Shown here: positions 1 through 64,000 of the stretch, piece by piece
Numbering within the stretch: the stretch's first letter is position 1
Layout of the letters: each line of letters begins with the position of its first letter
From: Methanotrichaceae archaeon
GTDB lineage: Archaea > Halobacteriota > Methanosarcinia > Methanotrichales > Methanotrichaceae
DNA: 64,000 nt
NCBI GenBank assembly: GCA_963748825.1
Contig: CAVVKN010000025.1
Coordinates: forward strand, 28,802-92,801
Reading direction: 5' to 3'
Position numbers and translations under genes: made by a program
The notes under the pieces: generated by a model
The model's input: only the letters and a program-made list of their open reading frames with translations
Database searches by the model: none
Told to the model about the DNA's origin: nothing

Positions 1-473
1 ATTTCCACGGTATGCTTTTTAGAACTATTTGTTTGTTTATATGTCATAGTATCTCCAAATTATTGTTTTATCAATTGATATTACTATAATTTTTATCTTA
101 TGACATCAATATTAGCACCAATCCCACTTTCCACCAGTTCTTGATTTAGCACGATGTAATAGCATAACGACCATTTTCAGAGCACATTCAACCTCAACGT
201 GTATTTCTATAAGCCCATACCATTCCAATACAGTATCCTGAAGATATTTCAAACCTCTCATTTTCAATATCATTTATATCGACTGGTCATAAATTGCTCA
301 GAGTGCTAAAGTGCGCATTTGAACCATACTCGAAGTGCTCGCTTGTGATATTGTGATCTATTGTGATCCGATGGATGGACAGAAACGCGGATCACATTCT
401 GGTAGCTCATTCCGCCGAGCAACTCAGAAGGCTGCATGCTCCTGTACTGCAGGCACTCGAATAGATGTGCATG

Positions 474-605
474 CTAGGCCCGATTGGCGAGCGACCGCAA
501 CCCCAGACAGCCCAGCCCACAGGCGGCAGGCACGAGCGCAGCCGGGAGCCGGGCAAAGTGAGTCATCTAACGAGCGTGAGCCGGGTGCCGGGAAAAGTGA
601 GTCTA
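474..605 (+). repeat. Inter-cassette GC-rich repeat copy R1 (modules A-B-C, with C tandemly duplicated)
   Basis: CTAGGCCCGATTGG...GCAACCCCAGACAGCCCAGCCC...GGCACGAGCGCAGCCGGGAGCCGGGCAA matches copies at 1308, 2118, 4181 and 5756; module C is repeated at 533-564 and 571-603. Confidence 0.85.
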
Positions 606-650
606 TCTGCAAATCCCTGGAAGATTGACCGGATTTCTGGGAAGATGGGA

Positions 651-685
651 AGCGAAAGGCTATAATCTTATCACTGCTGATAACC
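651..685 (+). promoter_or_regulatory. Promoter and putative autoregulatory operator of hicBA-1
   Basis: AGCGAAAGGC-TATAAT (BRE/TATA-like) about 25 bp before the ATG; palindrome TTATCA-CTGC-TGATAA at 668-683; similar AGCGAAAGGC-TTTATC...GATAA before the second hicB (4642-4672). Confidence 0.55.
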
Positions 686-949
686 ATGTTAATGTTTGGA
701 GAATACATCTTGGCGGCTATGGAAAGGGCCACCTACGAAATCATCGATGACCCTAAGCCCTATTATGGCGAGGTTCCCGAACTGCAGGGTGTTTGGTCAA
801 CAGGTAAAACTCTTGAAGAATGTCGTAAGGAACTACAGAGCGTAATCGAGGGCTGGATTGCTTTAAAGCTGAGACTGGGTCATCCTATACCTGCAATAGG
901 CGGATATGTTATTAATGCGTCTGCGGAGCCTGTCTCCATTGTCGAATAA
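686..949 (+). CDS. hicB: HicB-family antitoxin
   Basis: YYGEVPELQGVWSTGKTLEECRKELQSVIEGWI, a HicB RNase H-like fold motif. Confidence 0.9.
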   Translation: MLMFGEYILAAMERATYEIIDDPKPYYGEVPELQGVWSTGKTLEECRKELQSVIEGWIALKLRLGHPIPAIGGYVINASAEPVSIVE

Positions 950-1163
950 ACTTTTGCCGGTTTCAAGACGTGAGCTGATTAAGCGATTGAGTAAATTGGG
1001 TTTTGTCGGTCCTTATCCCGGAGCAGATCATGAGTATATGTCCAGAGGACTGGTAGAGGCGCGCATTCCCAATCCTCATGGCAGCAATATCAGTGTGGAT
1101 CTATTGCAGAGAATTCTGAAGCGAGCTGGAATCAGTCGCGAAGAATGGTTTGATGTAGCATAA
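939..1163 (+). CDS. hicA: HicA-family toxin (TTG start overlapping the hicB stop)
   Basis: PVSRRELIKRLSKLGF..G.DHEYM...IPNPHGSNISVDLLQRILKRAGISREEW. Confidence 0.9.
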   Translation: MSNKLLPVSRRELIKRLSKLGFVGPYPGADHEYMSRGLVEARIPNPHGSNISVDLLQRILKRAGISREEWFDVA

Positions 1164-1425
1164 TTCTTTGTGCCTTCGTATCTTTGCGGTTAGTCGTAGC
1201 TGTTATGTTATAATTGTGCACTAATATTAATAACGAACCGAAGGCATTGCTTTCCTAATCCTACGCTCAGAAAAACCGCATCATTCGGAGTCCAGCTCAT
1301 CCTGGCTCTCAGGCCCGACCAGCCTACCGCCCCTGAGTATGGAGCGTTTGTCGGGCAATCCAGCCCACCCTGACAACCACGCAGCAACCCCGGACGGCCC
1401 GGCCCAAAGGCCACGAGCCACGGAT
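1164..1425 (+). repeat. Repeat copy R2 (E-F-A-B-C)
   Basis: Begins right after the hicA stop; contains the palindromic core 1203-1232, CTCAGGCCCGACC at 1308 and AATCCAGCCC..GCAGCAACCCCGGACGGCCCGGCCC at 1357-1405. Confidence 0.85.
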
Positions 1426-1512
1426 GAACTGCTCAGATCGGATACAAACACCTCTTGCACCAAAAGGGGCAACGTTTTTAGGGATGTAACACCTCTATTC
1501 TATGGGTTGAAT

Positions 1513-1794
1513 ATGGATATCCTCGACATTATCAAAAGCCACGCCAATGATATCAAGATCCTTTTTAGCGTCAGGCGAATCGGTATCTTCGGATCCTTCG
1601 CCCGTGGTGAGCAGAAGGATTCCAGCGATGTTGATATACTGGTGGAATTTGAGAAGCCCACATTTAAAAACTTCATGAACCTTTCATTCTACCTGGAAGA
1701 TCTCTTGGAAAGAGAGGTGGATCTGGTCACCGTAAAAGGACTTCACCCGCGCATCCGGCCTTACGTGGAGAAGGATGTGATCTGGTCTGAATAA
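1513..1794 (+). CDS. Minimal nucleotidyltransferase antitoxin (MntA-like)
   Basis: IGIFGSFARGEQKDSSDVDILVEF nucleotidyltransferase motif. Confidence 0.9.
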   Translation: MDILDIIKSHANDIKILFSVRRIGIFGSFARGEQKDSSDVDILVEFEKPTFKNFMNLSFYLEDLLEREVDLVTVKGLHPRIRPYVEKDVIWSE

Positions 1795-2116
1795 AGACGT
1801 AGAGCTACTGGGACACATCCTTGAAGAGATGGATTTCATTGCAAAGTATTGTGCTGTCGTTGGCATAGAGACGTTGATGGCAGATGAAGTTCTCCGCAGA
1901 GCCTGCGTGAAATCCTTGGAGATCATTGGAGAGGCATCCAGGAATATCTCAGATGATTTGAAAACGGCGCACCCAGAGATTCCATGGAGACAGATGATCG
2001 GCATGAGAAACAAGCTGGTTCACCATTACTTTGGAGTGGACTGGGAGATCGTGAATGATGCCCTTAAAAATGAGCTTCCAGAGATAAAATTAAAACTGGC
2101 GAAAATATTAATATAA
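1787..2116 (+). CDS. HepT-like HEPN (DUF86) RNase toxin; probable CTG start at 1787
   Basis: LEIIGEASRNI..HPEIPWRQMIGMRNKLVHHYFGVD (Rx4H motif); the frame extends upstream of ATG 1829 as NKDVELLGHILEE. Confidence 0.88.
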   Translation: MNKDVELLGHILEEMDFIAKYCAVVGIETLMADEVLRRACVKSLEIIGEASRNISDDLKTAHPEIPWRQMIGMRNKLVHHYFGVDWEIVNDALKNELPEIKLKLAKILI

Positions 2117-2117
2117 A

Positions 2118-2670
2118 CTCTCAGGCCCGACCGGCCTCCTGCCCGCCCTGACGACAACGCAGCAACCCCGAACGGCCCGGACCACATGCGTCGGCCACGA
2201 GCGCAGCCGGGAGCCGGGCAAGGGAGCCACGTTCGAGCGGCTACCGGGCGCTGCTGCCCACAGCCCCGCAAGGATGACGATGCTGGAGACAACCTTGAAG
2301 TCTGCCAAAACGTCTCTGTGCGCTTCTCGCACCTCTGCGTTTTTCTTCTCGTAACCTCATATTTTACTTCTCCCGCTACGATTATTAACCGCAGAGCCGC
2401 AGAGTTCGCAGAGCCTCGCAATCTACTTATTTGTCTACACTTGAAAAAAAAGTGTACTGTGTCTGAGCAATAGTCGTCTCCGTCCGTTCGTCCTCCGCGT
2501 GCTCTGCGCCTCTGCGGTTCGATCCGTAGCTGCTAGGTTATAATTTTCATCTAATGATAATAGGAAACGGCGATCGTTTCCCAAAATCCAGCCCGCTCTG
2601 ACAACAGCGCAGCAACCCCGGACGGCCCGGCCCGAGGACAGCAGGCACGAGCGCAGCCCGAGGCGAGAGG
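2118..2670 (+). repeat. Repeat copy R3 (longest: A-B-C-D-E-inverted core-E'-E-F-B-C)
   Basis: Starts 1 bp after the toxin stop; contains an inverted pair AACCGCAGAGCCGCAGAGTTCGCAGAG (2387-2413) / CTCCGCGTGCTCTGCGCCTCTGCGGTT (2493-2519); cores at 2344-2373 (-) and 2533-2562 (+). Confidence 0.9.
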
Positions 2671-2724
2671 CAGACGGGCGAGCTGCAGAAAAATCTTATA
2701 TACTTTTAGGATAAACATTATCTT

Positions 2725-2949
2725 ATGTCAACTTCTGTTTATAGCGTTCGCATTGAAGATCGTATACGCCGGATGATGGATGAGATGTCTGATGTCAATT
2801 GGCAGGGAGAGATCAAGCAAACCGTGGAGAGAATGGTTCGGGAAAAGAAGAAAGAAAGGCTCCTGGCCGAGGCTCAGGAACTGTGGAAGCATCAAGAGCC
2901 CAATGCAATCGGTGCTGCGGAGATGATACGGGAGGATCGAGATGCTTGA
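2725..2949 (+). CDS. vapB: VapB-like antitoxin (ribbon-helix-helix-like N-terminus)
   Basis: MSTSVYSVRI...NWQGEIKQ...AAEMIREDRDA; overlaps the PIN gene. Confidence 0.75.
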   Translation: MSTSVYSVRIEDRIRRMMDEMSDVNWQGEIKQTVERMVREKKKERLLAEAQELWKHQEPNAIGAAEMIREDRDA

Positions 2950-3352
2950 TAAGGTAGCTTTGGATTCAAATATCCTGGCATCTATGTTTTTCAAAGAGGA
3001 TGCCTCTCAAAGAGCTCTGGATGCAGTCACCAAACCGGATTTGATCACTCTGGACCTGGCAGTGATTGAGGTTGGAAACGTTGCCTGGAAACAGGTGACT
3101 CTATTCGGGAAGGACAGGGATCTAACTCTCAATGCTCTGCAGAAATGCCAGACATTTATCTCCGAGGCGTGCGATGTCGTCAGAGCGCAGGATATGATGG
3201 CGAAGGCATATGATATCTCGATTGTTACTACAGCGTCCTTTTATGATTCCCTCTTTTTAGCCCTGGCAGAAAAAGAGCAAGTCCCTCTATTGACTTTGGA
3301 TAAGAAACTGTACAATAAAGCTAATTCTTCATTTAATGTGCAATTGATTTAG
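2942..3352 (+). CDS. vapC: VapC PIN-domain toxin
   Basis: VALDSNIL...IEVGNVAWK...FYDSLFLALAEKEQVPLLTLDKKL. Confidence 0.92.
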   Translation: MLDKVALDSNILASMFFKEDASQRALDAVTKPDLITLDLAVIEVGNVAWKQVTLFGKDRDLTLNALQKCQTFISEACDVVRAQDMMAKAYDISIVTTASFYDSLFLALAEKEQVPLLTLDKKLYNKANSSFNVQLI

Positions 3353-3402
3353 CGTGCATGATTGAGATGTCGTGAAGTTATTGGAATCTAATGTGGCCTC
3401 AC

Positions 3403-3455
3403 CTGGCTCCTCAGGCCCGACCGGCCTCCTGTCCCGAGCGCAAGCGAGAGTGCAG
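3403..3455 (+). repeat. Repeat copy R4 (short, mainly module A)
   Basis: CTGGCTCCTCAGGCCCGACCGGCCTCCTGTCCCGAGCGCA. Confidence 0.8.
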
Positions 3456-3571
3456 TTCATGCCCGAATGAAATTGTATTTGATTTCTCTACTCAATGGAG
3501 AATTGCTCATCAAGACCCAAAGGTTAAATGCCTTAAACAGTATTTTAGATTCATAAAACAGGTGCATTTTA

Positions 3572-3796
3572 ATGAGCGGCGGGGTGCATTCATTGAGCTT
3601 TCAGGATCTAATCGAAGCTGTAGAGTCCATGCCTCTGGAAGATCAGTCCATGCTGGTCGAGCTGATCAACAAACGCATCATAGAGAAACGCCGGGCCGAG
3701 CTGGTAGCTGAAGTCCAGGATGCTAGGAGTGCGTTCAAAAGAGGCGAGGTTAAACGGGGCACATTTGAAGACCTGATGAAGGATCTGTTAGATTGA
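3572..3796 (+). CDS. Putative antitoxin of the RelE/YafQ pair
   Basis: Small helical protein FQDLIEAVESMPLEDQ...GEVKRGTFEDLMKDL, overlapping the toxin by 4 bp. Confidence 0.75.
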   Translation: MSGGVHSLSFQDLIEAVESMPLEDQSMLVELINKRIIEKRRAELVAEVQDARSAFKRGEVKRGTFEDLMKDLLD

Positions 3797-4077
3797 ATAC
3801 TCTTGTCTGGAGCCCTGGCTTCAAAAGATCCTTCAAGCACTCAATACGACGCAGGCCTGATCTGCAAGAGAAAATTGAACATGCACTGAAACTGCTCGCT
3901 ACTGATCCACAACACATCTCTCTTCATACTCATAAATTGAAAGGGGACTTGGCAGGTTCTTGGGCTTGTACGGTCGACTTCGAATATCGCATAGTATTTG
4001 AGTTCGTGCGAGATCCAAAGACTCAAGAAGAGATCATCCTGCTTGAAGCAGTGGGCACGCATGATGAAGTCTACTAG
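3793..4077 (+). CDS. RelE/YafQ-family mRNA interferase toxin
   Basis: WSPGFKRSFK...LHTHKLKGDLAGSWACTVDFEYRIVFEF...VGTHDEVY. Confidence 0.9.
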   Translation: MNTLVWSPGFKRSFKHSIRRRPDLQEKIEHALKLLATDPQHISLHTHKLKGDLAGSWACTVDFEYRIVFEFVRDPKTQEEIILLEAVGTHDEVY

Positions 4078-4180
4078 TTTCAAGCCCTCAAATGTATTAG
4101 CTAATAGTAACTGAAAATCGCCACCATTTTAGAATTCAGCCCTTGAAAAGCTGCTTTACTTTATCCCATCTCGATGTGAC

Positions 4181-4592
4181 TTCAGGGCCGACTGGCCTCC
4201 CGCTCTCCCGAGCACGAGTGCGTACGTACGGTCCACCTGTCGGACGATGCCGCCCCCCAGACGGCGCGGCCCACGGGCGACGGCCCCGAGCGCAGCCGGA
4301 AGCCGGGCAAGTCAGTCACGGTCGAGCGGCAGCCGGGCGCTGCTGCCCACAGTCCCGCATGGATAGAAAGGCTGGAGACTGCCAGGAATTCTTTTCAAAA
4401 GTCTCTGTGCGTCCTCTGTGCGCTCTGTGTCTCTGTGGTGGGATCGTTGGTTGTTCTGGTATAATTTTCTGCTTATGATAATAGCAAACTGCCATCGTCT
4501 CTAAAATCCAGCCCACGAGCACGCGCGTGCGGACAGGTCAGCCTGGCGGAAGGCAACGCAGCCCCGCAAGGCCCGGCCACGGACGGCGGACA
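4181..4592 (+). repeat. Repeat copy R5 (A-B-C-D-E-F-B)
   Basis: Shares CGAGCGG..CCGGGCGCTGCTGCCCACAG.CCCGCA.GGAT...GCTGGAGAC with R3; core at 4454-4483. Confidence 0.88.
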
Positions 4593-4676
4593 TTTTAGCG
4601 AAACTTAGGTGTAAGACAAGAGCAGCTTCAAAGGCTAATAAGAGCGAAAGGCTTTATCTGATCAGGGATAACAATT

Positions 4677-4940
4677 ATGCTGATGTTTGCGGAGTACATT
4701 AAAGCGGCAATGGATAAAGCGACCTACGAGATAATCGACGATCCTGAGCCCTTTTATGGTGAGATTCCTGAGATTCAGGGCGTATGGGCGTCAGGAAAGA
4801 CGCTTGAGGCTTGTCGGGACGACCTTATGAGTGCTCTCGAAGATTGGATAGCGTTCCGCCTTAGGACAGGAAGATCTATTCCCTCGATCGGTGGAACTTC
4901 AATTTCCGTCTCATCGGAGCCGATTAGCGTTGTCGAATAA
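4677..4940 (+). CDS. hicB: HicB-family antitoxin (diverged paralogue of 686-949)
   Basis: MLMFAEYIKAAMDKATYEIIDDPEPFYGEIPEIQGVWASGKTLEAC. Confidence 0.9.
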   Translation: MLMFAEYIKAAMDKATYEIIDDPEPFYGEIPEIQGVWASGKTLEACRDDLMSALEDWIAFRLRTGRSIPSIGGTSISVSSEPISVVE

Positions 4941-5085
4941 ACTTACTCCCGTTTCCCGACGTGAGCTTGTAAGACGATTGAGGAAATTAGGATTTGATGG
5001 CCCTTATCCAGGATCTAAACATGAGATCATGGCCAAAGGAGACATATCTATCTATCAAGCTCTGCGGTCTCCCAGACTTGTTTGA
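4930..5085 (+). pseudogene. hicA: 3'-truncated HicA toxin
   Basis: LSNKLTPVSRRELVRRLRKLGFDGPYPGSKHEIMAKGDISI, then runs into antisense HepT sequence at about 5052; lacks the IPNPH..ILK C-terminus. Confidence 0.8.
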
Positions 5086-5337
5086 TGTCAATTCCAAAGT
5101 ACTGATGCACGAGAATGTTCCTTAAGCCTACAATGTCGGCCCAAGGAATATCCTGATTGCATTCCGTCAAATCATCTGACAGGTGATTCGAAGCTTCGCC
5201 AATCACCTGAAGATGATGAATTATCCAGACTTGCGTTCGTTCGTCTTCGGCATAGGCCTGATAGCCAATAGAACATACTTCCCAATCTTTTCTATGGCCT
5301 CGTTAATATCACGCAGCCGCTCCTTGTCATCCCTCAA
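5049..5337 (-). pseudogene. Frameshifted, 3'-truncated HepT/DUF86 toxin
   Basis: MRDDKERLRDINEAIEKIGKY / frameshift / IIHHLQVIGEASNHLSDD..IPWADIVGLRNILVHQYFGIDIKQVWETAELD. Confidence 0.85.
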
Positions 5338-5625
5338 AGGGGCACCGCCTCGCTCAGGACTCTGTCTCGAATTCGCTCTCGCAGGCCACGGTCACTAACT
5401 ACATCGACCTTGATTTTCAGTAGGGATTCAAGCTCTCGGATCATGGCGGAATGGCTAAGCAAAGTTGCGCCTGGAATAAACTCTACCAGGATATCGAGAT
5501 CGCTCTTTGAGTCTGCCTCTCCTCTGAGCAACTGAGCCAAAGATCCTGACATTGCGAGCGCCATGCTTTGCAGCAATCTTTAGAATCTCCTCTCGCTTTT
5601 CATTCCGGAGATCTTCAATACGCAT
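5334..5625 (-). pseudogene. Frameshifted MNT antitoxin
   Basis: [33 protein letters not shown] / extra base near 5527 / [16 protein letters not shown]. Confidence 0.82.
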
Positions 5626-5732
5626 AAATTATTATCTGCCGTTCAAGAAGATCAAAGCTTCGATCCAGATGGTTGCGTTGCATAGCGGCGACATCTCTTT
5701 CCAAAGAATCCCGACACCAGGAAAGACCCTTA

Positions 5733-5879
5733 TCAGGCCCCAGCTCTACCTGAACCTCAGGCCCGACCGGGCCTCTGCCCCCGATTGCTAGCGCTTGCCA
5801 AGTAATCCAGCCCGCCCTGACGAAAACGCAGCCCAGGCTGGGCCCCACGGGCGGCAGGCCACGAGCGCAGCCCGAGGCG
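5733..5879 (+). repeat. Repeat copy R6 (A-B-C)
   Basis: CTCAGGCCCGACCGGGCCTC...AATCCAGCCCGCCCTGACGAAAACGCAGC...GGCCACGAGCGCAGCCCGAGGCG. Confidence 0.85.
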
Positions 5880-6019
5880 TGCGATGTCGTCAGAGCGCAG
5901 GATATGATGGCAAAGGCATATGATATCTCGATTGTTATCTTCATTTAATGGGCAATTGATTTAGCATGCATGATTGAGATGTCGTGAAGTTATTGGAATC
6001 TAATGTGGCCTCACATGGC
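5872..6019 (+). pseudogene. Doubly deleted near-identical relic of the vapC cassette
   Basis: 5872-5937 matches 3162-3227 and 5938-6019 matches 3326-3407, with few mismatches. Confidence 0.92.
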
Positions 6020-6196
6020 ACATATAACTAATATTATATAAACACTAGGATATAATGTGCCCTGCCACCATCACTAACTAATGCGATTGTGCCATTGATT
6101 GTTGATATCCTGTATATTTTCTTTACTAAACTCCGTTTTGTGCGGTCATTTTATCTATCATGAAAAGAATATTGTTCTCAATGAGCGTGTAACGAC

Positions 6197-6595
6197 ATGA
6201 CTGAAACAATCGTAGAATCAATATTTGGCGTGAATGCTGGTGCCGTATGGCGAGCACTTAATCAAAATGGTCCAAGCAACATTGGCGATCTTGTGAAAAC
6301 TACATCCATGAGCCGTGAAGAAGTCTATGGTGCTCTTGGGTGGCTTGGTCGCGAGAACAAGATCGCCATAGAGAAGCGCGGACGGGCAATTGTATTCTCA
6401 TTACGAGAGTCAGAAGGACGTTCGGAAGCATCTAAGGGCAAAACAATAGGAGATTCTGTGCTACAAGAGCAAACAACGCATCATACAAGAGTTCTGCCAA
6501 AGAAGACCACAAAAGCAAAAAAGACTGCAGAAGCTCGCAAGGTCAAAGCCCCGCTCAAACAAAGCGAAAGGAGCGATGAATTTCTACTTCATTAG
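6197..6595 (+). CDS. Winged-helix protein (DUF2582-like) with basic C-terminal tail
   Basis: FGVNAGAVWRALNQNG...ALGWLGRENKI. Confidence 0.8.
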   Translation: MTETIVESIFGVNAGAVWRALNQNGPSNIGDLVKTTSMSREEVYGALGWLGRENKIAIEKRGRAIVFSLRESEGRSEASKGKTIGDSVLQEQTTHHTRVLPKKTTKAKKTAEARKVKAPLKQSERSDEFLLH

Positions 6596-6787
6596 TTGTT
6601 ATACTTGCTACAATTAGGGTGAAAGCTGCGGGCAAACAGGAGACAGAGCGCATGGTGACTTCCAATTTCGCCAGGCAAAATATCGAAATGTTTCACAATG
6701 CAGTCTCGATTGCATAGCAGGAAGAAGAATAAGGTTCAATCTGAAACATGGAGGCGTATGTATAGTAAAATTAGCAATTTTGCCCGC

Positions 6788-6991
6788 ATGAAATATGTCC
6801 TCATCGCCATTCTTCTGTTCCTCATTGGGTTGGTCCTGATGCTGACATTCTTCCTGATGATTACAGTACCTTTTGCTCTAGCAGCTTGGGCCTGGGGAGG
6901 GATATTCCTTTACCTAGCCGCAATGAGAAGACCTTACAGCGACTTTGCTGCAACATTAAGATGGCATAAATCACGCAAAAAATATGTGTAA
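6788..6991 (+). CDS. Small membrane protein
   Basis: Two hydrophobic segments. Confidence 0.5.
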   Translation: MKYVLIAILLFLIGLVLMLTFFLMITVPFALAAWAWGGIFLYLAAMRRPYSDFAATLRWHKSRKKYV

Positions 6992-7032
6992 TATTTTTCA
7001 TTTAATTATTTGCTACTTTGGCATCTATAGCC

Positions 7033-7431
7033 TTAATCTGGTGGACTGTCTTTGAAGCACTCTATTTCGATGGTCACGTTCTTGATATGCTCTTTTAACA
7101 CATTAATGCGACTTTCCAATAGGCGTTTCAAATTCTCTGGCATGATAGAATCATAATCTATCGGTGCAACATATCCCATCTCGCCATACAAGAGCGGGAT
7201 CTCACCGGGTAGTGATGGTTCATTCCTATCAACTATGGAAAAATCACCCATAGATGAGAACAAACCAACTGGTTTATTTTTATCTTTATCGGGCTTTGAA
7301 ACTTGAACTTTTCCTTTGATCAATAATTCATTAGTCGCTTGCTCTGTTGTCATTTTTTTGCCATCTATATAGACCCACTCGCCTTGGGGGCTTCCATAGT
7401 AGACTTTCATATCCATTTCTAAACTCTCCAC
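7033..7431 (-). CDS. Hypothetical protein (AT-rich)
   Basis: 132-aa ORF, no recognised motif. Confidence 0.5.
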   Translation of the reverse strand: MESLEMDMKVYYGSPQGEWVYIDGKKMTTEQATNELLIKGKVQVSKPDKDKNKPVGLFSSMGDFSIVDRNEPSLPGEIPLLYGEMGYVAPIDYDSIMPENLKRLLESRINVLKEHIKNVTIEIECFKDSPPD

Positions 7432-7669
7432 TAATTATCAATAGCAGTCTAATGCTAAATATCTTTCCTCAAAAATGTTCCAATCTAAAGTTCATTGCAG
7501 TGTGTCATATCTTGTGGCAGATATTGGGGATAACTACCGCACTACCCGTATGAGGAGGTAAATCGCAATGATCAACCGCATTACTTGGGCAGGCAGTCAT
7601 AGTTTCAACTAGCTGCTGATTACATGTTTGGGGAAAAATCGCAGGAAAGAAAAAAGAAGATATTATGAT

Positions 7670-8362
7670 CTAAATGTAGACCGCTGTTCCCGGCTCCACG
7701 TAGATTATCTTCTGGACTCCTTTCTGGAAAAACATCGTCTTCGGGTAGTTGAATTGACCGTCGTAGACCCGGATATCGTGGTTCCGGTTGCCGACGACAC
7801 GCAGGCTGAACCTTCCATCAAGCAGATCTCCTCCCGTTCCCTCAGTGCCGATGTAATTGCCATCTAGGAATATCTGATACCCTCGCATGCCTTGAGATAC
7901 TATTGTAACTGGTGTATCTCCCGTGGCTACAACTTGTGGCTGAGTAGTTGTATATACGGGAGCAGGAGATTGGATCGCCGAACTTGGTGTGCTCGATATT
8001 GGATACACCCTAAACGATGATTTTGTTTGTGCATAATCCATCGTTTCAGACCAGTTCTTTTGGAATGGGTCCCAATTCATACCAGCTAGAGAATTCAGTC
8101 TGAAGTCCGAATAATAAGGCTGTGGAATATAGGGATATACGCCATATGGTCCTGGATATTTGACCCCACCCGAAGTGTACCAAGGGAAGTATTGAATAGG
8201 AGTATCGAGCCAACGAACCATGCCAGCGATCCCGGGATCTATCCCCGAACGGTCGAAACTTCTAACATATCCTCCTTCCAGCCACTCTTGCCCACATGCT
8301 GTAGCGATTAGCAAGCATACGGTGAAGGCTGTTATACATAGCAATTTAATTCTGGACATCAT
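7670..8362 (-). CDS. Secreted hypothetical protein with PEGA-like beta C-terminal domain
   Basis: Signal peptide, S/T/P linker, GYQIFLDGNYIGTEG. Confidence 0.7.
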   Translation of the reverse strand: MMSRIKLLCITAFTVCLLIATACGQEWLEGGYVRSFDRSGIDPGIAGMVRWLDTPIQYFPWYTSGGVKYPGPYGVYPYIPQPYYSDFRLNSLAGMNWDPFQKNWSETMDYAQTKSSFRVYPISSTPSSAIQSPAPVYTTTQPQVVATGDTPVTIVSQGMRGYQIFLDGNYIGTEGTGGDLLDGRFSLRVVGNRNHDIRVYDGQFNYPKTMFFQKGVQKIIYVEPGTAVYI

Positions 8363-8547
8363 ATGATTTCACAAAAAATTATTGGCTCTAATGGAATTTA
8401 ACACTACCGATAATCTTATTAAATTATTTTGTACCATTTAGAAACATATATCTCCAATAGTTGAATGCCTTCACAGGATGAAAACCAAAGAATGTACACA
8501 TTTACCATGTATATTTTTATAGAGGAATTGCAGACTTTTTAGGTATT

Positions 8548-8763
8548 ATGACAGAACCTACAGTTGAATCCATTTTTGGCGTGAATGCCGGTATCGTCTG
8601 GAAAACACTCAATCAGAATGGTCCAAGCAACATTGGCGATCTTGTGAAAACTACATCCATGAGCCGTGAAGAAATCTATGGTGCTCTTGGGTGGCTCGGT
8701 CGCGAGAACAAGATTACCGCGGAAAGACGCGGACGGGCAATGGTCTTCTCATTGATCCAATAG
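8548..8763 (+). CDS. Winged-helix protein (DUF2582-like), paralogue of 6197
   Basis: Near-identical DNA core with 6197-6400. Confidence 0.8.
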   Translation: MTEPTVESIFGVNAGIVWKTLNQNGPSNIGDLVKTTSMSREEIYGALGWLGRENKITAERRGRAMVFSLIQ

Positions 8764-8801
8764 ATTCGGATATAATCTGACTTGAAATCGAGGATAAAAG
8801 A

Positions 8802-9356
8802 ATGATCCATCCATTACGCATCTGTCCTTGGTGGCTTGCACGAGCTTTAGATAACCCAATTCGTAAGCTCATCCACAATCCAAAAAAGATCCTCAGCAGG
8901 TACATAGAAAGAGGTGAGACAGTTCTTGATATCGGATGTGGATCAGGAACTTTCACGATTTCAATGGCGAAAATGGTTGGAGAGAATGGCAAAGTCATAG
9001 CTGTAGATATCCAGGACGAAATGCTCCAAATCGTGAGACAGAAGGCGGCCAAGGAAGGTCTGGAATCCCGCATAATCACCCTTAAGAGTGAGCCAAAACG
9101 AATAGGGATAGCAGAAAAGGTTGACTTTGCCTTGGCTTTCTATATGGTCCATGAAATGCCAGATGTAGAGGCTTTTCTCAAGGAGATTGCCACCATTCTC
9201 AAACCCAACGGTGAGCTACTAATCGTTGAGCCTATGCTTCATGTTTCAGCATCATCGTTCAAGAAGACGTTGGAGGCTGCTCAGTTGGCGGGATTGAAGC
9301 AGACCTCTGGGCCTACGATACGATTCAGCAGGAGTATGCTGTTTCAATTGGCCTGA
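8802..9356 (+). CDS. Class I SAM-dependent methyltransferase
   Basis: VLDIGCGSG motif I, VIAVDIQ. Confidence 0.9.
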   Translation: MIHPLRICPWWLARALDNPIRKLIHNPKKILSRYIERGETVLDIGCGSGTFTISMAKMVGENGKVIAVDIQDEMLQIVRQKAAKEGLESRIITLKSEPKRIGIAEKVDFALAFYMVHEMPDVEAFLKEIATILKPNGELLIVEPMLHVSASSFKKTLEAAQLAGLKQTSGPTIRFSRSMLFQLA

Positions 9357-9433
9357 GGATGTGGGTATCATCATGACACTAATACAATTAAAGGCAGTTA
9401 AAAGCAAAAATCGATATCTAAAGGTTTATTAGG

Positions 9434-9518
9434 TGCGGGGGATGGGATTCGAACCCACGAACACCTTCGTGACTGGACCCTGAATCCAGCGCCTTTGACC
9501 TGGCTTGGCAACCCCCGC
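9434..9518 (-). tRNA. tRNA-Leu (anticodon CAG)
   Basis: Minus strand GCGGGGGTTGCCAAGCCAGGTCAAAGGCG CTGGA-TTCAGGG-TCCAG, long variable arm, GTGGGTTCGAATCCCAT CCCCCGCA; CCA not encoded. Confidence 0.96.
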
Positions 9519-9697
9519 AAAAGATGCAGCCAATCTCATGCAGTAGTAGTATTTAACAGTATTCGTAAGGACCGCCGGGCATCCGCCGAGGAGTCTTTCG
9601 CTCCATCGGTCTGCAGCCTGGTCTTTTCAGCTTCCTCGCGGTCTCGAATGGCCGGGTTTGAAGTCTGCTCACCATAAATCAATGTCTTTTAGCAGTA

Positions 9698-9752
9698 CTC
9701 TGTGCGCTCTGCGACTCTGCGTTTTTATTATCAACCACTAATTATTAGCAGC
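9698..9752. repeat. Solo degenerate copy of the E motif plus inverted core remnant
   Basis: CTCTGTGCGCTCTGCGACTCTGCGTTTTTATTATCAACCACTAATTATTAGCAGC resembles 2313-2380 and the reverse complement of 2528-2562. Confidence 0.6.
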
Positions 9753-9909
9753 CATGCGCGGCTCCTGGCTCCTGGACGCGGCAGGCAACATCGTTGCCGA
9801 GCCAGAGAAATTGAACAAAGAAAAGCTAGCCAGGAGACCAAAGGCTTCCTGGGCCAGCTAATTGCATATTATTGCAGGATAATGAAAATGACGTCTTTCG
9901 CCCAATCGC

Positions 9910-10812
9910 TCAGCTTTTGACTGCCAGCATCCTCTCAATCGACCGGCGCGCCCTCACCGCAATCTCCTCCGGCACCGTGACCTGCGGTTGCAGGGTCTGC
10001 AGCGCTCGCAAGACATTGACCAGATCGGTCTTCTTCATATTCTGGCAGATGGCATTCTTGCTCAGTGGATAAAACTCCTTCTCAGGATTCTCCTTCTTCA
10101 GCCGATAGATCATGCCCGCCTCCGTGCCGATTATAAACTCCCTGGCAGCGCTGGCTTTAGCATGTTTGCCCATTCCGGCTGTGCTGTAGGTGAAATCGGC
10201 CTGATCGATGACCTCTGGCCGGCACTCCGGGTGCACCAGCACCTCCGCATTTGGATGCTCCGCCCGGGCGGCCCTCACCTCTTCTGCTGTGAGGTTATCG
10301 TGAACATAGCAGTAGCCGTTCCAGGGAATGATCTTCTTCTCGGTATGGCGGGCCACGTAGGCGGCCAGATTCCTGTCCGGGACAAAGATGACCTCCTTCT
10401 CGGACAGTGAGTTTACCACTTGCACACCATTGGCGGAAGTGCAACAAACATCGCTCTCCGCTTTTATCTCAGCCGTGGAGTTTACGTAGCAAACGACGGC
10501 AGCTTCCGGATGGAGGTTTTTGAGATCGCAAAGCTGTTCGGGCGTGATCATGTGGGCCATAGGACACCAGGCACCCTTCACAGGCAAAATGACCTTTTTT
10601 TGCGGGGAGAGAATGGCCGCGGTCTCAGCCATGAAGTCCACTCCACAAAAGATAATGACCTCCGAATCCAGGCGGGCTGCTGCGCGGGAGAGCTCCAGGG
10701 AATCGCCCACCAGGTCGGCTACATCCTGCACTTCGGGCATCTGGTAGTTATGGGCCAGAATGGTCGCCTGGCGTTCCTCTTTTAAAGCGAGAATATCTTT
10801 TGTCATAGTCAT
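9910..10812 (-). CDS. nadA: Quinolinate synthase
   Basis: ILAHNYQ..GDSLELS..FCGVDFMAETA..CPMA..VHPEC..C.NMKK. Confidence 0.96.
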   Translation of the reverse strand: MTMTKDILALKEERQATILAHNYQMPEVQDVADLVGDSLELSRAAARLDSEVIIFCGVDFMAETAAILSPQKKVILPVKGAWCPMAHMITPEQLCDLKNLHPEAAVVCYVNSTAEIKAESDVCCTSANGVQVVNSLSEKEVIFVPDRNLAAYVARHTEKKIIPWNGYCYVHDNLTAEEVRAARAEHPNAEVLVHPECRPEVIDQADFTYSTAGMGKHAKASAAREFIIGTEAGMIYRLKKENPEKEFYPLSKNAICQNMKKTDLVNVLRALQTLQPQVTVPEEIAVRARRSIERMLAVKS

Positions 10813-10929
10813 AGAATTGGCACAATTGTCTGAGAAACTATTATTTCAACCTTTTTAAATAGGTAAGCTTAATAGTATTATCTTAATTAAAGCAAAATTG
10901 ATTTAGATGTTGATTGGATGAGCCCACAC

Positions 10930-11214
10930 TCATCCACCGATGGCCGCGGGAAAAAGGGCCACTTCACTCCCTTCGACCAGGAAAGTCTGCAAACCTCGCA
11001 GGTTGGAGATGTTCTTGCCCGCCACAAAAACATTTACGTCCTCCCGCAAATCCTCGCCGCTAAATAACAGTGGGCGAAGGGCAGGACGAGAGGCACAGAG
11101 TGCTTCCAATAGGTCCAATACAGTCATATCCCTTGCTTCTTCTCCCAGCTCGACCTGCATTTCCTTTCCTAGAACATGGCGAAAGCCGGCAAAAGAGATG
11201 ACTTTAACTTTCAT
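10930..11214 (-). CDS. MoaD/ThiS-family ubiquitin-like sulfur carrier (SAMP-like)
   Basis: MKVKVISFAGFR...EVALFPAAIGG with C-terminal GG. Confidence 0.9.
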   Translation of the reverse strand: MKVKVISFAGFRHVLGKEMQVELGEEARDMTVLDLLEALCASRPALRPLLFSGEDLREDVNVFVAGKNISNLRGLQTFLVEGSEVALFPAAIGG

Positions 11215-11866
11215 CTGCCATTCTCCGAACTTGCTCCAGGGCCTGCAATGCATCCTCCATCTTGAAGTCCCGCTTCTCCCTGGCCAAGAATTCGCGAAAA
11301 CGCTGCAACTCTTTTTCCGCCACCATTGCTCCTGCATCCGAAAGCATGCGCTCATAGGTCCTTTCTGGAAAGTATCGGGCCTCTGCGCAATGAAAGAGCC
11401 GATCTTTGCAGGAAGCGCTAATTACACCCATCTGCCAGGCTAAATCCAAATTGAAGCGAATGTTCACCAGCGGCTCGGACCTGGGCTCCCAGGAGAAAGG
11501 ATCAAAGATGAGAGCCACTTCGTCATCCGAGACCAGATGGCCACTCTTGTAAGCCTGGTAAATTTTGCCTATGCCCTCCATGCCGTAAATGTCCAGCTCC
11601 GCGGCACGCAAGGCTCCCATGCTGGAGGCGCCCAAGACCTTTGCCCCCGTCTCCAAGGCATAGATTACCTCCTTATGAGCCACGGAGCATTCCTGAAAGA
11701 AGACGCCATCGATGAGCAGAATGATCCCTGCTCCCTCCTTGGCTGCCAGATAGATGTCTCCTCTCTTAGCGGGAGGCCGGAAGTCTGCCTCTAAAATCTG
11801 CTGCGCCCTAGCTCTGGAGAGGCTTGGCCCTAGGAAGACGACTATTCCTGGCATTTCTGCGGGCAT
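11204..11866 (-). CDS. tfuA: TfuA (McrA glycine thioamidation partner)
   Basis: VVFLGPSL..PPAKRGDI..IDGVFFQ..HKEV..GASSMGALRAAEL..DDEVAL. Confidence 0.93.
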   Translation of the reverse strand: MPAEMPGIVVFLGPSLSRARAQQILEADFRPPAKRGDIYLAAKEGAGIILLIDGVFFQECSVAHKEVIYALETGAKVLGASSMGALRAAELDIYGMEGIGKIYQAYKSGHLVSDDEVALIFDPFSWEPRSEPLVNIRFNLDLAWQMGVISASCKDRLFHCAEARYFPERTYERMLSDAGAMVAEKELQRFREFLAREKRDFKMEDALQALEQVRRMADES

Positions 11867-13031
11867 CTTTGCACCTTTTTCCCACCCTTTCCGGATCCAC
11901 GGCCGCGATCTCAAGTCCTGGCACAATCACCCTGACCACAGGAATGCCTATCTCCTCGCGAGACAGGTCAACTACCACTACGCGATCGAGGCCAGCCTCT
12001 TCCAGCTTCTTTAGCATATATCTTATGTCCAGCAGGAAGTCATCGCTCTCAAAGGACGCAATATCAGCAAAGCTCTTCGTGTCGGTTGCTTCAAACCAGT
12101 GCTTGTTAAGCCTCTTGGTCCTGTCGTAGCCGATCTGCTTCCTAAAATCGGCAAGTACTGTATCCTCTCTCGCCCCGTGGATCTGGGTGAGGCGGCTTTG
12201 CGCCACCTCAGTGAGGGCGCGAAGCACTGCCACGCCGGCACTGGTGTGTGTGCCCATGCCCGTGGTGAGAAGGGTTGGATCGCGCAGCCGCACATCATCG
12301 GCCGCGGCCGCGCAGGTTGGAACGCCAATGTCGCTGGTGATATCTCTAAGATAGACATCCACCTCGGCTGCCGCGAATTTATCGAGGAGTCCTTTTGCCG
12401 GGTCGTCCTCCACATCACTGATTATGGGGCAGACTTTGCGCGTCGCCTCCACCAGGGCCCAGGCATCTCTTTCTATAACCTCGGCCAGGCCGTGGAATAT
12501 TGCCTCTTCAATCACATTGCCCGAGGCCAAACCACTGGTATTGGTGCGAAAGAGGCGTTTATAATCGGATGGCAGGGGATGAAAAACCGCATTTGCCGGA
12601 ATTAAAATCTCCTCATCGTTCATTATGTCCCAGCCTGTAGTCCAGGGTATCATAGCATCCGGCTCCGCACCCGCGGGCAAGATCAACTCGCTTGGGTCCA
12701 GCGCCCCGTCTAAATGGGAGAAGCAGTCGATTTTGAGCTCTCTGTCTCGCACCTCAGCCGAGTAGCGCTCCAGGCCCTCCATCATGGCCGATACTTTGGC
12801 CTCGGTGGGTGTAGCTCCTTTTCCGTTGTAGACGGAAATGGCACCTCGATCGGCCATGGGCCGGATGGAAGAGAAGACGGGGATACCGATTCGGTCCAGG
12901 TTGGTTATGTCCGCCACTCTGGTGATCCCAGCGGCGGGCAATTTGGCCTCGGCGCGCTTTAGCGTCTCCTCTGGTGGCAGAGCCCGGTGGGTATCGTCTT
13001 TGTATTTTTTTATGCAGGACGCTAGTCTCAT
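11808..13031 (-). CDS. ycaO: YcaO McrA glycine thioamidation enzyme
   Basis: GITRVADITNLDRIGIPV..YNGKGAT..MEGLERYS..GLASGN..EVIERDA..PVVRVIVPGLE. Confidence 0.95.
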   Translation of the reverse strand: MRLASCIKKYKDDTHRALPPEETLKRAEAKLPAAGITRVADITNLDRIGIPVFSSIRPMADRGAISVYNGKGATPTEAKVSAMMEGLERYSAEVRDRELKIDCFSHLDGALDPSELILPAGAEPDAMIPWTTGWDIMNDEEILIPANAVFHPLPSDYKRLFRTNTSGLASGNVIEEAIFHGLAEVIERDAWALVEATRKVCPIISDVEDDPAKGLLDKFAAAEVDVYLRDITSDIGVPTCAAAADDVRLRDPTLLTTGMGTHTSAGVAVLRALTEVAQSRLTQIHGAREDTVLADFRKQIGYDRTKRLNKHWFEATDTKSFADIASFESDDFLLDIRYMLKKLEEAGLDRVVVVDLSREEIGIPVVRVIVPGLEIAAVDPERVGKRCKDARRNARNSRLPRAKPLQS

Positions 13032-13070
13032 TGCCTGGGCTAAGGGCAGCGATGGAATATAAACTCTGCT

Positions 13071-13487
13071 TCAAAGGAAGGGCAATTTGTCCTTCTTTCG
13101 GTAAGCCAGGGCCTGGCAGGTCGCGATCAATCGCCCGTCTTCGCCGGTTACAGAAATCTGGCAGGCTGAGATCTTTCGAGAGCGATTGACCTCGCGCCCT
13201 TCGGCCTGCAACATCTCTCCGACAAGAGGTGCGCTGAGGTAATTCATATTCACGCCCAAGGCCACAGCTACGGTGCCGTGCGAGTTGACGGTCAGCTCGA
13301 AGGCGGCATCCACCAGCGAATAGATGGCGCCGCCATGGGTCATGCCAAAGAGGTTGTTCATATTCTCAGTAGTACTCATCTTGAGAAGAGCGCGGCCCGC
13401 CTCAAGTTCTACAATCCTGATGCCGAAAATCTTGGCATAAGGCTCCTCTTCAAAGTTCTTCTCTAAAGCTGCCAGACATTGGTCCAA
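13071..13487 (-). CDS. PaaI-family hotdog thioesterase
   Basis: NLFGMTHGGAIYSLVDAAF. Confidence 0.9.
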   Translation of the reverse strand: MDQCLAALEKNFEEEPYAKIFGIRIVELEAGRALLKMSTTENMNNLFGMTHGGAIYSLVDAAFELTVNSHGTVAVALGVNMNYLSAPLVGEMLQAEGREVNRSRKISACQISVTGEDGRLIATCQALAYRKKDKLPFL

Positions 13488-13554
13488 AGCATCATTCCTC
13501 TCCTGGGATTATTCACGAAACGGTTATATCTGCTCCGCTCGATCTAGTAGCTAC

Positions 13555-14058
13555 ATGCCCAGCTCCTCAGGCAATAGGCCGGAGCCGGTCTCTATTGAGG
13601 TGAGCGGCTCTGCGGTATCCATTGTTCTCACCCAGGGCACCATCAATATCTGGTTCGGAAGAAAATTAGATAAGTCACTCATCGCCAAGATTCTCTTGAT
13701 TATCTCCAAGGTCGATGGAACCGCGGAGCATGAGAAGGAGGTCTTATGCCCTTTCGAGGAGATCAGCGAGTTTGAGAACAATGGCTACATCCTCACCTCC
13801 TACGCCCGCAAGAAAGAGAAGTACAGGGCCATATTTGTGGTTCCGTTCTCCAATACCCGGGCGCTGGAGATGTTTATGGAGTCTATCTCCCAGGAGACGG
13901 AGAAAGAGGACGTTAAGATCACCCTCTACTGGAGGGGTGGCAGAATCAGAATGAATCTTATGAAAGAGGAGCTGTCCAGGCTCAATTGCTTTGGCAAACA
14001 AAATGCAGTTTATAAGGATGAGCCGGTGGGAGCTGTTGGCAGGAGGGAGGAGCCATGA
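13555..14058 (+). CDS. Hypothetical protein
   Basis: 167-aa ORF, 4-bp overlap with the aminotransferase gene. Confidence 0.7.
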   Translation: MPSSSGNRPEPVSIEVSGSAVSIVLTQGTINIWFGRKLDKSLIAKILLIISKVDGTAEHEKEVLCPFEEISEFENNGYILTSYARKKEKYRAIFVVPFSNTRALEMFMESISQETEKEDVKITLYWRGGRIRMNLMKEELSRLNCFGKQNAVYKDEPVGAVGRREEP

Positions 14059-15158
14059 AATTTGCAAGCTGCACGGAAAAGATTGAGATATCAAGCATAA
14101 GGAAATGTTTTGAGGGAGCGGCCCTCGGGTCCGTGAATTTGGGACTGGGCCAACCCGACTTCGACACGCCGGAGCATATCAAGAAGGCGGCCATTGTGGC
14201 TATTGAAAAGGGGTTGTGCGGCTACACTCCCAACTGCGGAGTGCCGGCCCTTCGCAGTGCCCTCGCGGATAAGTTTTGCTCTGAGAACCGGATCGAGTGC
14301 ACGCCGGAGGAGATCATGGTGACCAGCGGGGCCAGCGAGGCTCTCTTCCTGGTTATAGCCGCGCTGGTAGACCGGGGCGAGGAGGTCCTGATAGGCGATC
14401 CTAGCTTCCTGTCCTATGCCGAACTGACCAAGCTGGTAGGCGGCAGGCCTGTGAGCGTCCCTCTCGATGATAGCCTGAGGCTTGCTCCGGAGGCCATAGA
14501 GGAGAGGATAACAGACAAGACCCGGCTGATAATAGTCAATTCGCCCGCCAATCCCACGGGATCGGTGGCAACGCCTCAGCAGATGCGCGCCATCGCCGAA
14601 ATTGCTGAAGACAGAGGCATCGCTGTGCTCTCCGATGAGGTCTATGAACATTTCATCTACAAAGGAGAACATGTCAGCCCAGGCCAGTTCTCGGACAACG
14701 TTATCACCGTTAATGCCGTCTCCAAGACCTATGCCATGACCGGCTGGAGGCTGGGCTATCTGGTGGCTAAAGGCGGCGCACTGGAGCAACTGCTCAAGAT
14801 TCACCAGTATGTTCAGGCCTGCGCCAGTTCCATCTCTCAGGCCGCTGCCCTGGAGGCCATCACCGGGCCGCAGGACTGCGTGGCCTGGATGAGGGACGAA
14901 TTCAAAGCTCGCCGGGATCTGCTGGTAAATGGCTTCCGGGAGATGGGCGTGGATATCATTGAGCCGGAGGGCGCATTCTATCTCTTTCCCCGGGTGGGAG
15001 ACGGAGACGCTGTCGCTGCCCGCTTAGGCAAAGCAGGAGTCATTGTCGTTCCCGGATCGGCCTTTGGGCCGGGCGGAAAAGAGCACATCAGAATCTCTTA
15101 TGCTGCGGCGCGCTCTCAGCTTGAGGAAGCAATGCGGCGCATGAAAGACATCCTTTAA
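14055..15158 (+). CDS. Class I PLP aminotransferase (aspartate aminotransferase-like)
   Basis: LGQPDFDTP, NSPANPTG, SDEVYE, SKTYAMTGWRLG. Confidence 0.95.
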   Translation: MKFASCTEKIEISSIRKCFEGAALGSVNLGLGQPDFDTPEHIKKAAIVAIEKGLCGYTPNCGVPALRSALADKFCSENRIECTPEEIMVTSGASEALFLVIAALVDRGEEVLIGDPSFLSYAELTKLVGGRPVSVPLDDSLRLAPEAIEERITDKTRLIIVNSPANPTGSVATPQQMRAIAEIAEDRGIAVLSDEVYEHFIYKGEHVSPGQFSDNVITVNAVSKTYAMTGWRLGYLVAKGGALEQLLKIHQYVQACASSISQAAALEAITGPQDCVAWMRDEFKARRDLLVNGFREMGVDIIEPEGAFYLFPRVGDGDAVAARLGKAGVIVVPGSAFGPGGKEHIRISYAAARSQLEEAMRRMKDIL

Positions 15159-15193
15159 ATAGGAGAGTTGCATTCGTCGCTAGGAGTGATGAA

Positions 15194-15580
15194 ATGAAGG
15201 AGCAGGTTGAGGTCAGAGAGCTGAAAGAAGGAAGATACGTTATCATCGACGAAGAGCCCTGCATAATCAGAAGCATATCCCATTCCAAGCCCGGGAAACA
15301 CGGCAGTGCCAAGGCCAGGGTGGACGCAATAGGCATCTTCGACAACCAGAAGAAATCCATCGTTCAGCCGGTTACCACCAAGATTTATGTGCCCAACGTG
15401 GAGCGCAAAACGGGCCAGGTTCTATCGATCGGCGACACCTCGGTGCAGCTCATGGACCTGGGGAGCTACGCCACAGTCGACGTTCCCATAACAGCGGATC
15501 AGAAGGATAAGATCGAGGAAGGAAAAGAGGTCCCCTATCTCTTCGTCATGGGCAGGAGCAAGCTGGACCTGCGACAATAA
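15194..15580 (+). CDS. eif5a: Translation factor aIF5A
   Basis: SKPGKHGSAK hypusination loop. Confidence 0.97.
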   Translation: MKEQVEVRELKEGRYVIIDEEPCIIRSISHSKPGKHGSAKARVDAIGIFDNQKKSIVQPVTTKIYVPNVERKTGQVLSIGDTSVQLMDLGSYATVDVPITADQKDKIEEGKEVPYLFVMGRSKLDLRQ

Positions 15581-15601
15581 ACCTTTTTTTAAATCCATAA
15601 C

Positions 15602-16489
15602 ATGTTCCAAAGGTGCGGCTTTGCCGACGCCGACGCAAAATTGCAGGATGCAGACTATGTAATAGTAGGACTGCCCTTCGACTGCACCGCGTCTTTTCGC
15701 TCCGGTTCGCGAGAGGGGCCAGATGCCATCCGTCTTGCCTCTTTTAACTTCGAGAGCTATAACCACTATTACGATGTGGATCTGGCAGAGCTAGCCATCT
15801 GCGATCTGGGCAATATGGAGCTGGGCGCAGACCCCTGCTACGCAGACGCGACCATAAAAGATGGCATCGCCCTTTTGCCCAAAAGTGCTATTCCCATCTT
15901 TTTAGGTGGAGAGCATTCCATTACGCCACCCATTGTGGAGAGCCTCGCTCGGCGGAGCCCTCAAGGCGCGCTTGGCGTGTTGGTACTGGATGCGCACCTG
16001 GACCTGCGCGAGGAGTACGGTTGCACCAGGTACAGCCACGCCTGCGCCAGCCGGAGAATCCTGGAGAAGAAGGGCATCAGCGCCTACGCCTCCATCGGCA
16101 TTCGCAGCGGCTGTAAAGAGGAGTTTTCCTTCGCGAAGGAGAACGGTATTTCGTACATTACTGCCCTTGATGTGAAAGAGAAGGGCATCGATTATGTGCT
16201 GGACCTGGCTTTAGAGAGCTTGAATTGCGAGCGGCTCTACCTGTCCATCGATCTGGATGCCCTCGATCCCGCATTTGCGCCGGCAGTGGGCAACCCGGAG
16301 CCCTTTGGCCTCACCTCTTGGGACGTGAAGAGAGTAATTGAGCGGACGGCCCCGCGGGCAGTGGGATTGGACATAAACGAGTTGACCCCTGCCTATGATC
16401 GCGGCGAGACGGCGCTCCTGGCGGCAAGGCTGGCGCGGGAGTTTATAGCGGCAAAAGCAAAACATCAAAAGCCAATCGATAAAGATTAG
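15602..16489 (+). CDS. speB: Agmatinase
   Basis: GGEHSIT, LDAHLDLR, SIDLDALDPAFAPAVGNPEPFG. Confidence 0.93.
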   Translation: MFQRCGFADADAKLQDADYVIVGLPFDCTASFRSGSREGPDAIRLASFNFESYNHYYDVDLAELAICDLGNMELGADPCYADATIKDGIALLPKSAIPIFLGGEHSITPPIVESLARRSPQGALGVLVLDAHLDLREEYGCTRYSHACASRRILEKKGISAYASIGIRSGCKEEFSFAKENGISYITALDVKEKGIDYVLDLALESLNCERLYLSIDLDALDPAFAPAVGNPEPFGLTSWDVKRVIERTAPRAVGLDINELTPAYDRGETALLAARLAREFIAAKAKHQKPIDKD

Positions 16490-16563
16490 TTGCCAATACG
16501 ATTTTCTAGAATTAAAATGATCTGACGATAATAAATTTAACCGATTGAAAAAGGAGGCGCAAG

Positions 16564-16983
16564 ATGTCAGGAAAATTGATGGAGTATTTCAACAAGCAGC
16601 CGAGGCAGGGCGTCATAAGCACATCGAGCAAGGATGGGCGGGTGGATTGTGCCGTTTACGGCTCTCCGCAGATGATCGACGAAAAGACAGTCATAGTGGC
16701 ATTTGCCAGGGGCCGCACCTTTGCCAATCTGGAGGAAAATCCCAATGCCGTGTTCATGATAATGGAGCCGGGAGCGGGAATCCTTGATTGGAAAGGAATC
16801 CGGGTTTATCTGAAGATGTTGGAATTCGCCACCTCGGGGCCCAAGCTGGAGAACTACAAGAGCCAGATGGCCAAGATTGTGGGCGAGCAGGCAGCGGGGA
16901 TGATTGCCGTGCTGGCTACCTTCGAGGTAACGGAAGTCCGGCCTCTGATCGACTTTGGGCAGGGCTGGGAGAAGGCGATCTGA
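16564..16983 (+). CDS. Pyridoxamine 5'-phosphate oxidase-like FMN-binding protein
   Basis: ISTSSKDG..RTFANLEENPNAVF..KGIRVYL. Confidence 0.85.
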   Translation: MSGKLMEYFNKQPRQGVISTSSKDGRVDCAVYGSPQMIDEKTVIVAFARGRTFANLEENPNAVFMIMEPGAGILDWKGIRVYLKMLEFATSGPKLENYKSQMAKIVGEQAAGMIAVLATFEVTEVRPLIDFGQGWEKAI

Positions 16984-17213
16984 AAACTGGTGCAGCCTAC
17001 GCCAAGCCGGATATTGAGGCCTGCCGGAAGATTCTTGGATCGACTTCGACAGTTGGCTAAACCAATATCGTCATATAGTAATACACGAATGGCGAAATAG
17101 GGTTCTGAGACTGTATGCGATAGACTCGCAAAAGAGTGTTCCTGGTTCTCCCAAGTCAAGGGGTTTGCCTGGGAGCGCAGGGCGCTTACAAGTCGGATCC
17201 GGGACAGATCGAG

Positions 17214-17897
17214 ATGATATACTACAAGTTGCTGCTCAGCATAACATTTATTGCCTTTTTCCTGGCACAAGCAGATGCCCAGCCAAGTGACCCGCTCAAT
17301 CCCAGCCAACTGGGTGAATCCATGTCCATGCCCTTGCCCCAAGAACTCATTCAAGAGGCCAAGATGGCAGGAGTGATAACAAAGTCCAATCCGCTTTATG
17401 AATCCGATGGCAAAAAGCCAGGTTTCTCAGTCGTGCCTCTGCGTGAAGCAGATGCTGATAATTCTCGGGATGATGTGAATGTAACCGGTGCCTGGTCCTT
17501 TGATCTTATGGGCAAAACCCCTGAGAAAATGAAACTGTATCTGATCCAGAACAAAGATGTGGTTGCGGGTCAGGGAGTCATAAATAGAGGAAATGAAACT
17601 GAAAAGGCCACAGCCAGCGGCTCAATATCAGGAGAGAATATGATCTTAAACGTAATGCCGGAGGGAGTGTCAAACCTGTACAAGCTCAATCTGTCATTAT
17701 CCTCACTGGCAGCAGGGACATATACAGCCTACATGGCCGATGGCAGCAGCCGGTCCGGCAAAGTCACATTCGCAGTCTTCGCGAATATTTTCAAGTCTGC
17801 AACGGTCGCTGAAGATGATCCTGGTGCAGATGCGAACCCGGCAGCAGCGACGCCCGCCTGGCTTTCGGGGACCGAAGGGGCCAAGCAAGAGCATTAG
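17214..17897 (+). CDS. Secreted hypothetical protein
   Basis: Signal peptide, beta-rich domain (VTGAWSFDL...). Confidence 0.7.
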   Translation: MIYYKLLLSITFIAFFLAQADAQPSDPLNPSQLGESMSMPLPQELIQEAKMAGVITKSNPLYESDGKKPGFSVVPLREADADNSRDDVNVTGAWSFDLMGKTPEKMKLYLIQNKDVVAGQGVINRGNETEKATASGSISGENMILNVMPEGVSNLYKLNLSLSSLAAGTYTAYMADGSSRSGKVTFAVFANIFKSATVAEDDPGADANPAAATPAWLSGTEGAKQEH

Positions 17898-18010
17898 CTC
17901 TGCCATATCCACCAGCATGCCATCCGGAGGCAGGTCGATGAGCGAAGAATTATCCAGCTCTGCATTTCCAGCTCGGTTGTGTGAATACACGGCGGCCTTC
18001 GCCAGGATCT

Positions 18011-18297
18011 CATTTGACAGTGGCCGCACCTTTGCCAACCTGGTGGAAAATCCCAATGCAGTGTTCATGATAATGGAGCCGTGAGCGGGAATCCTTGATT
18101 GGAAAGGAATCCGGGTTTATCTGAAGATGTTGGAGTTCGCCACCTCGGGGCCCAAGCTGGATGCCTACAAGAGCCAGATGGCCAAGATTATGGGCGAGCA
18201 GGCGGCAGGGATGATTGCCGTGCTAGCCACCTTCGAGGTAACGGAAGTCCGGCCGCTGATAGACTTTGGGCAGGACTGGAAGAAAGCGATCTGAAAA
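18011..18297 (+). pseudogene. Duplicated 3' two-thirds of the FMN-binding protein gene with a nonsense codon
   Basis: 287-bp diverged direct repeat of 16700-16986; GGA>TGA at 18082. Confidence 0.92.
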
Positions 18298-18389
18298 GTG
18301 AAGAGATGGATCGAGCGGGCGGCGCTCAGGCTGTGGGCCCGGTCTATTAACGAGCTGACTTGATCCATCTATCGGCGAGAGATGGCTTT

Positions 18390-18584
18390 ATGACGACAAT
18401 CAGGGTCATTGAATATCGCGATGTAGACTATGAAACTGCAAAAAAAGAAGTTGCAGGCTATTTCAAAATGAAGGACGAAGCTTATGCCTCAGATGCCAGC
18501 CTGGCCCTTGAGCTTGATTATGAGCTGGTATGCAAGATCATGGACGATCTGGAGAAGGAAGGCCAAATGGAGGCGGCACTGTGA
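18390..18584 (+). CDS. Small hypothetical protein (winged-helix-like)
   Basis: AKKEVAGYFK..AYASDASLALELDYELVCKIMDDLEKEG. Confidence 0.65.
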   Translation: MTTIRVIEYRDVDYETAKKEVAGYFKMKDEAYASDASLALELDYELVCKIMDDLEKEGQMEAAL

Positions 18585-18760
18585 AGGGGTTTGAGGTCGG
18601 CGACTCCCTACACGGTCACAGAATTATAGCCGAAGCCAGAAAAGTTAGCGATCCTGTAGTAATTGTCAAGAGCGGCAGGCACAAAGCGCAGAGGATAGTC
18701 CTGACAGAAAATGCCCTGGCGATAATTGATAGAAAAGGCCGATGGTGCGGCCAACCTTAA
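18581..18760 (+). CDS. Small hypothetical protein, coupled to the upstream gene
   Basis: GTGA start/stop overlap preceded by GGAGG; 59 aa. Confidence 0.4.
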   Translation: MKGFEVGDSLHGHRIIAEARKVSDPVVIVKSGRHKAQRIVLTENALAIIDRKGRWCGQP

Positions 18761-18784
18761 CAGAAATGGTTTAATTCTCTTTAG

Positions 18785-20224
18785 CTATCTCACCGCCCGC
18801 AGCTCCTCCAGCGCCCGATCGACCCGCTCCCTTCTTTCCGCCAGCCGCTCTTCTCCCGCTGCAATCCGTCCCAGCCTATCCTTGATCATGCGCACCGTCT
18901 CTGCTGGCGCTGGCCCGCCCGTATTGGCCCGCAGGGCAACATTGCTTTTCGGGTCAAGTGCCCTTTCCAGATCTTCTACAGAAAAGCCGCGCTCGCTGGC
19001 TCGATAGCCCGCTATCTCCAGGGAGATCTCGTCCAGCTCGGCCAGGCCCGGCCTCCTGCCCGAGGCGGCAATCCGGCCCACAATGCTGTGCGCCGTGCGA
19101 AAGGGCATGCCCGTGATGCGCACTAACGAGTCGGCGATCTCGGTCGCCGTGGAAAAGCCGGCGCCCGAACTTTTCTCCAATCGTTCCAGGTTGAATTTAA
19201 GAGAAGATACGCAGCCGTCCAGGATGCGCACCGTGCTTCTCGCCCAGTCCATTCCCCGCCACAGGTGAGGTGTGACCTCCTGCAGATCGCGATTGTAGCT
19301 TAGCGGCAGGCTCTTGCAAATTGAGAGCCCAGCCATGAGGCTTCCCAAGACCGAAGCCGTTTTGCCCCGGGCCAGCTCTGCCGTGTCCGGGTTCTTCTTC
19401 TGGGGCATGATGGAGCTGGTGGAGGCATAGAGGTTGTCCAGTTCCAGGTATCCGAACTCGGAGGTGGACCACAGCACCAGCTCCTCGGCCAGACGGCTGA
19501 GATTGACCATCAAAATAGAGAGGTCGGCCAAGACCTCCAGAACGAAATCACGAGTGGAAACTGCATCCATGCTGTTTTCCACCAGGCCGTCAAAGCCCAG
19601 CAGCCGGCTGGTTCTATTCCGGTCGATCTTAAAGCCAGTGGAGGCAAAGGCCGCCGCGCCCAGAGGGCTCTGGTTTACCCGCGAGTAGGCGTCCTCCAGT
19701 CGCGCCTGGTCCCGCCCGGCAGCATCGGCGTGGGCCAGTAGATGATGGGCCAGAGTGGTGGGCTGAGCGTGCTGGGTGTGAGTAAATCCAGGGATGATTG
19801 TCTCGGTGTGCTTCTCCGCCAGCCGGACAAGTGTTGTAATCAAGGAGAGCTGCTCTGCCATCAGATCCAGCATCTCGTCCCGCAAGGCCAGGCGAATGCA
19901 GGTGGCCACTTCATCGTTCCTGGAGCGGCCGGTGTGCATCCTGCCCCCTTCCGGGCCGACCTCTCCCAGGATGTGCGCCTCAATGGCCTCATGCACATCC
20001 TCACCTGCGCCCAACGACTGCGAGCCCGCTTGCATTAGATCGTCGAGAGCAGCCATGATCTTCGAGCAGACCTCGCTTGAGATCAGGCCCTGCTCCTTGA
20101 GCATAACCAGATGGGCTTTATCCACCAGCAGATCGGCTTCGAAGATGCGCTCATCTGCCTTTCGGCTGGAAAGGTAGTCCAAGACATCCTGCCGGCTCTC
20201 CCCCAGACGTTGATCGCGAAACAT
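18785..20224 (-). CDS. argH: Argininosuccinate lyase
   Basis: HTGRSRNDEV, PGFTHTQHAQP, STSSIMPQKKNPD. Confidence 0.97.
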   Translation of the reverse strand: MFRDQRLGESRQDVLDYLSSRKADERIFEADLLVDKAHLVMLKEQGLISSEVCSKIMAALDDLMQAGSQSLGAGEDVHEAIEAHILGEVGPEGGRMHTGRSRNDEVATCIRLALRDEMLDLMAEQLSLITTLVRLAEKHTETIIPGFTHTQHAQPTTLAHHLLAHADAAGRDQARLEDAYSRVNQSPLGAAAFASTGFKIDRNRTSRLLGFDGLVENSMDAVSTRDFVLEVLADLSILMVNLSRLAEELVLWSTSEFGYLELDNLYASTSSIMPQKKNPDTAELARGKTASVLGSLMAGLSICKSLPLSYNRDLQEVTPHLWRGMDWARSTVRILDGCVSSLKFNLERLEKSSGAGFSTATEIADSLVRITGMPFRTAHSIVGRIAASGRRPGLAELDEISLEIAGYRASERGFSVEDLERALDPKSNVALRANTGGPAPAETVRMIKDRLGRIAAGEERLAERRERVDRALEELRAVR

Positions 20225-20234
20225 ATCAGCTCAT

Positions 20235-21419
20235 TTAAGTTGTGTAGTTGGCATTTACATTCACATACTCGTGGGTAAGATCGCAGCCAAAGCCACGTGC
20301 GCTGGCATTACCAAGGGCGAGGTCAATATTGATGGTAATAGTATCCCCTTTCATGATCTCTTTAGCCCGGTCCAAAACACCATCCACAATGCGGCCCTTT
20401 TCTACCAGCGAGACCTTGAGGCTTGCTCCTTCTGGGCTCTTTCCCTCCAGGCCCAGTGTGATCTTTGTTGGATCCATCTCTGCACCCGAGTATCCCACGG
20501 CACAGATGATGCGGCCCCAGTTGGGATCGGCGCCGTAAACCGCCGTCTTGACCAGGCTGCTTCTGGCCACGGCCTTGGCAGCCAGGCGGGCGTCCGCCTC
20601 ATTGAGAGCTCCGCTGACCACCGTCTCAAAGTACTTGCTTGCGCCCTCGCCATCTCTGGCCATCATGCGGGCCAGCTCCATGCAGACGTACCGCAGGGCT
20701 TCGCGGAAATCCGCCTCCCCCCGGCCTTTGGCCTTTCCTGTAGACGTGAGAAGCACAGTGTCGTTGGTGCTGGTGTCTCCGTCCACGGTGAGCATATTGA
20801 AGCTGTCTTTCACGGCATCGGCCAGACAGTCGTGCAGCGTTTGCGCGGGGAAATCCGCGTCTGTGTAAAGGAAGCAGAGCATGGTAGCCATATTGGGCTC
20901 GATCATTCCCGCGCCCTTGACGATGCCGGCCACGCGCAGACCCTCATGCTCCACAGCGATCTCTTTTACGCGAGTGTCCGTGGTCATGATAGCCCGCTCT
21001 GCCTCTGTGCTCGCCTCGCCAACGCTACGTAGCCTCACTTTGGCCTGCTCGAAAAGGCTCTCGATTTTTGGCAAGTCCATGTAGCGGCCGATAACCCCGG
21101 TCGAGGCTACAGCGATCTTCTTTTCATCAGTTCCCAGAAAACCGGCCAAAAGTCGGGCCATGGCCCTTGCGTCCTCCAAGCCTCGCGGGCCGGTGTAAGC
21201 ATTGGCGCAGCCGCTGTTAGCGATGACGCCATCCAGATGGCCGCCAGCTGCGAGGTGCTCAGCCGTGACGTCCAGCGGCGCAGCTCTCACCTTGTTGGTG
21301 GTGAACATGCCCGCAGCAGCTCCAGAGGCGGCGATCAGTGCCAGGCCGTATTTTCCCTGGCGCACTCCAGAAGCTCGCACGCCTGGAACGGCACAGATAC
21401 CGCCTTCAACCCTCTGCAT
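20235..21419 (-). CDS. argJ: Ornithine acetyltransferase
   Basis: KGAGMIEPNMATML, VDGDTSTNDT, ARDGEGA, DPNWGRI. Confidence 0.97.
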   Translation of the reverse strand: MQRVEGGICAVPGVRASGVRQGKYGLALIAASGAAAGMFTTNKVRAAPLDVTAEHLAAGGHLDGVIANSGCANAYTGPRGLEDARAMARLLAGFLGTDEKKIAVASTGVIGRYMDLPKIESLFEQAKVRLRSVGEASTEAERAIMTTDTRVKEIAVEHEGLRVAGIVKGAGMIEPNMATMLCFLYTDADFPAQTLHDCLADAVKDSFNMLTVDGDTSTNDTVLLTSTGKAKGRGEADFREALRYVCMELARMMARDGEGASKYFETVVSGALNEADARLAAKAVARSSLVKTAVYGADPNWGRIICAVGYSGAEMDPTKITLGLEGKSPEGASLKVSLVEKGRIVDGVLDRAKEIMKGDTITINIDLALGNASARGFGCDLTHEYVNVNANYTT

Positions 21420-21885
21420 GCTGCATCCCCAGGCCGGATATGATATCGCCCCTGGTTACTATGCCCACCAGCCTTCCGTCCTCCACCACCGGCAGTCGGT
21501 TTATGCGGTGGCGGGTCATGATGCTTGCTGCCTCCTCCACTGAGTCATCCGGTCCCACATCATGCAGGTTCAGGCTCATGATATTGCCAACCTTCTTCTT
21601 TGGAATCTCCTCCAGGCTGGCATGCATCCTTTCCCACTTCACCAGATCACGGAATGGAATCTCGAAGACCTCGAAGGGGCTGGGAAGCCAGAGACCGCCT
21701 TCCTTCTCTTCCACTGATAAAAGGCGCAAGAGGTCCGATTCCGATACAACCCCCACCAGCTTCTCTCCATCCAGGACCGGCATGCCGCTAATCTTATTCT
21801 CGCGCAGGAGGCGGGCCGCCTCGCTTACAAGAGCCTCTGCCTGGACTGTGACAGGCTTGACGTTCATAACATCTCTGACTTTCAT
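21406..21885 (-). CDS. CBS-domain protein
   Basis: Two CBS repeats (ISGMPVLD..VGVVSESD; INRLPVVE..VGIVTRGD). Confidence 0.93.
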   Translation of the reverse strand: MKVRDVMNVKPVTVQAEALVSEAARLLRENKISGMPVLDGEKLVGVVSESDLLRLLSVEEKEGGLWLPSPFEVFEIPFRDLVKWERMHASLEEIPKKKVGNIMSLNLHDVGPDDSVEEAASIMTRHRINRLPVVEDGRLVGIVTRGDIISGLGMQHAEG

Positions 21886-21913
21886 TTATTTCCACCTATT
21901 TTCACATATTAAT

Positions 21914-22939
21914 TCAGGGCGCCATGCCTGCGAACCACAGGCCCGCCTTCTCATCGAAACCTGCCATGAGGTTCATGTTCTGAATGGCCTGGCCGGACGC
22001 TCCCTTCACCAGGTTATCTATGGCTGATATGACCACCAGTCGATCGCTATCCTTCTCCGGCTCAAAGCTTATGTCGCAGAAGTTGGAGCCTCGCACCGAG
22101 GACAGCTTGGGAATGCCGTCCGCCATGCGAACAAAGGGGGCGTTCTTGTAGAACTCGCGATAGATCGAGGCTACCTGGTTCTTATCCTGCAGCGTCTCGA
22201 TGGCGTCGGGGCGGGCGAAGACATGCGCTGTGGTGAGGATGCCCCGCACGGAGGGGATGACATGGGGAGTGAAGTTCACCTTTATGCCTGGCGAGAGGCG
22301 GGAGAGCTCCTGCTTGATCTCCGGGACGTGCCGGTGCGTTGTGAGCTTGTAGGGGATGACATTTTGCGACATATTGGGATAGTGGCTGGTCTCGGTCGGC
22401 TCCACTCCTGCGCCGGAGATGCCCGACTTGGAATCATAGACCACACGCTCCACCAGACCGGCTTTGGCCAGCGGAGCCACGGCCAGTGTAGCTCCCGTGG
22501 GATAGCAACCGGGATTGCCCACAAGTTTGGCCCGCGCCACTTCGGGATGAAGCTCAGTCAGGCCGAAGACCGCTTCACGGGGAGCGCGGTGCTTGGTGCC
22601 ATAAGTCTTCTCGAAGACATCCGTGGGCAGGCGGTAGTCGGAAGACAGGTCGATGACCCGCGTGCCGGAGTCTAATAGCTCGGGCACCCAGTCCATGGCT
22701 GTGCCATGGGGAACGGCGGTAAATACAATATCGCAGCGCTCGGCAGCCTCTTTGGCATTGAGCGCCTCAAAGTTGAGAGAATAAATGCTCTTTAAATGAG
22801 GATGAACGGTTGTTACGCTCTTTCCCGCCAGCTTTCTGGAGGTGACGGCAACTACCTTGACATCGGGATGATTTGCAAGGAGGCGCAAGAGCTCCCCACC
22901 GGTGTAGCCCGAACCACCGACAATTCCTACATCTATCAT
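21914..22939 (-). CDS. argC: N-acetyl-gamma-glutamyl-phosphate reductase
   Basis: VGGSGYTGGEL, GNPGCYPT, SGISGAG, IDNLVKGASGQA. Confidence 0.97.
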   Translation of the reverse strand: MIDVGIVGGSGYTGGELLRLLANHPDVKVVAVTSRKLAGKSVTTVHPHLKSIYSLNFEALNAKEAAERCDIVFTAVPHGTAMDWVPELLDSGTRVIDLSSDYRLPTDVFEKTYGTKHRAPREAVFGLTELHPEVARAKLVGNPGCYPTGATLAVAPLAKAGLVERVVYDSKSGISGAGVEPTETSHYPNMSQNVIPYKLTTHRHVPEIKQELSRLSPGIKVNFTPHVIPSVRGILTTAHVFARPDAIETLQDKNQVASIYREFYKNAPFVRMADGIPKLSSVRGSNFCDISFEPEKDSDRLVVISAIDNLVKGASGQAIQNMNLMAGFDEKAGLWFAGMAP

Positions 22940-22978
22940 AAAATCCCTCACGAGCTAATGATATAAATTCGCCACGCC

Positions 22979-23926
22979 CTAGCGGCAAAAGGAGGCGGAA
23001 AGCTCTGAGAGGCCACGTGCGGCATCCTCAATTCTCTCCCTTCCTTCCAGGGCGGCCAGCCAGCTCTGCGGGATCCAGGATGAGCCTAGGGCCGCGCCGA
23101 AGAGGGAGCCGGCGATGGAGGCAATGGAGTCGGTATCGCCCCCGCTGCTGGCGGCCATGATGAGCGCCTCCTGCGGCTCAAACTTCAGGAAGCAGTAGAA
23201 TGCGGCGGGAACGGTCTCCGAGGCTAGTGGGGAATTTCTGATCACGCCCAGGGCGTCCTCAGGCTGCAGGTCTAAGAGTGTGCCAACCCAGAGAAGCCTT
23301 TCCGCAAAATATGCATCCAGGCGGCTGGCCTGGGAGGCGGCGTTCCTCAAGATCATCTCCTTGGAAAAGCCGTTCACGGAGAGAGCAACACCTACAGCGA
23401 CGGCCACGGCTGCGGCCCGGGCGGTGGCAGAGGTATGGGTGGGCAGGCTCTGCAAATCGGCATAGCTCTTCACGATGTTCAAATCGAAGTTGTAGAGAAG
23501 GCCGATGGGAGCCGCCCGCATGGCCGAGCCGCATGTGGGAATGGCCAGGCCCGACTGCTGCCACGCTGTTCCGGCGATCATGTTCTCTACGGCGCAGCGT
23601 GTGGCAAAGCCCACCCCACGGTTGAGCCTCTCGTCGAGCGTCCAGGCAGCTCCCCAGGCGGTGAGCTTTTCTGCAAATCGGTCTGCGGAAAAACCGGAAG
23701 TCTCGATGAGCGACTCGGCCAAAAGCAGCGTCTCCTCAGTGTCATCGGTGAACTGGCCGGCAGAAAGGCCGCTGTGAAAGTGGCCCTCGGGAGCGGGCAT
23801 CATCTCACGAACCAGGCCGAATTTAGAGCCAATCTCCCGGGCAGTGTAGCCCTCCGTGGGCATTCCCAGAGCATCGCCCACGGCTACGCCCAAGAGACAG
23901 CCGCGGAAACGGTCCAATAAATCCAT
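22979..23926 (-). CDS. ADP-ribosylglycohydrolase (DraG/ARH family)
   Basis: GVAVGDALG, FTDDTE, GSAMRAAP, GGDTDSIASIAG. Confidence 0.93.
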   Translation of the reverse strand: MDLLDRFRGCLLGVAVGDALGMPTEGYTAREIGSKFGLVREMMPAPEGHFHSGLSAGQFTDDTEETLLLAESLIETSGFSADRFAEKLTAWGAAWTLDERLNRGVGFATRCAVENMIAGTAWQQSGLAIPTCGSAMRAAPIGLLYNFDLNIVKSYADLQSLPTHTSATARAAAVAVAVGVALSVNGFSKEMILRNAASQASRLDAYFAERLLWVGTLLDLQPEDALGVIRNSPLASETVPAAFYCFLKFEPQEALIMAASSGGDTDSIASIAGSLFGAALGSSWIPQSWLAALEGRERIEDAARGLSELSASFCR

Positions 23927-24025
23927 GGGCTGAAATGATTATGGCATGGGACTAATAACCATCGGAATAGCACTTCCTGGAACCGGCCAAAGGATTATTG
24001 CTGCTCAATCCCCACTAAGACTCTC

Positions 24026-24648
24026 GTGGACTCTCACCTCAATTCTCACCTTAAGGCCTGGGATAAAGATTACGCGAGCCGTGGCCGCCTCTGGGGGGGC
24101 GCCGTTATGGATCTGCCCCTCCTGCCGAAGGCTCGTCTGTCCTGGAGCTGGGCTGCGGCGACGGCAAAACTCTGTCGGGCATGCCCGGCGGCTGGAAGAT
24201 CGTCGCCCTGGACATCTCGCAGAAGGCCCTTCAATTTAGTCGCAGGCTGCTTCCTGATGTCGAACTTGTCTTGGCCGACGCCTGCCGCCTGCCCCTGCAA
24301 AGTGCCAGCTTCGATGCAGTCTTCGCTTTCCATGTGACCGGGCACCTGCTTGTAGAGGGCCGCAGAGCCCTTGCCCGTGAGGCGGCGCGTGTGCTCGTGC
24401 GCGGGGGAAGGCTCTTTTTCCGGGAGTTCGGGACGGATGACATGCGGGCGGGCCTGGGCGAGGAAGTGGAGGCCAAGACATTTCGAAGGGGCACGGGCAT
24501 CCTCACCCACTACTTCACCGAAAGCGAGGTGGCAGGCATCTTTTGCGAGCTTGAGCCGGCCACTATCGGCACGCATCGCTGGAAGCTGCGCGTAAAAGGC
24601 CAGGATTTGCAGCGCTCTGAGGTGGAGGCGGTATTCATCAAGAGCTAG
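24026..24648 (+). pseudogene. Class I SAM methyltransferase split by a 1-bp frameshift near 24127
   Basis: AWDKDYASRGRLWGG..LP / (E)GSSVLELGCGDGKTLSGMPGGWKIVALDIS; may be a sequencing error. Confidence 0.8.
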
Positions 24649-24780
24649 TTGTAGTAATAGTGAATCATAATTTTCTAGTTATTGCAATTATGCAGCTCAT
24701 AAATTTGCAGGAATTAATTAAATTATGCATTTCTTTTTATTATCTTTGAAATTGCCTCTAGTATATAGAATACCATAAGG

Positions 24781-24872
24781 TTTATATCTTTCTTCGTATA
24801 AATCGTCGATTGCCGTTAGGAGCGGCAAATTAGGTGCTGAAGCCTCTCGCAAATAGTGTTCTTCTCAGCACC
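24781..24872 (+). promoter_or_regulatory. TATA box followed by a structured 5' leader (two hairpins)
   Basis: TTTATAT at 24781; TTGCCG/CGGCAA at 24810-24828; GGTGCTGA/TCAGCACC at 24833-24872. Confidence 0.45.
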
Positions 24873-24890
24873 GATGTGTTAGGTGGTTTG

Positions 24891-25013
24891 ATGAAACGAG
24901 AACGTAATTTAGCGGGAGCTAGGCAAGTTAATACAGATCCTCCTGGAATTGTTGTAAGAAGTGATTTTTTTTGCTATGGCTATGACGGGCCACAGTCTTA
25001 CATAGGCATATAA
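24891..25013 (+). CDS. Putative 40-aa small protein (below the ORF-track cutoff)
   Basis: AGGTGGT RBS-like sequence, ATG..TAA, MKRERNLAGARQVNTDPPGIVVRSDFFCYGYDGPQSYIGI, followed by the GAGGTGA RBS of the next gene. Confidence 0.45.
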   Translation: MKRERNLAGARQVNTDPPGIVVRSDFFCYGYDGPQSYIGI

Positions 25014-25032
25014 GTTTAGAGGTGATAATAAG

Positions 25033-25536
25033 ATGTCTGGTTTTATGATGGTTGGGTGCATACTTTCCGATGAACTCCTGGGCCTCACAGAATACTATGA
25101 TGCCGTTCTTAGCAGAACAGGACTTGTAAAAAAAGAGAGCGAGTTTCGGACCAATAAACTCAGCATGATATTAGATTTTATAAGAACTATTTGCATTCCA
25201 GAAAATCCTAAAAAAGAATTAACATCGGCTATCATCGAAGCCTGGCGGCTCCAGGTTCCGGAGAGGACCTTAATACAAAGAGAGGAAGAACTGAGACGAG
25301 TTATGGACAGTATATGCAGCATAAAAAACGTGGCAAAATGGATTGAAAGGCGCAAAGATCCAATGAATGGATCACAACTGAATTTTAGAGTCTTATCGGA
25401 TCTTCCAATAGCACCATCCGACTTTCGATCTGAAGACGTTCCAAAGATTTATGATCTACTCAGCCAAATCATGGATTATTGCATGTCCATAACTGAGAGC
25501 AATCTATGCCTCAGCCCTGAGGCCAGCCCCTCCTAA
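25033..25536 (+). CDS. Hypothetical helical protein
   Basis: GAGGTGA RBS, 167 aa. Confidence 0.65.
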   Translation: MSGFMMVGCILSDELLGLTEYYDAVLSRTGLVKKESEFRTNKLSMILDFIRTICIPENPKKELTSAIIEAWRLQVPERTLIQREEELRRVMDSICSIKNVAKWIERRKDPMNGSQLNFRVLSDLPIAPSDFRSEDVPKIYDLLSQIMDYCMSITESNLCLSPEASPS

Positions 25537-25633
25537 TCTCTAATATTTTGGCGCCTGCAAGCTTGGAAGTAATCTGGCATCAGTAATTTTAATTTTTATA
25601 TATCCATAGATTTTTTGCTAATAATATACATAT

Positions 25634-26002
25634 CTAGCTCTTTAGATTTACAGTAACATCTCCAATTAGCTTCTCACCATCCCTGTAGGCATCGATTAGC
25701 TTTTCAATTGTCATATCATCTTGATTTTCGTACCTAATTTTTGCCTCGTTTAATACCCTCCAAGCATTTCGCATGCTATTCGACTTTGTTCCTAAGTTGA
25801 AAGACGTCATTATGCCAACAGAGATCGCTGCGCCCCAGGCAATCCATGGAGTTAAGGAAGTCTTTTCCCCAATTGTAGAGGCAACAGTTATTGTCAGTAT
25901 TACAGCTATCAAACCCAAGGATATATGCAAAAACCTAAGTATGCCGGCACTTCGATACCAGACATTAACCGCTTCCTTGATTTCATCAGGTACTTCTCTC
26001 AT
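25634..26002 (-). CDS. Two-TM SLATT/DUF4231-like membrane protein
   Basis: Two TM helices, then WRVLNEAKIRYE; GGAGG RBS. Confidence 0.6.
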   Translation of the reverse strand: MREVPDEIKEAVNVWYRSAGILRFLHISLGLIAVILTITVASTIGEKTSLTPWIAWGAAISVGIMTSFNLGTKSNSMRNAWRVLNEAKIRYENQDDMTIEKLIDAYRDGEKLIGDVTVNLKS

Positions 26003-26113
26003 ATTGTTACTCCCTCCGTGTACCTAGTATCTGTATCAAATTTGAAATAAATCTTGCTATTGTTTAGGTCGAGGCCTCCTTGCTCTCGGGATTTTCGGGC
26101 CGTTTATTCATAG

Positions 26114-26163
26114 GGCAAAGACTTATGCGCGCCGAGGTGGAGGCGGTCTTCCTCAAGAGCTGA
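26114..26163 (+). repeat. Diverged duplicate of the methyltransferase 3' end (24598-24648)
   Basis: GAGGTGGAGGCGGTCTTCCTCAAGAGCTGA vs GAGGTGGAGGCGGTATTCATCAAGAGCTAG. Confidence 0.85.
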
Positions 26164-26629
26164 TGTCAGGAAACTGGAATTGGTCGGGCATGAAGTTGGT
26201 GGCATCGGCCTTGTAGAGGTCCAGCTCCAGGATGGTATACTCGATCTCCTCTCCTACGTCCTTTGTCTCGAAGATCATGGGGGTATTGTAGCGGTAATAG
26301 CCATAGACTTTGTCAAACTTCCCTTCCCCTGCATTCCAACCGTCTCCTATGGTGAAGTAAAGACCGTATTCGCCATCCTCAATGCCGTCCACTTCTAGCG
26401 CGTCCTTGGCGCGCAGGTAGACGGCAAGCTTCGGCTTCACCTTCTTGTCGGTAAGCACGGCCACCGTGTCCATGGTCCAGTTGTTGTAGATAACCAGCAG
26501 GCCATATCCGTCCCGGTGCATGTCGCGGATGTAGGTGCCGGTTTCGGGGCGGTCGGCTGGCTTTGCCTGCGTACTTGAAACGCCAAATAATAATATAAGA
26601 ATTATGAGACACATTGTTTTTTGGCGCAT
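26153..26629 (-). CDS. Secreted hypothetical protein
   Basis: Signal peptide; GYGLLVIYN..DGEYGLYFTIGDGWN. Confidence 0.75.
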   Translation of the reverse strand: MRQKTMCLIILILLFGVSSTQAKPADRPETGTYIRDMHRDGYGLLVIYNNWTMDTVAVLTDKKVKPKLAVYLRAKDALEVDGIEDGEYGLYFTIGDGWNAGEGKFDKVYGYYRYNTPMIFETKDVGEEIEYTILELDLYKADATNFMPDQFQFPDISS

Positions 26630-26817
26630 GAAATCCCTTCTTAAGCCGTTGATATACTTCCTGGTATTTATCTCTTTGATCACTTCCTCCGGCGATCTCC
26701 GACAGCTACGCCCGCTCGCACCCGCTCCCAGGCCAGCGCATGTGCACCCGCGAGAGATTCTTTAGCTTTTTTCGAAACAAGGATTCTAGCCACGATTCGG
26801 TACTTTCAATTTCAATG

Positions 26818-27216
26818 TTACTCCGTTCGCTTGATGACGATGGTATCAGATATCCTATTGAATAAACGCTGTCTGCTCTCGCGAAAAGCATACCAGCCGA
26901 TGAAGCAGTCGACGGGAAGCAGAAATGCCTTTCCAAATGACTCTACCGCTGCGTCTCTAAACCTGATTCTCTCTCCAAGAGGACCTGTTACAACTAGGTT
27001 AAAGAGCATCTTCCCCAGCGACTGACCTCTATAACCTTCTAATGCAGTCCAATAAATGAATAATATTGCTGCCAGTAGAACGGCTCCACTAATGCCTAAG
27101 GCATCCATTTTTAAAACGATCAGAATTCTGTGCCAGAGGATGCACATAAGAAGAACATCGATCAACCAGGCCCAAAAACGATCTTCCCAGCTTGACAATA
27201 CTATTATCTCATCCAT
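26818..27216 (-). CDS. RDD-family membrane protein
   Basis: RFWAWLID..GQSLGK..QRLFNRISDTIV. Confidence 0.9.
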   Translation of the reverse strand: MDEIIVLSSWEDRFWAWLIDVLLMCILWHRILIVLKMDALGISGAVLLAAILFIYWTALEGYRGQSLGKMLFNLVVTGPLGERIRFRDAAVESFGKAFLLPVDCFIGWYAFRESRQRLFNRISDTIVIKRTE

Positions 27217-27321
27217 AAGAACTCCCTTTGAGACAACATTGTATCCAGATTTTCACAATTCTATAATCATGATTCGAGCTGATCTATTGGCTCCCCAAAA
27301 AAGGAGGATGGGGCCTGGTGA

Positions 27322-28377
27322 TTAACTGGCCTTCTTCTGCTTCTTTCGGTACATGTATCCGCCTGCTGCTATTATGATGATGAGAACAATTCCTGCAGGC
27401 AGAAGCAGTGATGCGGAAGCGGCCTTGACCGTCACCGGTATTTTCATGCTCTCCGAGATGACCGTGTCGCCGTTTAGGTCAGTATACTTGATCTCGCTGT
27501 TAATTGCGTAGTCCTTGGGCGTGGCATCGGAGTCCACATCCAGCCTGAAGACCACCGTTTTCTCTTCCCCGGGCAGCAAGGTGCCGATGAAGGCCTGGTC
27601 ATCGGTAGATGAAAATGGCTTGAAGATGGAGAGCCTTGCAACAGCATCCTTGATGGGATCCTCCCCGATATTCTTGTAGGTGGCAGAAATTGGTGCTTTC
27701 TTGGCTCCGGTTAAGAGAACTCCTGAGTTGTTCAAGATCTCAAAGTCCGCCTGCTTCTTGACGGTGATGGTGATGGGCAGCGTCTGGTTGGCCTTCTGGT
27801 AGATGTAGGAAACTCTATAGTTTGCCAGAGTGGGCGCGCTCCCGCTGGTGACAAGTTGGGAGGCATAGACCCGAACATTATCCTGATAGTCATAAGACAT
27901 GTTTAACTGCAGAGGATATTTGCCGGCAGGAGCGTGCTCCCCGATCTTCAGGGTGAACTTTAGGGGCGATTGGGTCTTGTCTCCCGATTTAAGGGACTGG
28001 ACGACCTGGTCGCCGGACTTTATGTCGATCTGCTGGCTTTCTGAGCTGAGGCTGGCGGTGATCCCCAAAGCGGTAGGCTTCTTATACTCCTCCTGCAATT
28101 CAGCCGCAGCCAGAGCGAACTCTTTGGGGTTCTGAGGTGTCAGATCCTCCTTGAAGCCGAGGATCCTTCCGTAGTTGGTCAGATCCAAATACAGCGAGAC
28201 GGTATCTCCCCGCTCGAACTCATTAGTTCCCGAAACACTGGCGGAGATATCTGGACTGCCGTACATGGTATAGTAATTGTCTCCTCCGAGCTCATAGGGA
28301 ATGTAAGTATTCTGGGCAGAAGCAGTAGCCAGAAGTGTCAACATAATAGCCGTAGCTATGGCAAACTTAATTTCCAT
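27322..28377 (-). CDS. COG1361 S-layer-domain protein with C-terminal TM anchor
   Basis: Signal peptide, Ig-like repeats, FSSTDDQAFIGTLLPGE. Confidence 0.85.
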   Translation of the reverse strand: MEIKFAIATAIMLTLLATASAQNTYIPYELGGDNYYTMYGSPDISASVSGTNEFERGDTVSLYLDLTNYGRILGFKEDLTPQNPKEFALAAAELQEEYKKPTALGITASLSSESQQIDIKSGDQVVQSLKSGDKTQSPLKFTLKIGEHAPAGKYPLQLNMSYDYQDNVRVYASQLVTSGSAPTLANYRVSYIYQKANQTLPITITVKKQADFEILNNSGVLLTGAKKAPISATYKNIGEDPIKDAVARLSIFKPFSSTDDQAFIGTLLPGEEKTVVFRLDVDSDATPKDYAINSEIKYTDLNGDTVISESMKIPVTVKAASASLLLPAGIVLIIIIAAGGYMYRKKQKKAS

Positions 28378-30700
28378 TGATTTTTCTCCGTGGTTGTTTA
28401 TTGATTAGCGCAAATGCTTTTTTAAGTTCCTGTTTAGCGTTCTCTAACACCTCACGCCGAATTTCCATGCGAATCATCAGAACTACAAAGACTGTGAAGG
28501 TGGTGACCAGTGCAAAGATAACCGCCATCACAGTCACCAGTCCGAAGTTGCTGGTGATGTTGAAGGGCGATGTGATCAGCGCTGCAAAGCCGAAGGTCAC
28601 AGTCATCCCCGATGCCACTAGGGCGGAACCGATGCGATTGGCGGTGATCTTCAGGGCCTCAAAGGGATCTCCGACATTTTGCAGCTCTTCATAGAAGCGC
28701 TCCATCATCAGAATTGCGTACTCTGATCCAATTCCCAGCACCAGGGCTCCGAGGGTGGCAGTCAGTGGTGTGTACTTCAATCCTCCTAGATACATAACTC
28801 CGCCCATCCAGCCGATCACCACCAGCATGGGCAGTACCGGCAGAAGGGCCTTGATCAGATCTCTGTATATTATTAAGAGCAGGATGAAGATCAGGACGAG
28901 ACCGAGCAGCGACATCTCCACCCTTCCGGTGGTCAGAGCGCTTATGGTCGCCGTACTCACCATGTTGTTTCCTGTCATCTTGACTGATATATGGGGTGGA
29001 GGAGTCACCCAGGCCAGGTCCCTTTCAAATTCCTTGGTGAGTCGGTCAAAGTTTTCCAGTCCCAGATTCGAGGCAGTCTGACCAAGATTTACATCTATCA
29101 TGGCCGTATTATGGCCACTAAGATATTTGCGTTGTACGGATTGGGGTAGGCTATCGATTATGGCTCTAATTTCCGTCCGGTCGTCAGGCAGCGTCCCGCC
29201 GTTCATCTGCTTAATGTAGGTGACTATGCTGGTAGCGCCGTGAACCTGATCTCTGGACTTTTGCAGGTAATCGCTGAATTCGTCCATCCATTGCAGGTTC
29301 TTCGGATCTGTGAGATCGTCTCCCTGAACTATGAACTGAATGGAGTCTGTGCCGCCGTAAATGCTGCTCATGTGTCTGAAATCAATAAGAGGCGGCAGAT
29401 CCTGGGGAATATAATTTTTCGTGTCCGTCTCCACTGCAACCTGGCTGTCCAGATAGTTTCCGGCCAGGGCGAATATAAGGGCAACAGCCAATACCGCTTT
29501 CCACTTATGAATACAAAAGTCCGCAGTTCTCTCCACATAAGAGCCAATGGCCGATCCGTTATCTAATCCGTTCCCCGACTGACTTATTGCTTTCCTTCTC
29601 CGAGACCCAGTTCTCTTCTCGCCCAGCCACAGAGCCGTCACTCCCACAAATAGGGCGGACAGATAGCACATGAAAAGCCCGATTATGCACAGCTTTCCAA
29701 AATCACGGATCATGGGAACTGAAGAGTTGAGGAGAGCCACAAATCCTGCTACTGTAACAATCAATGCGATCATTACTGGAATGGCCACGTGATTGACCGT
29801 ATTGATGGCCGCCCTGACAGGCGACTCACCCTTGGCGAACTCTTCGTCAATCCTGTTGTGGAATTGAATGGCATAATCGATGCCTATTCCAATGAGGAGT
29901 GGGAACGCGGAAAATGATACCATGGTCATGGGAATATGAAATAGCCCCATGGCTCCGAAGGTCCAGATTATTCCCAGGAAGACGACAGGTATGGGCAGAA
30001 GCGGCCACTTGACATGCCGGAAGACCAGCAGCAGAGCGAAGACCATCAGCACGCCCGCCAGGAGCATGATCTGGCTCTGGCTGGCGCTCATCGCATCAGT
30101 GATCGATTTCATGAGCGCCGGTGTGCCCGTAACTGTCACGTCGTACCCCGGCGGGAAATCAGCCAACTTAACCGCTTCCTTAATCTCTCTCAAGATCTCG
30201 GATCTCTGGCCGTCTGTGATGTAGACCGGGTCCTCAATGGACATCATGGTATGCCTTTGGTCGGGCAACAGGGCCTGCACCAGAGGGCCGCCACCGGCCA
30301 GTATTTCGTCAATTCGTTCTTGAGATGGGATCTGCCGAATACCGTCTGTTTTTGCCTCGGCATCGGCCACCATATCGGCAATGCTGCTGACAGACGACAC
30401 CCTGGGAACATCCTTGACGAAGTCGGATAAGCGCAGCGCAGCTTTGAGAGCTTTAGCGCTTGCCACATTATCTCCTTCGATCAATACCGCTATGGATTCC
30501 GTGCCGAAATTCTCTTTGTAGAGGTGGTCGTAAATCTGGTAGAGAGGGGATTCTTTGCCTACCATGCTCTCGGTATTCATGCCCTGCGTGGTGATCGACT
30601 GGGCGAAAGATAAGGAGGCAAATGTCAAAATCAACGCTACAGCAATGATTATTACAGGATTCTTGGTGATCCACACCCCAAGGCGCTCCAAGTCGATCAT
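28367..30700 (-). CDS. RND/MMPL-family (HAE3-like) exporter
   Basis: Duplicated TM bundles, GIGIDYAIQFHNR and GIGSEYAILMMERF. Confidence 0.92.
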   Translation of the reverse strand: MIDLERLGVWITKNPVIIIAVALILTFASLSFAQSITTQGMNTESMVGKESPLYQIYDHLYKENFGTESIAVLIEGDNVASAKALKAALRLSDFVKDVPRVSSVSSIADMVADAEAKTDGIRQIPSQERIDEILAGGGPLVQALLPDQRHTMMSIEDPVYITDGQRSEILREIKEAVKLADFPPGYDVTVTGTPALMKSITDAMSASQSQIMLLAGVLMVFALLLVFRHVKWPLLPIPVVFLGIIWTFGAMGLFHIPMTMVSFSAFPLLIGIGIDYAIQFHNRIDEEFAKGESPVRAAINTVNHVAIPVMIALIVTVAGFVALLNSSVPMIRDFGKLCIIGLFMCYLSALFVGVTALWLGEKRTGSRRRKAISQSGNGLDNGSAIGSYVERTADFCIHKWKAVLAVALIFALAGNYLDSQVAVETDTKNYIPQDLPPLIDFRHMSSIYGGTDSIQFIVQGDDLTDPKNLQWMDEFSDYLQKSRDQVHGATSIVTYIKQMNGGTLPDDRTEIRAIIDSLPQSVQRKYLSGHNTAMIDVNLGQTASNLGLENFDRLTKEFERDLAWVTPPPHISVKMTGNNMVSTATISALTTGRVEMSLLGLVLIFILLLIIYRDLIKALLPVLPMLVVIGWMGGVMYLGGLKYTPLTATLGALVLGIGSEYAILMMERFYEELQNVGDPFEALKITANRIGSALVASGMTVTFGFAALITSPFNITSNFGLVTVMAVIFALVTTFTVFVVLMIRMEIRREVLENAKQELKKAFALINKQPRRKINGN

Positions 30701-30765
30701 GCCAATAAAACCTTCCATTCGGATTTTGTAGAACGGACCGAATAAACGCAAAATACTTAAACTTT

Positions 30766-31332
30766 GTGATTGACCTGATAATTGTGAACAACGAAGAAAT
30801 GCTGGCGCTAAAGAAGCCCATCATTGATGCATGCGTAAAATCTGCTAAAAAAAAAGGGTGGAGCGATGCGATGGGAATACTCCGAGGCACCCTCTTCCTG
30901 GAAAGCGAACCCGTCTCCCTTGATGCGCTGGCCGAGAAGACCGGCTACAGCAAAACGACAGTGCGCTCCAATATGAGCTATCTCGAAAACCTTGGCATGG
31001 CCCGTCGTGTGGTGGGTCCTGTGGGCAAGCAGCACCGCTATAAACAGCATCGCTATGCTTTGGAGACAGACACAGAAGCGATGAGGCCGGTGGTCCTGTC
31101 TGCAGCAAAGGATGAGATCCGTTCGGTCTTGCAGGCTCTCAATCAAATCGAAAAGAACCTTGAGGGCCATAGCCAGGAGGCCGAAACGATGAGCGCGATA
31201 GTGTCAAAAACAAGACAATTTTATGAAGAGATGGACAGAATCATGCATCTTATGGACCATTACACTTTGAAAGAGCTAATTGAGATTTTGGAGCGAAATA
31301 AGAAGGCCCCATTGGCCAATCAGATAATATGA
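30766..31332 (+). CDS. GbsR/MarR-type HTH regulator, divergent from the RND gene
   Basis: LFLESEPVSLDALAEKTGYSKTTVRSNMSYLENLGM. Confidence 0.85.
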   Translation: MIDLIIVNNEEMLALKKPIIDACVKSAKKKGWSDAMGILRGTLFLESEPVSLDALAEKTGYSKTTVRSNMSYLENLGMARRVVGPVGKQHRYKQHRYALETDTEAMRPVVLSAAKDEIRSVLQALNQIEKNLEGHSQEAETMSAIVSKTRQFYEEMDRIMHLMDHYTLKELIEILERNKKAPLANQII

Positions 31333-31342
31333 CCAGGCTCAT

Positions 31343-31954
31343 ATGACCGACCGCGCGAAAGAGCTTGAGGCGGCAGCAAGGGACATTGATCCCGCATCCC
31401 TGCAAGCTGCAAAGGCCGCCGTCGCCGCATCCTGCCGGGAGTACATCCGCTGGGCCGACCTCTTCTCCCGCCGCCTGGAGACAATAAAGCCGGAGGAGAT
31501 ACACAAGTTCGCTCGGGCGTTCAGCCTCACATTGCTCGGCCACCTGCCCACCAAGCCCGGCACCTGCCCATTCTGTATCCAGTACGACCGGGACAAAAGC
31601 TGCGGGGGCTGTGGCTATGCGGCAACGCATGGCCGCTGCGATGCAGACGATTCCGCCTTCAGCCTCTTCATCGAGGCCTTTCAGGAGCTGGGGCGGGCGA
31701 TATACCAGGATACGGGCGAGCTAGGCTGCTCACCCCACGATGCCCGGATGCATCTCAATTCATCCATAAAAACCTCCTGCGAATTGGCTTTGCGGATGCA
31801 AGAGGATCTTCCTTTCGCTTCAGCCCTGAGGCTTATGGAGCTGAAGGCTGCATATCTCGATGCAATGATCAAATTGCTCCCTGATGAGATCTTAAGCGAA
31901 GAGGTCGCCAGAAAGCGCCGTCTCGTTGAAAGAATGCTCCTTGATTATTGGTAG
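31343..31954 (+). CDS. Cys-rich hypothetical protein
   Basis: TCPFC-x7-CGGCGYAATHGRC. Confidence 0.75.
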   Translation: MTDRAKELEAAARDIDPASLQAAKAAVAASCREYIRWADLFSRRLETIKPEEIHKFARAFSLTLLGHLPTKPGTCPFCIQYDRDKSCGGCGYAATHGRCDADDSAFSLFIEAFQELGRAIYQDTGELGCSPHDARMHLNSSIKTSCELALRMQEDLPFASALRLMELKAAYLDAMIKLLPDEILSEEVARKRRLVERMLLDYW

Positions 31955-31994
31955 AACTGAAGAAAGACGATGGCAATGGGACAAATATTAATTT

Positions 31995-33467
31995 ATGAAG
32001 CTGACATCAAGTCCCTGGATGCAGACGTGCACTGATTCGGATACCAGGAAATGCGCTCTTATCATCGCCACGCTCACCTCTTTCTTGCCGCCCTTCATGG
32101 CCTCCTCCATCAACATCGCTCTGCCGGCCATTGGAGCCGAGTTCTCCATGGATGCGATCCTTTTAGGGTGGATTGCCACCAGCTATCTGCTCTCCGCCGC
32201 CGTCTTCATGGTGCCCTTCGGAAAAATCGCCGATATCTACGGCATGAAGAAGGTCTTTTTCGTTGGTCTTTTCATATTCACGGCATCGTCTCTGGTTGCC
32301 TTCTTTGCTCCTACCTCCACGATCCTCATCGGCTCAAGGATTCTGCAGGGCTTCGGAAGCGCCATGATCTTCGGCACGGGGACGGCCATTTTAGTCAGCG
32401 TATTCCCTCCGCAGGAGAGGGGAAAGATCTTAGGAATCAATGCCGCCTCCGTTTACCTGGGCCTCTCGTTGGGGCCTTTCCTGGGGGGCCTGCTCACTCA
32501 GTACTTCGGCTGGAGAAGCCTCTTTCTGATCAACGTTCCCCTGGGACTGATTCCGCTGGCCCTGGGTCTTTGGAAGCTGAAAGGCGAGTGGGCCGGAGCC
32601 AGAGAGGACAGATTCGATCTGGTCGGATCGGCAATCTACAGCCTGATGCTCGTGGCCGTTATGTTCGGCTTTTCCCTTCTTCCGGCGTGGCAGGGGGCCG
32701 TCCTGGTGCTGTTGGGAATGGCAACCTTTCTCCTGCTCATCCGCTGGGAGTCGGGGGTGGCCTGTCCGGTGCTGGACGTGAACCTCTTTAAAAAAAATCA
32801 CGTCTACGCTTACTCCAATCTGGCGGCTCTGATCAGCTACAGCGCCACCTTTGCCATAACCTTCCTGCTCAGCCTCTACCTGCAATACATCAAGGGCCTG
32901 GAGCCCGATCAGGCCGGACTGATCATGCTGGCCCAGCCAGCCGTGATGGCCATTTTTTCCCCCTACACAGGAAAGCTCTCCGACAGAATGGAGCCGCGCC
33001 TCGTGGCCACCGCCGGAATGGCTCTCACATTTGTGGCCGTCTTAGCATTCGTATTTCTAAACGGGGAGACAAGCCTCTTTTTTATCGTAGCCTGCCTCAT
33101 CACCTTGGGCTTTGGGCTGGCACTATTCACCTCACCTAACACCAACGCCATTATGTCTTCCGTAGAGCCGCGCCATTACGGCGTAGGGTCGGCCACTCTT
33201 GGAACCATGCGTCTGGTGGGACAGGTCTCCAGCATGAGCTTTGTCATGATGGTCTTCTCGCTGTATCTGGGAAAGGTGGAGATCACGCCGCAGTATTATC
33301 CCCAGTTCCTGGCCAGCGTGAAGGTGTCCTTTGTCGTCTTTTCCGTCCTTTGCATTCTGGGGATTTTTGCCTCCCTGGCTAGAGGGAAATTAAGGACCGG
33401 AGGACATGGACAAGGAGAAGACAGGCTAGCATTAAATGGAAAAGCAATGCAGGAAAGCAATAAATAA
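31995..33467 (+). CDS. MFS transporter (DHA2/EmrB-like, 14 TM)
   Basis: SSINIALP, FGKIADIYGMKK, FGWRSLFLINVPLG. Confidence 0.93.
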   Translation: MKLTSSPWMQTCTDSDTRKCALIIATLTSFLPPFMASSINIALPAIGAEFSMDAILLGWIATSYLLSAAVFMVPFGKIADIYGMKKVFFVGLFIFTASSLVAFFAPTSTILIGSRILQGFGSAMIFGTGTAILVSVFPPQERGKILGINAASVYLGLSLGPFLGGLLTQYFGWRSLFLINVPLGLIPLALGLWKLKGEWAGAREDRFDLVGSAIYSLMLVAVMFGFSLLPAWQGAVLVLLGMATFLLLIRWESGVACPVLDVNLFKKNHVYAYSNLAALISYSATFAITFLLSLYLQYIKGLEPDQAGLIMLAQPAVMAIFSPYTGKLSDRMEPRLVATAGMALTFVAVLAFVFLNGETSLFFIVACLITLGFGLALFTSPNTNAIMSSVEPRHYGVGSATLGTMRLVGQVSSMSFVMMVFSLYLGKVEITPQYYPQFLASVKVSFVVFSVLCILGIFASLARGKLRTGGHGQGEDRLALNGKAMQESNK

Positions 33468-33476
33468 AAATAGCCT

Positions 33477-34571
33477 TCAGGACAGATGCCGCCGGAGCAC
33501 ATCCTGATAAAGCCTCTTTACGTTCTCGCTGGTCTTGGCCATCTCCGGAAATCCCCGGTATTGCATGGCCTCCGGCACGTCCTCAGCTAGTTTGAGCTTG
33601 TACTGGCTGCGAGATAGGAACCAGCCCTGCCTGGCGTAGTAGCGGGAGAGATACTCCTGCTCCGTCTGGCCGGGAGTGGGTGTGAAGAGGCCGTGCTTCT
33701 TGTCGAGCTCCGCCATTTCCATCATAGTAGTATAGCCGGACCTTGTAATGATGAACCTGGCCCGGTTCATAAGCTCTGCCTTCTCCTCTGTGGAGACGTA
33801 GGAGTGCACCGTGGTGTGCCCGTCCACCTTTCGATGCGAGTCCTTTTGCGGGCTTCCCAGGAGGACCACCTTCTCGCCGGGGAGGGTCTGCACCTGCTTC
33901 ATAATAATCTCCTCCAGCTTTGTCCTCTGCGGCTCGGGACCGGATACGATGGCCAGGAAGTCCAGGTCCTCGGCCACCGCCATTTTTCTCGTGCTTGTCA
34001 AGATTCCTGCGTAGTAGACCCTGCGTTTCGTGACATCGAGATTGGAGCGACAGAGCTTGCCGCTCAAATTCTTGCCGTTGCCGTTGGGATCGATATCCGG
34101 CACAATCACGCCCTTAAATTTGCTGTGAAAGAAGCTATTGAAGGGAATGGTCAATATCTCTAAGGGATAGAGATAGCCGGGCATGCTGTAGCGCAGTTGA
34201 TGAGTGATGAAGTAGCTGGGAATCTTGGGACTGTAGACACACATGCGGTTGTCGCTGATGATCATGTCGAATTTATTTTCAGCCAGTATTTGTTCCAGCC
34301 TCTTTCTCTCAACAGCAAAAGCCCGCAGCAAGGCTGGAATGCCTGCGATAAAATTGGGAAGGAAAAACCGAGAGTCGCTGTAGGGTACCGGATAGTCCTT
34401 GAAGAGGATGAAATTACACTCTGGACATTCTCTCTGCAAGAGTGCCAGGGCATTGCCGCTAGTGCCTATGGTCACTTCATGCCCCTGGCGCAAAAGCTCC
34501 TCAATGATGGGAATGTCTCGGGTGGAGTGGCCCAGACCCCAATTGAGGGGACTTACAAGTACATGTCCCAT
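33477..34571 (-). CDS. Glycosyltransferase (GT-B, family 28 C-terminal-like)
   Basis: PLNWGLGHSTR, SGPEPQR, RSGYTTMME, PTPGQTEQEYL. Confidence 0.9.
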   Translation of the reverse strand: MGHVLVSPLNWGLGHSTRDIPIIEELLRQGHEVTIGTSGNALALLQRECPECNFILFKDYPVPYSDSRFFLPNFIAGIPALLRAFAVERKRLEQILAENKFDMIISDNRMCVYSPKIPSYFITHQLRYSMPGYLYPLEILTIPFNSFFHSKFKGVIVPDIDPNGNGKNLSGKLCRSNLDVTKRRVYYAGILTSTRKMAVAEDLDFLAIVSGPEPQRTKLEEIIMKQVQTLPGEKVVLLGSPQKDSHRKVDGHTTVHSYVSTEEKAELMNRARFIITRSGYTTMMEMAELDKKHGLFTPTPGQTEQEYLSRYYARQGWFLSRSQYKLKLAEDVPEAMQYRGFPEMAKTSENVKRLYQDVLRRHLS

Positions 34572-34957
34572 GAAAGAGGACAGTGCTGCCTGGTTGTATA
34601 AATCATTTCCTCGGGGAAACTTTTAATTATAATATGAGTTGATGCGATCAGAACCAGATGAATTTCAGTTACAAAATCTCTATCTGAGTTCCAACTTCGC
34701 CTTTCTCCAGAGCAACAAAGTATGCTTGAAGCCTCTTGCAAGCAAAAATATCAGAAATAGAATTCATTATTAAAGGATTTTTCAATTAACAAGATGATAA
34801 TGAACATTTTGTTTTTATAAAAACTTATGTGCCTCACTTTTTAGGAAATCTCTTTCCAGAACTGTTATAAATAATTTAAAATTAAATAGATTAGCATTAA
34901 ATAGTTGTAGGCGGATTTGCTCCTGATTTGTGCTCAGAAATTATTAGAGGTATTGAT

Positions 34958-36805
34958 ATGGCAAAGGATGTTCGCGATAGATCCATAGATCCCGCCAGCC
35001 GGGAGATGCTCGATGTCTGCCAGAGAGCCGGTCTGGAGACTGCCTGGGATCGCTTCGATAAACAGCAGCCTCAATGCGGCTTTGGCGAGCTTGGTCTGTG
35101 CTGTCGAAACTGTAACATGGGACCCTGCCGCATTGATCCCTTCGGAGAGGGGGCCATCAAGGGCGTCTGCGGAGCGACGGCTGACATAATCGTTGCCCGC
35201 AATTTGCTGCGCAGCATTGCCGCCGGGGCCGCAGCTCACTCCGACCACGGCAGAGGCGTGGCTCACACCTTCAAGCTCATGTCCGAGGGCAAGGCCCCCA
35301 GCTACCAGGTCAAGGATAAGGCCAAGCTGGAGAGCCTTATGAAAGAATACGGCGTGGAAACTCAGATCGCCCTCGCCGAGGCTGTCATGGCACAGTTCGG
35401 CAAGCAGGAGGGGCCCCTTCAATTTATTCTCCGTGCACCTGCCAAGAGAGTTGAACTCTGGAGAAAGTTGGGTATTGAGCCTCGCGGCATCGATCGGGAG
35501 ATCGTAGAGATTATGCATCGCACTCATATTGGCGTGGACAACGATTATGTTCACCTCATCTTGCAGGGACTGCGCGCCAGCCTGGCGGACGGCTGGGGTG
35601 GATCCATGATCGCTACAGAGCTGCAAGATGTCATGTTCGGAACGCCCAGTCCTACGTTCTCCGAAGCCAACCTGGGCGTTTTGGAGCCTAACCAGGTCAA
35701 TATTATAGTGCATGGACATGAACCCCTGCTCTCAGAGATGATAGTGGCTGCAGCCGCAGATCCCGCAATGATCGAGATGGCCAAGAAAGAGGGAGCCGTT
35801 GGAATAAATGTTGCTGGAATGTGCTGCACGGGAAATGAGGTGCTCATGCGCCACGGTGTCCCTGTGGCGGGCAACTTCCTGCAGCAGGAGCTGGCAGTGG
35901 CCACAGGCGCTGTGGAGGCCATGGTGGTAGACATACAGTGTATCATGCCCGCCCTCGGGGCTCTGGCCGGATGCTTCCACACCAAGTTCATCTCCACTTC
36001 CCCCAAGGCCAAGTTCCCGGGGGCTACGCACATGGAATTCCACGAGGAAACGGCAATTGAGACTGCAAAGGCGATAGTAGAGGCTGCGGTTATGAACTAC
36101 AAAGGCCGCAATCCCTCTAAGGTCCATATCCCCAGCATCAAGACCAAGTGCATGGTGGGCTTCTCAGTGGAGGCCATCGTGGGCGCTTTAGGCGGAACGC
36201 TCGATCCCCTTCTCGGTGCCATCAAGAGCGGCGCTGTGCGGGGCATCGGGGCTGTTGTCGGCTGCAACAATCCCAAGGTTGTTCATGATTATGGCCACAT
36301 CAATATGGTAAAAGAGCTCATCAAGAACAATGTGCTTGTACTCACAACGGGCTGCAATGCCCTGGCATGCGCCAAGGCCGGCCTGCTCCTTCCCGAAGCG
36401 GCGGACATGGCGGGAGAGGGCTTGAAGGGAGTATGCAAGGCACTGGGAATTCCGCCCGTGCTGCATATGGGCTCATGCGTGGACATCAGCCGCATTCTGA
36501 CCGCTGCAGCGGCAATCGCCAATGCTCTGGGCGTGGACATCAGCGACCTGCCCGCTGCCGGTGCCGCTCCGGAGTGGATGAGCGAAAAAGCGGTGTCCAT
36601 TGGAGCTTATGTGGTGGGCTCGGGAGTCTACACGGTGCTGGGAACTGTGCCCCCCGTCTTAGGAAGCTCTGCCGTTACCGGCCTGCTCACCTCAGGCGCC
36701 AAAGATGTAGTGGGTGCATGCTTCGCTGTGGAGCCTGACCCGTACAAGGCGGCATCGCTCATGATCAATCACATCGACAGCCAGCGCAAGAAGCTGGGCC
36801 TGTGA
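34958..36805 (+). CDS. cooS: Monofunctional Ni-Fe carbon monoxide dehydrogenase
   Basis: QCGFGELGLCCRNCNMGPC, AAAHSDH, HGHEP, MCCTGNE, VGCNN, HMGSCVD, EWMSEKA. Confidence 0.97.
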   Translation: MAKDVRDRSIDPASREMLDVCQRAGLETAWDRFDKQQPQCGFGELGLCCRNCNMGPCRIDPFGEGAIKGVCGATADIIVARNLLRSIAAGAAAHSDHGRGVAHTFKLMSEGKAPSYQVKDKAKLESLMKEYGVETQIALAEAVMAQFGKQEGPLQFILRAPAKRVELWRKLGIEPRGIDREIVEIMHRTHIGVDNDYVHLILQGLRASLADGWGGSMIATELQDVMFGTPSPTFSEANLGVLEPNQVNIIVHGHEPLLSEMIVAAAADPAMIEMAKKEGAVGINVAGMCCTGNEVLMRHGVPVAGNFLQQELAVATGAVEAMVVDIQCIMPALGALAGCFHTKFISTSPKAKFPGATHMEFHEETAIETAKAIVEAAVMNYKGRNPSKVHIPSIKTKCMVGFSVEAIVGALGGTLDPLLGAIKSGAVRGIGAVVGCNNPKVVHDYGHINMVKELIKNNVLVLTTGCNALACAKAGLLLPEAADMAGEGLKGVCKALGIPPVLHMGSCVDISRILTAAAAIANALGVDISDLPAAGAAPEWMSEKAVSIGAYVVGSGVYTVLGTVPPVLGSSAVTGLLTSGAKDVVGACFAVEPDPYKAASLMINHIDSQRKKLGL

Positions 36806-36815
36806 GGCAGTAAGC

Positions 36816-37325
36816 ATGAAAGAAGTATTCGTCCATCTGGACCGCTGTTTAGGCTGCAAGTCCTGCGAGATCGCCTGCGCCGTGGAACATTCCGCCGGCA
36901 AGAACCTCATATCAGCAGTCTCTGAGAAGCCGGGACCAGTGCGCCGGATCTATGTGGAGATAGCAGAGGGGCAGAAGATGCCTCTCGTCTGCCGCCACTG
37001 CGAGGATGCGCCTTGCGTTGCGGTCTGCCGCACCGGTGGCATGAAGCAGGATCCGGTCACAGGCATAGTCGATCGCATTGTGGAGAATTGTGTGGGCTGC
37101 TGGATGTGTGCCATGGTCTGCCCCTACGGGGTCATAGGTCGTCACACCGAGGTCCGGATGGCTGTGAAGTGCGACCGCTGCAAAGATCTGGACGTTCCGG
37201 CATGCGTAGCCGCCTGTCCCACGGGCACATTAATCTTCGCCACGCAGAGGGAATTCGTAGAGATGATGCGAAAGGAGGCCGTAACTCGGATCGCTCGCGA
37301 GGCAAAGGGCCTGGCTAAAGCCTGA
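36816..37325 (+). CDS. cooF: CooF-like 4x[4Fe-4S] electron-transfer subunit
   Basis: CLGCKSCEIAC, CRHCEDAPCVAVC, CVGCWMCAMVCP, KCDRC..CVAACP. Confidence 0.9.
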   Translation: MKEVFVHLDRCLGCKSCEIACAVEHSAGKNLISAVSEKPGPVRRIYVEIAEGQKMPLVCRHCEDAPCVAVCRTGGMKQDPVTGIVDRIVENCVGCWMCAMVCPYGVIGRHTEVRMAVKCDRCKDLDVPACVAACPTGTLIFATQREFVEMMRKEAVTRIAREAKGLAKA

Positions 37326-37371
37326 ACCTGGCAAAACCTGAATTGAAATCTAAGAAAAGGGACGGGGGAAG

Positions 37372-38742
37372 CTAGACGATGGGCGTCAGGCTGATCCTGT
37401 TCCTATCTTCCAAAAGCATGTAATAGGGCTCGGTTCTGGGGATGATTCCATACAGACACAGACCGCCGTTTAATTCGTTGACCAGCAAATAAGTATCCGC
37501 GGTATGAACAGCCATGTTCATGCTCTCCTGGCCGCTCTTTACCACGAGCACATTTATGTCGTTGGTCTCCTTCCAGTTGCGGATCATCAGGTTAACTAAA
37601 TTGAGCACTGCTTTGTAGCCGAAGGCAAACTCAATGGAATCCAGGCCGATTATGTTCAGTATGGGCCGGCCCGTCCTCTCCCTCAGTGCATCCCATTTTT
37701 CCTGCAGCTCCTTTCCCCATGCTACTGGATCCTCTCCTTCCGGCTGAGAGACAACGACGTTGGTGGGCACAAAAATGTCGCGGGTGCTGAGCTGGTAGCC
37801 GATGCTGGGCAGGATAAAGACGCCTCTGCCGTTTTTAATGGCGTTGGAGGCTAAGGCCGTCAGGATCTGGTAGTACCTCTTGCCCACTCCGTGATCAATC
37901 TCCAGGACATTGCATGAGCCGTACTTCAGACCACCCGTGATGATATCCAGATCTGGAATGCCCGTGGAGATGCGATCATCTTTGGGATCGGGAACCCTTA
38001 CACCATCACTGGCAATTCTGGCATCCTTGTGCTCCCGGTAAGGCTCAAAGAACCGAAACCGGCCGTTGTGCAATGTGACGGTGTAGGTCTTCTGGCCGAT
38101 CTCGACTCCTCGTAGCTTGTCCAGCTTTATCTGCCGAACGTAGCGGCTCCTCATGCTTCCTTCGGCATAGCCTGGCAGGCGGAACTGCTCCATGGTCACC
38201 ACACCGTCCACAATGTAGTCCAGGGGCATGACACTGGCAAATTCGGAGACGAAGATGAGGTGGGTGTCCAGATCACGGGCAAATTCGCAGATATTTTGCT
38301 CGAAACTGTGTTGGGCATCGCCGATGAGGTGGGCGGTATAATTCAAGACCGCGTCCCAGCTATCGATGATGATCATGGGATTGTCCATCTCCTCTGCCTC
38401 GTCAAAGAATACCTTGAAGAAATCCAGGACCGCATAGTAGTTGGATAGATCTTTTCCCACTCCCTTCAGGCTCTCTAAGAGCTTGGTCTGGGTAGCATTG
38501 ACCACATTTTTGGGGGGGACGACCTCTTCCACCCACGGATTGGTGGCATAAAGCCGGCGAGGATCTACGCGAGTGGATATGTACATTCCATTCCGATCCT
38601 CGCATAAGCTATTCATGATCTCCAGGGCTAAAGTAGTCTTGCCGGTTCCCGGCAGGCCCTTGATAAGAAGTGTCTGGCCGCTTTCAACCGTGAAGAAGTC
38701 TTTGATCTCCCTTGGTATAGACATCTGCGGGGCGCTAGGCAT
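37372..38742 (-). CDS. GvpD/KaiC-like (RAD55-type) P-loop ATPase with a degenerate second domain
   Basis: KGLPGTGKTT, YISTRV, IIDSWD, LDYIVDGVV, LDKLRG; second domain ISTGIPDLD lacks GKT. Confidence 0.8.
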   Translation of the reverse strand: MPSAPQMSIPREIKDFFTVESGQTLLIKGLPGTGKTTLALEIMNSLCEDRNGMYISTRVDPRRLYATNPWVEEVVPPKNVVNATQTKLLESLKGVGKDLSNYYAVLDFFKVFFDEAEEMDNPMIIIDSWDAVLNYTAHLIGDAQHSFEQNICEFARDLDTHLIFVSEFASVMPLDYIVDGVVTMEQFRLPGYAEGSMRSRYVRQIKLDKLRGVEIGQKTYTVTLHNGRFRFFEPYREHKDARIASDGVRVPDPKDDRISTGIPDLDIITGGLKYGSCNVLEIDHGVGKRYYQILTALASNAIKNGRGVFILPSIGYQLSTRDIFVPTNVVVSQPEGEDPVAWGKELQEKWDALRERTGRPILNIIGLDSIEFAFGYKAVLNLVNLMIRNWKETNDINVLVVKSGQESMNMAVHTADTYLLVNELNGGLCLYGIIPRTEPYYMLLEDRNRISLTPIV

Positions 38743-38746
38743 GTAT

Positions 38747-39133
38747 TTATTCCTCAATTAATATATCAGCAGCTTTGCACATGCATTTATTGGCACGTTT
38801 CAAGAGTGCGCATATTTGCACCGGATCAACCTGAAATGAAAAGTGGACGGTCTTGTCTTCGCCATTGAAAAAATCAATATCTACCATGGGTAGCGCCACT
38901 ACATTCAAAGTCTGCGCTCCCTCTTCCCTCTGCTTCATGCCCGTATTTTTATTTCTCCAGAGCTTGGACGGGCCTACCTCCACGAATTCAACCTGGCCCT
39001 CGGAGCTGAGCACGGAGAGGTACTTGATCACCGTGGTCTTGCTAACGCCTGCCTTTTTGGCCACATCTACCGTAGTAAGGCCTACATCGGCTTCCCCTAT
39101 TACTTCCAGGATCTTTTCTTTGTATGAGGCCAT
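38747..39133 (-). CDS. HTH transcriptional regulator
   Basis: GLTTVDVAKKAGVSKTTVIKYLSVLSSEG..VGPSKLW. Confidence 0.85.
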   Translation of the reverse strand: MASYKEKILEVIGEADVGLTTVDVAKKAGVSKTTVIKYLSVLSSEGQVEFVEVGPSKLWRNKNTGMKQREEGAQTLNVVALPMVDIDFFNGEDKTVHFSFQVDPVQICALLKRANKCMCKAADILIEE

Positions 39134-39355
39134 TTTAGTGCCGCCGTTCGCTTGGCAAGACTTATCATGCAAAATGTCGTCTTGTAATGAGTCATCTCGT
39201 GAGAGTCATTCCTCTTGCCTATCTGATTTACTTATTTGCCATCCTCATATTTCAATTTTTCATATAGATTTTTGCATGGCAGTTATATCACATCAGATTT
39301 AAGACAGGAATAAATAAATTCTGATCGGTCTTTGAGGAGAGAAAGCAGGAGCGAT

Positions 39356-39985
39356 ATGGCACAGGAAGACAGCAATTGCAAGCGAGGCTACGAAGATCCC
39401 TGGCCGCCTGTGCGCGGCGACTATCAGGTAGGTAGCCCAAAATGCGGTGTGGCGGTGGTAACCTTAGCCAGTCCGCTTTTTCCCCAGAAAGCTGCCATCT
39501 GCGGCCAGTGCAAGACAGAGAACCTGGGCGTAGAGAAGATCGTGGCCAATGTGATATCCAACTGCAATATCCGATTCCTTATCCTCTGCGGCGTGGAGTC
39601 GAAGGGTCATCTGCCAGGTAATACAATTCTGGCGCTGCACAGAAATGGCATAGATGAGCAGGGCAGGATAATCGGCTCCAATGGTGCCATACCCTTCATC
39701 CAGAATCTGCCGCCTGAAGCCATCCAACGCTTTCAGCAGCAGGTGGAGCTGATCGACTGCATTGGTCTCGAGGACATTGTGCAGATCGAAGAGCTGATCT
39801 CCAGATATAGCCGCCTTTGTGAGCCTTATCCCGCGAAGCCCTTCCAGGTAATAAAAAGAAAGGCCGCATCGCAAAAGGTTGCGTTTTGCGATGGGGATCT
39901 ATCCTTTGGAGCGGGGGTTGTCATGGACACATCCGCTTGGCTTGTTATAGAAGTGGTTCATGAAGAAGCTTTGGCAGAGGGATGA
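39356..39985 (+). CDS. Soluble MtrA homologue (MtxA-like corrinoid protein)
   Basis: WPPVRGDY, CKTENLGVEKIVANVISNCNIRF, ESKGHLPG, GAIPFIQNL; no C-terminal TM helix. Confidence 0.88.
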   Translation: MAQEDSNCKRGYEDPWPPVRGDYQVGSPKCGVAVVTLASPLFPQKAAICGQCKTENLGVEKIVANVISNCNIRFLILCGVESKGHLPGNTILALHRNGIDEQGRIIGSNGAIPFIQNLPPEAIQRFQQQVELIDCIGLEDIVQIEELISRYSRLCEPYPAKPFQVIKRKAASQKVAFCDGDLSFGAGVVMDTSAWLVIEVVHEEALAEG

Positions 39986-39988
39986 CAA

Positions 39989-40912
39989 TTGTTTCGATTC
40001 AGCAGAGAGCAGTCCATAGTGAACGTGGCGGGAGTGAAGTTTGGAGGACAGCCCGGCGAGCTGCCTTCTGTTCTATGCGGCACGATATTTTATCACGGGC
40101 ACAAGATTGTAGAGGATGAGGAGAGAGGCCTCTTCGATAGAACGGCAGCGGAGAGGCTGATATCTCGCCAGGCGGAGTTGTCCGAGGAGACGGGATGCCC
40201 CTGTGTTTTGCACCTTTACGCACGCAGCACTCTGGCTTTTGAAAAGTACCTCGAATTTGCAGAACAGGTCTGGAGTGGCCCGTTCATCATCGATTCCGCG
40301 GATGCTGCCACGCGTGGCGCGGCTGCCCAGCTCGTCACTGAACTGGGATACGCGGACAAGGCCATCTACAACAGCATCAGCCTGGCCACGGAGGAAAACG
40401 AGGCGCATGCGCTGCTGGACTGCGAGATCGACTCTGCCATCATTCTGGCCTACAATCCGGCGGAGCCGGGAGTGGATGGCTCGCTAGCCATCCTGGAGAC
40501 AGGAGGCAAGGTGCGCGAGAAGGGGCTGCTGGCCGCGGCCCGCGAGCTGGGACTGGTCAATCTGCTCATAGATCCGGCAGTGTTGCCTTTGGGCAGTGGG
40601 GCCGGGTCGGCTCTGCGTTTTTCCGTGGCGGCCAAGGCGCGCCTGGGCCTGCCCGTCGGCTCAGGCATCCACAATGCGGTCTCTTCCTGGCCCTGGCTCT
40701 CCAAAAAGGAGATGACGGCCAGAAAATGCTGCGATGCGGCGGCAGGGGCCATGCAGCTCCTGGCGGCGGCTGACTTCTTGCTTTACGGGCCCATCGAAAG
40801 CGCCGACATCATCTTTCCCGCGGCGGCCATGGCTGATATCCTAGTCGCGGAAGCGGTGCGCGACCTGGATATTGCGCCAGGAGAGAAGCATCCTCTGCAC
40901 CGATTGGTCTAG
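39989..40912 (+). CDS. MtrH homologue (MtxH-like pterin-binding methyltransferase)
   Basis: GGQPGELPSVLCGTIFY, IYNSI, GSGIHNAVSSW, DFLLYGPIE. Confidence 0.9.
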   Translation: MFRFSREQSIVNVAGVKFGGQPGELPSVLCGTIFYHGHKIVEDEERGLFDRTAAERLISRQAELSEETGCPCVLHLYARSTLAFEKYLEFAEQVWSGPFIIDSADAATRGAAAQLVTELGYADKAIYNSISLATEENEAHALLDCEIDSAIILAYNPAEPGVDGSLAILETGGKVREKGLLAAARELGLVNLLIDPAVLPLGSGAGSALRFSVAAKARLGLPVGSGIHNAVSSWPWLSKKEMTARKCCDAAAGAMQLLAAADFLLYGPIESADIIFPAAAMADILVAEAVRDLDIAPGEKHPLHRLV

Positions 40913-40962
40913 GATGCATCCACTGATTATCGGTAAAAGAAAACACAACTGAATGATGCTAG

Positions 40963-41064
40963 GACGGCATGGTGGTTGATCCGGCACATGAGATCTATGG
41001 CCGGTGCATCGCAGGAAAGGTGCTCATCTTTCCGGCAGGTAAGGGCTCCGCGATGGACTCCTAG
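40963..41064 (+). pseudogene. Internal fragment of a DUF126 (aconitase X swivel) gene
   Basis: DGMVVDPAHEIYGRCIAGKVLIFPAGKGSAMDS*. Confidence 0.75.
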
Positions 41065-41909
41065 GCAACCACAATGTCGTATTTGGTTTCATGAATAACG
41101 AGGGCGGGCCTACGCTTAATTGAACTTAAATCTTAAATCTGTAAAAGGGAATGGGACTACGATGATCTTTCCTTTCATCAATAAACGTCAGGCTCTTTAT
41201 CTACATATTTAGATAGCGCTTGCTGTGAGAGTCGCATAAGCCCTCTGGTGATTTCCCTCTCATCGCCTGGCTCTTCCAGATCGTAAGGGAGATCGCGGGT
41301 TATGATCCGGCGCTCCAATACTTCACACATCGATATTACTCTCGATTCTTGATATTAAAGCTTAATCACCAGAGCTGCGGCCTTCCTCTCCCTGGCCTTC
41401 TGCCTGCCGCCTCGGCATCCATCTTGCTGGCGCTCCCTCGCGGCGCCTTCGTCCTGCTGCCCTCGCGCCAGGAGCTTAAGGGCCTCGGCCTGCACCAGGG
41501 TCGTTTCCGCCTCTCCTTCACCTTCTGCGCCCCCCCCGCGAGCCCGCGGGTGCAAGCGCGGCCTTCTACAGGGCCTTCTTGCAATCGCCTGAGGTGGTGG
41601 TGGCGCAGGGAAGACAGATGCGCCACAATTCGCGAGTTGTTCATAGCACCATATACAACTCTCCAAAATCAGCCCAAATCCTCTTTGGCCTAACTGCCTG
41701 TTCATATAGTCTTGGTAAATCTAGGTTTACAACCAGCAGATCGCGATTAATCAGCATCCGTAATAGTAAATAGCGAATCCACAATCTGTCGCGCACAATA
41801 AGGGGGTTTGAGCCAGAAAGTATCCTTATAATATATAATATCCTGTGGTTTAATGGATCTAGAAAAAAGAGGGGATGGATTGCAGGTTACACACTGCATG
41901 GTGGAAGAA

Positions 41910-42120
41910 TCAGCCCTTGTATCCCAGTTCCTTGACCTTTGCAAAAGACTTCTCTGCTGCATCATTATTTCCTAAACCATTCTCTGCAAGACCCTTACCA
42001 TGCCAAGATTCGGCTATTTTGGATTTATTGATTCCGATAACTTTTTCAAACGAAACAAGGGCCTCTTCAAATTTATATAATTCAATCAAAACCAACCCTG
42101 TGGAATAGAACGCCTCTATG
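41910..42120 (-). pseudogene. C-terminal fragment of a TPR protein
   Basis: AFYSTGLVLIELYKFEEALVSFEKVI..AESWHGKGLA..AAEKSFAKVKELGYKG; no credible start. Confidence 0.7.
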
Positions 42121-42240
42121 ATAGCTTCATTGAGGCCACTAGTGGTGGAAGCCTCACGAACTGACCTAAGTTGTGATATCACAAATTCCGATAAATCCGT
42201 GAAGCCTACTAGTTACTTCTCCGCGGCCTTGGCGCCTACC

Positions 42241-42819
42241 TTACCGAGAGATACTGCTGCCTGGGACGCTGCTCCTTCCAGCGGACCGTGCCCGATGCGT
42301 CTCTTGCTGATAATCAAAGTCCGAGCACTGGCCTTCACGGAATTTGTAGATGAGATAGTCTCCGAAGGCATGCTCCTGGCCGTCCATGGCCAAAAACTCT
42401 CCACGGTCCTCCTCAGCTGCTGCTGCACTGATGAGGTTCTCTATGTCTCCGCACTTTTTGACTATGCTCAAGAGGGTCTCGTTGAGAATCTCTGTCAATA
42501 TATCCTTATCCAGGATCTCGCACAGCCTGTCAACCACCTGAGCATGTCCTGCCGTGAGACGGGCAGTCTGGCCGATGAATGTGGAGTTCAGATCTCCGAG
42601 GTTATGCTCGAAGTAGCCGCGTATGCCAGCATCGACCTCCTCATCAATTCCAACCAGGTATAGCATCTTCTTCGCCTGAAAGGTAGCGATATCGTTGATG
42701 CGAGCAGAACAGGCAATTATTTCTTTGGGATCGATCTCAAGATAATCTGCCAGGGCCTGCTTGCGTTGCTCCATGTCAATACTTTTTATCCTTTCTAACT
42801 CTCCTACATCAACCATCAT
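42241..42819 (-). CDS. Hypothetical acidic protein
   Basis: Long ORF with host-like codon usage; GAGGGTGA RBS. Confidence 0.7.
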   Translation of the reverse strand: MMVDVGELERIKSIDMEQRKQALADYLEIDPKEIIACSARINDIATFQAKKMLYLVGIDEEVDAGIRGYFEHNLGDLNSTFIGQTARLTAGHAQVVDRLCEILDKDILTEILNETLLSIVKKCGDIENLISAAAAEEDRGEFLAMDGQEHAFGDYLIYKFREGQCSDFDYQQETHRARSAGRSSVPGSSISR

Positions 42820-43136
42820 ATCACCCTCGCCTGGACTAGCCCAAGCCATCATTTCGAGAATTATCTCGGACCATCTTGGGCGTTATTGGATTTGTATGTG
42901 GCGATCGATTTTGCTAGAAGTAAATTGCGGTTATATATGCCACCTAAAATCGTTTTTTTTATATTGAGAGAAAAGTTTATTGAAATCGATATGTGTATAG
43001 CTAATGGCACTTCCGTCTTTGATAGCAAAGTCTTTTATTCAATGCCATCCGACTGTATATAGAATATTGGTCTATGTATAGTACCAGTATTGTAGCATCA
43101 ATCGTTATTTGGATAATCTGAAGTTGGAGGCAGTTT

Positions 43137-43439
43137 ATGGTAGAAGTAAGAGCAAATCCAGATTATGAGTCTTCTTCTCCTTTTGGGGCTGAAGAGCACT
43201 ATCGTGAGTTCACCTGTAGAGAGGAATATGAAGGCAAAGAGTGTGGCTTCCAGGTGCGGGCCAAGACCGATGATGAGGTCATAGAGCATGCACATATGCA
43301 CCAGAGCTTAGCTCATGGCGTGAAGGAGAGATCGCCTGATATGGAAAAGAAAATCAAGGCATATATCAAGGTAGTACCGATCAAACTCGGAGATTCAAGG
43401 GTAGCAAAGAAAAAATCTCTCCTAGATACTTGCCTATAG
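43137..43439 (+). CDS. DUF1059-like small metal-binding protein
   Basis: FTC..ECGFQVRAKTDDEVIEHAHMHQSLAHG. Confidence 0.8.
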   Translation: MVEVRANPDYESSSPFGAEEHYREFTCREEYEGKECGFQVRAKTDDEVIEHAHMHQSLAHGVKERSPDMEKKIKAYIKVVPIKLGDSRVAKKKSLLDTCL

Positions 43440-43688
43440 ATCCAAAAAATATCCAGGAGTAATTTCGGAAAGCTATTTTTTTTCAACCCATAATATTTCT
43501 CGTTCCAGCCAAAATATCTATCACAGCCTCCAGCATCGGGCCAGAGCGTCCCACACGCCGCCCACGGCTCGCGCCCGGCATCGAGCTAGGCTGTCACTTA
43601 AACCTGTGGTCGCTGTGATCTGCTTGGTGCTGACCGGACCTCCGTGAGCATGGCCCGGACCTGCGCCAGCTCCCCGGTGATCAGCCTT

Positions 43689-43741
43689 TGTCAACGCCGG
43701 GATAAAATTGTCCAATAGTGGCTGAATAAAACTGTCCAGTT
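43689..43741. mobile_element. Orphan IS21-family-like terminal sequence
   Basis: TGTCAACGCC start with internal repeats ATAAAATTGTCCA / ATAAAACTGTCCA. Confidence 0.6.
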
Positions 43742-43899
43742 CTACTTAAGGCTTCTTCACGGACCAACCTATTGCGACTGAGAAGCGTCCATCTCAATAA
43801 TGTCCTTCCTGCCAGAAAACAAGATGTGGAAGATAATTTCAGCACCTCTGGGCTTTACGAATCTTGAATTCCGCTTTGCCTGTCTTCTTGTCTGGCATA

Positions 43900-44319
43900 T
43901 CACAGTTCCATATCCCGGCCAGGCCCCCACTCATCCCCCACCTTAAATCCATCGAGAGTGACTTTGAGCCTATCGATCACGAAATCAATGACCGCCCGGC
44001 CACGCAGATCTATACCAGGTCCCTCATCGAGCAGTTCCTCATAAAGCTCTTTGGTCACTTCCTCGTAGTCGTAGTATGAATATTCCAGGTTAACGCTACC
44101 CCGTATCTGCTCTTTTAGCATAGCGATAGCATCCTTCATGAGCGCGTAGTTTGCCTCCACTGGAGTAACAAAACCAAGCTCAATAAATTTGCGGTCGAGC
44201 GCCTGCATACATTTGTAATAGTCGCCTCCCAGGGCTTCAATAATGTCATTCTTTGCTTTTGCCATTTCACTCTCGTGCGTTGTTTGCTCATTTTCCTTCA
44301 TTCCCTGCATTCCGATCAA
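43900..44319 (-). CDS. Hypothetical protein
   Basis: 139-aa acidic helical ORF. Confidence 0.55.
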   Translation of the reverse strand: MIGMQGMKENEQTTHESEMAKAKNDIIEALGGDYYKCMQALDRKFIELGFVTPVEANYALMKDAIAMLKEQIRGSVNLEYSYYDYEEVTKELYEELLDEGPGIDLRGRAVIDFVIDRLKVTLDGFKVGDEWGPGRDMEL

Positions 44320-44711
44320 TTCCTTTCTTCTTGATTCACTCTAAGCTTCAGCCATCCTCTTCGCAGCCTTTACATTCATCGCCTTTTTTGGGATCTATAC
44401 GCCCGTATCCTGCCGCTATGCCATTATAAATCACCGTCTATCAGCTCATTAACAGGATCTATGTTCTTCTACAGGATTTATGTACTTCTTCTATGTTCTT
44501 CTGGCAAGGCGTAGGAGTCCGCTGATTTTTGCTCCCAAGCACAATTCACATTTTGCCAATTCTTTTTAAAGCGGCTCCCACAGAGTATTCCAGCTAGAGG
44601 CGTATGCATTTTTGCGGCTTGGTAACCGCCAGAATTGCCACCAGCTCTTAGATTTGGCATTTTTGGAGTATAAAAAAGATCGCTGTATCTCATCTCCTCT
44701 TGATGAGATAA

Positions 44712-44972
44712 TTATGAAGCATCCTTACTAAATACTTCTATATAATGATCGATATCTTGTCTCAAGTTCTCGTAAGGGCTTTGTTCGCATGGGAGATCTG
44801 ATTCTTTTGCCATTTTTAATAGTCCTACGATAAATCGTCTATCCGAAGTATAATCCCCAACTTGGGGATTACTCAGTATAACATTATACAAATACTCATA
44901 TATCTCAATGCAATTGCGTCTATCGAGTATTTCCGCCCAACGCGCTCGAATTGTAGTTTCATCCATATCCAA
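44712..44972 (-). CDS. Hypothetical protein (AT-rich)
   Basis: 86-aa ORF. Confidence 0.45.
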   Translation of the reverse strand: MDMDETTIRARWAEILDRRNCIEIYEYLYNVILSNPQVGDYTSDRRFIVGLLKMAKESDLPCEQSPYENLRQDIDHYIEVFSKDAS

Positions 44973-45164
44973 TATTTAGAATGGCTAAAGCTAAAAACAT
45001 TTGGATACATGTTCGGATGGGTTATCGAGGATTCTGTCTCTTTCCTTTTGAGATCAGAGATCCCCTTTTGATCTTCCTTTTTCACCGCCAGAATCGCTGG
45101 CTGATGCTTTGGGTGAGCTGTGCAATGTGCGCCAGTAGGAAGCTGATCATTTTATCTCTCGATC

Positions 45165-45380
45165 GTGATATTTTGGAAACGAAAAGCAAGCCTTGTCCAG
45201 CCCCGACAGGTCAGCACAAAGCTACTGGAATTGGAAACGGCCAAGCAAATTTTGCAAGAGGTCTTTCATGCCCGATCAGCTGATGTTGAGCAGATGATCC
45301 ATAGCAGGCTTGAGGAGCGAAGTCGCCGTCAGGAGTACGAGGAAGGACTGTGGCCTGTTACCTTCTGCGTGGGTGAGTAG
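45165..45380 (+). CDS. Small hypothetical protein
   Basis: LELETAKQILQEVFHARSADVEQMI; followed 2 bp later by a truncated gene start. Confidence 0.55.
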   Translation: MIFWKRKASLVQPRQVSTKLLELETAKQILQEVFHARSADVEQMIHSRLEERSRRQEYEEGLWPVTFCVGE

Positions 45381-45382
45381 CA

Positions 45383-45430
45383 ATGGGACGTAGCTTCGGG
45401 AGTTTACGCATGAGCGTGAAGGATGTGTCA
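45383..45430 (+). pseudogene. N-terminal stub of a small protein (possibly the PolB2-associated arCOG07300-like family)
   Basis: MGRSFGSLRMSVKDVS then abrupt AT-rich sequence; family assignment from recollection only. Confidence 0.35.
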
Positions 45431-45562
45431 CCACTACCGGACGAAATTCATAAAAAGTCTACAAAACCCCTATAATTATATTGTAGTTATAAGGGAAAAT
45501 GTGTACTTTTTGGGGCACGAGAACCAAAAAGGGGGCTTTGCAGGCCTCTCTCGACAGATCTC

Positions 45563-45907
45563 TTATCGCAGCCATCTAAAGCCTGGTTCCCCTATTTTGT
45601 TGAGGTTTTTCATTATCCCCACTGCATCCTCTTTGTTTATCTGGGTCTTTATTATCTTAGATGATATGCAGCGCAGAGCCTTCTTCTGCCTTTTAATTGC
45701 ATCGTTGTCACCGAATTTATCATTTAGGCCGAAATCGTCAAACAGATGCTCCTTATCCGTCTTGGCCCATAGGCCAGGGTCATGTGCTAAGAGCCCCCAT
45801 TTTTCAAACATCGCTGCAGCCTGATCCAGAAGACCTTGATCGAAATTATTGAGGATCTCGCACTCCTGGATGTTCTTCATGAAATCATCTCTCTTCAAGT
45901 AAATCAC
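45563..45907 (-). CDS. Hypothetical protein
   Basis: 114-aa ORF. Confidence 0.55.
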   Translation of the reverse strand: MIYLKRDDFMKNIQECEILNNFDQGLLDQAAAMFEKWGLLAHDPGLWAKTDKEHLFDDFGLNDKFGDNDAIKRQKKALRCISSKIIKTQINKEDAVGIMKNLNKIGEPGFRWLR

Positions 45908-46207
45908 TCCATTGTTATTTGTTATGATTCAATAGGATTTAAAAGTTTGTTCCTGCTCTAGCAGGGCATGTATAAAAAAAATTTAGGACAGACGGTTCAG
46001 GCATGCTGCAAACCCCCCTGATAAAAGGATGCGACGTACTCCTTTGACCATCCACCGAGCAGAGAACCCTGGCCACACGCTCTTCATGGCTTCTTTCATG
46101 ACCTGAATGGGGCAGACTCATGCCGCTGGTACCAGACGCTTCCATGGGCGGAACGGGATTATTAGCCAGAGATTGACTCCATGTACCATGTACAGGGCCC
46201 TATCTAC

Positions 46208-46272
46208 TATACCCTCGGCTCTTTGGCCTTGGCGAAGGCAGCATCTGCTTCGTTATCACGGTAGAGTGCCAC
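46208..46272 (-). pseudogene. TPR-protein C-terminal stub
   Basis: ALYRDNEADAAFAKAKE, the same tail motif as 41910. Confidence 0.5.
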
Positions 46273-46453
46273 TTACCCTCACTTTCATGGGATGATTATG
46301 GGCATCCTTATCGTACACGTCTATAGTGTTCGATATCTTGTTTTAAGTTTTTTTAAAGGCCTGTCTCACATAGGTTCTTATTCTTGGGATAATAACAGTA
46401 GATGTACAAAAATCTCATTGCATAAAAAGTGCAATAATTTTATGGAGGGTACT

Positions 46454-47005
46454 ATGGCTGATAGTAAGTTGACTGAAGCTGCAAGACAGTTTGCAGCAAA
46501 GATGGACCTGGGTGCCTATCTGGAGGCTGCAAAGATCAAGTCCGACTTCAGTCTGCCAAATGATATGCTAATAGAGGCAGTCCGCAAAGCCTACGATGCC
46601 AATGTGAAGGAAGGCGATTATTCTCTTGCCGCAGATCTGGCCAAGAAGTACGACCTTCCTGCCGATCTTCGCCTGATGGCTGCCCAGCGGTCATTCGACA
46701 GAAAAATCGACAGCGAGTTTTACCGGGTTGCAGCCGATTATGCCAAGGAATACGGCCTGCCCGATGATATTGTCCGACAGGCTGCGATCCAGGCTTTTAA
46801 TAAGAGCATAAGCTTTGGTCTGGTCAAGAACGCGGCCGAGATCGCTGAGGAATTCGAGCTTCCGCAAGAGATGAAGCAGCAAGCGGCCATGAAGTCTTAT
46901 GAGCAGCACATGCAAGCTGGCCTTTACCACATGGCCTTGAAGATCGCTCAAAAGTACAAGCTGCCGGAAGAGATGGCGCAGGCGGCAGAGAAGAAGCTCT
47001 CTTAA
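46454..47005 (+). CDS. Helical-repeat protein (about 36-aa period)
   Basis: AAKIKSDFSLP / AADLAKKYDLP / AADYAKEYGLP / AAEIAEEFELP / ALKIAQKYKLP. Confidence 0.8.
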   Translation: MADSKLTEAARQFAAKMDLGAYLEAAKIKSDFSLPNDMLIEAVRKAYDANVKEGDYSLAADLAKKYDLPADLRLMAAQRSFDRKIDSEFYRVAADYAKEYGLPDDIVRQAAIQAFNKSISFGLVKNAAEIAEEFELPQEMKQQAAMKSYEQHMQAGLYHMALKIAQKYKLPEEMAQAAEKKLS

Positions 47006-47076
47006 TGGTCGGGCAAAGAAGCAAAGCCAAATGCAATAAATAGCCTTTGATCTTTAGTGCTGCATATCCAGTTACA

Positions 47077-48302
47077 CCCTGCATTCCGCATTAACGTTCC
47101 AATCCATAATATTTTTCGCAAGCCGGACCGAATAGCCGAATAATTTTAACAAGATTGTCATTCAGATTAGCAATCTGTTGGTACATTTCTCCATTTGTCC
47201 AAACTGTAACCTCTGTAACTCCCATGAATAGGAAGACGATCCACTTAAGGGTAGGCTTTTGTGTTTGCTTTTTCAATTGATTTGGTGTCGTCTCTCCTGT
47301 TTCACGCATCCGTTTTCTGAGCATCCACTCCGCAATAGAATGTTTGAGGTCATTCGTAGCTAGAATAAACATTCCAAGCTTGGATTTCACTTCGGCTACC
47401 TTTTCAGCGTTGAACTCGATCTCAGCCTCGATTTGATGGACTTTCCGAAGCTCTTCTCCCTTTCTGGGTCTCCCCCGCATCTTTCCGTTTCTCCTGGTGA
47501 CCAATTTAACGGATAGATCCTTGGATCTGCAAAAAGGATGCTCAGCTAACCATAATTCAGCTTCTTTCCTTGCATCTGCCTCACATGCGAACTCGCGACG
47601 CTTGAGCTTGGCCAGAGATTTCTCTGCTTGTGTTTTCTCCTTGGCAAGCTGCCTTTCAAATGTCTTTTCCTTGTGTTCTTGCATCGGCTGAGATTGGAAA
47701 AGAACCCATTTCTGCGGTATGCCACCATAATTCGAGGTCGTCGAGAAATATTTGTAACGCGAATCCTGGCAATCGACCAGATCGACTTCGCGATTTAGCA
47801 GACATATTCTTCTCGCTATAGACATCGCTGTCCGCCATGTAATAGGAGGCATCGTCCAAATTGAGGCCCTTCTTGATCATCATGAAGTCTTCAATGATCG
47901 TGTTTTTATCCGAAGCATTGCCGGAATAGGCTTTGGAAAAAAGAGGTATTCCGTCCTGGTTCGTTACCAATCCGAGGATAAACTGCTTCAGATCCATCCG
48001 GCCATCTTTGGAATGGCCTAACGTTATCTCGATAGCGCTCTGACCATCATATACATCATACTCACCTTGAAGACTAAAGCTCGTAGTATCAGCATGAAGC
48101 CTCTGGACTCCAAGATCCTGGTGGCTCATCACATTCAGAGATATATCATTGAAGAGTTCAGTGGGTCCATAAGCGTAAATGCATCAAGAGTCCTTCCCAG
48201 AACATCGTCGTTTAGGTCGGCAGCCTTAACGCCCTCTCCGAGTAACCTTTCAATAGGAATCTTTTCATAAAACTCAGAAAATAAATACAACATCTGACCA
48301 AC
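47077..48302 (-). mobile_element. Degraded IS1634-family element (frameshifted and deleted transposase)
   Basis: LNDDVLGRTLDA; HADTTSFSLQGEY..GHSKDGRMDLKQ..SGNASDK; REFACEADA; FILATND; KPTLKW; terminal CCCTGCATTCCGCA. Confidence 0.88.
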
Positions 48303-48303
48303 A

Positions 48304-48405
48304 TAGTGGCCTCCCTGGAGGTCTGCTTGAGGGCCTGGGCCAGGTACTCGACCATCTCGCCGGCATCCTCGTAGAGCAGAGGGTCGTGCTCCACGATCAG
48401 GAAAA
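48304..48405 (-). pseudogene. Internal fragment of a conserved Methanosarcinales hypothetical (inactive RecA-like) gene
   Basis: FLIVEHDPLLYEDAGEMVEYLAQALKQTSREAT, abutting the IS relic; family from recollection. Confidence 0.4.
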
Positions 48406-48525
48406 TGCAGTATTCTCTTGCCGAGTGGCAGTAGTGAGGTGAGATCAAAAAAATTCGATCCAAATTTACCCGTAAAGGATTTAGGAAGTTAACTCTAGAA
48501 ATCGCTATGCAGCGACATGTTTTAA

Positions 48526-48547
48526 TGCAGGGGACGGGAATTCGACC
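48526..48547 (-). other. Degenerate tRNA 3'-end-like fragment (possible att scar)
   Basis: TGCAGGGGACGGGAATTCGACC vs tRNA-Leu TGCGGGGGATGGGATTCGAACC (9434-9455). Confidence 0.4.
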
Positions 48548-48727
48548 TCAGCTCACTCCTCATATCCAGCTTCTTTTGATCATCTCTTCTAATTCGCCGG
48601 GCCGAACCCTGAAGACCTTTTACAGTTTCATTTTTTTAAGTTTGTTAGAAAGCTTAAAATGTCTAATGATACTAAACATACATTCTGAATTAGCGGCCTG
48701 ATGGTAACTGCTTTGGAGGAGATTTAA

Positions 48728-50980
48728 ATAAGACTGCCGAAACTGAGCCTGATTCACTGGATACTACTGGGGTTTTTCCTCGGCATTCTTGTCGGCCAGT
48801 TCTTTGGAGACCTCTGCTCCGTCTTGGCGCCCATCAGCGATGCATTCATCAAAATCTGGCAGATAACCATCCTCCCTTCCGTGGTGATCTCCCTGATCGT
48901 CGGCTTCGGAAATCTGGACCGGGAGGATGCCGGAAATATCGCCAAAAAGGGGGCCCTGGTCTTGGTGATCTTCTGGATTATCGGCATTGGCATGTTCTTT
49001 TCCCTGCAATTGGCCTTTCCCAATCTAGAGAAAGCCTTTTTCTTCAGCACTCAGGACCTGGTCGGGATAGATGATTTCAGTATCGTAGACCTGTTCATAC
49101 CATCAAATCCCTTCCGGGCATTATCCGAAGGGCTGATGCCGGCTATTGTGATCTTCTGCCTGAGCTTGGGTTTCGCCCTGATGGTGGACAAAGAGAGCAA
49201 GCCGATCCTAAACTCGCTTAATATTTTTCTGGCGGCGCTAACTCGTATCACAAGTGCTCTGGCCAAGACCTTTCCCATCGGCGTTTTTGTCATAACGGCC
49301 GAGACCACGGGGACCATGACCTTCGAGATGCTGTTAGAGCTTCAGGTCTTTCTGATCTCACTTGCCGCATCCGCCATACTGCTGAGCTTAGTTGTCCTGC
49401 CTCTCTTGGTTAGCTCCATAACCCCATTCCGTTATCGCGACATTCTTTCTGCATCGTCCAAGCCGGTGCTCCTCGGATTTTCAACCGGTAGCGAATTCAT
49501 AACTTTGCCATTGATCATCGAGGCGGTGGGAAAACTCTTCGGTAAAGGAGACATGAATCAAGTCGAGAGCGGCTTAGAAGATGGCTGCAAAAGCGGCTCT
49601 GATAATGAGCATATAATGTCCTACTGCGAGGTTCTAGTTCCCGTTGCTTTTACCTTTCCACTGCTGGGCGCTCTTGTGCCCTTTCTCTTCATACTCTTCG
49701 TGGCCTGGCTCTATGGGAGTCCTCTAGATCTTACGGAGCAGATTAAGCTCATTGTAGTGGGAATTCCCAACTTCTTCGGCTCATCCAAGCTCTCGGTCGA
49801 GACGCTCTTGAATCTCATGCACCTTCCTGCGGACGCTTACAACCTCTACATCAGTACAGGAATCGTGCGCCAATGCTTTGTGGCCTCGCTGACATGCATG
49901 TCCATTTTTTCATTTGCTACTATCACTATTGCACTACTTACCAACAAGTTCCAGCTGCAATGGAAGAGGTTGATCTCTTCCGTCCTGTTCACACTTCTAT
50001 TAGCTTTTCTCATGTTGGGCAGCCTGAATATGGGCTTTTCCCATTTGCTTGCCAATACCTACCATGGAAGCGATTTGATCTCCAACATCGAGCTTCCCCT
50101 GGATTCCGATGGCAAGAGGTTGGATGAAGTGGTGAGCACAAAAGTCTACCTGCGTTCGCAAGATGTCCCCGCTCCGGCTCAGAAGCTCTCGCAAATCTCA
50201 GATCAGGGGGATGACGTCAAGCGGATCAAGAATAGAGGCGTTTTAAGAGTAGGCTATAACGGCAAATGCATACCATTTGTCTTTTTCAACGGGAAAGGTG
50301 AGCTGGTAGGATACGATGTGCAAATGGCCTATGATCTGGCCCGGTTCATCAATGTCTCCCGGATTGACTTCATTCCCGTAACCGGAGACACCATCGTCGA
50401 TTTCCTAAATAGCGGCGTTTGCGATATCGTCATGTCTTCTGTCATTGTAACTTCAGAGAGGCTCGATGAGATGAAGTTCACTGACTCATACATGTCCGTT
50501 CACATGGCTTTTGTGATACCGGATGAGGGAAGGAAAGACTTCTTGAAGCTGGAAAATGTGCGAAAGATGAACAACTTGAAATTAGCGGTGCTCAACAACA
50601 CTGCGTTGGTAAAGGTGGCACCCAATCTGTTTCCTCAGGCGAAGATTGTCCTTATCGATTCCTTCGAGGATTTCTTTGTAGAAGGCAAAGCAGATGCACT
50701 CTTTACCACGGCGGAGGAGGGTTATGCCATGACGCTTCTTTATCCCTTCTTTGACGTGGCCATATTCGAGCCCAATGATTCATTTCAGATAATGTATGCT
50801 TATCCTGTGGCAAAAAACAGCAGCGATACCTTCCTTATGCTTCTAAACTACTGGCTCAAGATGGAGGAGGACTACGGGAAGCTGGACAAGAAATACGATT
50901 ATTGGATTTTAGGGAAAGATGCAGGAGAGGCCGAGCCCCGCTGGTCTGTAGTGCGAAATGTGCTCCATTGGGTGAACTGA
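48728..50980 (+). CDS. Dicarboxylate/amino acid:cation symporter fused to a family-3 solute-binding domain
   Basis: LFIPSNPF, GFSTGSEFITLP, then LRVGYN..VGYDVQMA..KFTDSY; frame open to ATA 48728 after GGAGGAG. Confidence 0.88.
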   Translation: MRLPKLSLIHWILLGFFLGILVGQFFGDLCSVLAPISDAFIKIWQITILPSVVISLIVGFGNLDREDAGNIAKKGALVLVIFWIIGIGMFFSLQLAFPNLEKAFFFSTQDLVGIDDFSIVDLFIPSNPFRALSEGLMPAIVIFCLSLGFALMVDKESKPILNSLNIFLAALTRITSALAKTFPIGVFVITAETTGTMTFEMLLELQVFLISLAASAILLSLVVLPLLVSSITPFRYRDILSASSKPVLLGFSTGSEFITLPLIIEAVGKLFGKGDMNQVESGLEDGCKSGSDNEHIMSYCEVLVPVAFTFPLLGALVPFLFILFVAWLYGSPLDLTEQIKLIVVGIPNFFGSSKLSVETLLNLMHLPADAYNLYISTGIVRQCFVASLTCMSIFSFATITIALLTNKFQLQWKRLISSVLFTLLLAFLMLGSLNMGFSHLLANTYHGSDLISNIELPLDSDGKRLDEVVSTKVYLRSQDVPAPAQKLSQISDQGDDVKRIKNRGVLRVGYNGKCIPFVFFNGKGELVGYDVQMAYDLARFINVSRIDFIPVTGDTIVDFLNSGVCDIVMSSVIVTSERLDEMKFTDSYMSVHMAFVIPDEGRKDFLKLENVRKMNNLKLAVLNNTALVKVAPNLFPQAKIVLIDSFEDFFVEGKADALFTTAEEGYAMTLLYPFFDVAIFEPNDSFQIMYAYPVAKNSSDTFLMLLNYWLKMEEDYGKLDKKYDYWILGKDAGEAEPRWSVVRNVLHWVN

Positions 50981-51031
50981 ATTACTGAAAAAGCAAAAGC
51001 AAATGAGTGGTGTAGGGATGTCCTATTACGA

Positions 51032-51428
51032 GTTGCAGATGATCAGGAGCAGTTCATCGCCAGGAACTGCTCCGGCCGCGTGGTCGAGGTGGGGGCGGGC
51101 CATGTTTCGGAGGTAGCCCAGGGCCTGCAAGCCCGGGGCATGGATGTGGTGCTCACCGATAAAGAGGAGCGACTTTTAGGCAGTATGCGGGTGGAAAAGG
51201 ATGACATATTCTCGCCCCGGTTGGAGCTGTGCCGGGGGGCAAGCCTACTCTACTCCATTCGCCCGCCTCTGGAGATGCAACTGGCCATGGGCCTGGTGGC
51301 AGCGAAGCTTGGGGCGGATGTTCTGGTCTGGCCGCTGATGGATGAGGTGGCACAGCTACCAGGCTTTGCCCGGCGGCTGGGTTAATAGCGGGGAGGCGAG
51401 GTTCTACCTGTTTTCGGCGAGGGCTTAG
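51032..51428 (+). pseudogene. UPF0146-family gene, start lost and frameshifted
   Basis: FIARNCSGRVVEVGAG..KDDIFSP..LYSIRPPLEM; extra G near 51380 before VNSGEARFYLF. Confidence 0.75.
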
Positions 51429-51586
51429 TTTTGGCAGGCTATTTTGTGGTTGAATGTCCAATACCATTGGGCGAGCAATGTCCATCTGAGGAGTGCCAAG
51501 ATGATGGATGCTTTGGCGGCTGGGGAACGACCGGAAGAGGGAAATTTATGGCACCTTTTTAAGTATCTTGAAAATTCAATGCCTGT

Positions 51587-52180
51587 TTGGTGAGTCTTCA
51601 TGCCATAGAGCCCCTGGGCGATCTGGCGGCCAAGGACGCCATCTTTCGCATCCACAATGACATGCGCTTTGCCAAAAACAAGCCACCCTACAAGAGCCAC
51701 TTCTCAGCCGTGCTGGCTCCCGGCGGCAGGCACTCTTTGCGGCTGCCCTACTACATTCACATCATGCCTGGAGGATCTCTTCTGGCGGGCGGCGTGCACA
51801 TGCCCACATCCGCAGATCTTCAAGCCATCCGCTCCGCCTTCGCCGCTGATCCCGGCCCGATAAAAAAGGTGATCGAAGCGCCTGAATTCCGCAAATATTT
51901 CGGCGGCATATCCGGGGAAATGCTCAAGAGCGTGCCGCGAGGATATGCCCCCGATCATCCTGAAATCGAGCTGCTCCGCCACAAGCAATTCATGGTCCTC
52001 CATCCGCTCAGCGATGAGCAGGTTCTTTTGCCCGATTTTGCCGACCATGCGCTGCATGTCTTTGCTGCCATGAAGCCGTTCTTTGATTATCTCCAGCCGC
52101 TCGTCGGGCAGCAGATGCGTCCGGCAAGGATTTCGCCGAAAAGGAAAAGCGAACCAGGGATGAAAAAGGAGAGATTTTAG
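51587..52180 (+). CDS. DUF2461-family protein, probably N-terminally truncated
   Basis: IFRIHNDMRFAKNKPPYKSHF..YYIHI..GG..LKSVPRGY..DHPEIELLRHK. Confidence 0.8.
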   Translation: MVSLHAIEPLGDLAAKDAIFRIHNDMRFAKNKPPYKSHFSAVLAPGGRHSLRLPYYIHIMPGGSLLAGGVHMPTSADLQAIRSAFAADPGPIKKVIEAPEFRKYFGGISGEMLKSVPRGYAPDHPEIELLRHKQFMVLHPLSDEQVLLPDFADHALHVFAAMKPFFDYLQPLVGQQMRPARISPKRKSEPGMKKERF

Positions 52181-52199
52181 AGGAGGTACCAAATGGTCT

Positions 52200-52320
52200 G
52201 CGGCTGCCCTACCACCAACACAATCATGCCCGCAGGATCACTTCCGGCGGGAGGCTTGCACATGCTCATTTACGCAGATCTGCGGAACCGCCATTCTCCG
52301 GTCGATTCTGGCGCGATTCC
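52200..52320 (+). pseudogene. Diverged partial duplicate of the DUF2461 gene interior
   Basis: GCGGCTGCCCTAC..ATCATGCC..GGATC.CTTC.GGCGGG.GGC.TGCACATGC..CGCAGATCT aligns to 51739-51860. Confidence 0.75.
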
Positions 52321-52327
52321 CGCCATC

Positions 52328-52654
52328 CTAACGTCTCCTCGGCCTCAAACCTTTTGACCTGATGATGTTTCTAATCCTCTGCTTTTGATAGGCAGAAATC
52401 CTATCGAACAAAGGATGGTCCGGCTTCACCCTGAGCAGCGTTATTGAGATGACAAAGACCTCAGGATTCATCACATCCAACAAACACATTATGCCGCCCT
52501 CATCGCCGGATTCGACTACATCAGTAATCATAAATTCCGTTTCCTGCGTAATGTTTATTCCATTCGTGATAAGATATTTGCTCAAATCTTTGCTTGCATA
52601 AGCGGGAATTGGCAAATGGCTTTTCATCTCATCAATCAGTTCCATATTTTCCAC
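52328..52654 (-). CDS. Hypothetical protein
   Basis: SGDEGGIMC..SITLLRVKPDHPLF..I.AYQKQR. Confidence 0.7.
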   Translation of the reverse strand: MENMELIDEMKSHLPIPAYASKDLSKYLITNGINITQETEFMITDVVESGDEGGIMCLLDVMNPEVFVISITLLRVKPDHPLFDRISAYQKQRIRNIIRSKGLRPRRR

Positions 52655-52702
52655 CTCGATTTTTTATGTGTGAAGCGACGCATGATGCTGCAATTGCACC
52701 CT

Positions 52703-53158
52703 TCAGCGGAAGAGATCTTTATCATCGAACAGGGTACAATACTCATCTTTTTCGCTTATGCATCGGTTGGGGCATGCTACACAAAAACTGAGGTTCTCAT
52801 CCCATGCTTTGTAAAGCACATTCAGCATTTTATTTATCAGTCTGTCATCGAGATTCGGAAAATATGATTCAATCAGTTCATATGAAATGCATACTTTTTT
52901 ATCTTTACCGGATAATTGTCTTAGGATAGCATCCTTCAGTTTCTTTGATGTGCAAATTGAAAAATCCGCAAGATCCTCATCACTGATTTTGTGTCTCTTT
53001 AGTCGATATCCAAGATCGTCTCTCATATTATCATATATCCCCATTGATAATTCATAGCAAAACCAGTTTAGTTTTATTTTCTCACTATCATTGGAATAGA
53101 ATGATGTTGGTTCTATCATGGTAAGTGCAGCTTTCCCTTTTCCTTTCGAATTCGTCAT
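52703..53158 (-). CDS. Hypothetical protein with C-terminal Cys cluster
   Basis: CVACPNRCISEKDEYCTLFD. Confidence 0.7.
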   Translation of the reverse strand: MTNSKGKGKAALTMIEPTSFYSNDSEKIKLNWFCYELSMGIYDNMRDDLGYRLKRHKISDEDLADFSICTSKKLKDAILRQLSGKDKKVCISYELIESYFPNLDDRLINKMLNVLYKAWDENLSFCVACPNRCISEKDEYCTLFDDKDLFR

Positions 53159-53418
53159 GTCAACATAGTTATATGCCTGATTTTAAAAAGAATGCGGCTA
53201 TTATGGCAAACTATGAGAAAAACTCCCAGAGATTCAGGCGTTCACAGAGGACTCACAGAGTCGGCTTAGGGGAAGAAGCTTTGCCGTCACAGCCTCCAAC
53301 TCGCGCCCGATTATCCCACGCCAGGTGTAGCCCCTTAAACTCTTTGATTAGCCTCAGGCCGATCTTTGGCCAATCATGAGTTCCGAGGCGGATAAGCTTC
53401 TCGATTTCCCTTTTTCGC

Positions 53419-54132
53419 TCAAAAAGAGGGATTTGACGGCATAGGCGGCTCAGGCTGGGGATTTAATTGGTTGATTGGGTCCAAATCACGCGGTGATTTC
53501 TTTGAATTGATCGCTACAATCCTATTGATTTTCTCAGTCTCGCTCAATGGTGCGTTTGCACCTATTGTAAAGCTAAATGTCTTGCTGACTGTTTCCGATC
53601 CCTCATTCGTATATCTCAAACTGAGGGTGTAGATGCCATTTACCCAGGTATTCTGTTTGCCTGGCGCCGGGTTGGATGGAGATCCTTGATTAAGATAATC
53701 TGTAATGGGAATTATTGAGACCCAATAGCTACAAGGAGCCGGAGCATACACAAAGTTGTCATACGTCGGGCTAACGCTCATGATGCGTGCCGCTTTTCCA
53801 TCCGGGGGCGCTTCAAGCGTGTCGATCTCGAAATTGAAGCTACCCAATCCACAAATGGCCTCTGCAGCTTGATTAGAGTCACTGAAAAATTGGGTCACAC
53901 TCACCGTGAGGTTTACCGGCATGCTATTCCCTGAAGCTGCCTTTCCAGTATCTATTGCCTCTACATTGATAGATGTCGCAAAAGAAGAAACGGAAGACGA
54001 TGCAAATGAGCCTGCCTTTGCCAATGCGGACTGCGCGCTCATATCCAAATTAGGCGAGGATAGCGCAGCACTTGCCAAACACGCCTCCAGAACGATAATC
54101 GCCAAGCATGCTGAAATTAGAATTCGTCTCAT
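53419..54132 (-). CDS. Secreted protein with C-terminal QLNPQPEPP motif
   Basis: GAGGT RBS, signal peptide, beta-rich domain. Confidence 0.7.
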   Translation of the reverse strand: MRRILISACLAIIVLEACLASAALSSPNLDMSAQSALAKAGSFASSSVSSFATSINVEAIDTGKAASGNSMPVNLTVSVTQFFSDSNQAAEAICGLGSFNFEIDTLEAPPDGKAARIMSVSPTYDNFVYAPAPCSYWVSIIPITDYLNQGSPSNPAPGKQNTWVNGIYTLSLRYTNEGSETVSKTFSFTIGANAPLSETEKINRIVAINSKKSPRDLDPINQLNPQPEPPMPSNPSF

Positions 54133-54489
54133 ATCATCTACCTCTGTAGCCATATCCTTGCAACCATATTTGAACCTCTCCAGACGTTTTAGGACACAAT
54201 CCCTTTCTAAATCGTCTATATCCCGCATGTGTCAAGTAATCTTCCATGAGATGGTTGAAGGTAATGATGGCAGTCTGCATAATTGCAGTCTCATTGAACC
54301 CAGGAATGGCATTTGGCGAGATACAGAATATCTCCAGCTTAAAGAATCTTCTCTCCTCCTTCGAGGATTGTGGTATTAATTCTCGGGATCTGGCATGAAG
54401 CTTTAAAGACATCTCGTCAATTTCCGCAAAACCATTCTCATGCATAAATTATTAATATTAAAAAATTAATAAAAAACCCAAAATGCGGC

Positions 54490-54915
54490 TTAGAAATTAG
54501 TCAGGGCCGGTCCAATGGAATTGTAGATCTCCGCCGGATATCCATTAATCATGCCGTAAGCATCCGGCTCCGGCTGCAATGAAGTGCTTTGATTCCAGCT
54601 GGCATCAATGCTGTGGATGGGTGTGAAGCTCTTGCTGATGTAGTATGGGTTTGGTTTTGCCGATGCCGCAAAGGGCTGCATCATTAGCGATTCATTAATG
54701 CCAAAGATAGCCTGAATCCAGGCGTTATATTCTTGAACTGCCTGGTTATAGGGAACAATATCTCCCGCTTTTGCCTGATCATATTTCTGGGCCATGTTCC
54801 ATCCCCGGTTGAGGCCATCCAGGACACCTCTCTGGTAGTCGCTCAAGGCCAGCGATGAATCTATCAGGTTGAATATGAAGAGCAGGATTACCAGAGTGAA
54901 TAATGCGCTTTTCAT
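54490..54915 (-). CDS. Secreted hypothetical protein
   Basis: Signal peptide; LSDYQRGVLDGLNRGW. Confidence 0.75.
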   Translation of the reverse strand: MKSALFTLVILLFIFNLIDSSLALSDYQRGVLDGLNRGWNMAQKYDQAKAGDIVPYNQAVQEYNAWIQAIFGINESLMMQPFAASAKPNPYYISKSFTPIHSIDASWNQSTSLQPEPDAYGMINGYPAEIYNSIGPALTNF

Positions 54916-54991
54916 CTTTGCATTCTCCTTGTTTCGGTTTGCTGTTTAATTATATGGTGGTACCTGACCAAAAAGATTTGGGTATGGATCG

Positions 54992-55513
54992 TTACTTAAT
55001 GGCTGCTTCATCATCCTTGAGGAGAGCCTCGATCACCTCTGCCCGGGCCTGGCCGCTGATAGGGGCAAAATCGCTCTTTTTGCGTCCGCCCGCTTCGGAT
55101 CTCTTTAGCTCACCGTGAATCCATTCCTCGTGGGTTATCAGGTCGAGGGATAAAGCCTCTTGCGCGCTGCGGCAGATGCGACTGGCAAACGCAATAGCCG
55201 ATTTTTCCAGTACGCATGCCGAAACATAGACGGGGCTCACGAAAAAAAACGACCCGGTTTTCAAAGGCTGCTCCAGTACAATGCGCAGTATCTCCCTGCC
55301 CGCATATCTATCCAGGCCGCCCGCGCCCAGACCATAGAGGTCCATCTCCACTACCGCATAGCGGCTGTGGGGGGAGACAATGGCAATGGCTGCGAACGCT
55401 CGGCTGTGCACAGAGCACCATTCCCAGTATTGTTTCAAGACCTTGCGGCTCTGCATCCAGACAACATGACGGGCCAGGACGGCCTCTTCCAGGGTGGTAT
55501 GTGGCTTTAGCAC
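54992..55513 (-). CDS. Hypothetical protein
   Basis: 173-aa ORF. Confidence 0.5.
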   Translation of the reverse strand: MLKPHTTLEEAVLARHVVWMQSRKVLKQYWEWCSVHSRAFAAIAIVSPHSRYAVVEMDLYGLGAGGLDRYAGREILRIVLEQPLKTGSFFFVSPVYVSACVLEKSAIAFASRICRSAQEALSLDLITHEEWIHGELKRSEAGGRKKSDFAPISGQARAEVIEALLKDDEAAIK

Positions 55514-55662
55514 AAGTATGGTATGATGTTGTCAAAGTAGGTGTAGCTTTTGGGCCGTGAACGATTTCCTCGTGATTTATCAAGCGATGCATAAAATGAT
55601 TTGTTTAGTTAATTATATATACTGTGATCAAGTATTTCACAATAGGCTATTGAGGTTAAAGC

Positions 55663-56022
55663 ATGAAGATAAAATTTATCTGCAAAAATTGTGGCTCAGT
55701 GAATGAAAAAGATAAAGAGGTGCTTCTTGATCCAGAATATAGTCAAGAGGACTGGCTTTGCGATCTTCCTATGAGTTTTGAATGGATATTGCCGATAGGA
55801 AAGATCTCGCCTATTGTCGGCAGCCCATTGTACGTTTCAAGCCTGGGCGTCAACCTCTCTCGAAGTGAGTACCTGGAGAAATATAATGTGGATCCGGAGA
55901 TCGCCTACCAATTGATGCACAAAGATAATGGTAAATCTCTGGCCAAGGCAATGGACCCGGCCCGAGTACAATCTTTGATTATGTCATCTCGCTTGCCAGA
56001 TGCTGATGATTGGCCTGCCTAG
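55663..56022 (+). CDS. Hypothetical protein (N-terminal CxxC)
   Basis: GAGGT RBS; FICKNCG. Confidence 0.65.
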   Translation: MKIKFICKNCGSVNEKDKEVLLDPEYSQEDWLCDLPMSFEWILPIGKISPIVGSPLYVSSLGVNLSRSEYLEKYNVDPEIAYQLMHKDNGKSLAKAMDPARVQSLIMSSRLPDADDWPA

Positions 56023-56256
56023 GCGGATGCGCTGAAAAATCCGAAAGACAGCCCTTTCTTCATTTTTTTATAGCATGTCTTGCCTTGGCCCCAATACTCC
56101 ACACGGGAATGCCGGGAACGAAAACCTTAAATACGTTGATTGCCGTACTAAACATGGCAAAGGTCGACGACCATCTTCCTCCTGCATAAGAAGACTTTTG
56201 CCTCCCTCCTAATCACAACTATTAGTTGATGCAATTGCCGATCTTCCCTGAGACTC

Positions 56257-56778
56257 TTACTGCATTGGAAGCCAAAAGTACGGGTAATATGATCGGCATT
56301 GTTGTCCATAGCATGGTGCATAGAGGTATCTTCCCGTCCATTCGCTGGCGAGGCAGTTGCGGCAATAGCTGCAATCAACTGGATTTTGCCTGCAGTAGTA
56401 TACATACCGAATGTTTATCCCATCAAGATAAGCTTCACATACTGGCCGATTCAGAATATCATGTCCAATGATATCGAATTGCAGCTCTTTGCCCGTGAAG
56501 CTGATAAGATCTGCCAGAGGTTTGTCGAGAAGAACTTCGACCTTTGCCTGCAATCCATAAGTACCGGGTTGGGTAACATCCACCGTCATGCCATTGGGCT
56601 CTGAGACTTTCTCTACTGTTCCTATAAAATCATATGCGAGGGATGAGAATGCCAACAAAGGTAAAGATAAAAGCAAAATAAGTGCTATGCGAGCCGCGAT
56701 CCTTCTTGAAGACTTTGGCTTTGTTTTTTCTCTTTGGCCGGGGGATCTTTCTAGTAATTTTGCAGTTTCAAAGTTCAT
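56257..56778 (-). CDS. Membrane-anchored or secreted hypothetical protein with Cys-rich tail
   Basis: Hydrophobic anchor, beta domain, multiple Cys. Confidence 0.55.
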   Translation of the reverse strand: MNFETAKLLERSPGQREKTKPKSSRRIAARIALILLLSLPLLAFSSLAYDFIGTVEKVSEPNGMTVDVTQPGTYGLQAKVEVLLDKPLADLISFTGKELQFDIIGHDILNRPVCEAYLDGINIRYVYYCRQNPVDCSYCRNCLASEWTGRYLYAPCYGQQCRSYYPYFWLPMQ

Positions 56779-56988
56779 AATGGACAATATCCCCTCATTG
56801 ATCTTCAAGTTTTTCCACTCGGCTCTGATAGTGACAAAGGGCCTCAACCTGGCCCTGGCACTCGCCCTTGGCATCCTCACTTGCAAGAGAGTGGAGGGGG
56901 AGGAAGAACAGCCAGGCCCAGGCGAAGCTATGATACTGCATTCTCAGGCCCTACGAGACCATCCTGATGCTTTTTGTTTCCGGACAGA

Positions 56989-59643
56989 TTATCGCAGTCC
57001 GGGCAGCACCTTCTTCATGACCTCGGCAGCCATGACCACCAGCAGACCGACGCCCAGAACTAGAATCCAGCTCTCGGATGTCAGAGGCTCTGTCTGGAAG
57101 ATGGATTGCATGAACGGAATGTAAACCACCGCAAGAATTGAGGATATCGAACCGGCTATTCCCAGGAGAAGCGTCTTATTGCCCAGTGGATTCATCCTGA
57201 ATATGGACTCTTCCAAAGAGCGGCTGCTATAGGCATTGTACACCGTGAAAAAGCCCAGCCCCACAAAGGCCATGGTTCTGGCATAGCTCAGATCCTGTCC
57301 CATCTCCAGCGAGGCCATGTAAAGGCCGAGTGTGCCGGTTACGATCGCTGCTGCAATTCCTAGGGTATAGATTAGCAGGGCTCTTGAGGGCATGCTCTCT
57401 CTGGGATCGCGCGGCTTCTTCGTCATGATCTGTGCATGAGCCGGCTCCAGGGCCAGGCCTATCGCCGGTAACTCCTCCGCCACGACGTTTATCCAGAGAA
57501 TTTGCGCTGCCAGGAGAGGTAAGGGATAGCCAAGAACAACGGCAATGAAGATCGTGGCCAGTTCAGCAAAGCTGACGGCCAGAAGGTAACTGGTTCCCTT
57601 TCTTATGTTGTCGTAGATCCTCCTGCCCTCCAAAACGGCCCCGACGATGGTGGCAAAGTTGTCATCGGCGATGACCATATCCGATGCTTCCTTGGTAACC
57701 TCGGTGCCCGTCTTTCCCATGGCGATACCTATGTCTGCTGCCTTCAACGCGGGAGCATCGTTTACTCCGTCTCCCGTCATGGCTACGATGTTGCCCCTCT
57801 TTTTCAGCGCCTCGACTATGCGCACCTTGTGCTCGGCCGTGACCCGGGCAAATATCGAGACCTCATCGATCCGCTCCTGCAGCTTTTCATCGCTCATCCT
57901 CTCCAGATCGGCTCCCTCAATGACCTCCCCATTACCAATATCCAGCTCCTTGCCAATGGCTTTAGCCGTGAGGCGGTGATCTCCTGTGATCATGACCGTC
58001 CTGATGCCTGCGATCTTGCTGACCGAAATGGCATCCATTACCTCTTTTCTAGGAGGGTCCATCATGCCGGCAAGACCTGCGAAGATCAGATCGGATTCAA
58101 CAAAATCCATTTCCAGAGGATCGCTGATGTCCATGGATTTGCTGGCAAAGGCCAAAACCCTCAAGGCACAGTCGGCCATGCCATCCGCTCTGGCAAGAAT
58201 TGCTCTTTTGTCCTCTTCGGTAAGGGGCGAAACACCCTGGGCACGGGCAATGCGGGTGCATCTGCCAAGTACGACCTCAGGTGCGCCTTTCATTGATACG
58301 GTCCGGCCATCGCCCTGGATATCATCGACCGTTGTCATCCTTCTGCGATCGGAATCAAAGGGATATTCCGCAATTCTAGTGCCACTCTTCTTTATCCTAT
58401 CCAGAATGCCTGCCTTTTTTGCGGCAACAATTATAGCCCCCTCCGTTGGATCTCCCACTATGCGCCAGTTGCCGTTGGCCTTCTCGATGTCCGCGTTGTT
58501 TGCACGCGTACCTATTTTGAGAAGCTGGGCCAGATCCTCTTCCAGGGGGTCGATGGGCCTGCCTTGCTCGGAGAAGGAACCCACCGGATTGTAGCCCGGT
58601 CCCTCCACATCGATGGTTCTAAAGGTTTGAATCTCTCGAAGCGTCATCTCGCCGGTTGTGAGGGTGCCGGTCTTATCGGTACAGATCACCGTAGTCGATC
58701 CCAGGGTCTCGACCGCAGGCAGCCTTCTAATTATGGCGTTTTTCTTGGCCATGGCCTGGGTTCCGAAGGCCAAAGCCAGGGTAACAATAAAAGGAAGAGC
58801 TTCAGGCACTCCTGCTACGGCTAGAGCGATGGCAGCTATCAGGGAATCCATGATGGGAGTGCCCCTGCTCGAGTCCAGCACGAAGACGATTGCGGCTATG
58901 GCAAAAACCAGGAGGGCCTGTCTCTTGGCCAGGTGTTCCAGCTTTATCTTGAGGGGCGGATCTGCCTGCTTCTGTTTGATCATGCCCGAGATTCTGCCCA
59001 GTTCAGTGGAAAGGCCCGTGGCGGTCACCACAGCCCTGCAATTGCCGTAGGAGACGATGGTCCCCATGAAGACCATATTCTTTCTGTCGGCAAGAGCGGC
59101 ATCTGCGAGCAACTGCTCTGTGCTCTTTTTAACAGGCAGCGATTCCCCGGTTAATGGGGCCTCAATGACCTGCAGGGCCGTCACCTCAACAATTCGACCG
59201 TCTGCCGGCACCTTATCTCCTGCTTCCAGATAGACCATGTCACCGGGAACAAGTTGCGAGGCGGGGATGGTGCTCATCTTGCCATCCCGCATGACATCCG
59301 CCTCCGGGGCCACCATATCTCGGAGCGCCTCCATGGCCCTTTCCGCTTTATACTCCTGGAAGAATCCAATGATTGCCACGAGAATAACTATTCCTAGAAT
59401 AACGTAGGAATTGGTGCTCTCGCCGGCAATGTAAGAGATCACGGCGGCAAAGACCAGCACTAAAACCATATAATCTTTAAATTTGGACAGGAAAATTTTC
59501 AAAGGCGAGGGTTTGGAGGGGCTTTCCAGTTGATTGGGACCGTACTCGGAGAGTCTTTTGGCCGCATCATCAGAGCTAAGTCCCTTTTGTCCGGTTTTTA
59601 GACCGGCCAAAACCTCATCAGTTGTAATTGAATGCCATTTCAC
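56989..59643 (-). CDS. P-type IIA (Ca2+-like) cation-transporting ATPase
   Basis: TGES, VPEALP, DKTGTLT, KGAPE, MTGDGVNDAPALK. Confidence 0.95.
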   Translation of the reverse strand: MKWHSITTDEVLAGLKTGQKGLSSDDAAKRLSEYGPNQLESPSKPSPLKIFLSKFKDYMVLVLVFAAVISYIAGESTNSYVILGIVILVAIIGFFQEYKAERAMEALRDMVAPEADVMRDGKMSTIPASQLVPGDMVYLEAGDKVPADGRIVEVTALQVIEAPLTGESLPVKKSTEQLLADAALADRKNMVFMGTIVSYGNCRAVVTATGLSTELGRISGMIKQKQADPPLKIKLEHLAKRQALLVFAIAAIVFVLDSSRGTPIMDSLIAAIALAVAGVPEALPFIVTLALAFGTQAMAKKNAIIRRLPAVETLGSTTVICTDKTGTLTTGEMTLREIQTFRTIDVEGPGYNPVGSFSEQGRPIDPLEEDLAQLLKIGTRANNADIEKANGNWRIVGDPTEGAIIVAAKKAGILDRIKKSGTRIAEYPFDSDRRRMTTVDDIQGDGRTVSMKGAPEVVLGRCTRIARAQGVSPLTEEDKRAILARADGMADCALRVLAFASKSMDISDPLEMDFVESDLIFAGLAGMMDPPRKEVMDAISVSKIAGIRTVMITGDHRLTAKAIGKELDIGNGEVIEGADLERMSDEKLQERIDEVSIFARVTAEHKVRIVEALKKRGNIVAMTGDGVNDAPALKAADIGIAMGKTGTEVTKEASDMVIADDNFATIVGAVLEGRRIYDNIRKGTSYLLAVSFAELATIFIAVVLGYPLPLLAAQILWINVVAEELPAIGLALEPAHAQIMTKKPRDPRESMPSRALLIYTLGIAAAIVTGTLGLYMASLEMGQDLSYARTMAFVGLGFFTVYNAYSSRSLEESIFRMNPLGNKTLLLGIAGSISSILAVVYIPFMQSIFQTEPLTSESWILVLGVGLLVVMAAEVMKKVLPGLR

Positions 59644-59760
59644 GCGTCTAGCCTCACTTTGTGGATGAGAGGGACTACGGCAATTGTAGTTAAAGTTATC
59701 GCAAATAAGGCTTGATTACGCATAGACTCTTTGTCCTTCCTGTTTCTGCTTCTTGACTTT

Positions 59761-60188
59761 TTATTCGCGTTCGATGATTTCAGTGATGAGTGATGCAAAC
59801 CAAACAAAACTAAGATCCAATTCTGGATATCTTTCATCGAATTTCTCGGAATGAACTCCAATTAGGTATTTCTTAAAAGATTTTATGCGATCATGAACAA
59901 GTTCTGCCCTTCCATTAAAATTTCGAATGAACGTAGTTGGTTTTGTCAAAACAGGACTTCCACTTGTACCATTATGTAACCGTGAATCAATTAGAAAACC
60001 CTGTCTTCCGCGAAATGGCTGACAGTATGGTGTCGCAATTGTCGCAGCACGAGCAATCGGCGTATTGTGCAAAGGTTGCCGCTTTGCTCATAAAAGAATC
60101 CAGAAGCACATTCCTCTTCGTATGTTTGACCTTCTTTGAAAAATTTTACCATTGATACTGCAAATATTTCTTTTTCAAGAACAACCAA
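59761..60188 (-). pseudogene. Trypsin-like serine protease with internal deletion
   Basis: N-terminal ASGFFY and C-terminal FLIDSRLHNGTSGSPV..LIGVHS in different frames; catalytic His segment missing. Confidence 0.7.
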
Positions 60189-60223
60189 ATCAATCTCACC
60201 TCAACATCTAATTGACCGAACTT

Positions 60224-60439
60224 CTAAACAACGACGTCGACGCATCTGGCAGAAATCGTCGGCTCTGGGATGGGCATCTTATCCTCCTTTAGCCCTTCCA
60301 GGTGAAACTCTATCGCTTCTTTCATCAATTCGGACATCTCCTCCTCTGTCTCGCCTGCTGCAACCACGCCAGGCAGATCTGGGCAGTATGCGGAGTAATT
60401 CTTTTCACCCTTCTCGATGATTATGGTGTATTTAGCCAT
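60224..60439 (-). CDS. hicB: HicB antitoxin
   Basis: YSAYCPDLPGVVAAGETEEE..EAIEFHLEGL..PIPEP. Confidence 0.92.
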   Translation of the reverse strand: MAKYTIIIEKGEKNYSAYCPDLPGVVAAGETEEEMSELMKEAIEFHLEGLKEDKMPIPEPTISARCVDVVV

Positions 60440-60632
60440 TCAAGATGTCCTCTATGTCTGCCTGCTTTAATATACTTTTCAGGGTCTTGGGATGCAAGTC
60501 CATATCGAGCTTGCCTGCAATTGTCACACGGCCACTTTTAAATGGATGCTTGAACTGTCTGTGGCTACCTCTGATACTCACAAGACGCCATCCATCGGCC
60601 TCGATTAGCTTGATTACATCTCTCACTCTCAT
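60432..60632 (-). CDS. hicA: HicA toxin
   Basis: IEADGW..RGSHRQFKHP..GRVTI..TLKSILKQA. Confidence 0.92.
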   Translation of the reverse strand: MRVRDVIKLIEADGWRLVSIRGSHRQFKHPFKSGRVTIAGKLDMDLHPKTLKSILKQADIEDILNG

Positions 60633-60677
60633 CTTCGCTCGAATTGAGTAATGTTTGTTCAGATTCAGATCTAATTC

Positions 60678-61109
60678 TTAGCAGCTTCTCTTTTTGTGTC
60701 TTAGAAAGCTCTCGTACCCCATCCTGGAAAGCTTGTCCGCCTCCTCGTTCTCCTCACGCGGCACCCAAGAGAAGCTCACATCCTTTCCCTGCAGAAGCCT
60801 CTTGATCTCGGGCACGTACTTCTTGGAGGTGGCTGAGGACACCTTGTACTGGCCCTTCATCTGCTTGATCACCAGCTCCGAGTCGCCTTTGATGAGGATC
60901 TTATCTTCGATCCCCTCATCGACCAGCCACTGCGCCGCGGCCATCAATGCCTCATACTCGGCCACATTGTTGGTCATGCCCCGGCCCTCGCCCACGCCGC
61001 CGAAGCCGCGCCAGATCGGCTCGCTGTCCCGATAGACAAGGTAGCCATAAGCAGCCACCCCGCCGGGATTCTTGGGATAGCACAGCCCGTCGAAGTAAAT
61101 GGTGATCAT
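60678..61109 (-). CDS. rnhA: Ribonuclease HI
   Basis: YFDG..NPG, TNNVAEYEAL, GDSELVIKQM, WVPREENEEADKL. Confidence 0.93.
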   Translation of the reverse strand: MITIYFDGLCYPKNPGGVAAYGYLVYRDSEPIWRGFGGVGEGRGMTNNVAEYEALMAAAQWLVDEGIEDKILIKGDSELVIKQMKGQYKVSSATSKKYVPEIKRLLQGKDVSFSWVPREENEEADKLSRMGYESFLRHKKRSC

Positions 61110-61204
61110 GTTGATTGCTGCTTTATGAATGAAACATTATAAAAACTGCGCCCGGATTTGCCTGCTAGAAGGTAGGTAATAAAATAATAGAGTCCTCTTT
61201 GAGT

Positions 61205-61317
61205 CCTCCGTGCGCTCTGCGTCTGCAGTGGTGGTAGTATCGTCAGCCATTGGTGTAACCAGCGAATAACGAATAAAGACATTTCAACCACATAGTTCAC
61301 AGAGCACGCACAGAGCG
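61205..61317. repeat. Solo repeat: inverted E motifs flanking an 11+8+11 core
   Basis: CTCCGTGCGCTCTGCG...CATTGGTGTAA-CCAGCGAA-TAACGAATAAA (61248-61277)...CACAGAGCACGCACAGAG. Confidence 0.6.
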
Positions 61318-61474
61318 GCTAACTAACAACTAAAAAACCATATTAACCAGAGGTTAGCCACTGGAAATCGAGATGAGCCCTTTTTCAGGCACGATGCATT
61401 TATAACAGATTTGATTCAAACCAAGGCTACAGGAATTGTAAGGCCACGTGCCAAATAAAGAGGTCCTAGAGATC

Positions 61475-62539
61475 ATGAAGGTTGCTGTCATTGGAGGAGG
61501 CATAGCCGGTGCAGAGCTGATAAGAGTAGCCTCGCCCTGCCCTCTGCAGTTCACATTGATTGAGCCCAAAAAGCAGGTAGAGATGCAGGCTCTGTATCCC
61601 GAGTACCTGGGCGGAGTGGCCAGGCTGCAGGATCTGGCGGCACCTCTCAAGCCTTTTTGCGAGCGCGTGGGAGCCACACATATTCGAGAAAAGGCCCTGC
61701 GCCTGGAAGGTAACACCGTCGTCTGCGAGAAGTCGCGTGTCGAGTTCGACTACGTGGTGGTAGCGACGGGGGCTGCTCAAAATTACTTCGGCATCAAGGG
61801 CGTGGAGAACACCTTCTCCATCAACACCCTGGAGGAGACCAAGAAGGCACGCCGCTTCGTGGAAGACAACTATCCGGAGAGGATCATGATCATGGGCTCT
61901 GGTCTCACCGGCGTGGAAGCGGCCTCTATTTTGGCGGAAAGCCTGGACGCCAGCATCTACATCATCGAGGCCAAAGACCGGGTACTGCCTCAGTTCTCGC
62001 TACAGACTTCGCAGCTCGTGGAAAAGGCGCTCTCCAAGAAGGGCGTGAACATCCTCACATCCACCCAGGTAGCTGGGGTCAAGGAGGACTGCATAAGTTT
62101 CACGGACGGCACCTGCCTGGACTGCGACATGGCCATTTGGACGGCAGGGGTCAAGCCCTCTCCTTTCATTCAGGATCTGGACGTGCCCAAGAAGAACGGC
62201 TGGATACTTGTAGACCCCTACCTCAACGCCAAAGGGAATGTCTTTGCCATGGGCGACTGCGCATGGATAGAGGTCGATGGAAAGCTCGCCACCAAGACAG
62301 GCCTGGAAGCGGAGCGGCAGGCGAAGTACCTGGCCCGCCATTTCAGGAACCTGATAAGCGGAAGGACTATTGATAAGTACTCGGTGCGGGCCAGCACAGA
62401 CAGCCAGGTAGCGCTCATCTCTCTCGGCGCGGACTGTGCTGTGGGCGTGGTGGGAAAGACCTGCATCGGCGTGCCGACGAGGCTGATCTACTCGCTGAAG
62501 AGCTGGATCGACAAGTCGTTTATCAAACGATTTAAATAA
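61475..62539 (+). CDS. NDH-2/SQR-like FAD-dependent oxidoreductase
   Basis: VIGGGIAG, VVATG, MGSGLTGVEAA, IWTAGV, VFAMGDC. Confidence 0.9.
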   Translation: MKVAVIGGGIAGAELIRVASPCPLQFTLIEPKKQVEMQALYPEYLGGVARLQDLAAPLKPFCERVGATHIREKALRLEGNTVVCEKSRVEFDYVVVATGAAQNYFGIKGVENTFSINTLEETKKARRFVEDNYPERIMIMGSGLTGVEAASILAESLDASIYIIEAKDRVLPQFSLQTSQLVEKALSKKGVNILTSTQVAGVKEDCISFTDGTCLDCDMAIWTAGVKPSPFIQDLDVPKKNGWILVDPYLNAKGNVFAMGDCAWIEVDGKLATKTGLEAERQAKYLARHFRNLISGRTIDKYSVRASTDSQVALISLGADCAVGVVGKTCIGVPTRLIYSLKSWIDKSFIKRFK

Positions 62540-62649
62540 AATGAATTTAGAATAAATAAAGAATCCTAGCTCATGCTGACAAGGAAACCAAAAATAGACT
62601 AAAATAGGCGCGCTTTCTCTCGCGCCTATCTTTTTCGTGAAAATCGGTC

Positions 62650-63216
62650 TTATCTTGCCGCTTTTGCCACGCGCTCCACACTGTCCCTGTGGTTGATGGC
62701 GTAGCTCTTGACATCACGGTTGGCTGCGGATATGATCTCGTCTGCCAGCGCCGCCTCAGCCGTCTTGGCCTTCTTAAAGGAGGCATTATATGCGCCCTTG
62801 GTCAGGAACATTAGGGCTGTGTCCACGCGCCTCTGAGGTGATGTATCCACGGCTTTAGGCACAGTTATGCCGCCGTACTTGAGCCGAACAACCTCTTCGC
62901 GAGGGCCCGCATTGGCGATGGCCTTGACCAGAACAGATAACGGGTTCTCCTTGGTCTTCTTGGCAACTATGTCAAATGCCCTCTCGACTATGCCGTAGGC
63001 CTTGAGTTTCTTGCCCGTGTTCTTCTCCGTCCTCATCATCTTGTTTACCAGGCGCTCCACGATGTGCTGCTCGGACTTCTTGAACTGCTGCTTGGCATGC
63101 TTGCCGCCCGAAATCATGACTGACTTGGGTGTCAGATTCATATAGCCCTTTGTGCTTGGATCTGCAACTTCGACTTCAGATGCATCCCACTTGCCGAATA
63201 GCTTCACAATAATCAC
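62650..63216 (-). CDS. rps7: 30S ribosomal protein S7
   Basis: [35 protein letters not shown]. Confidence 0.97.
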
Positions 63217-63641
63217 CTCACCGGCTTTTCCTTTCTCCCTCGGACAAGCTCCAGTAAGGAGACGTTATTGACTGCGATAACCTTGAATCTGACTCCAGGG
63301 ATATCTCCCATGGACCGTCCCTGACGACCGCCGATACGATCGACAGTGACCTCGTCATGCTCGTCTATGAATCCGATGGCTCCATCGCCCGGGGCAAAAG
63401 CCGTAACCTGACGACCATTTTTGATGAGCTGTATGCGCACAGCTTTTCTTATGGCTGAGTTGGGCTGCTTAGCCTCAATTCCTACCTTTTCGAGAACTAT
63501 TCCCCTTCCCATGGGCGCTCCGCTCAAGGGGTCAGCCTTCATCTTGCTCCCTGACATCCTTCGGATATACTTAGGATCGCTCCACCGGAGCGCCTTCCTA
63601 TCACTCTCCAGTTTCCTGGCGGCATAGATTCCATTTCCCAT
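63213..63641 (-). CDS. rps12: 30S ribosomal protein S12
   Basis: [21 protein letters not shown]. Confidence 0.98.
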
Positions 63642-63672
63642 TTATTTCACCCTAGTAAATCGCAACAATTTG

Positions 63673-64000
63673 TTATTGAATTATGATATCATCAACGCCG
63701 TGATGCCTCTGCGCAAGCATCTTGGCTTTTAATATGTTTCGGCCATCTCTGCCGATGGCAATGCCTTTATCCTTATTTGCTACCTCTACATAAGCCAATC
63801 GCTTATTATTCTTGTCTACGACCACGACATTCTTTATGGCCGCCGGCTGGAAGAGGTTTTCCAAAAACTCCTTTACATCGTCGCTGTACTCGACGATCTC
63901 GATCTGCTTTCCTACCGACTTCTTAACCCGGTTGATGTTCGAGCCCTTTCGGCCTATGGCTGCGCCCATGTCTCCTTTTTTTATGACAAAAATGATGCGT
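63673..64000 (-). CDS. nusA: Archaeal NusA (5' end outside the window)
   Basis: GDMGAAIGRKGSN..KGIAIGRDGRNI KH motifs, upstream of rps12. Confidence 0.95.
   Translation of the reverse strand, partial: RIIFVIKKGDMGAAIGRKGSNINRVKKSVGKQIEIVEYSDDVKEFLENLFQPAAIKNVVVVDKNNKRLAYVEVANKDKGIAIGRDGRNILKAKMLAQRHHGVDDIIIQ

Follow-up and report, generated by a model that had tools for sequence, protein, structure and literature searches.

The first-pass annotation described positions 474-6019 of the window (the whole 64,000-nucleotide stretch of Methanotrichaceae DNA analysed here) as a repeat-punctuated toxin-antitoxin (TA) array, and our analysis confirms this as a genuine observation. The 5.5 kb contain four TA pairs that are intact, two that are degraded and the relic of a vapC gene, separated by copies, all on one strand, of a single modular, GC-rich repeat that is non-coding. 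We place the chances at roughly even that general recombination uses these direct repeats as portable homology, with addiction retaining only the TA cassettes. The Methanothrix arrays offer a natural case for studying how TA pairs move.

The repeat comprises eight modules in the cyclic order A-B1-B2-C-D1-D2-X-P, spanning about 350-380 nt; the order is constant but the presence of individual modules varies. The features of the array are listed below.

462-565, plus strand: repeat W1, with degenerate A, B2 and C (nhmmer E 9.5e-17)
540-564 / 579-603, plus strand: 39-nt tandem duplication after W1 (self-comparison; metagenome contigs skip 569>610)
686-1163, plus strand: cassette 1, hicB1 and hicA1 (Pfam)
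686-949, plus strand: hicB1 (Pfam UPF0150, 1e-32)
906-1163, plus strand: hicA1 (Pfam HicA_toxin, 1.7e-7)
1164-1428, plus strand: spacer 1, an X/P-like piece followed by W2 (nhmmer and repeat comparison)
1164-1232, plus strand: X/P-like piece (repeat 1195-1232)
1301-1428, plus strand: repeat W2, with A, A2, B1, B2 and partial C (nhmmer E 1.7e-26)
1513-2116, plus strand: cassette 2, MNT and HepT (Pfam)
1513-1794, plus strand: MNT (Pfam NTP_transf_2, 2.9e-15)
1829-2116, plus strand: HepT (Pfam HepT-like, 2.2e-26)
2114-2291, plus strand: repeat W3, with A 2120-2139, B, C 2196-2215, D1 2237-2258 and D2 to about 2291 (nhmmer E 4.9e-30; module map)
2313-2528, no strand assigned: copy of a MITE-like element, X(+), X(-), X(+) (34 BLAST matches over many contigs)
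2539-2673, plus strand: P module 2539-2561 and repeat W4, with B1, B2 and a C variant (module map; nhmmer E 8.4e-19)
2725-3352, plus strand: cassette 3, vapB-like gene and vapC (Pfam match for vapC only)
2725-2949, plus strand: vapB-like presumed antitoxin (by position only)
2942-3352, plus strand: vapC (Pfam PIN, 8.7e-10)
3409-3448, plus strand: repeat W5, module A and part of A2 only (A exact at 3410-3429; nhmmer E 0.064)
3572-4077, plus strand: cassette 4, antitoxin candidate and RelE/YafQ/ParE-like toxin (Pfam match for toxin only)
3572-3796, plus strand: antitoxin candidate (by position only)
3793-4077, plus strand: RelE/YafQ/ParE-like toxin (Pfam YafQ_toxin, 1.5e-7; ParE_toxin, 7.4e-5)
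4176-4592, plus strand: spacer 4, W6 (A, A2, B', C, D1, D2), X 4412-4439, P 4460-4482 and W7 (nhmmer E 6.6e-27; module map)
4539-4592, plus strand: repeat W7, weak, with B1' and B2' (nhmmer E 12)
4677-5052, plus strand: cassette 5, hicB2 and 3'-truncated hicA2 (Pfam for hicB2; hicA2 by comparison with L020)
4677-4940, plus strand: hicB2 (Pfam UPF0150, 1.9e-31)
about 4939-5052, plus strand: 3'-truncated hicA2 (93.6% DNA identity to the longer L020 copy, as far as 5052)
5053-5625, minus strand: cassette 6, inverted and degraded HepT and MNT (Pfam on fragments, junction alignment)
5048-5330, minus strand: HepT fragments (HepT-like, 3.7e-14 on 5048-5206)
5334-5625, minus strand: MNT fragments (NTP_transf_2, 8.3e-7 on 5334-5576)
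5749-5881, plus strand: repeat W8, with A, A2, B1, B2' and a C variant (nhmmer E 1e-25)
5872-6019, plus strand: vapC relic at the right end of the array (copies of 3162-3227, 98%, and 3326-3407, 96%)

Six TA pairs and a vapC relic had been annotated originally; the relic and four pairs stand, while Pfam and alignment reveal the other two pairs to be degraded. Matches to HicA/HicB, HepT/MNT, PIN and YafQ/ParE families fit the definition of type II TA systems, with TA activity predicted. Pfam yielded no match for the presumed antitoxins at 2725-2949 and 3572-3796, nor for the truncated hicA2. The vapC relic is a recent copy of its two source segments. As read from the letters, a TATA-like box seems to precede each cassette's start codon by about 25-35 nt.

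An nhmmer profile built from 11 repeat copies matched the plus strand at 462-565, 1301-1428, 2114-2247, 2576-2673, 4176-4335 and 5749-5881, and weakly at 3409-3448 (E 0.064) and 4539-4592 (E 12). Thus spacers 2 and 4 hold two sets each and, of the copies first placed at 474, 1164, 2118, 3403, 4181 and 5733, that at 3403 is module A only. All copies in the array share one strand, as had been noticed, and repeat sequence does directly follow toxin genes: module A adjoins the stop codon of HepT (2114-2116), and the X/P-like piece that of hicA1 (1161-1163). Across 13 loci there are 183 module matches, against 0 in shuffled sequence. Individual copies are modular mosaics of 100-260 nt with ragged ends, their units often truncated. 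The repeat is non-coding and unstructured. Module spacings differ by non-multiples of 3, and Pfam found nothing significant in eight ORFs crossing the repeat, one chance-level match (E 0.02) falling below the cut-off. DNA folds of five copies, on both strands, gave z-scores from -1.95 to +1.92, within the range of shuffles, and the alifold consensus structure of 60 copies was empty on either strand.

The description of the copies as mosaics of shared modules holds for A-D, but not for X, which is part of a separate, genome-wide MITE-like element: 41/48 X matches lie outside the four TA loci of the source genome and 7/48 inside, with inverted internal copies. In the MITE-like copy at 2313-2528, an internal inverted repeat (2387-2413 / 2493-2519) has arms that are 85% complementary, and metagenome depth reaches 318, versus about 10 alongside. 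The A-D repeat was rejected as a MITE, since all 16 of its copies lie in four loci and terminal inverted repeats were not found. Module P is array-specific (9 matches inside the four loci, 1 outside); its distance to X is a constant 48 nt and that to A about 96 nt.

In the source genome (G000; 2.88 Mb, a draft of 25 contigs), all 16 detectable repeat copies are at four TA loci, so that the profile scan proposed at the outset shows the repeat to be specific to TA arrays and not scattered. The repeat family occurs in 17/24 other genomes of the same genus and in 0/16 genomes of other genera, and an exact 25-mer of the repeat was recovered, among 185,579 species genomes, in 16 stretches, all from Methanothrix/Methanotrichaceae-type records; by these searches, the spacer repeat appears to be found only in the genus Methanothrix. 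Similar arrays are present in a single-contig genome (G020), a 6-contig genome (G012) and 43/44 independent metagenome stretches. They occupy conserved chromosomal sites, and repeat orientation is uniform at 23/24 genome loci with at least two copies and at 34/34 metagenome loci. The 150 non-redundant intra-array ORFs yield 23 Pfam families, all TA-type except Acylphosphatase, HTH_29 and HTH_32. SIR2_2-domain proteins flank two arrays, and insertion sequences of five families lie in or beside arrays.

Cassette order varies between species and populations, differing among G000, three other genomes (G020, G006, G012) and contig L082, and in all five the cassettes of a given type face the same way with respect to the repeat. 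For the A-D part, then, the repeat is neither scattered nor a MITE or decayed coding sequence, and cassette order is not fixed. Individual cassettes have evidently been exchanged between species, as shown by four-fold degenerate sites of vapBC, identical at 83/85 (G020), 78/83 and 76/82 positions versus 335/497, 345/505 and 395/508 in the neighbouring ilvBNC (Fisher p 6e-11 to 1e-3). The corresponding identity of relBE (35/61) and hicBA1 (60/74) is not elevated relative to ilvBNC. Divergence from G020 is 14% upstream, 4.4% in vapB and 1.2% in vapC, which places at least one tract end inside the genes. Because several of the genomes are metagenome bins, assembly collapse of shared cassettes is possible.

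Two kinds of junction were observed. Both junctions specific to G000 are microhomology joins of 6-8 bp: the hicA2/cassette 6 junction (5052/5053) at CATATC, from the junction alignment, and that of the vapC relic with module C at the shared 8-mer CCGAGGCG. Others fall within repeats, including a unit-length indel between B modules (2144>2585) seen in G020 and metagenome contigs; the differing joins of the metagenome contigs might just belong to other species. Repeats hold more than their share of homology-block ends (left 42/130, right 16/119, versus 5.2% of sequence). Excision products, circles and rearrangements within a strain were not observed.

The explanation that we prefer begins with self-contained type II TA cassettes embedded, in several chromosomal arrays, in the Methanothrix-specific non-coding repeat. 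The repeats would lack a dedicated recombination site and serve instead as portable stretches of homology. General recombination between copies, together with an occasional join at microhomology, would multiply or remove cassettes, change their order, substitute one for another and bring in DNA of other Methanothrix species. Since direct repeats also cause loss of the DNA that they enclose, an insert would persist only if its loss carries a penalty, and this filter, we propose, would leave the arrays almost purely TA. Homologous recombination would thus be the engine and addiction the filter. TA loci reportedly stabilize deletion-prone repeat arrays, and the logic is common to both: addictive modules resist loss from direct-repeat arrays. 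Such stabilizers, however, protect other cargo, whereas in Methanothrix TA genes are practically the only cargo. Cassettes 93-100% identical are flanked by spacers only 54-89% identical, which would therefore serve homologous recombination poorly, and tracts of low divergence keep close to the genes. The portable-homology model also leaves unexplained how unrelated TA families first came to lie between the repeats.

The best surviving alternative, which we nevertheless regard as unlikely, is a site-specific cassette system in which a recombinase encoded elsewhere, or lost from the draft, recognizes conserved cores within the repeat, such as those of A and B2, and excises and inserts TA cassettes, as an archaeal functional analogue of the integron without attC hairpins. 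Equally doubtful is its more specific form, a Methanothrix-specific exchange in which an array-distant factor binds the A/B2 cores for directional excision and capture, with crossover preferred just after A. If true, methanogens of this genus would have their own counterpart to the integron, one free of integrase and hairpins that moves cassettes between species. In its favour, the short A and B2 cores are similar to each other and nearly invariant across many copies, which hints at a bound factor, although the sample is biased because copies were found by motif search. Of the right block ends within repeats, 7/16 fall just after module A (window 1338, 3437 and 5768-5780), which could mark a preferred crossover point, whereas left ends are scattered along the unit. 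The single repeat orientation of nearly all arrays, the constant orientation of cassette types relative to it and the conserved chromosomal sites are also as expected, but recombination between direct repeats accounts for both orientation patterns just as well. Every type of module occurs at the borders of the 55 gene-sized gaps, so that there is no fixed junction position. No recombinase was present at or near any array examined, heterogeneous insertion sequence families being found instead, and no family of recombinases turns up repeatedly beside arrays; recombinases are absent from the 25 families listed (20 more lie beyond these) for 51 large neighbouring ORFs. The tyrosine recombinase or Y1 transposase initially sought is represented in G000 by two partial PF00589 matches, on contigs C20 and C5 and none on array contigs, and a single, broken Y1 gene; no resolvase was found there.

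The integron- or pdif-like site-specific platform first envisaged is accordingly unsupported: attC cores, a fold, a linked recombinase and a fixed junction were all sought and not found, and the joins observed use microhomology. The proposal of cassette capture and shuffling is supported in part, in that cassette order differs and cassettes have been exchanged between species. As originally observed, attC-type ends are not visible, with 0 RYYYAAC..GTTRRRY pairs in six spacers (shuffle mean 0.3). An Rfam scan of window positions 1-8000 gave one chance-level match only, Rfam holding no attC model. Among the array's inverted repeats no inverted core, recurrent short palindromic site or dif-like palindrome was seen. 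Sedentary chromosomal integrons and CALINs (attC clusters without an integrase) have been reported in Archaea, where TA genes account for 10.5% of annotated integron cassettes, in a study whose main text does not name Methanothrix (Ghaly et al. 2022, PMC9668308). As far as that account extends, the Methanothrix arrays resemble these systems in their small cassettes, single repeat family in one orientation and content that varies between relatives, and in carrying TA cassettes, some inverted, with their own promoters and possibly no adjacent integrase. They differ in content, which is almost only TA, and in repeats that are ragged 100-260 nt mosaics without attC architecture. Assignment as an integron or CALIN was rejected for want of attC hairpins or cores and of an adjacent integrase with attI, the integrase not being required of a CALIN. 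The pdif modules of Acinetobacter plasmids are small, often TA pairs, and occur in varied combinations bounded by short paired Xer-binding sites of alternating orientation. Both systems hold small TA modules between repeats, but those of Methanothrix are long, chromosomal and all direct, not alternating, which excludes pdif-type Xer modules. An IS200/IS605-derived palindrome-associated element was likewise rejected, there being no hairpins and the sole Y1 gene of G000 being broken. Three of the arrays examined do have Y1 or OrfB genes alongside, and others have different insertion sequence families there. BIMEs/REP of Escherichia coli and NIMEs/dRS3 of Neisseria are intergenic mosaics around palindromic units in hundreds of dispersed copies; 'minimal mobile elements' are exchanged by flanking homology, and mosaic repeats have been proposed as substrates for exchange of enclosed genes. 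The Methanothrix repeat is also a non-coding intergenic mosaic of short shared modules, but it has no palindromic unit or significant hairpin and, with 16 copies at 4 TA loci of G000, no genome-wide dispersal, and it belongs to one archaeal genus.

Less probable again is that the TA cassettes are themselves mobile and the repeat is no more than a landing pad, tolerated or favoured: a recombinogenic stretch free of genes, inside a defence island, in which insertions do no harm. Low-divergence tracts do hug the gene pairs, with much more diverged flanks, the position of cassettes within the unit varies widely, each cassette apparently has its own TATA-like box, insertion sequences have gathered at arrays, and SIR2_2-domain proteins flank two of them. 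At cassette borders, however, neither ends nor target duplications nor common terminal motifs were seen, and 29/36 HicA, HepT and PIN matches in G000 lie away from the repeat (7/36 are linked to it), indicating that TA genes do not need it. The strict repeat orientation and fixed orientation of cassette types would also go unexplained.

Slightly more improbable still is a function of the repeat itself, in which AT-rich P would be the promoter of a non-coding RNA rich in GC (n-A-B-C-D), or else the whole unit would separate TA operons as insulator or terminator, and the arrangement in arrays would follow as a by-product of selection for that function. The conservation, array specificity and fixed spacing of P and its apparent resemblance to the hicB1 TATA-like box would suit this reading, as would one RNA-library contig covering 2167-2294, although that contig may reflect DNA carry-over or another copy. 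Against it, conserved structure and an Rfam family are absent, units are often truncated or mosaic and, in orthologous comparison, modules (86.2% identity) are barely more conserved than linkers (82.9%), both less than a pseudogene (94.7%).

An assembly artefact or chance resemblance in a metagenome-derived draft is very improbable: G000 is in 25 contigs, no public run covers half of the stretch and the 5052/5053 junction is bridged by 0 contigs in four public runs, but neither the similar arrays in more contiguous and independent assemblies nor the empty shuffles would then be expected.

The window array, in a draft genome of 2.88 Mb (25 contigs; the window is C25:28802-92801), comprises six two-gene toxin-antitoxin (TA) cassettes between positions 686 and 5625, in which the following genes are supported by Pfam.

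Pfam-supported genes of the window array
686-949 / 906-1163, + strand: hicB / hicA
1513-1794 / 1829-2116, + strand: MNT / HepT
2942-3352, + strand: vapC (PIN), with a small upstream partner gene (2725-2949) that has no family hit
3793-4077, + strand: YafQ/ParE-like toxin, with a small upstream gene (3572-3796) that has no family hit
4677-4940, + strand: hicB, second copy

The second hicA is truncated at 5052, the inverted HepT/MNT pair is reduced to frame-broken fragments that still match their own Pfam families, and the vapC relic at 5872-6019 consists of two vapC pieces copied at 96-98% identity. Of the six pairs, four are thus intact and two damaged, and there is a single relic; the six pairs and relic reported in the first-pass annotation are all present, two of the pairs being no longer intact. 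Spacer 0, preceding the first cassette, contains a 39-nt tandem duplication (540-603; 25-nt cores 92% alike), of which metagenome contigs carry a duplication-free form with the joint 569>610. In two RNA libraries, contigs match several of the TA genes as well as 2167-2294 but were not used as support, because contigs cannot show transcription, strand or ends; contig gaps and the unbridged 5052/5053 junction in public-run contigs were treated as uninformative. A further HicA-family gene (60453-60623, - strand, 70.8 bits) lies far from the array without a repeat copy, which shows that carrying the repeat is not a general property of TA genes here.

The repeat family was defined by aligning the GC-rich spacer parts of the window locus with those of a second locus on contig C18. 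A profile search returned six strong copies on the + strand of the window and two weak ones in addition. Fuzzy matching resolved eight short modules, which follow one constant cyclic order (183 matches in 13 loci versus 0 in shuffled sequence).

Typical start-to-start distances between modules
A to B1: 16 or about 49 nt
B1 to B2: 21 nt
B2 to C: about 39 nt
C to D1: about 41 nt
D1 to D2: 30 nt
D2 to X: about 56 nt
X to P: 48 nt
P to A: about 96 nt

Summed, these distances give a turn of about 350-380 nt. Tandem Repeats Finder detected no repeat in two rich arrays, since the copies are interrupted and only about 70-80% alike, so that the cycle is one of module order and spacing only. The short cores of A and B2 are nearly invariant, in a sample biased by the discovery of copies through motif searches. 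The unit is non-coding: module spacings vary by non-multiples of three, and the ORFs running across it lack significant Pfam families. A decayed coding sequence was accordingly rejected, the eight ORFs spanning repeats having yielded no significant family (one chance-level match, E 0.02). The unit is also unstructured. RNAalifold predicted no pairs on either strand for 60 near-full copies, DNA folds of five window copies fell inside the shuffle range on both strands (z -1.95 to +1.92), and an Rfam scan of 1-8000 gave a single chance-level snoRNA match and nothing else. ARAGORN found no tRNA in the array, and the tRNA-like appearance of one X copy is therefore not conserved.

Within the source genome the profile search returned 14 copies at E <= 0.01 and two weak copies with filters off; rather than being scattered, all 16 lie in four places, each with HicAB-, VapBC- or similar small gene pairs, and all remaining matches have E >= 6.5.

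Repeat loci of the source genome
Window array
Contig C18, 58.8-62.6 kb
Contig C10, 200.2 kb
Contig C21, 62-63 kb

Few TA genes are repeat-linked (HicA 3/17, HepT 2/6, PIN 2/13), and the repeat thus marks arrays, not TA genes generally. The initial observation extends across the genus: by BLAST, the family is carried by 17 of the 24 other congeneric genomes compared and by none of the 16 representing other genera of the class. An exact B2 25-mer, searched in 185,579 species genomes, retrieved 16 stretches, all from Methanothrix/Methanotrichaceae-type records (one labelled only Methanosarcinales), and the same 25-mer retrieved 44 metagenome stretches. Exact A and B2 motifs had no match in viral contigs, nor did spacer 2 in plasmid and phage collections, and no extrachromosomal form was found in these sources. 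Full-text literature searches turned up no publication that describes the repeat or TA arrays in Methanothrix; a report on archaeal integrons (PMC9668308) does not name Methanothrix in its main text, while its supplements could list Methanothrix bins.

Modules A-D and P are restricted to arrays, with counts inside and outside the four loci of 5/0 for B2, 3/0 for D2, 9/1 for P and 4/1 for D1. Short-motif matches to A, B1 and C elsewhere (5-10 each) were discarded as near chance expectation and in coding DNA, and elsewhere in the genome an A-like core shows no enrichment. Module X, rich in CTCTG(C/T)G, behaves differently: 7 of its 48 genome matches lie inside arrays versus 41 outside, the latter often paired in inverted orientation at a distance of about 120 nt. 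A stretch of about 215 nt in spacer 2 (2313-2528) holds three X copies in the order +,-,+, recurs on many contigs of the genome and reaches about 30 times the metagenome-contig depth of its surroundings; further X matches in the window lie at 4412-4439 and 9696-9723. Together, the outside copies, the recurrence and the depth indicate that X is part of a dispersed MITE-like element; the array unit has incorporated one end of this element, and spacer 2 holds a full copy. No transposase matching the X element was identified.

In the retrieved loci, copies form arrays at a spacing of 0.2-1.9 kb. As first noted for the window array, copies face the same way: among 24 genome loci with at least two copies, 23 show a single orientation and the exception (L019) resembles two arrays, and all 34 such metagenome loci, where 176 copies were found in 43 of 44 stretches, are likewise uniform. 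Single copies adjoin HicAB, PIN, MNT or RHH genes in most of 11 loci. The 150 non-redundant intra-array ORFs, called greedily with spurious frames included, matched 23 Pfam families, which are TA-type or have the nucleotidyltransferase or PIN folds of TA proteins, except Acylphosphatase, HTH_29 and HTH_32.

The array adjacent to the ilv genes occupies the same site in the source genome, in relatives G020, G006 and G012 and on a further contig, L082. Its cassette order differs among all five, as the first-pass annotation had anticipated for a shuffled array.

Cassette order at the ilv site
Source genome: hicBA1, MNT-HepT1, vapBC, relBE, hicBA2, inverted HepT-MNT, vapC relic
G020: relB, hicBA1, MNT-HepT1, vapBC
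G006: relBE, DUF3368-PIN/UPF0175 (inverted), inverted HepT-MNT, hicBA2, vapBC
G012: hicBA1, DUF4258 (inverted), inverted HepT-MNT, vapBC
L082: MNT-HepT1 twice, hicBA2, a further pair, vapBC

No cassette type was seen in more than one orientation with respect to the repeats. The repeat-free relative G021 has no array after ilvC, but the region there is rearranged beside an IS fragment and does not represent a clean empty site. Metagenome contigs contain joins that all fall within repeats (2185>4605, 2221>3500, 2633>5053, 3431>5792, 5729>2122, 2144>2585) and may derive from other species rather than strain variants. Joints that run backwards, such as 5729>2122, were rejected as circles, the same arrangement being present in G006.

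Several cassettes far exceed the neutral baseline, which was taken from four-fold degenerate sites in the core genes next to the array, ilvB, ilvN and ilvC.

Four-fold site identity with the source genome (Fisher p for vapBC against ilvBNC)
G020: ilvBNC 335/497 (67%); vapBC 83/85; p 6e-11
G006: ilvBNC 345/505 (68%); vapBC 78/83; p 1e-7; hicB2 36/38; relBE 35/61
G012: ilvBNC 395/508 (78%); vapBC 76/82; p 1e-3; hicBA1 60/74
L082: ilvBNC 164/215 (76%); vapBC 77/85; p 6e-3; MNT-HepT1 63/64

The relBE and hicBA1 cassettes are at core level, and the degraded HepT-MNT pair retains 93.5-95.8% identity over all sites; neighbours within one array thus have different histories. Along the array, identity is 93-100% in cassettes and 54-89% in spacers, and orthologous comparisons give 86.2% for modules and 82.9% for linkers versus 95.5% for TA coding sequence and 94.7% for the pseudogene. 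Divergence from G020 is 14% upstream of vapB but only 4.4% within vapB and 1.2% within vapC, which places one tract end inside the cassette. These comparisons constitute clear evidence of exchange between species at single cassettes, in which the neighbouring cassettes did not take part.

Taken together, the data point to recombination among direct repeats, both general and microhomology-mediated, as the route by which cassettes are shuffled and exchanged. Both junctions specific to the source genome are microhomology joins, hicA2 being joined to a HepT flank at CATATC and module C to the vapC interior at CCGAGGCG; the 440 nt by which spacer 2 exceeds its G020 counterpart correspond to one unit with B modules at its ends, and conserved-block ends are enriched in repeats. 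Cassettes moved in this manner would then be retained by addiction, which would explain the TA-only content of the arrays.

Two other readings, that a trans-acting factor acts on the repeats or that cassettes insert on their own, are kept alive by the clustering of right-hand block ends just after module A (7/16; window positions 1338, 3437 and 5768-5780), by the near-invariant A and B2 cores, by the poor homology of the repeats (only about 75-85% alike) and by low-divergence tracts that hug genes. A site-specific platform sits poorly, however, with the microhomology joins and with the 55 gene-sized gaps between modules, which are bounded on the left by all eight modules (B2 12, A 10, B1 8, P 8, C 6, D1 6, D2 4, X 1) and on the right with a similar spread. 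It also finds no counterpart in attC core pairs, absent from the array spacers, in hairpins, or in a recombinase or IS family recurring beside arrays. The genome has a single Y1 transposase gene, which is broken; its two tyrosine-recombinase hits are partial and on other contigs, its eight TnpB genes lie elsewhere than at arrays, and it has no resolvase. The leftward search proposed in the first-pass annotation revealed nothing recombinase-like within 15 kb of the window array. The 51 large ORFs beside metagenome arrays gave, among the families listed (25 of 45), housekeeping functions and single IS21 and IS110 matches. Of the capture and shuffling platform first envisaged, the shuffling and exchange of cassettes hold, but the evidence does not call for new machinery of the integron or pdif type.

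How TA pairs on chromosomes pass from genome to genome when no mobile-element machinery is obvious is an old question. The arrays of Methanothrix, a methanogen that uses acetate and is environmentally dominant, make a tractable natural case of it, with one recognizable repeat and conserved sites. If general recombination between repeats is the engine, the arrays show how an integron can be imitated by plain direct repeats and addiction; a dedicated factor, should there be one, would represent a new archaeal recombination system. In both cases, variable defence and TA regions can conveniently be located in Methanothrix genomes and metagenomes by means of the repeat.

The surroundings of the arrays provided several further observations. 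IS genes of five families (IS200 Y1, IS605 OrfB, IS110, IS21 and IS4-type DDE) occur in or beside arrays, at different places in different genomes (L020 6991-7455; L017 16434-17408; L018 7687-8460; L027 8164-9471; L019 12045-14249 and 16270-17694), and arrays seem to be sinks for mobile DNA. SIR2_2-domain proteins directly border two arrays (L002 10886-12412, on C18, 508 aa; L024 10543-11715, in G020, 390 aa), which suggests a location in defence islands. A long tRNA-synthetase-like ORF is a flank common to the C18 array and an array of relative G008. The only recurrent non-TA cargo seen is an acylphosphatase-domain protein with a long C-terminal extension, found between repeats in three genomes (L004 5457-6098; L019 9005-9667; L027 4343-4930). 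A two-gene inter-repeat cassette on C18 (L002 9005-9834; 96 and 173 aa, no Pfam hit) is a candidate undescribed TA or defence pair. In the repeat-free relative G005, which has 17 HicA matches and local duplications, two neighbouring hicA genes on contig C1 each adjoin a copy of another, distinct 67-nt repeat (L058 13620-13686 and 14411-14477; 75% alike) and may represent repeat-flanked TA duplication of independent origin. Finally, to the left of the window, a 4-kb segment encoding two large secreted-looking proteins of 362 and 839 aa (C25:23551-27533; L001 about 9550-13530) separates ilvC from the conserved post-ilvC segment; five relatives lack it at this place, and about 150 bp of the ilvC 3' region stands on both sides of it.
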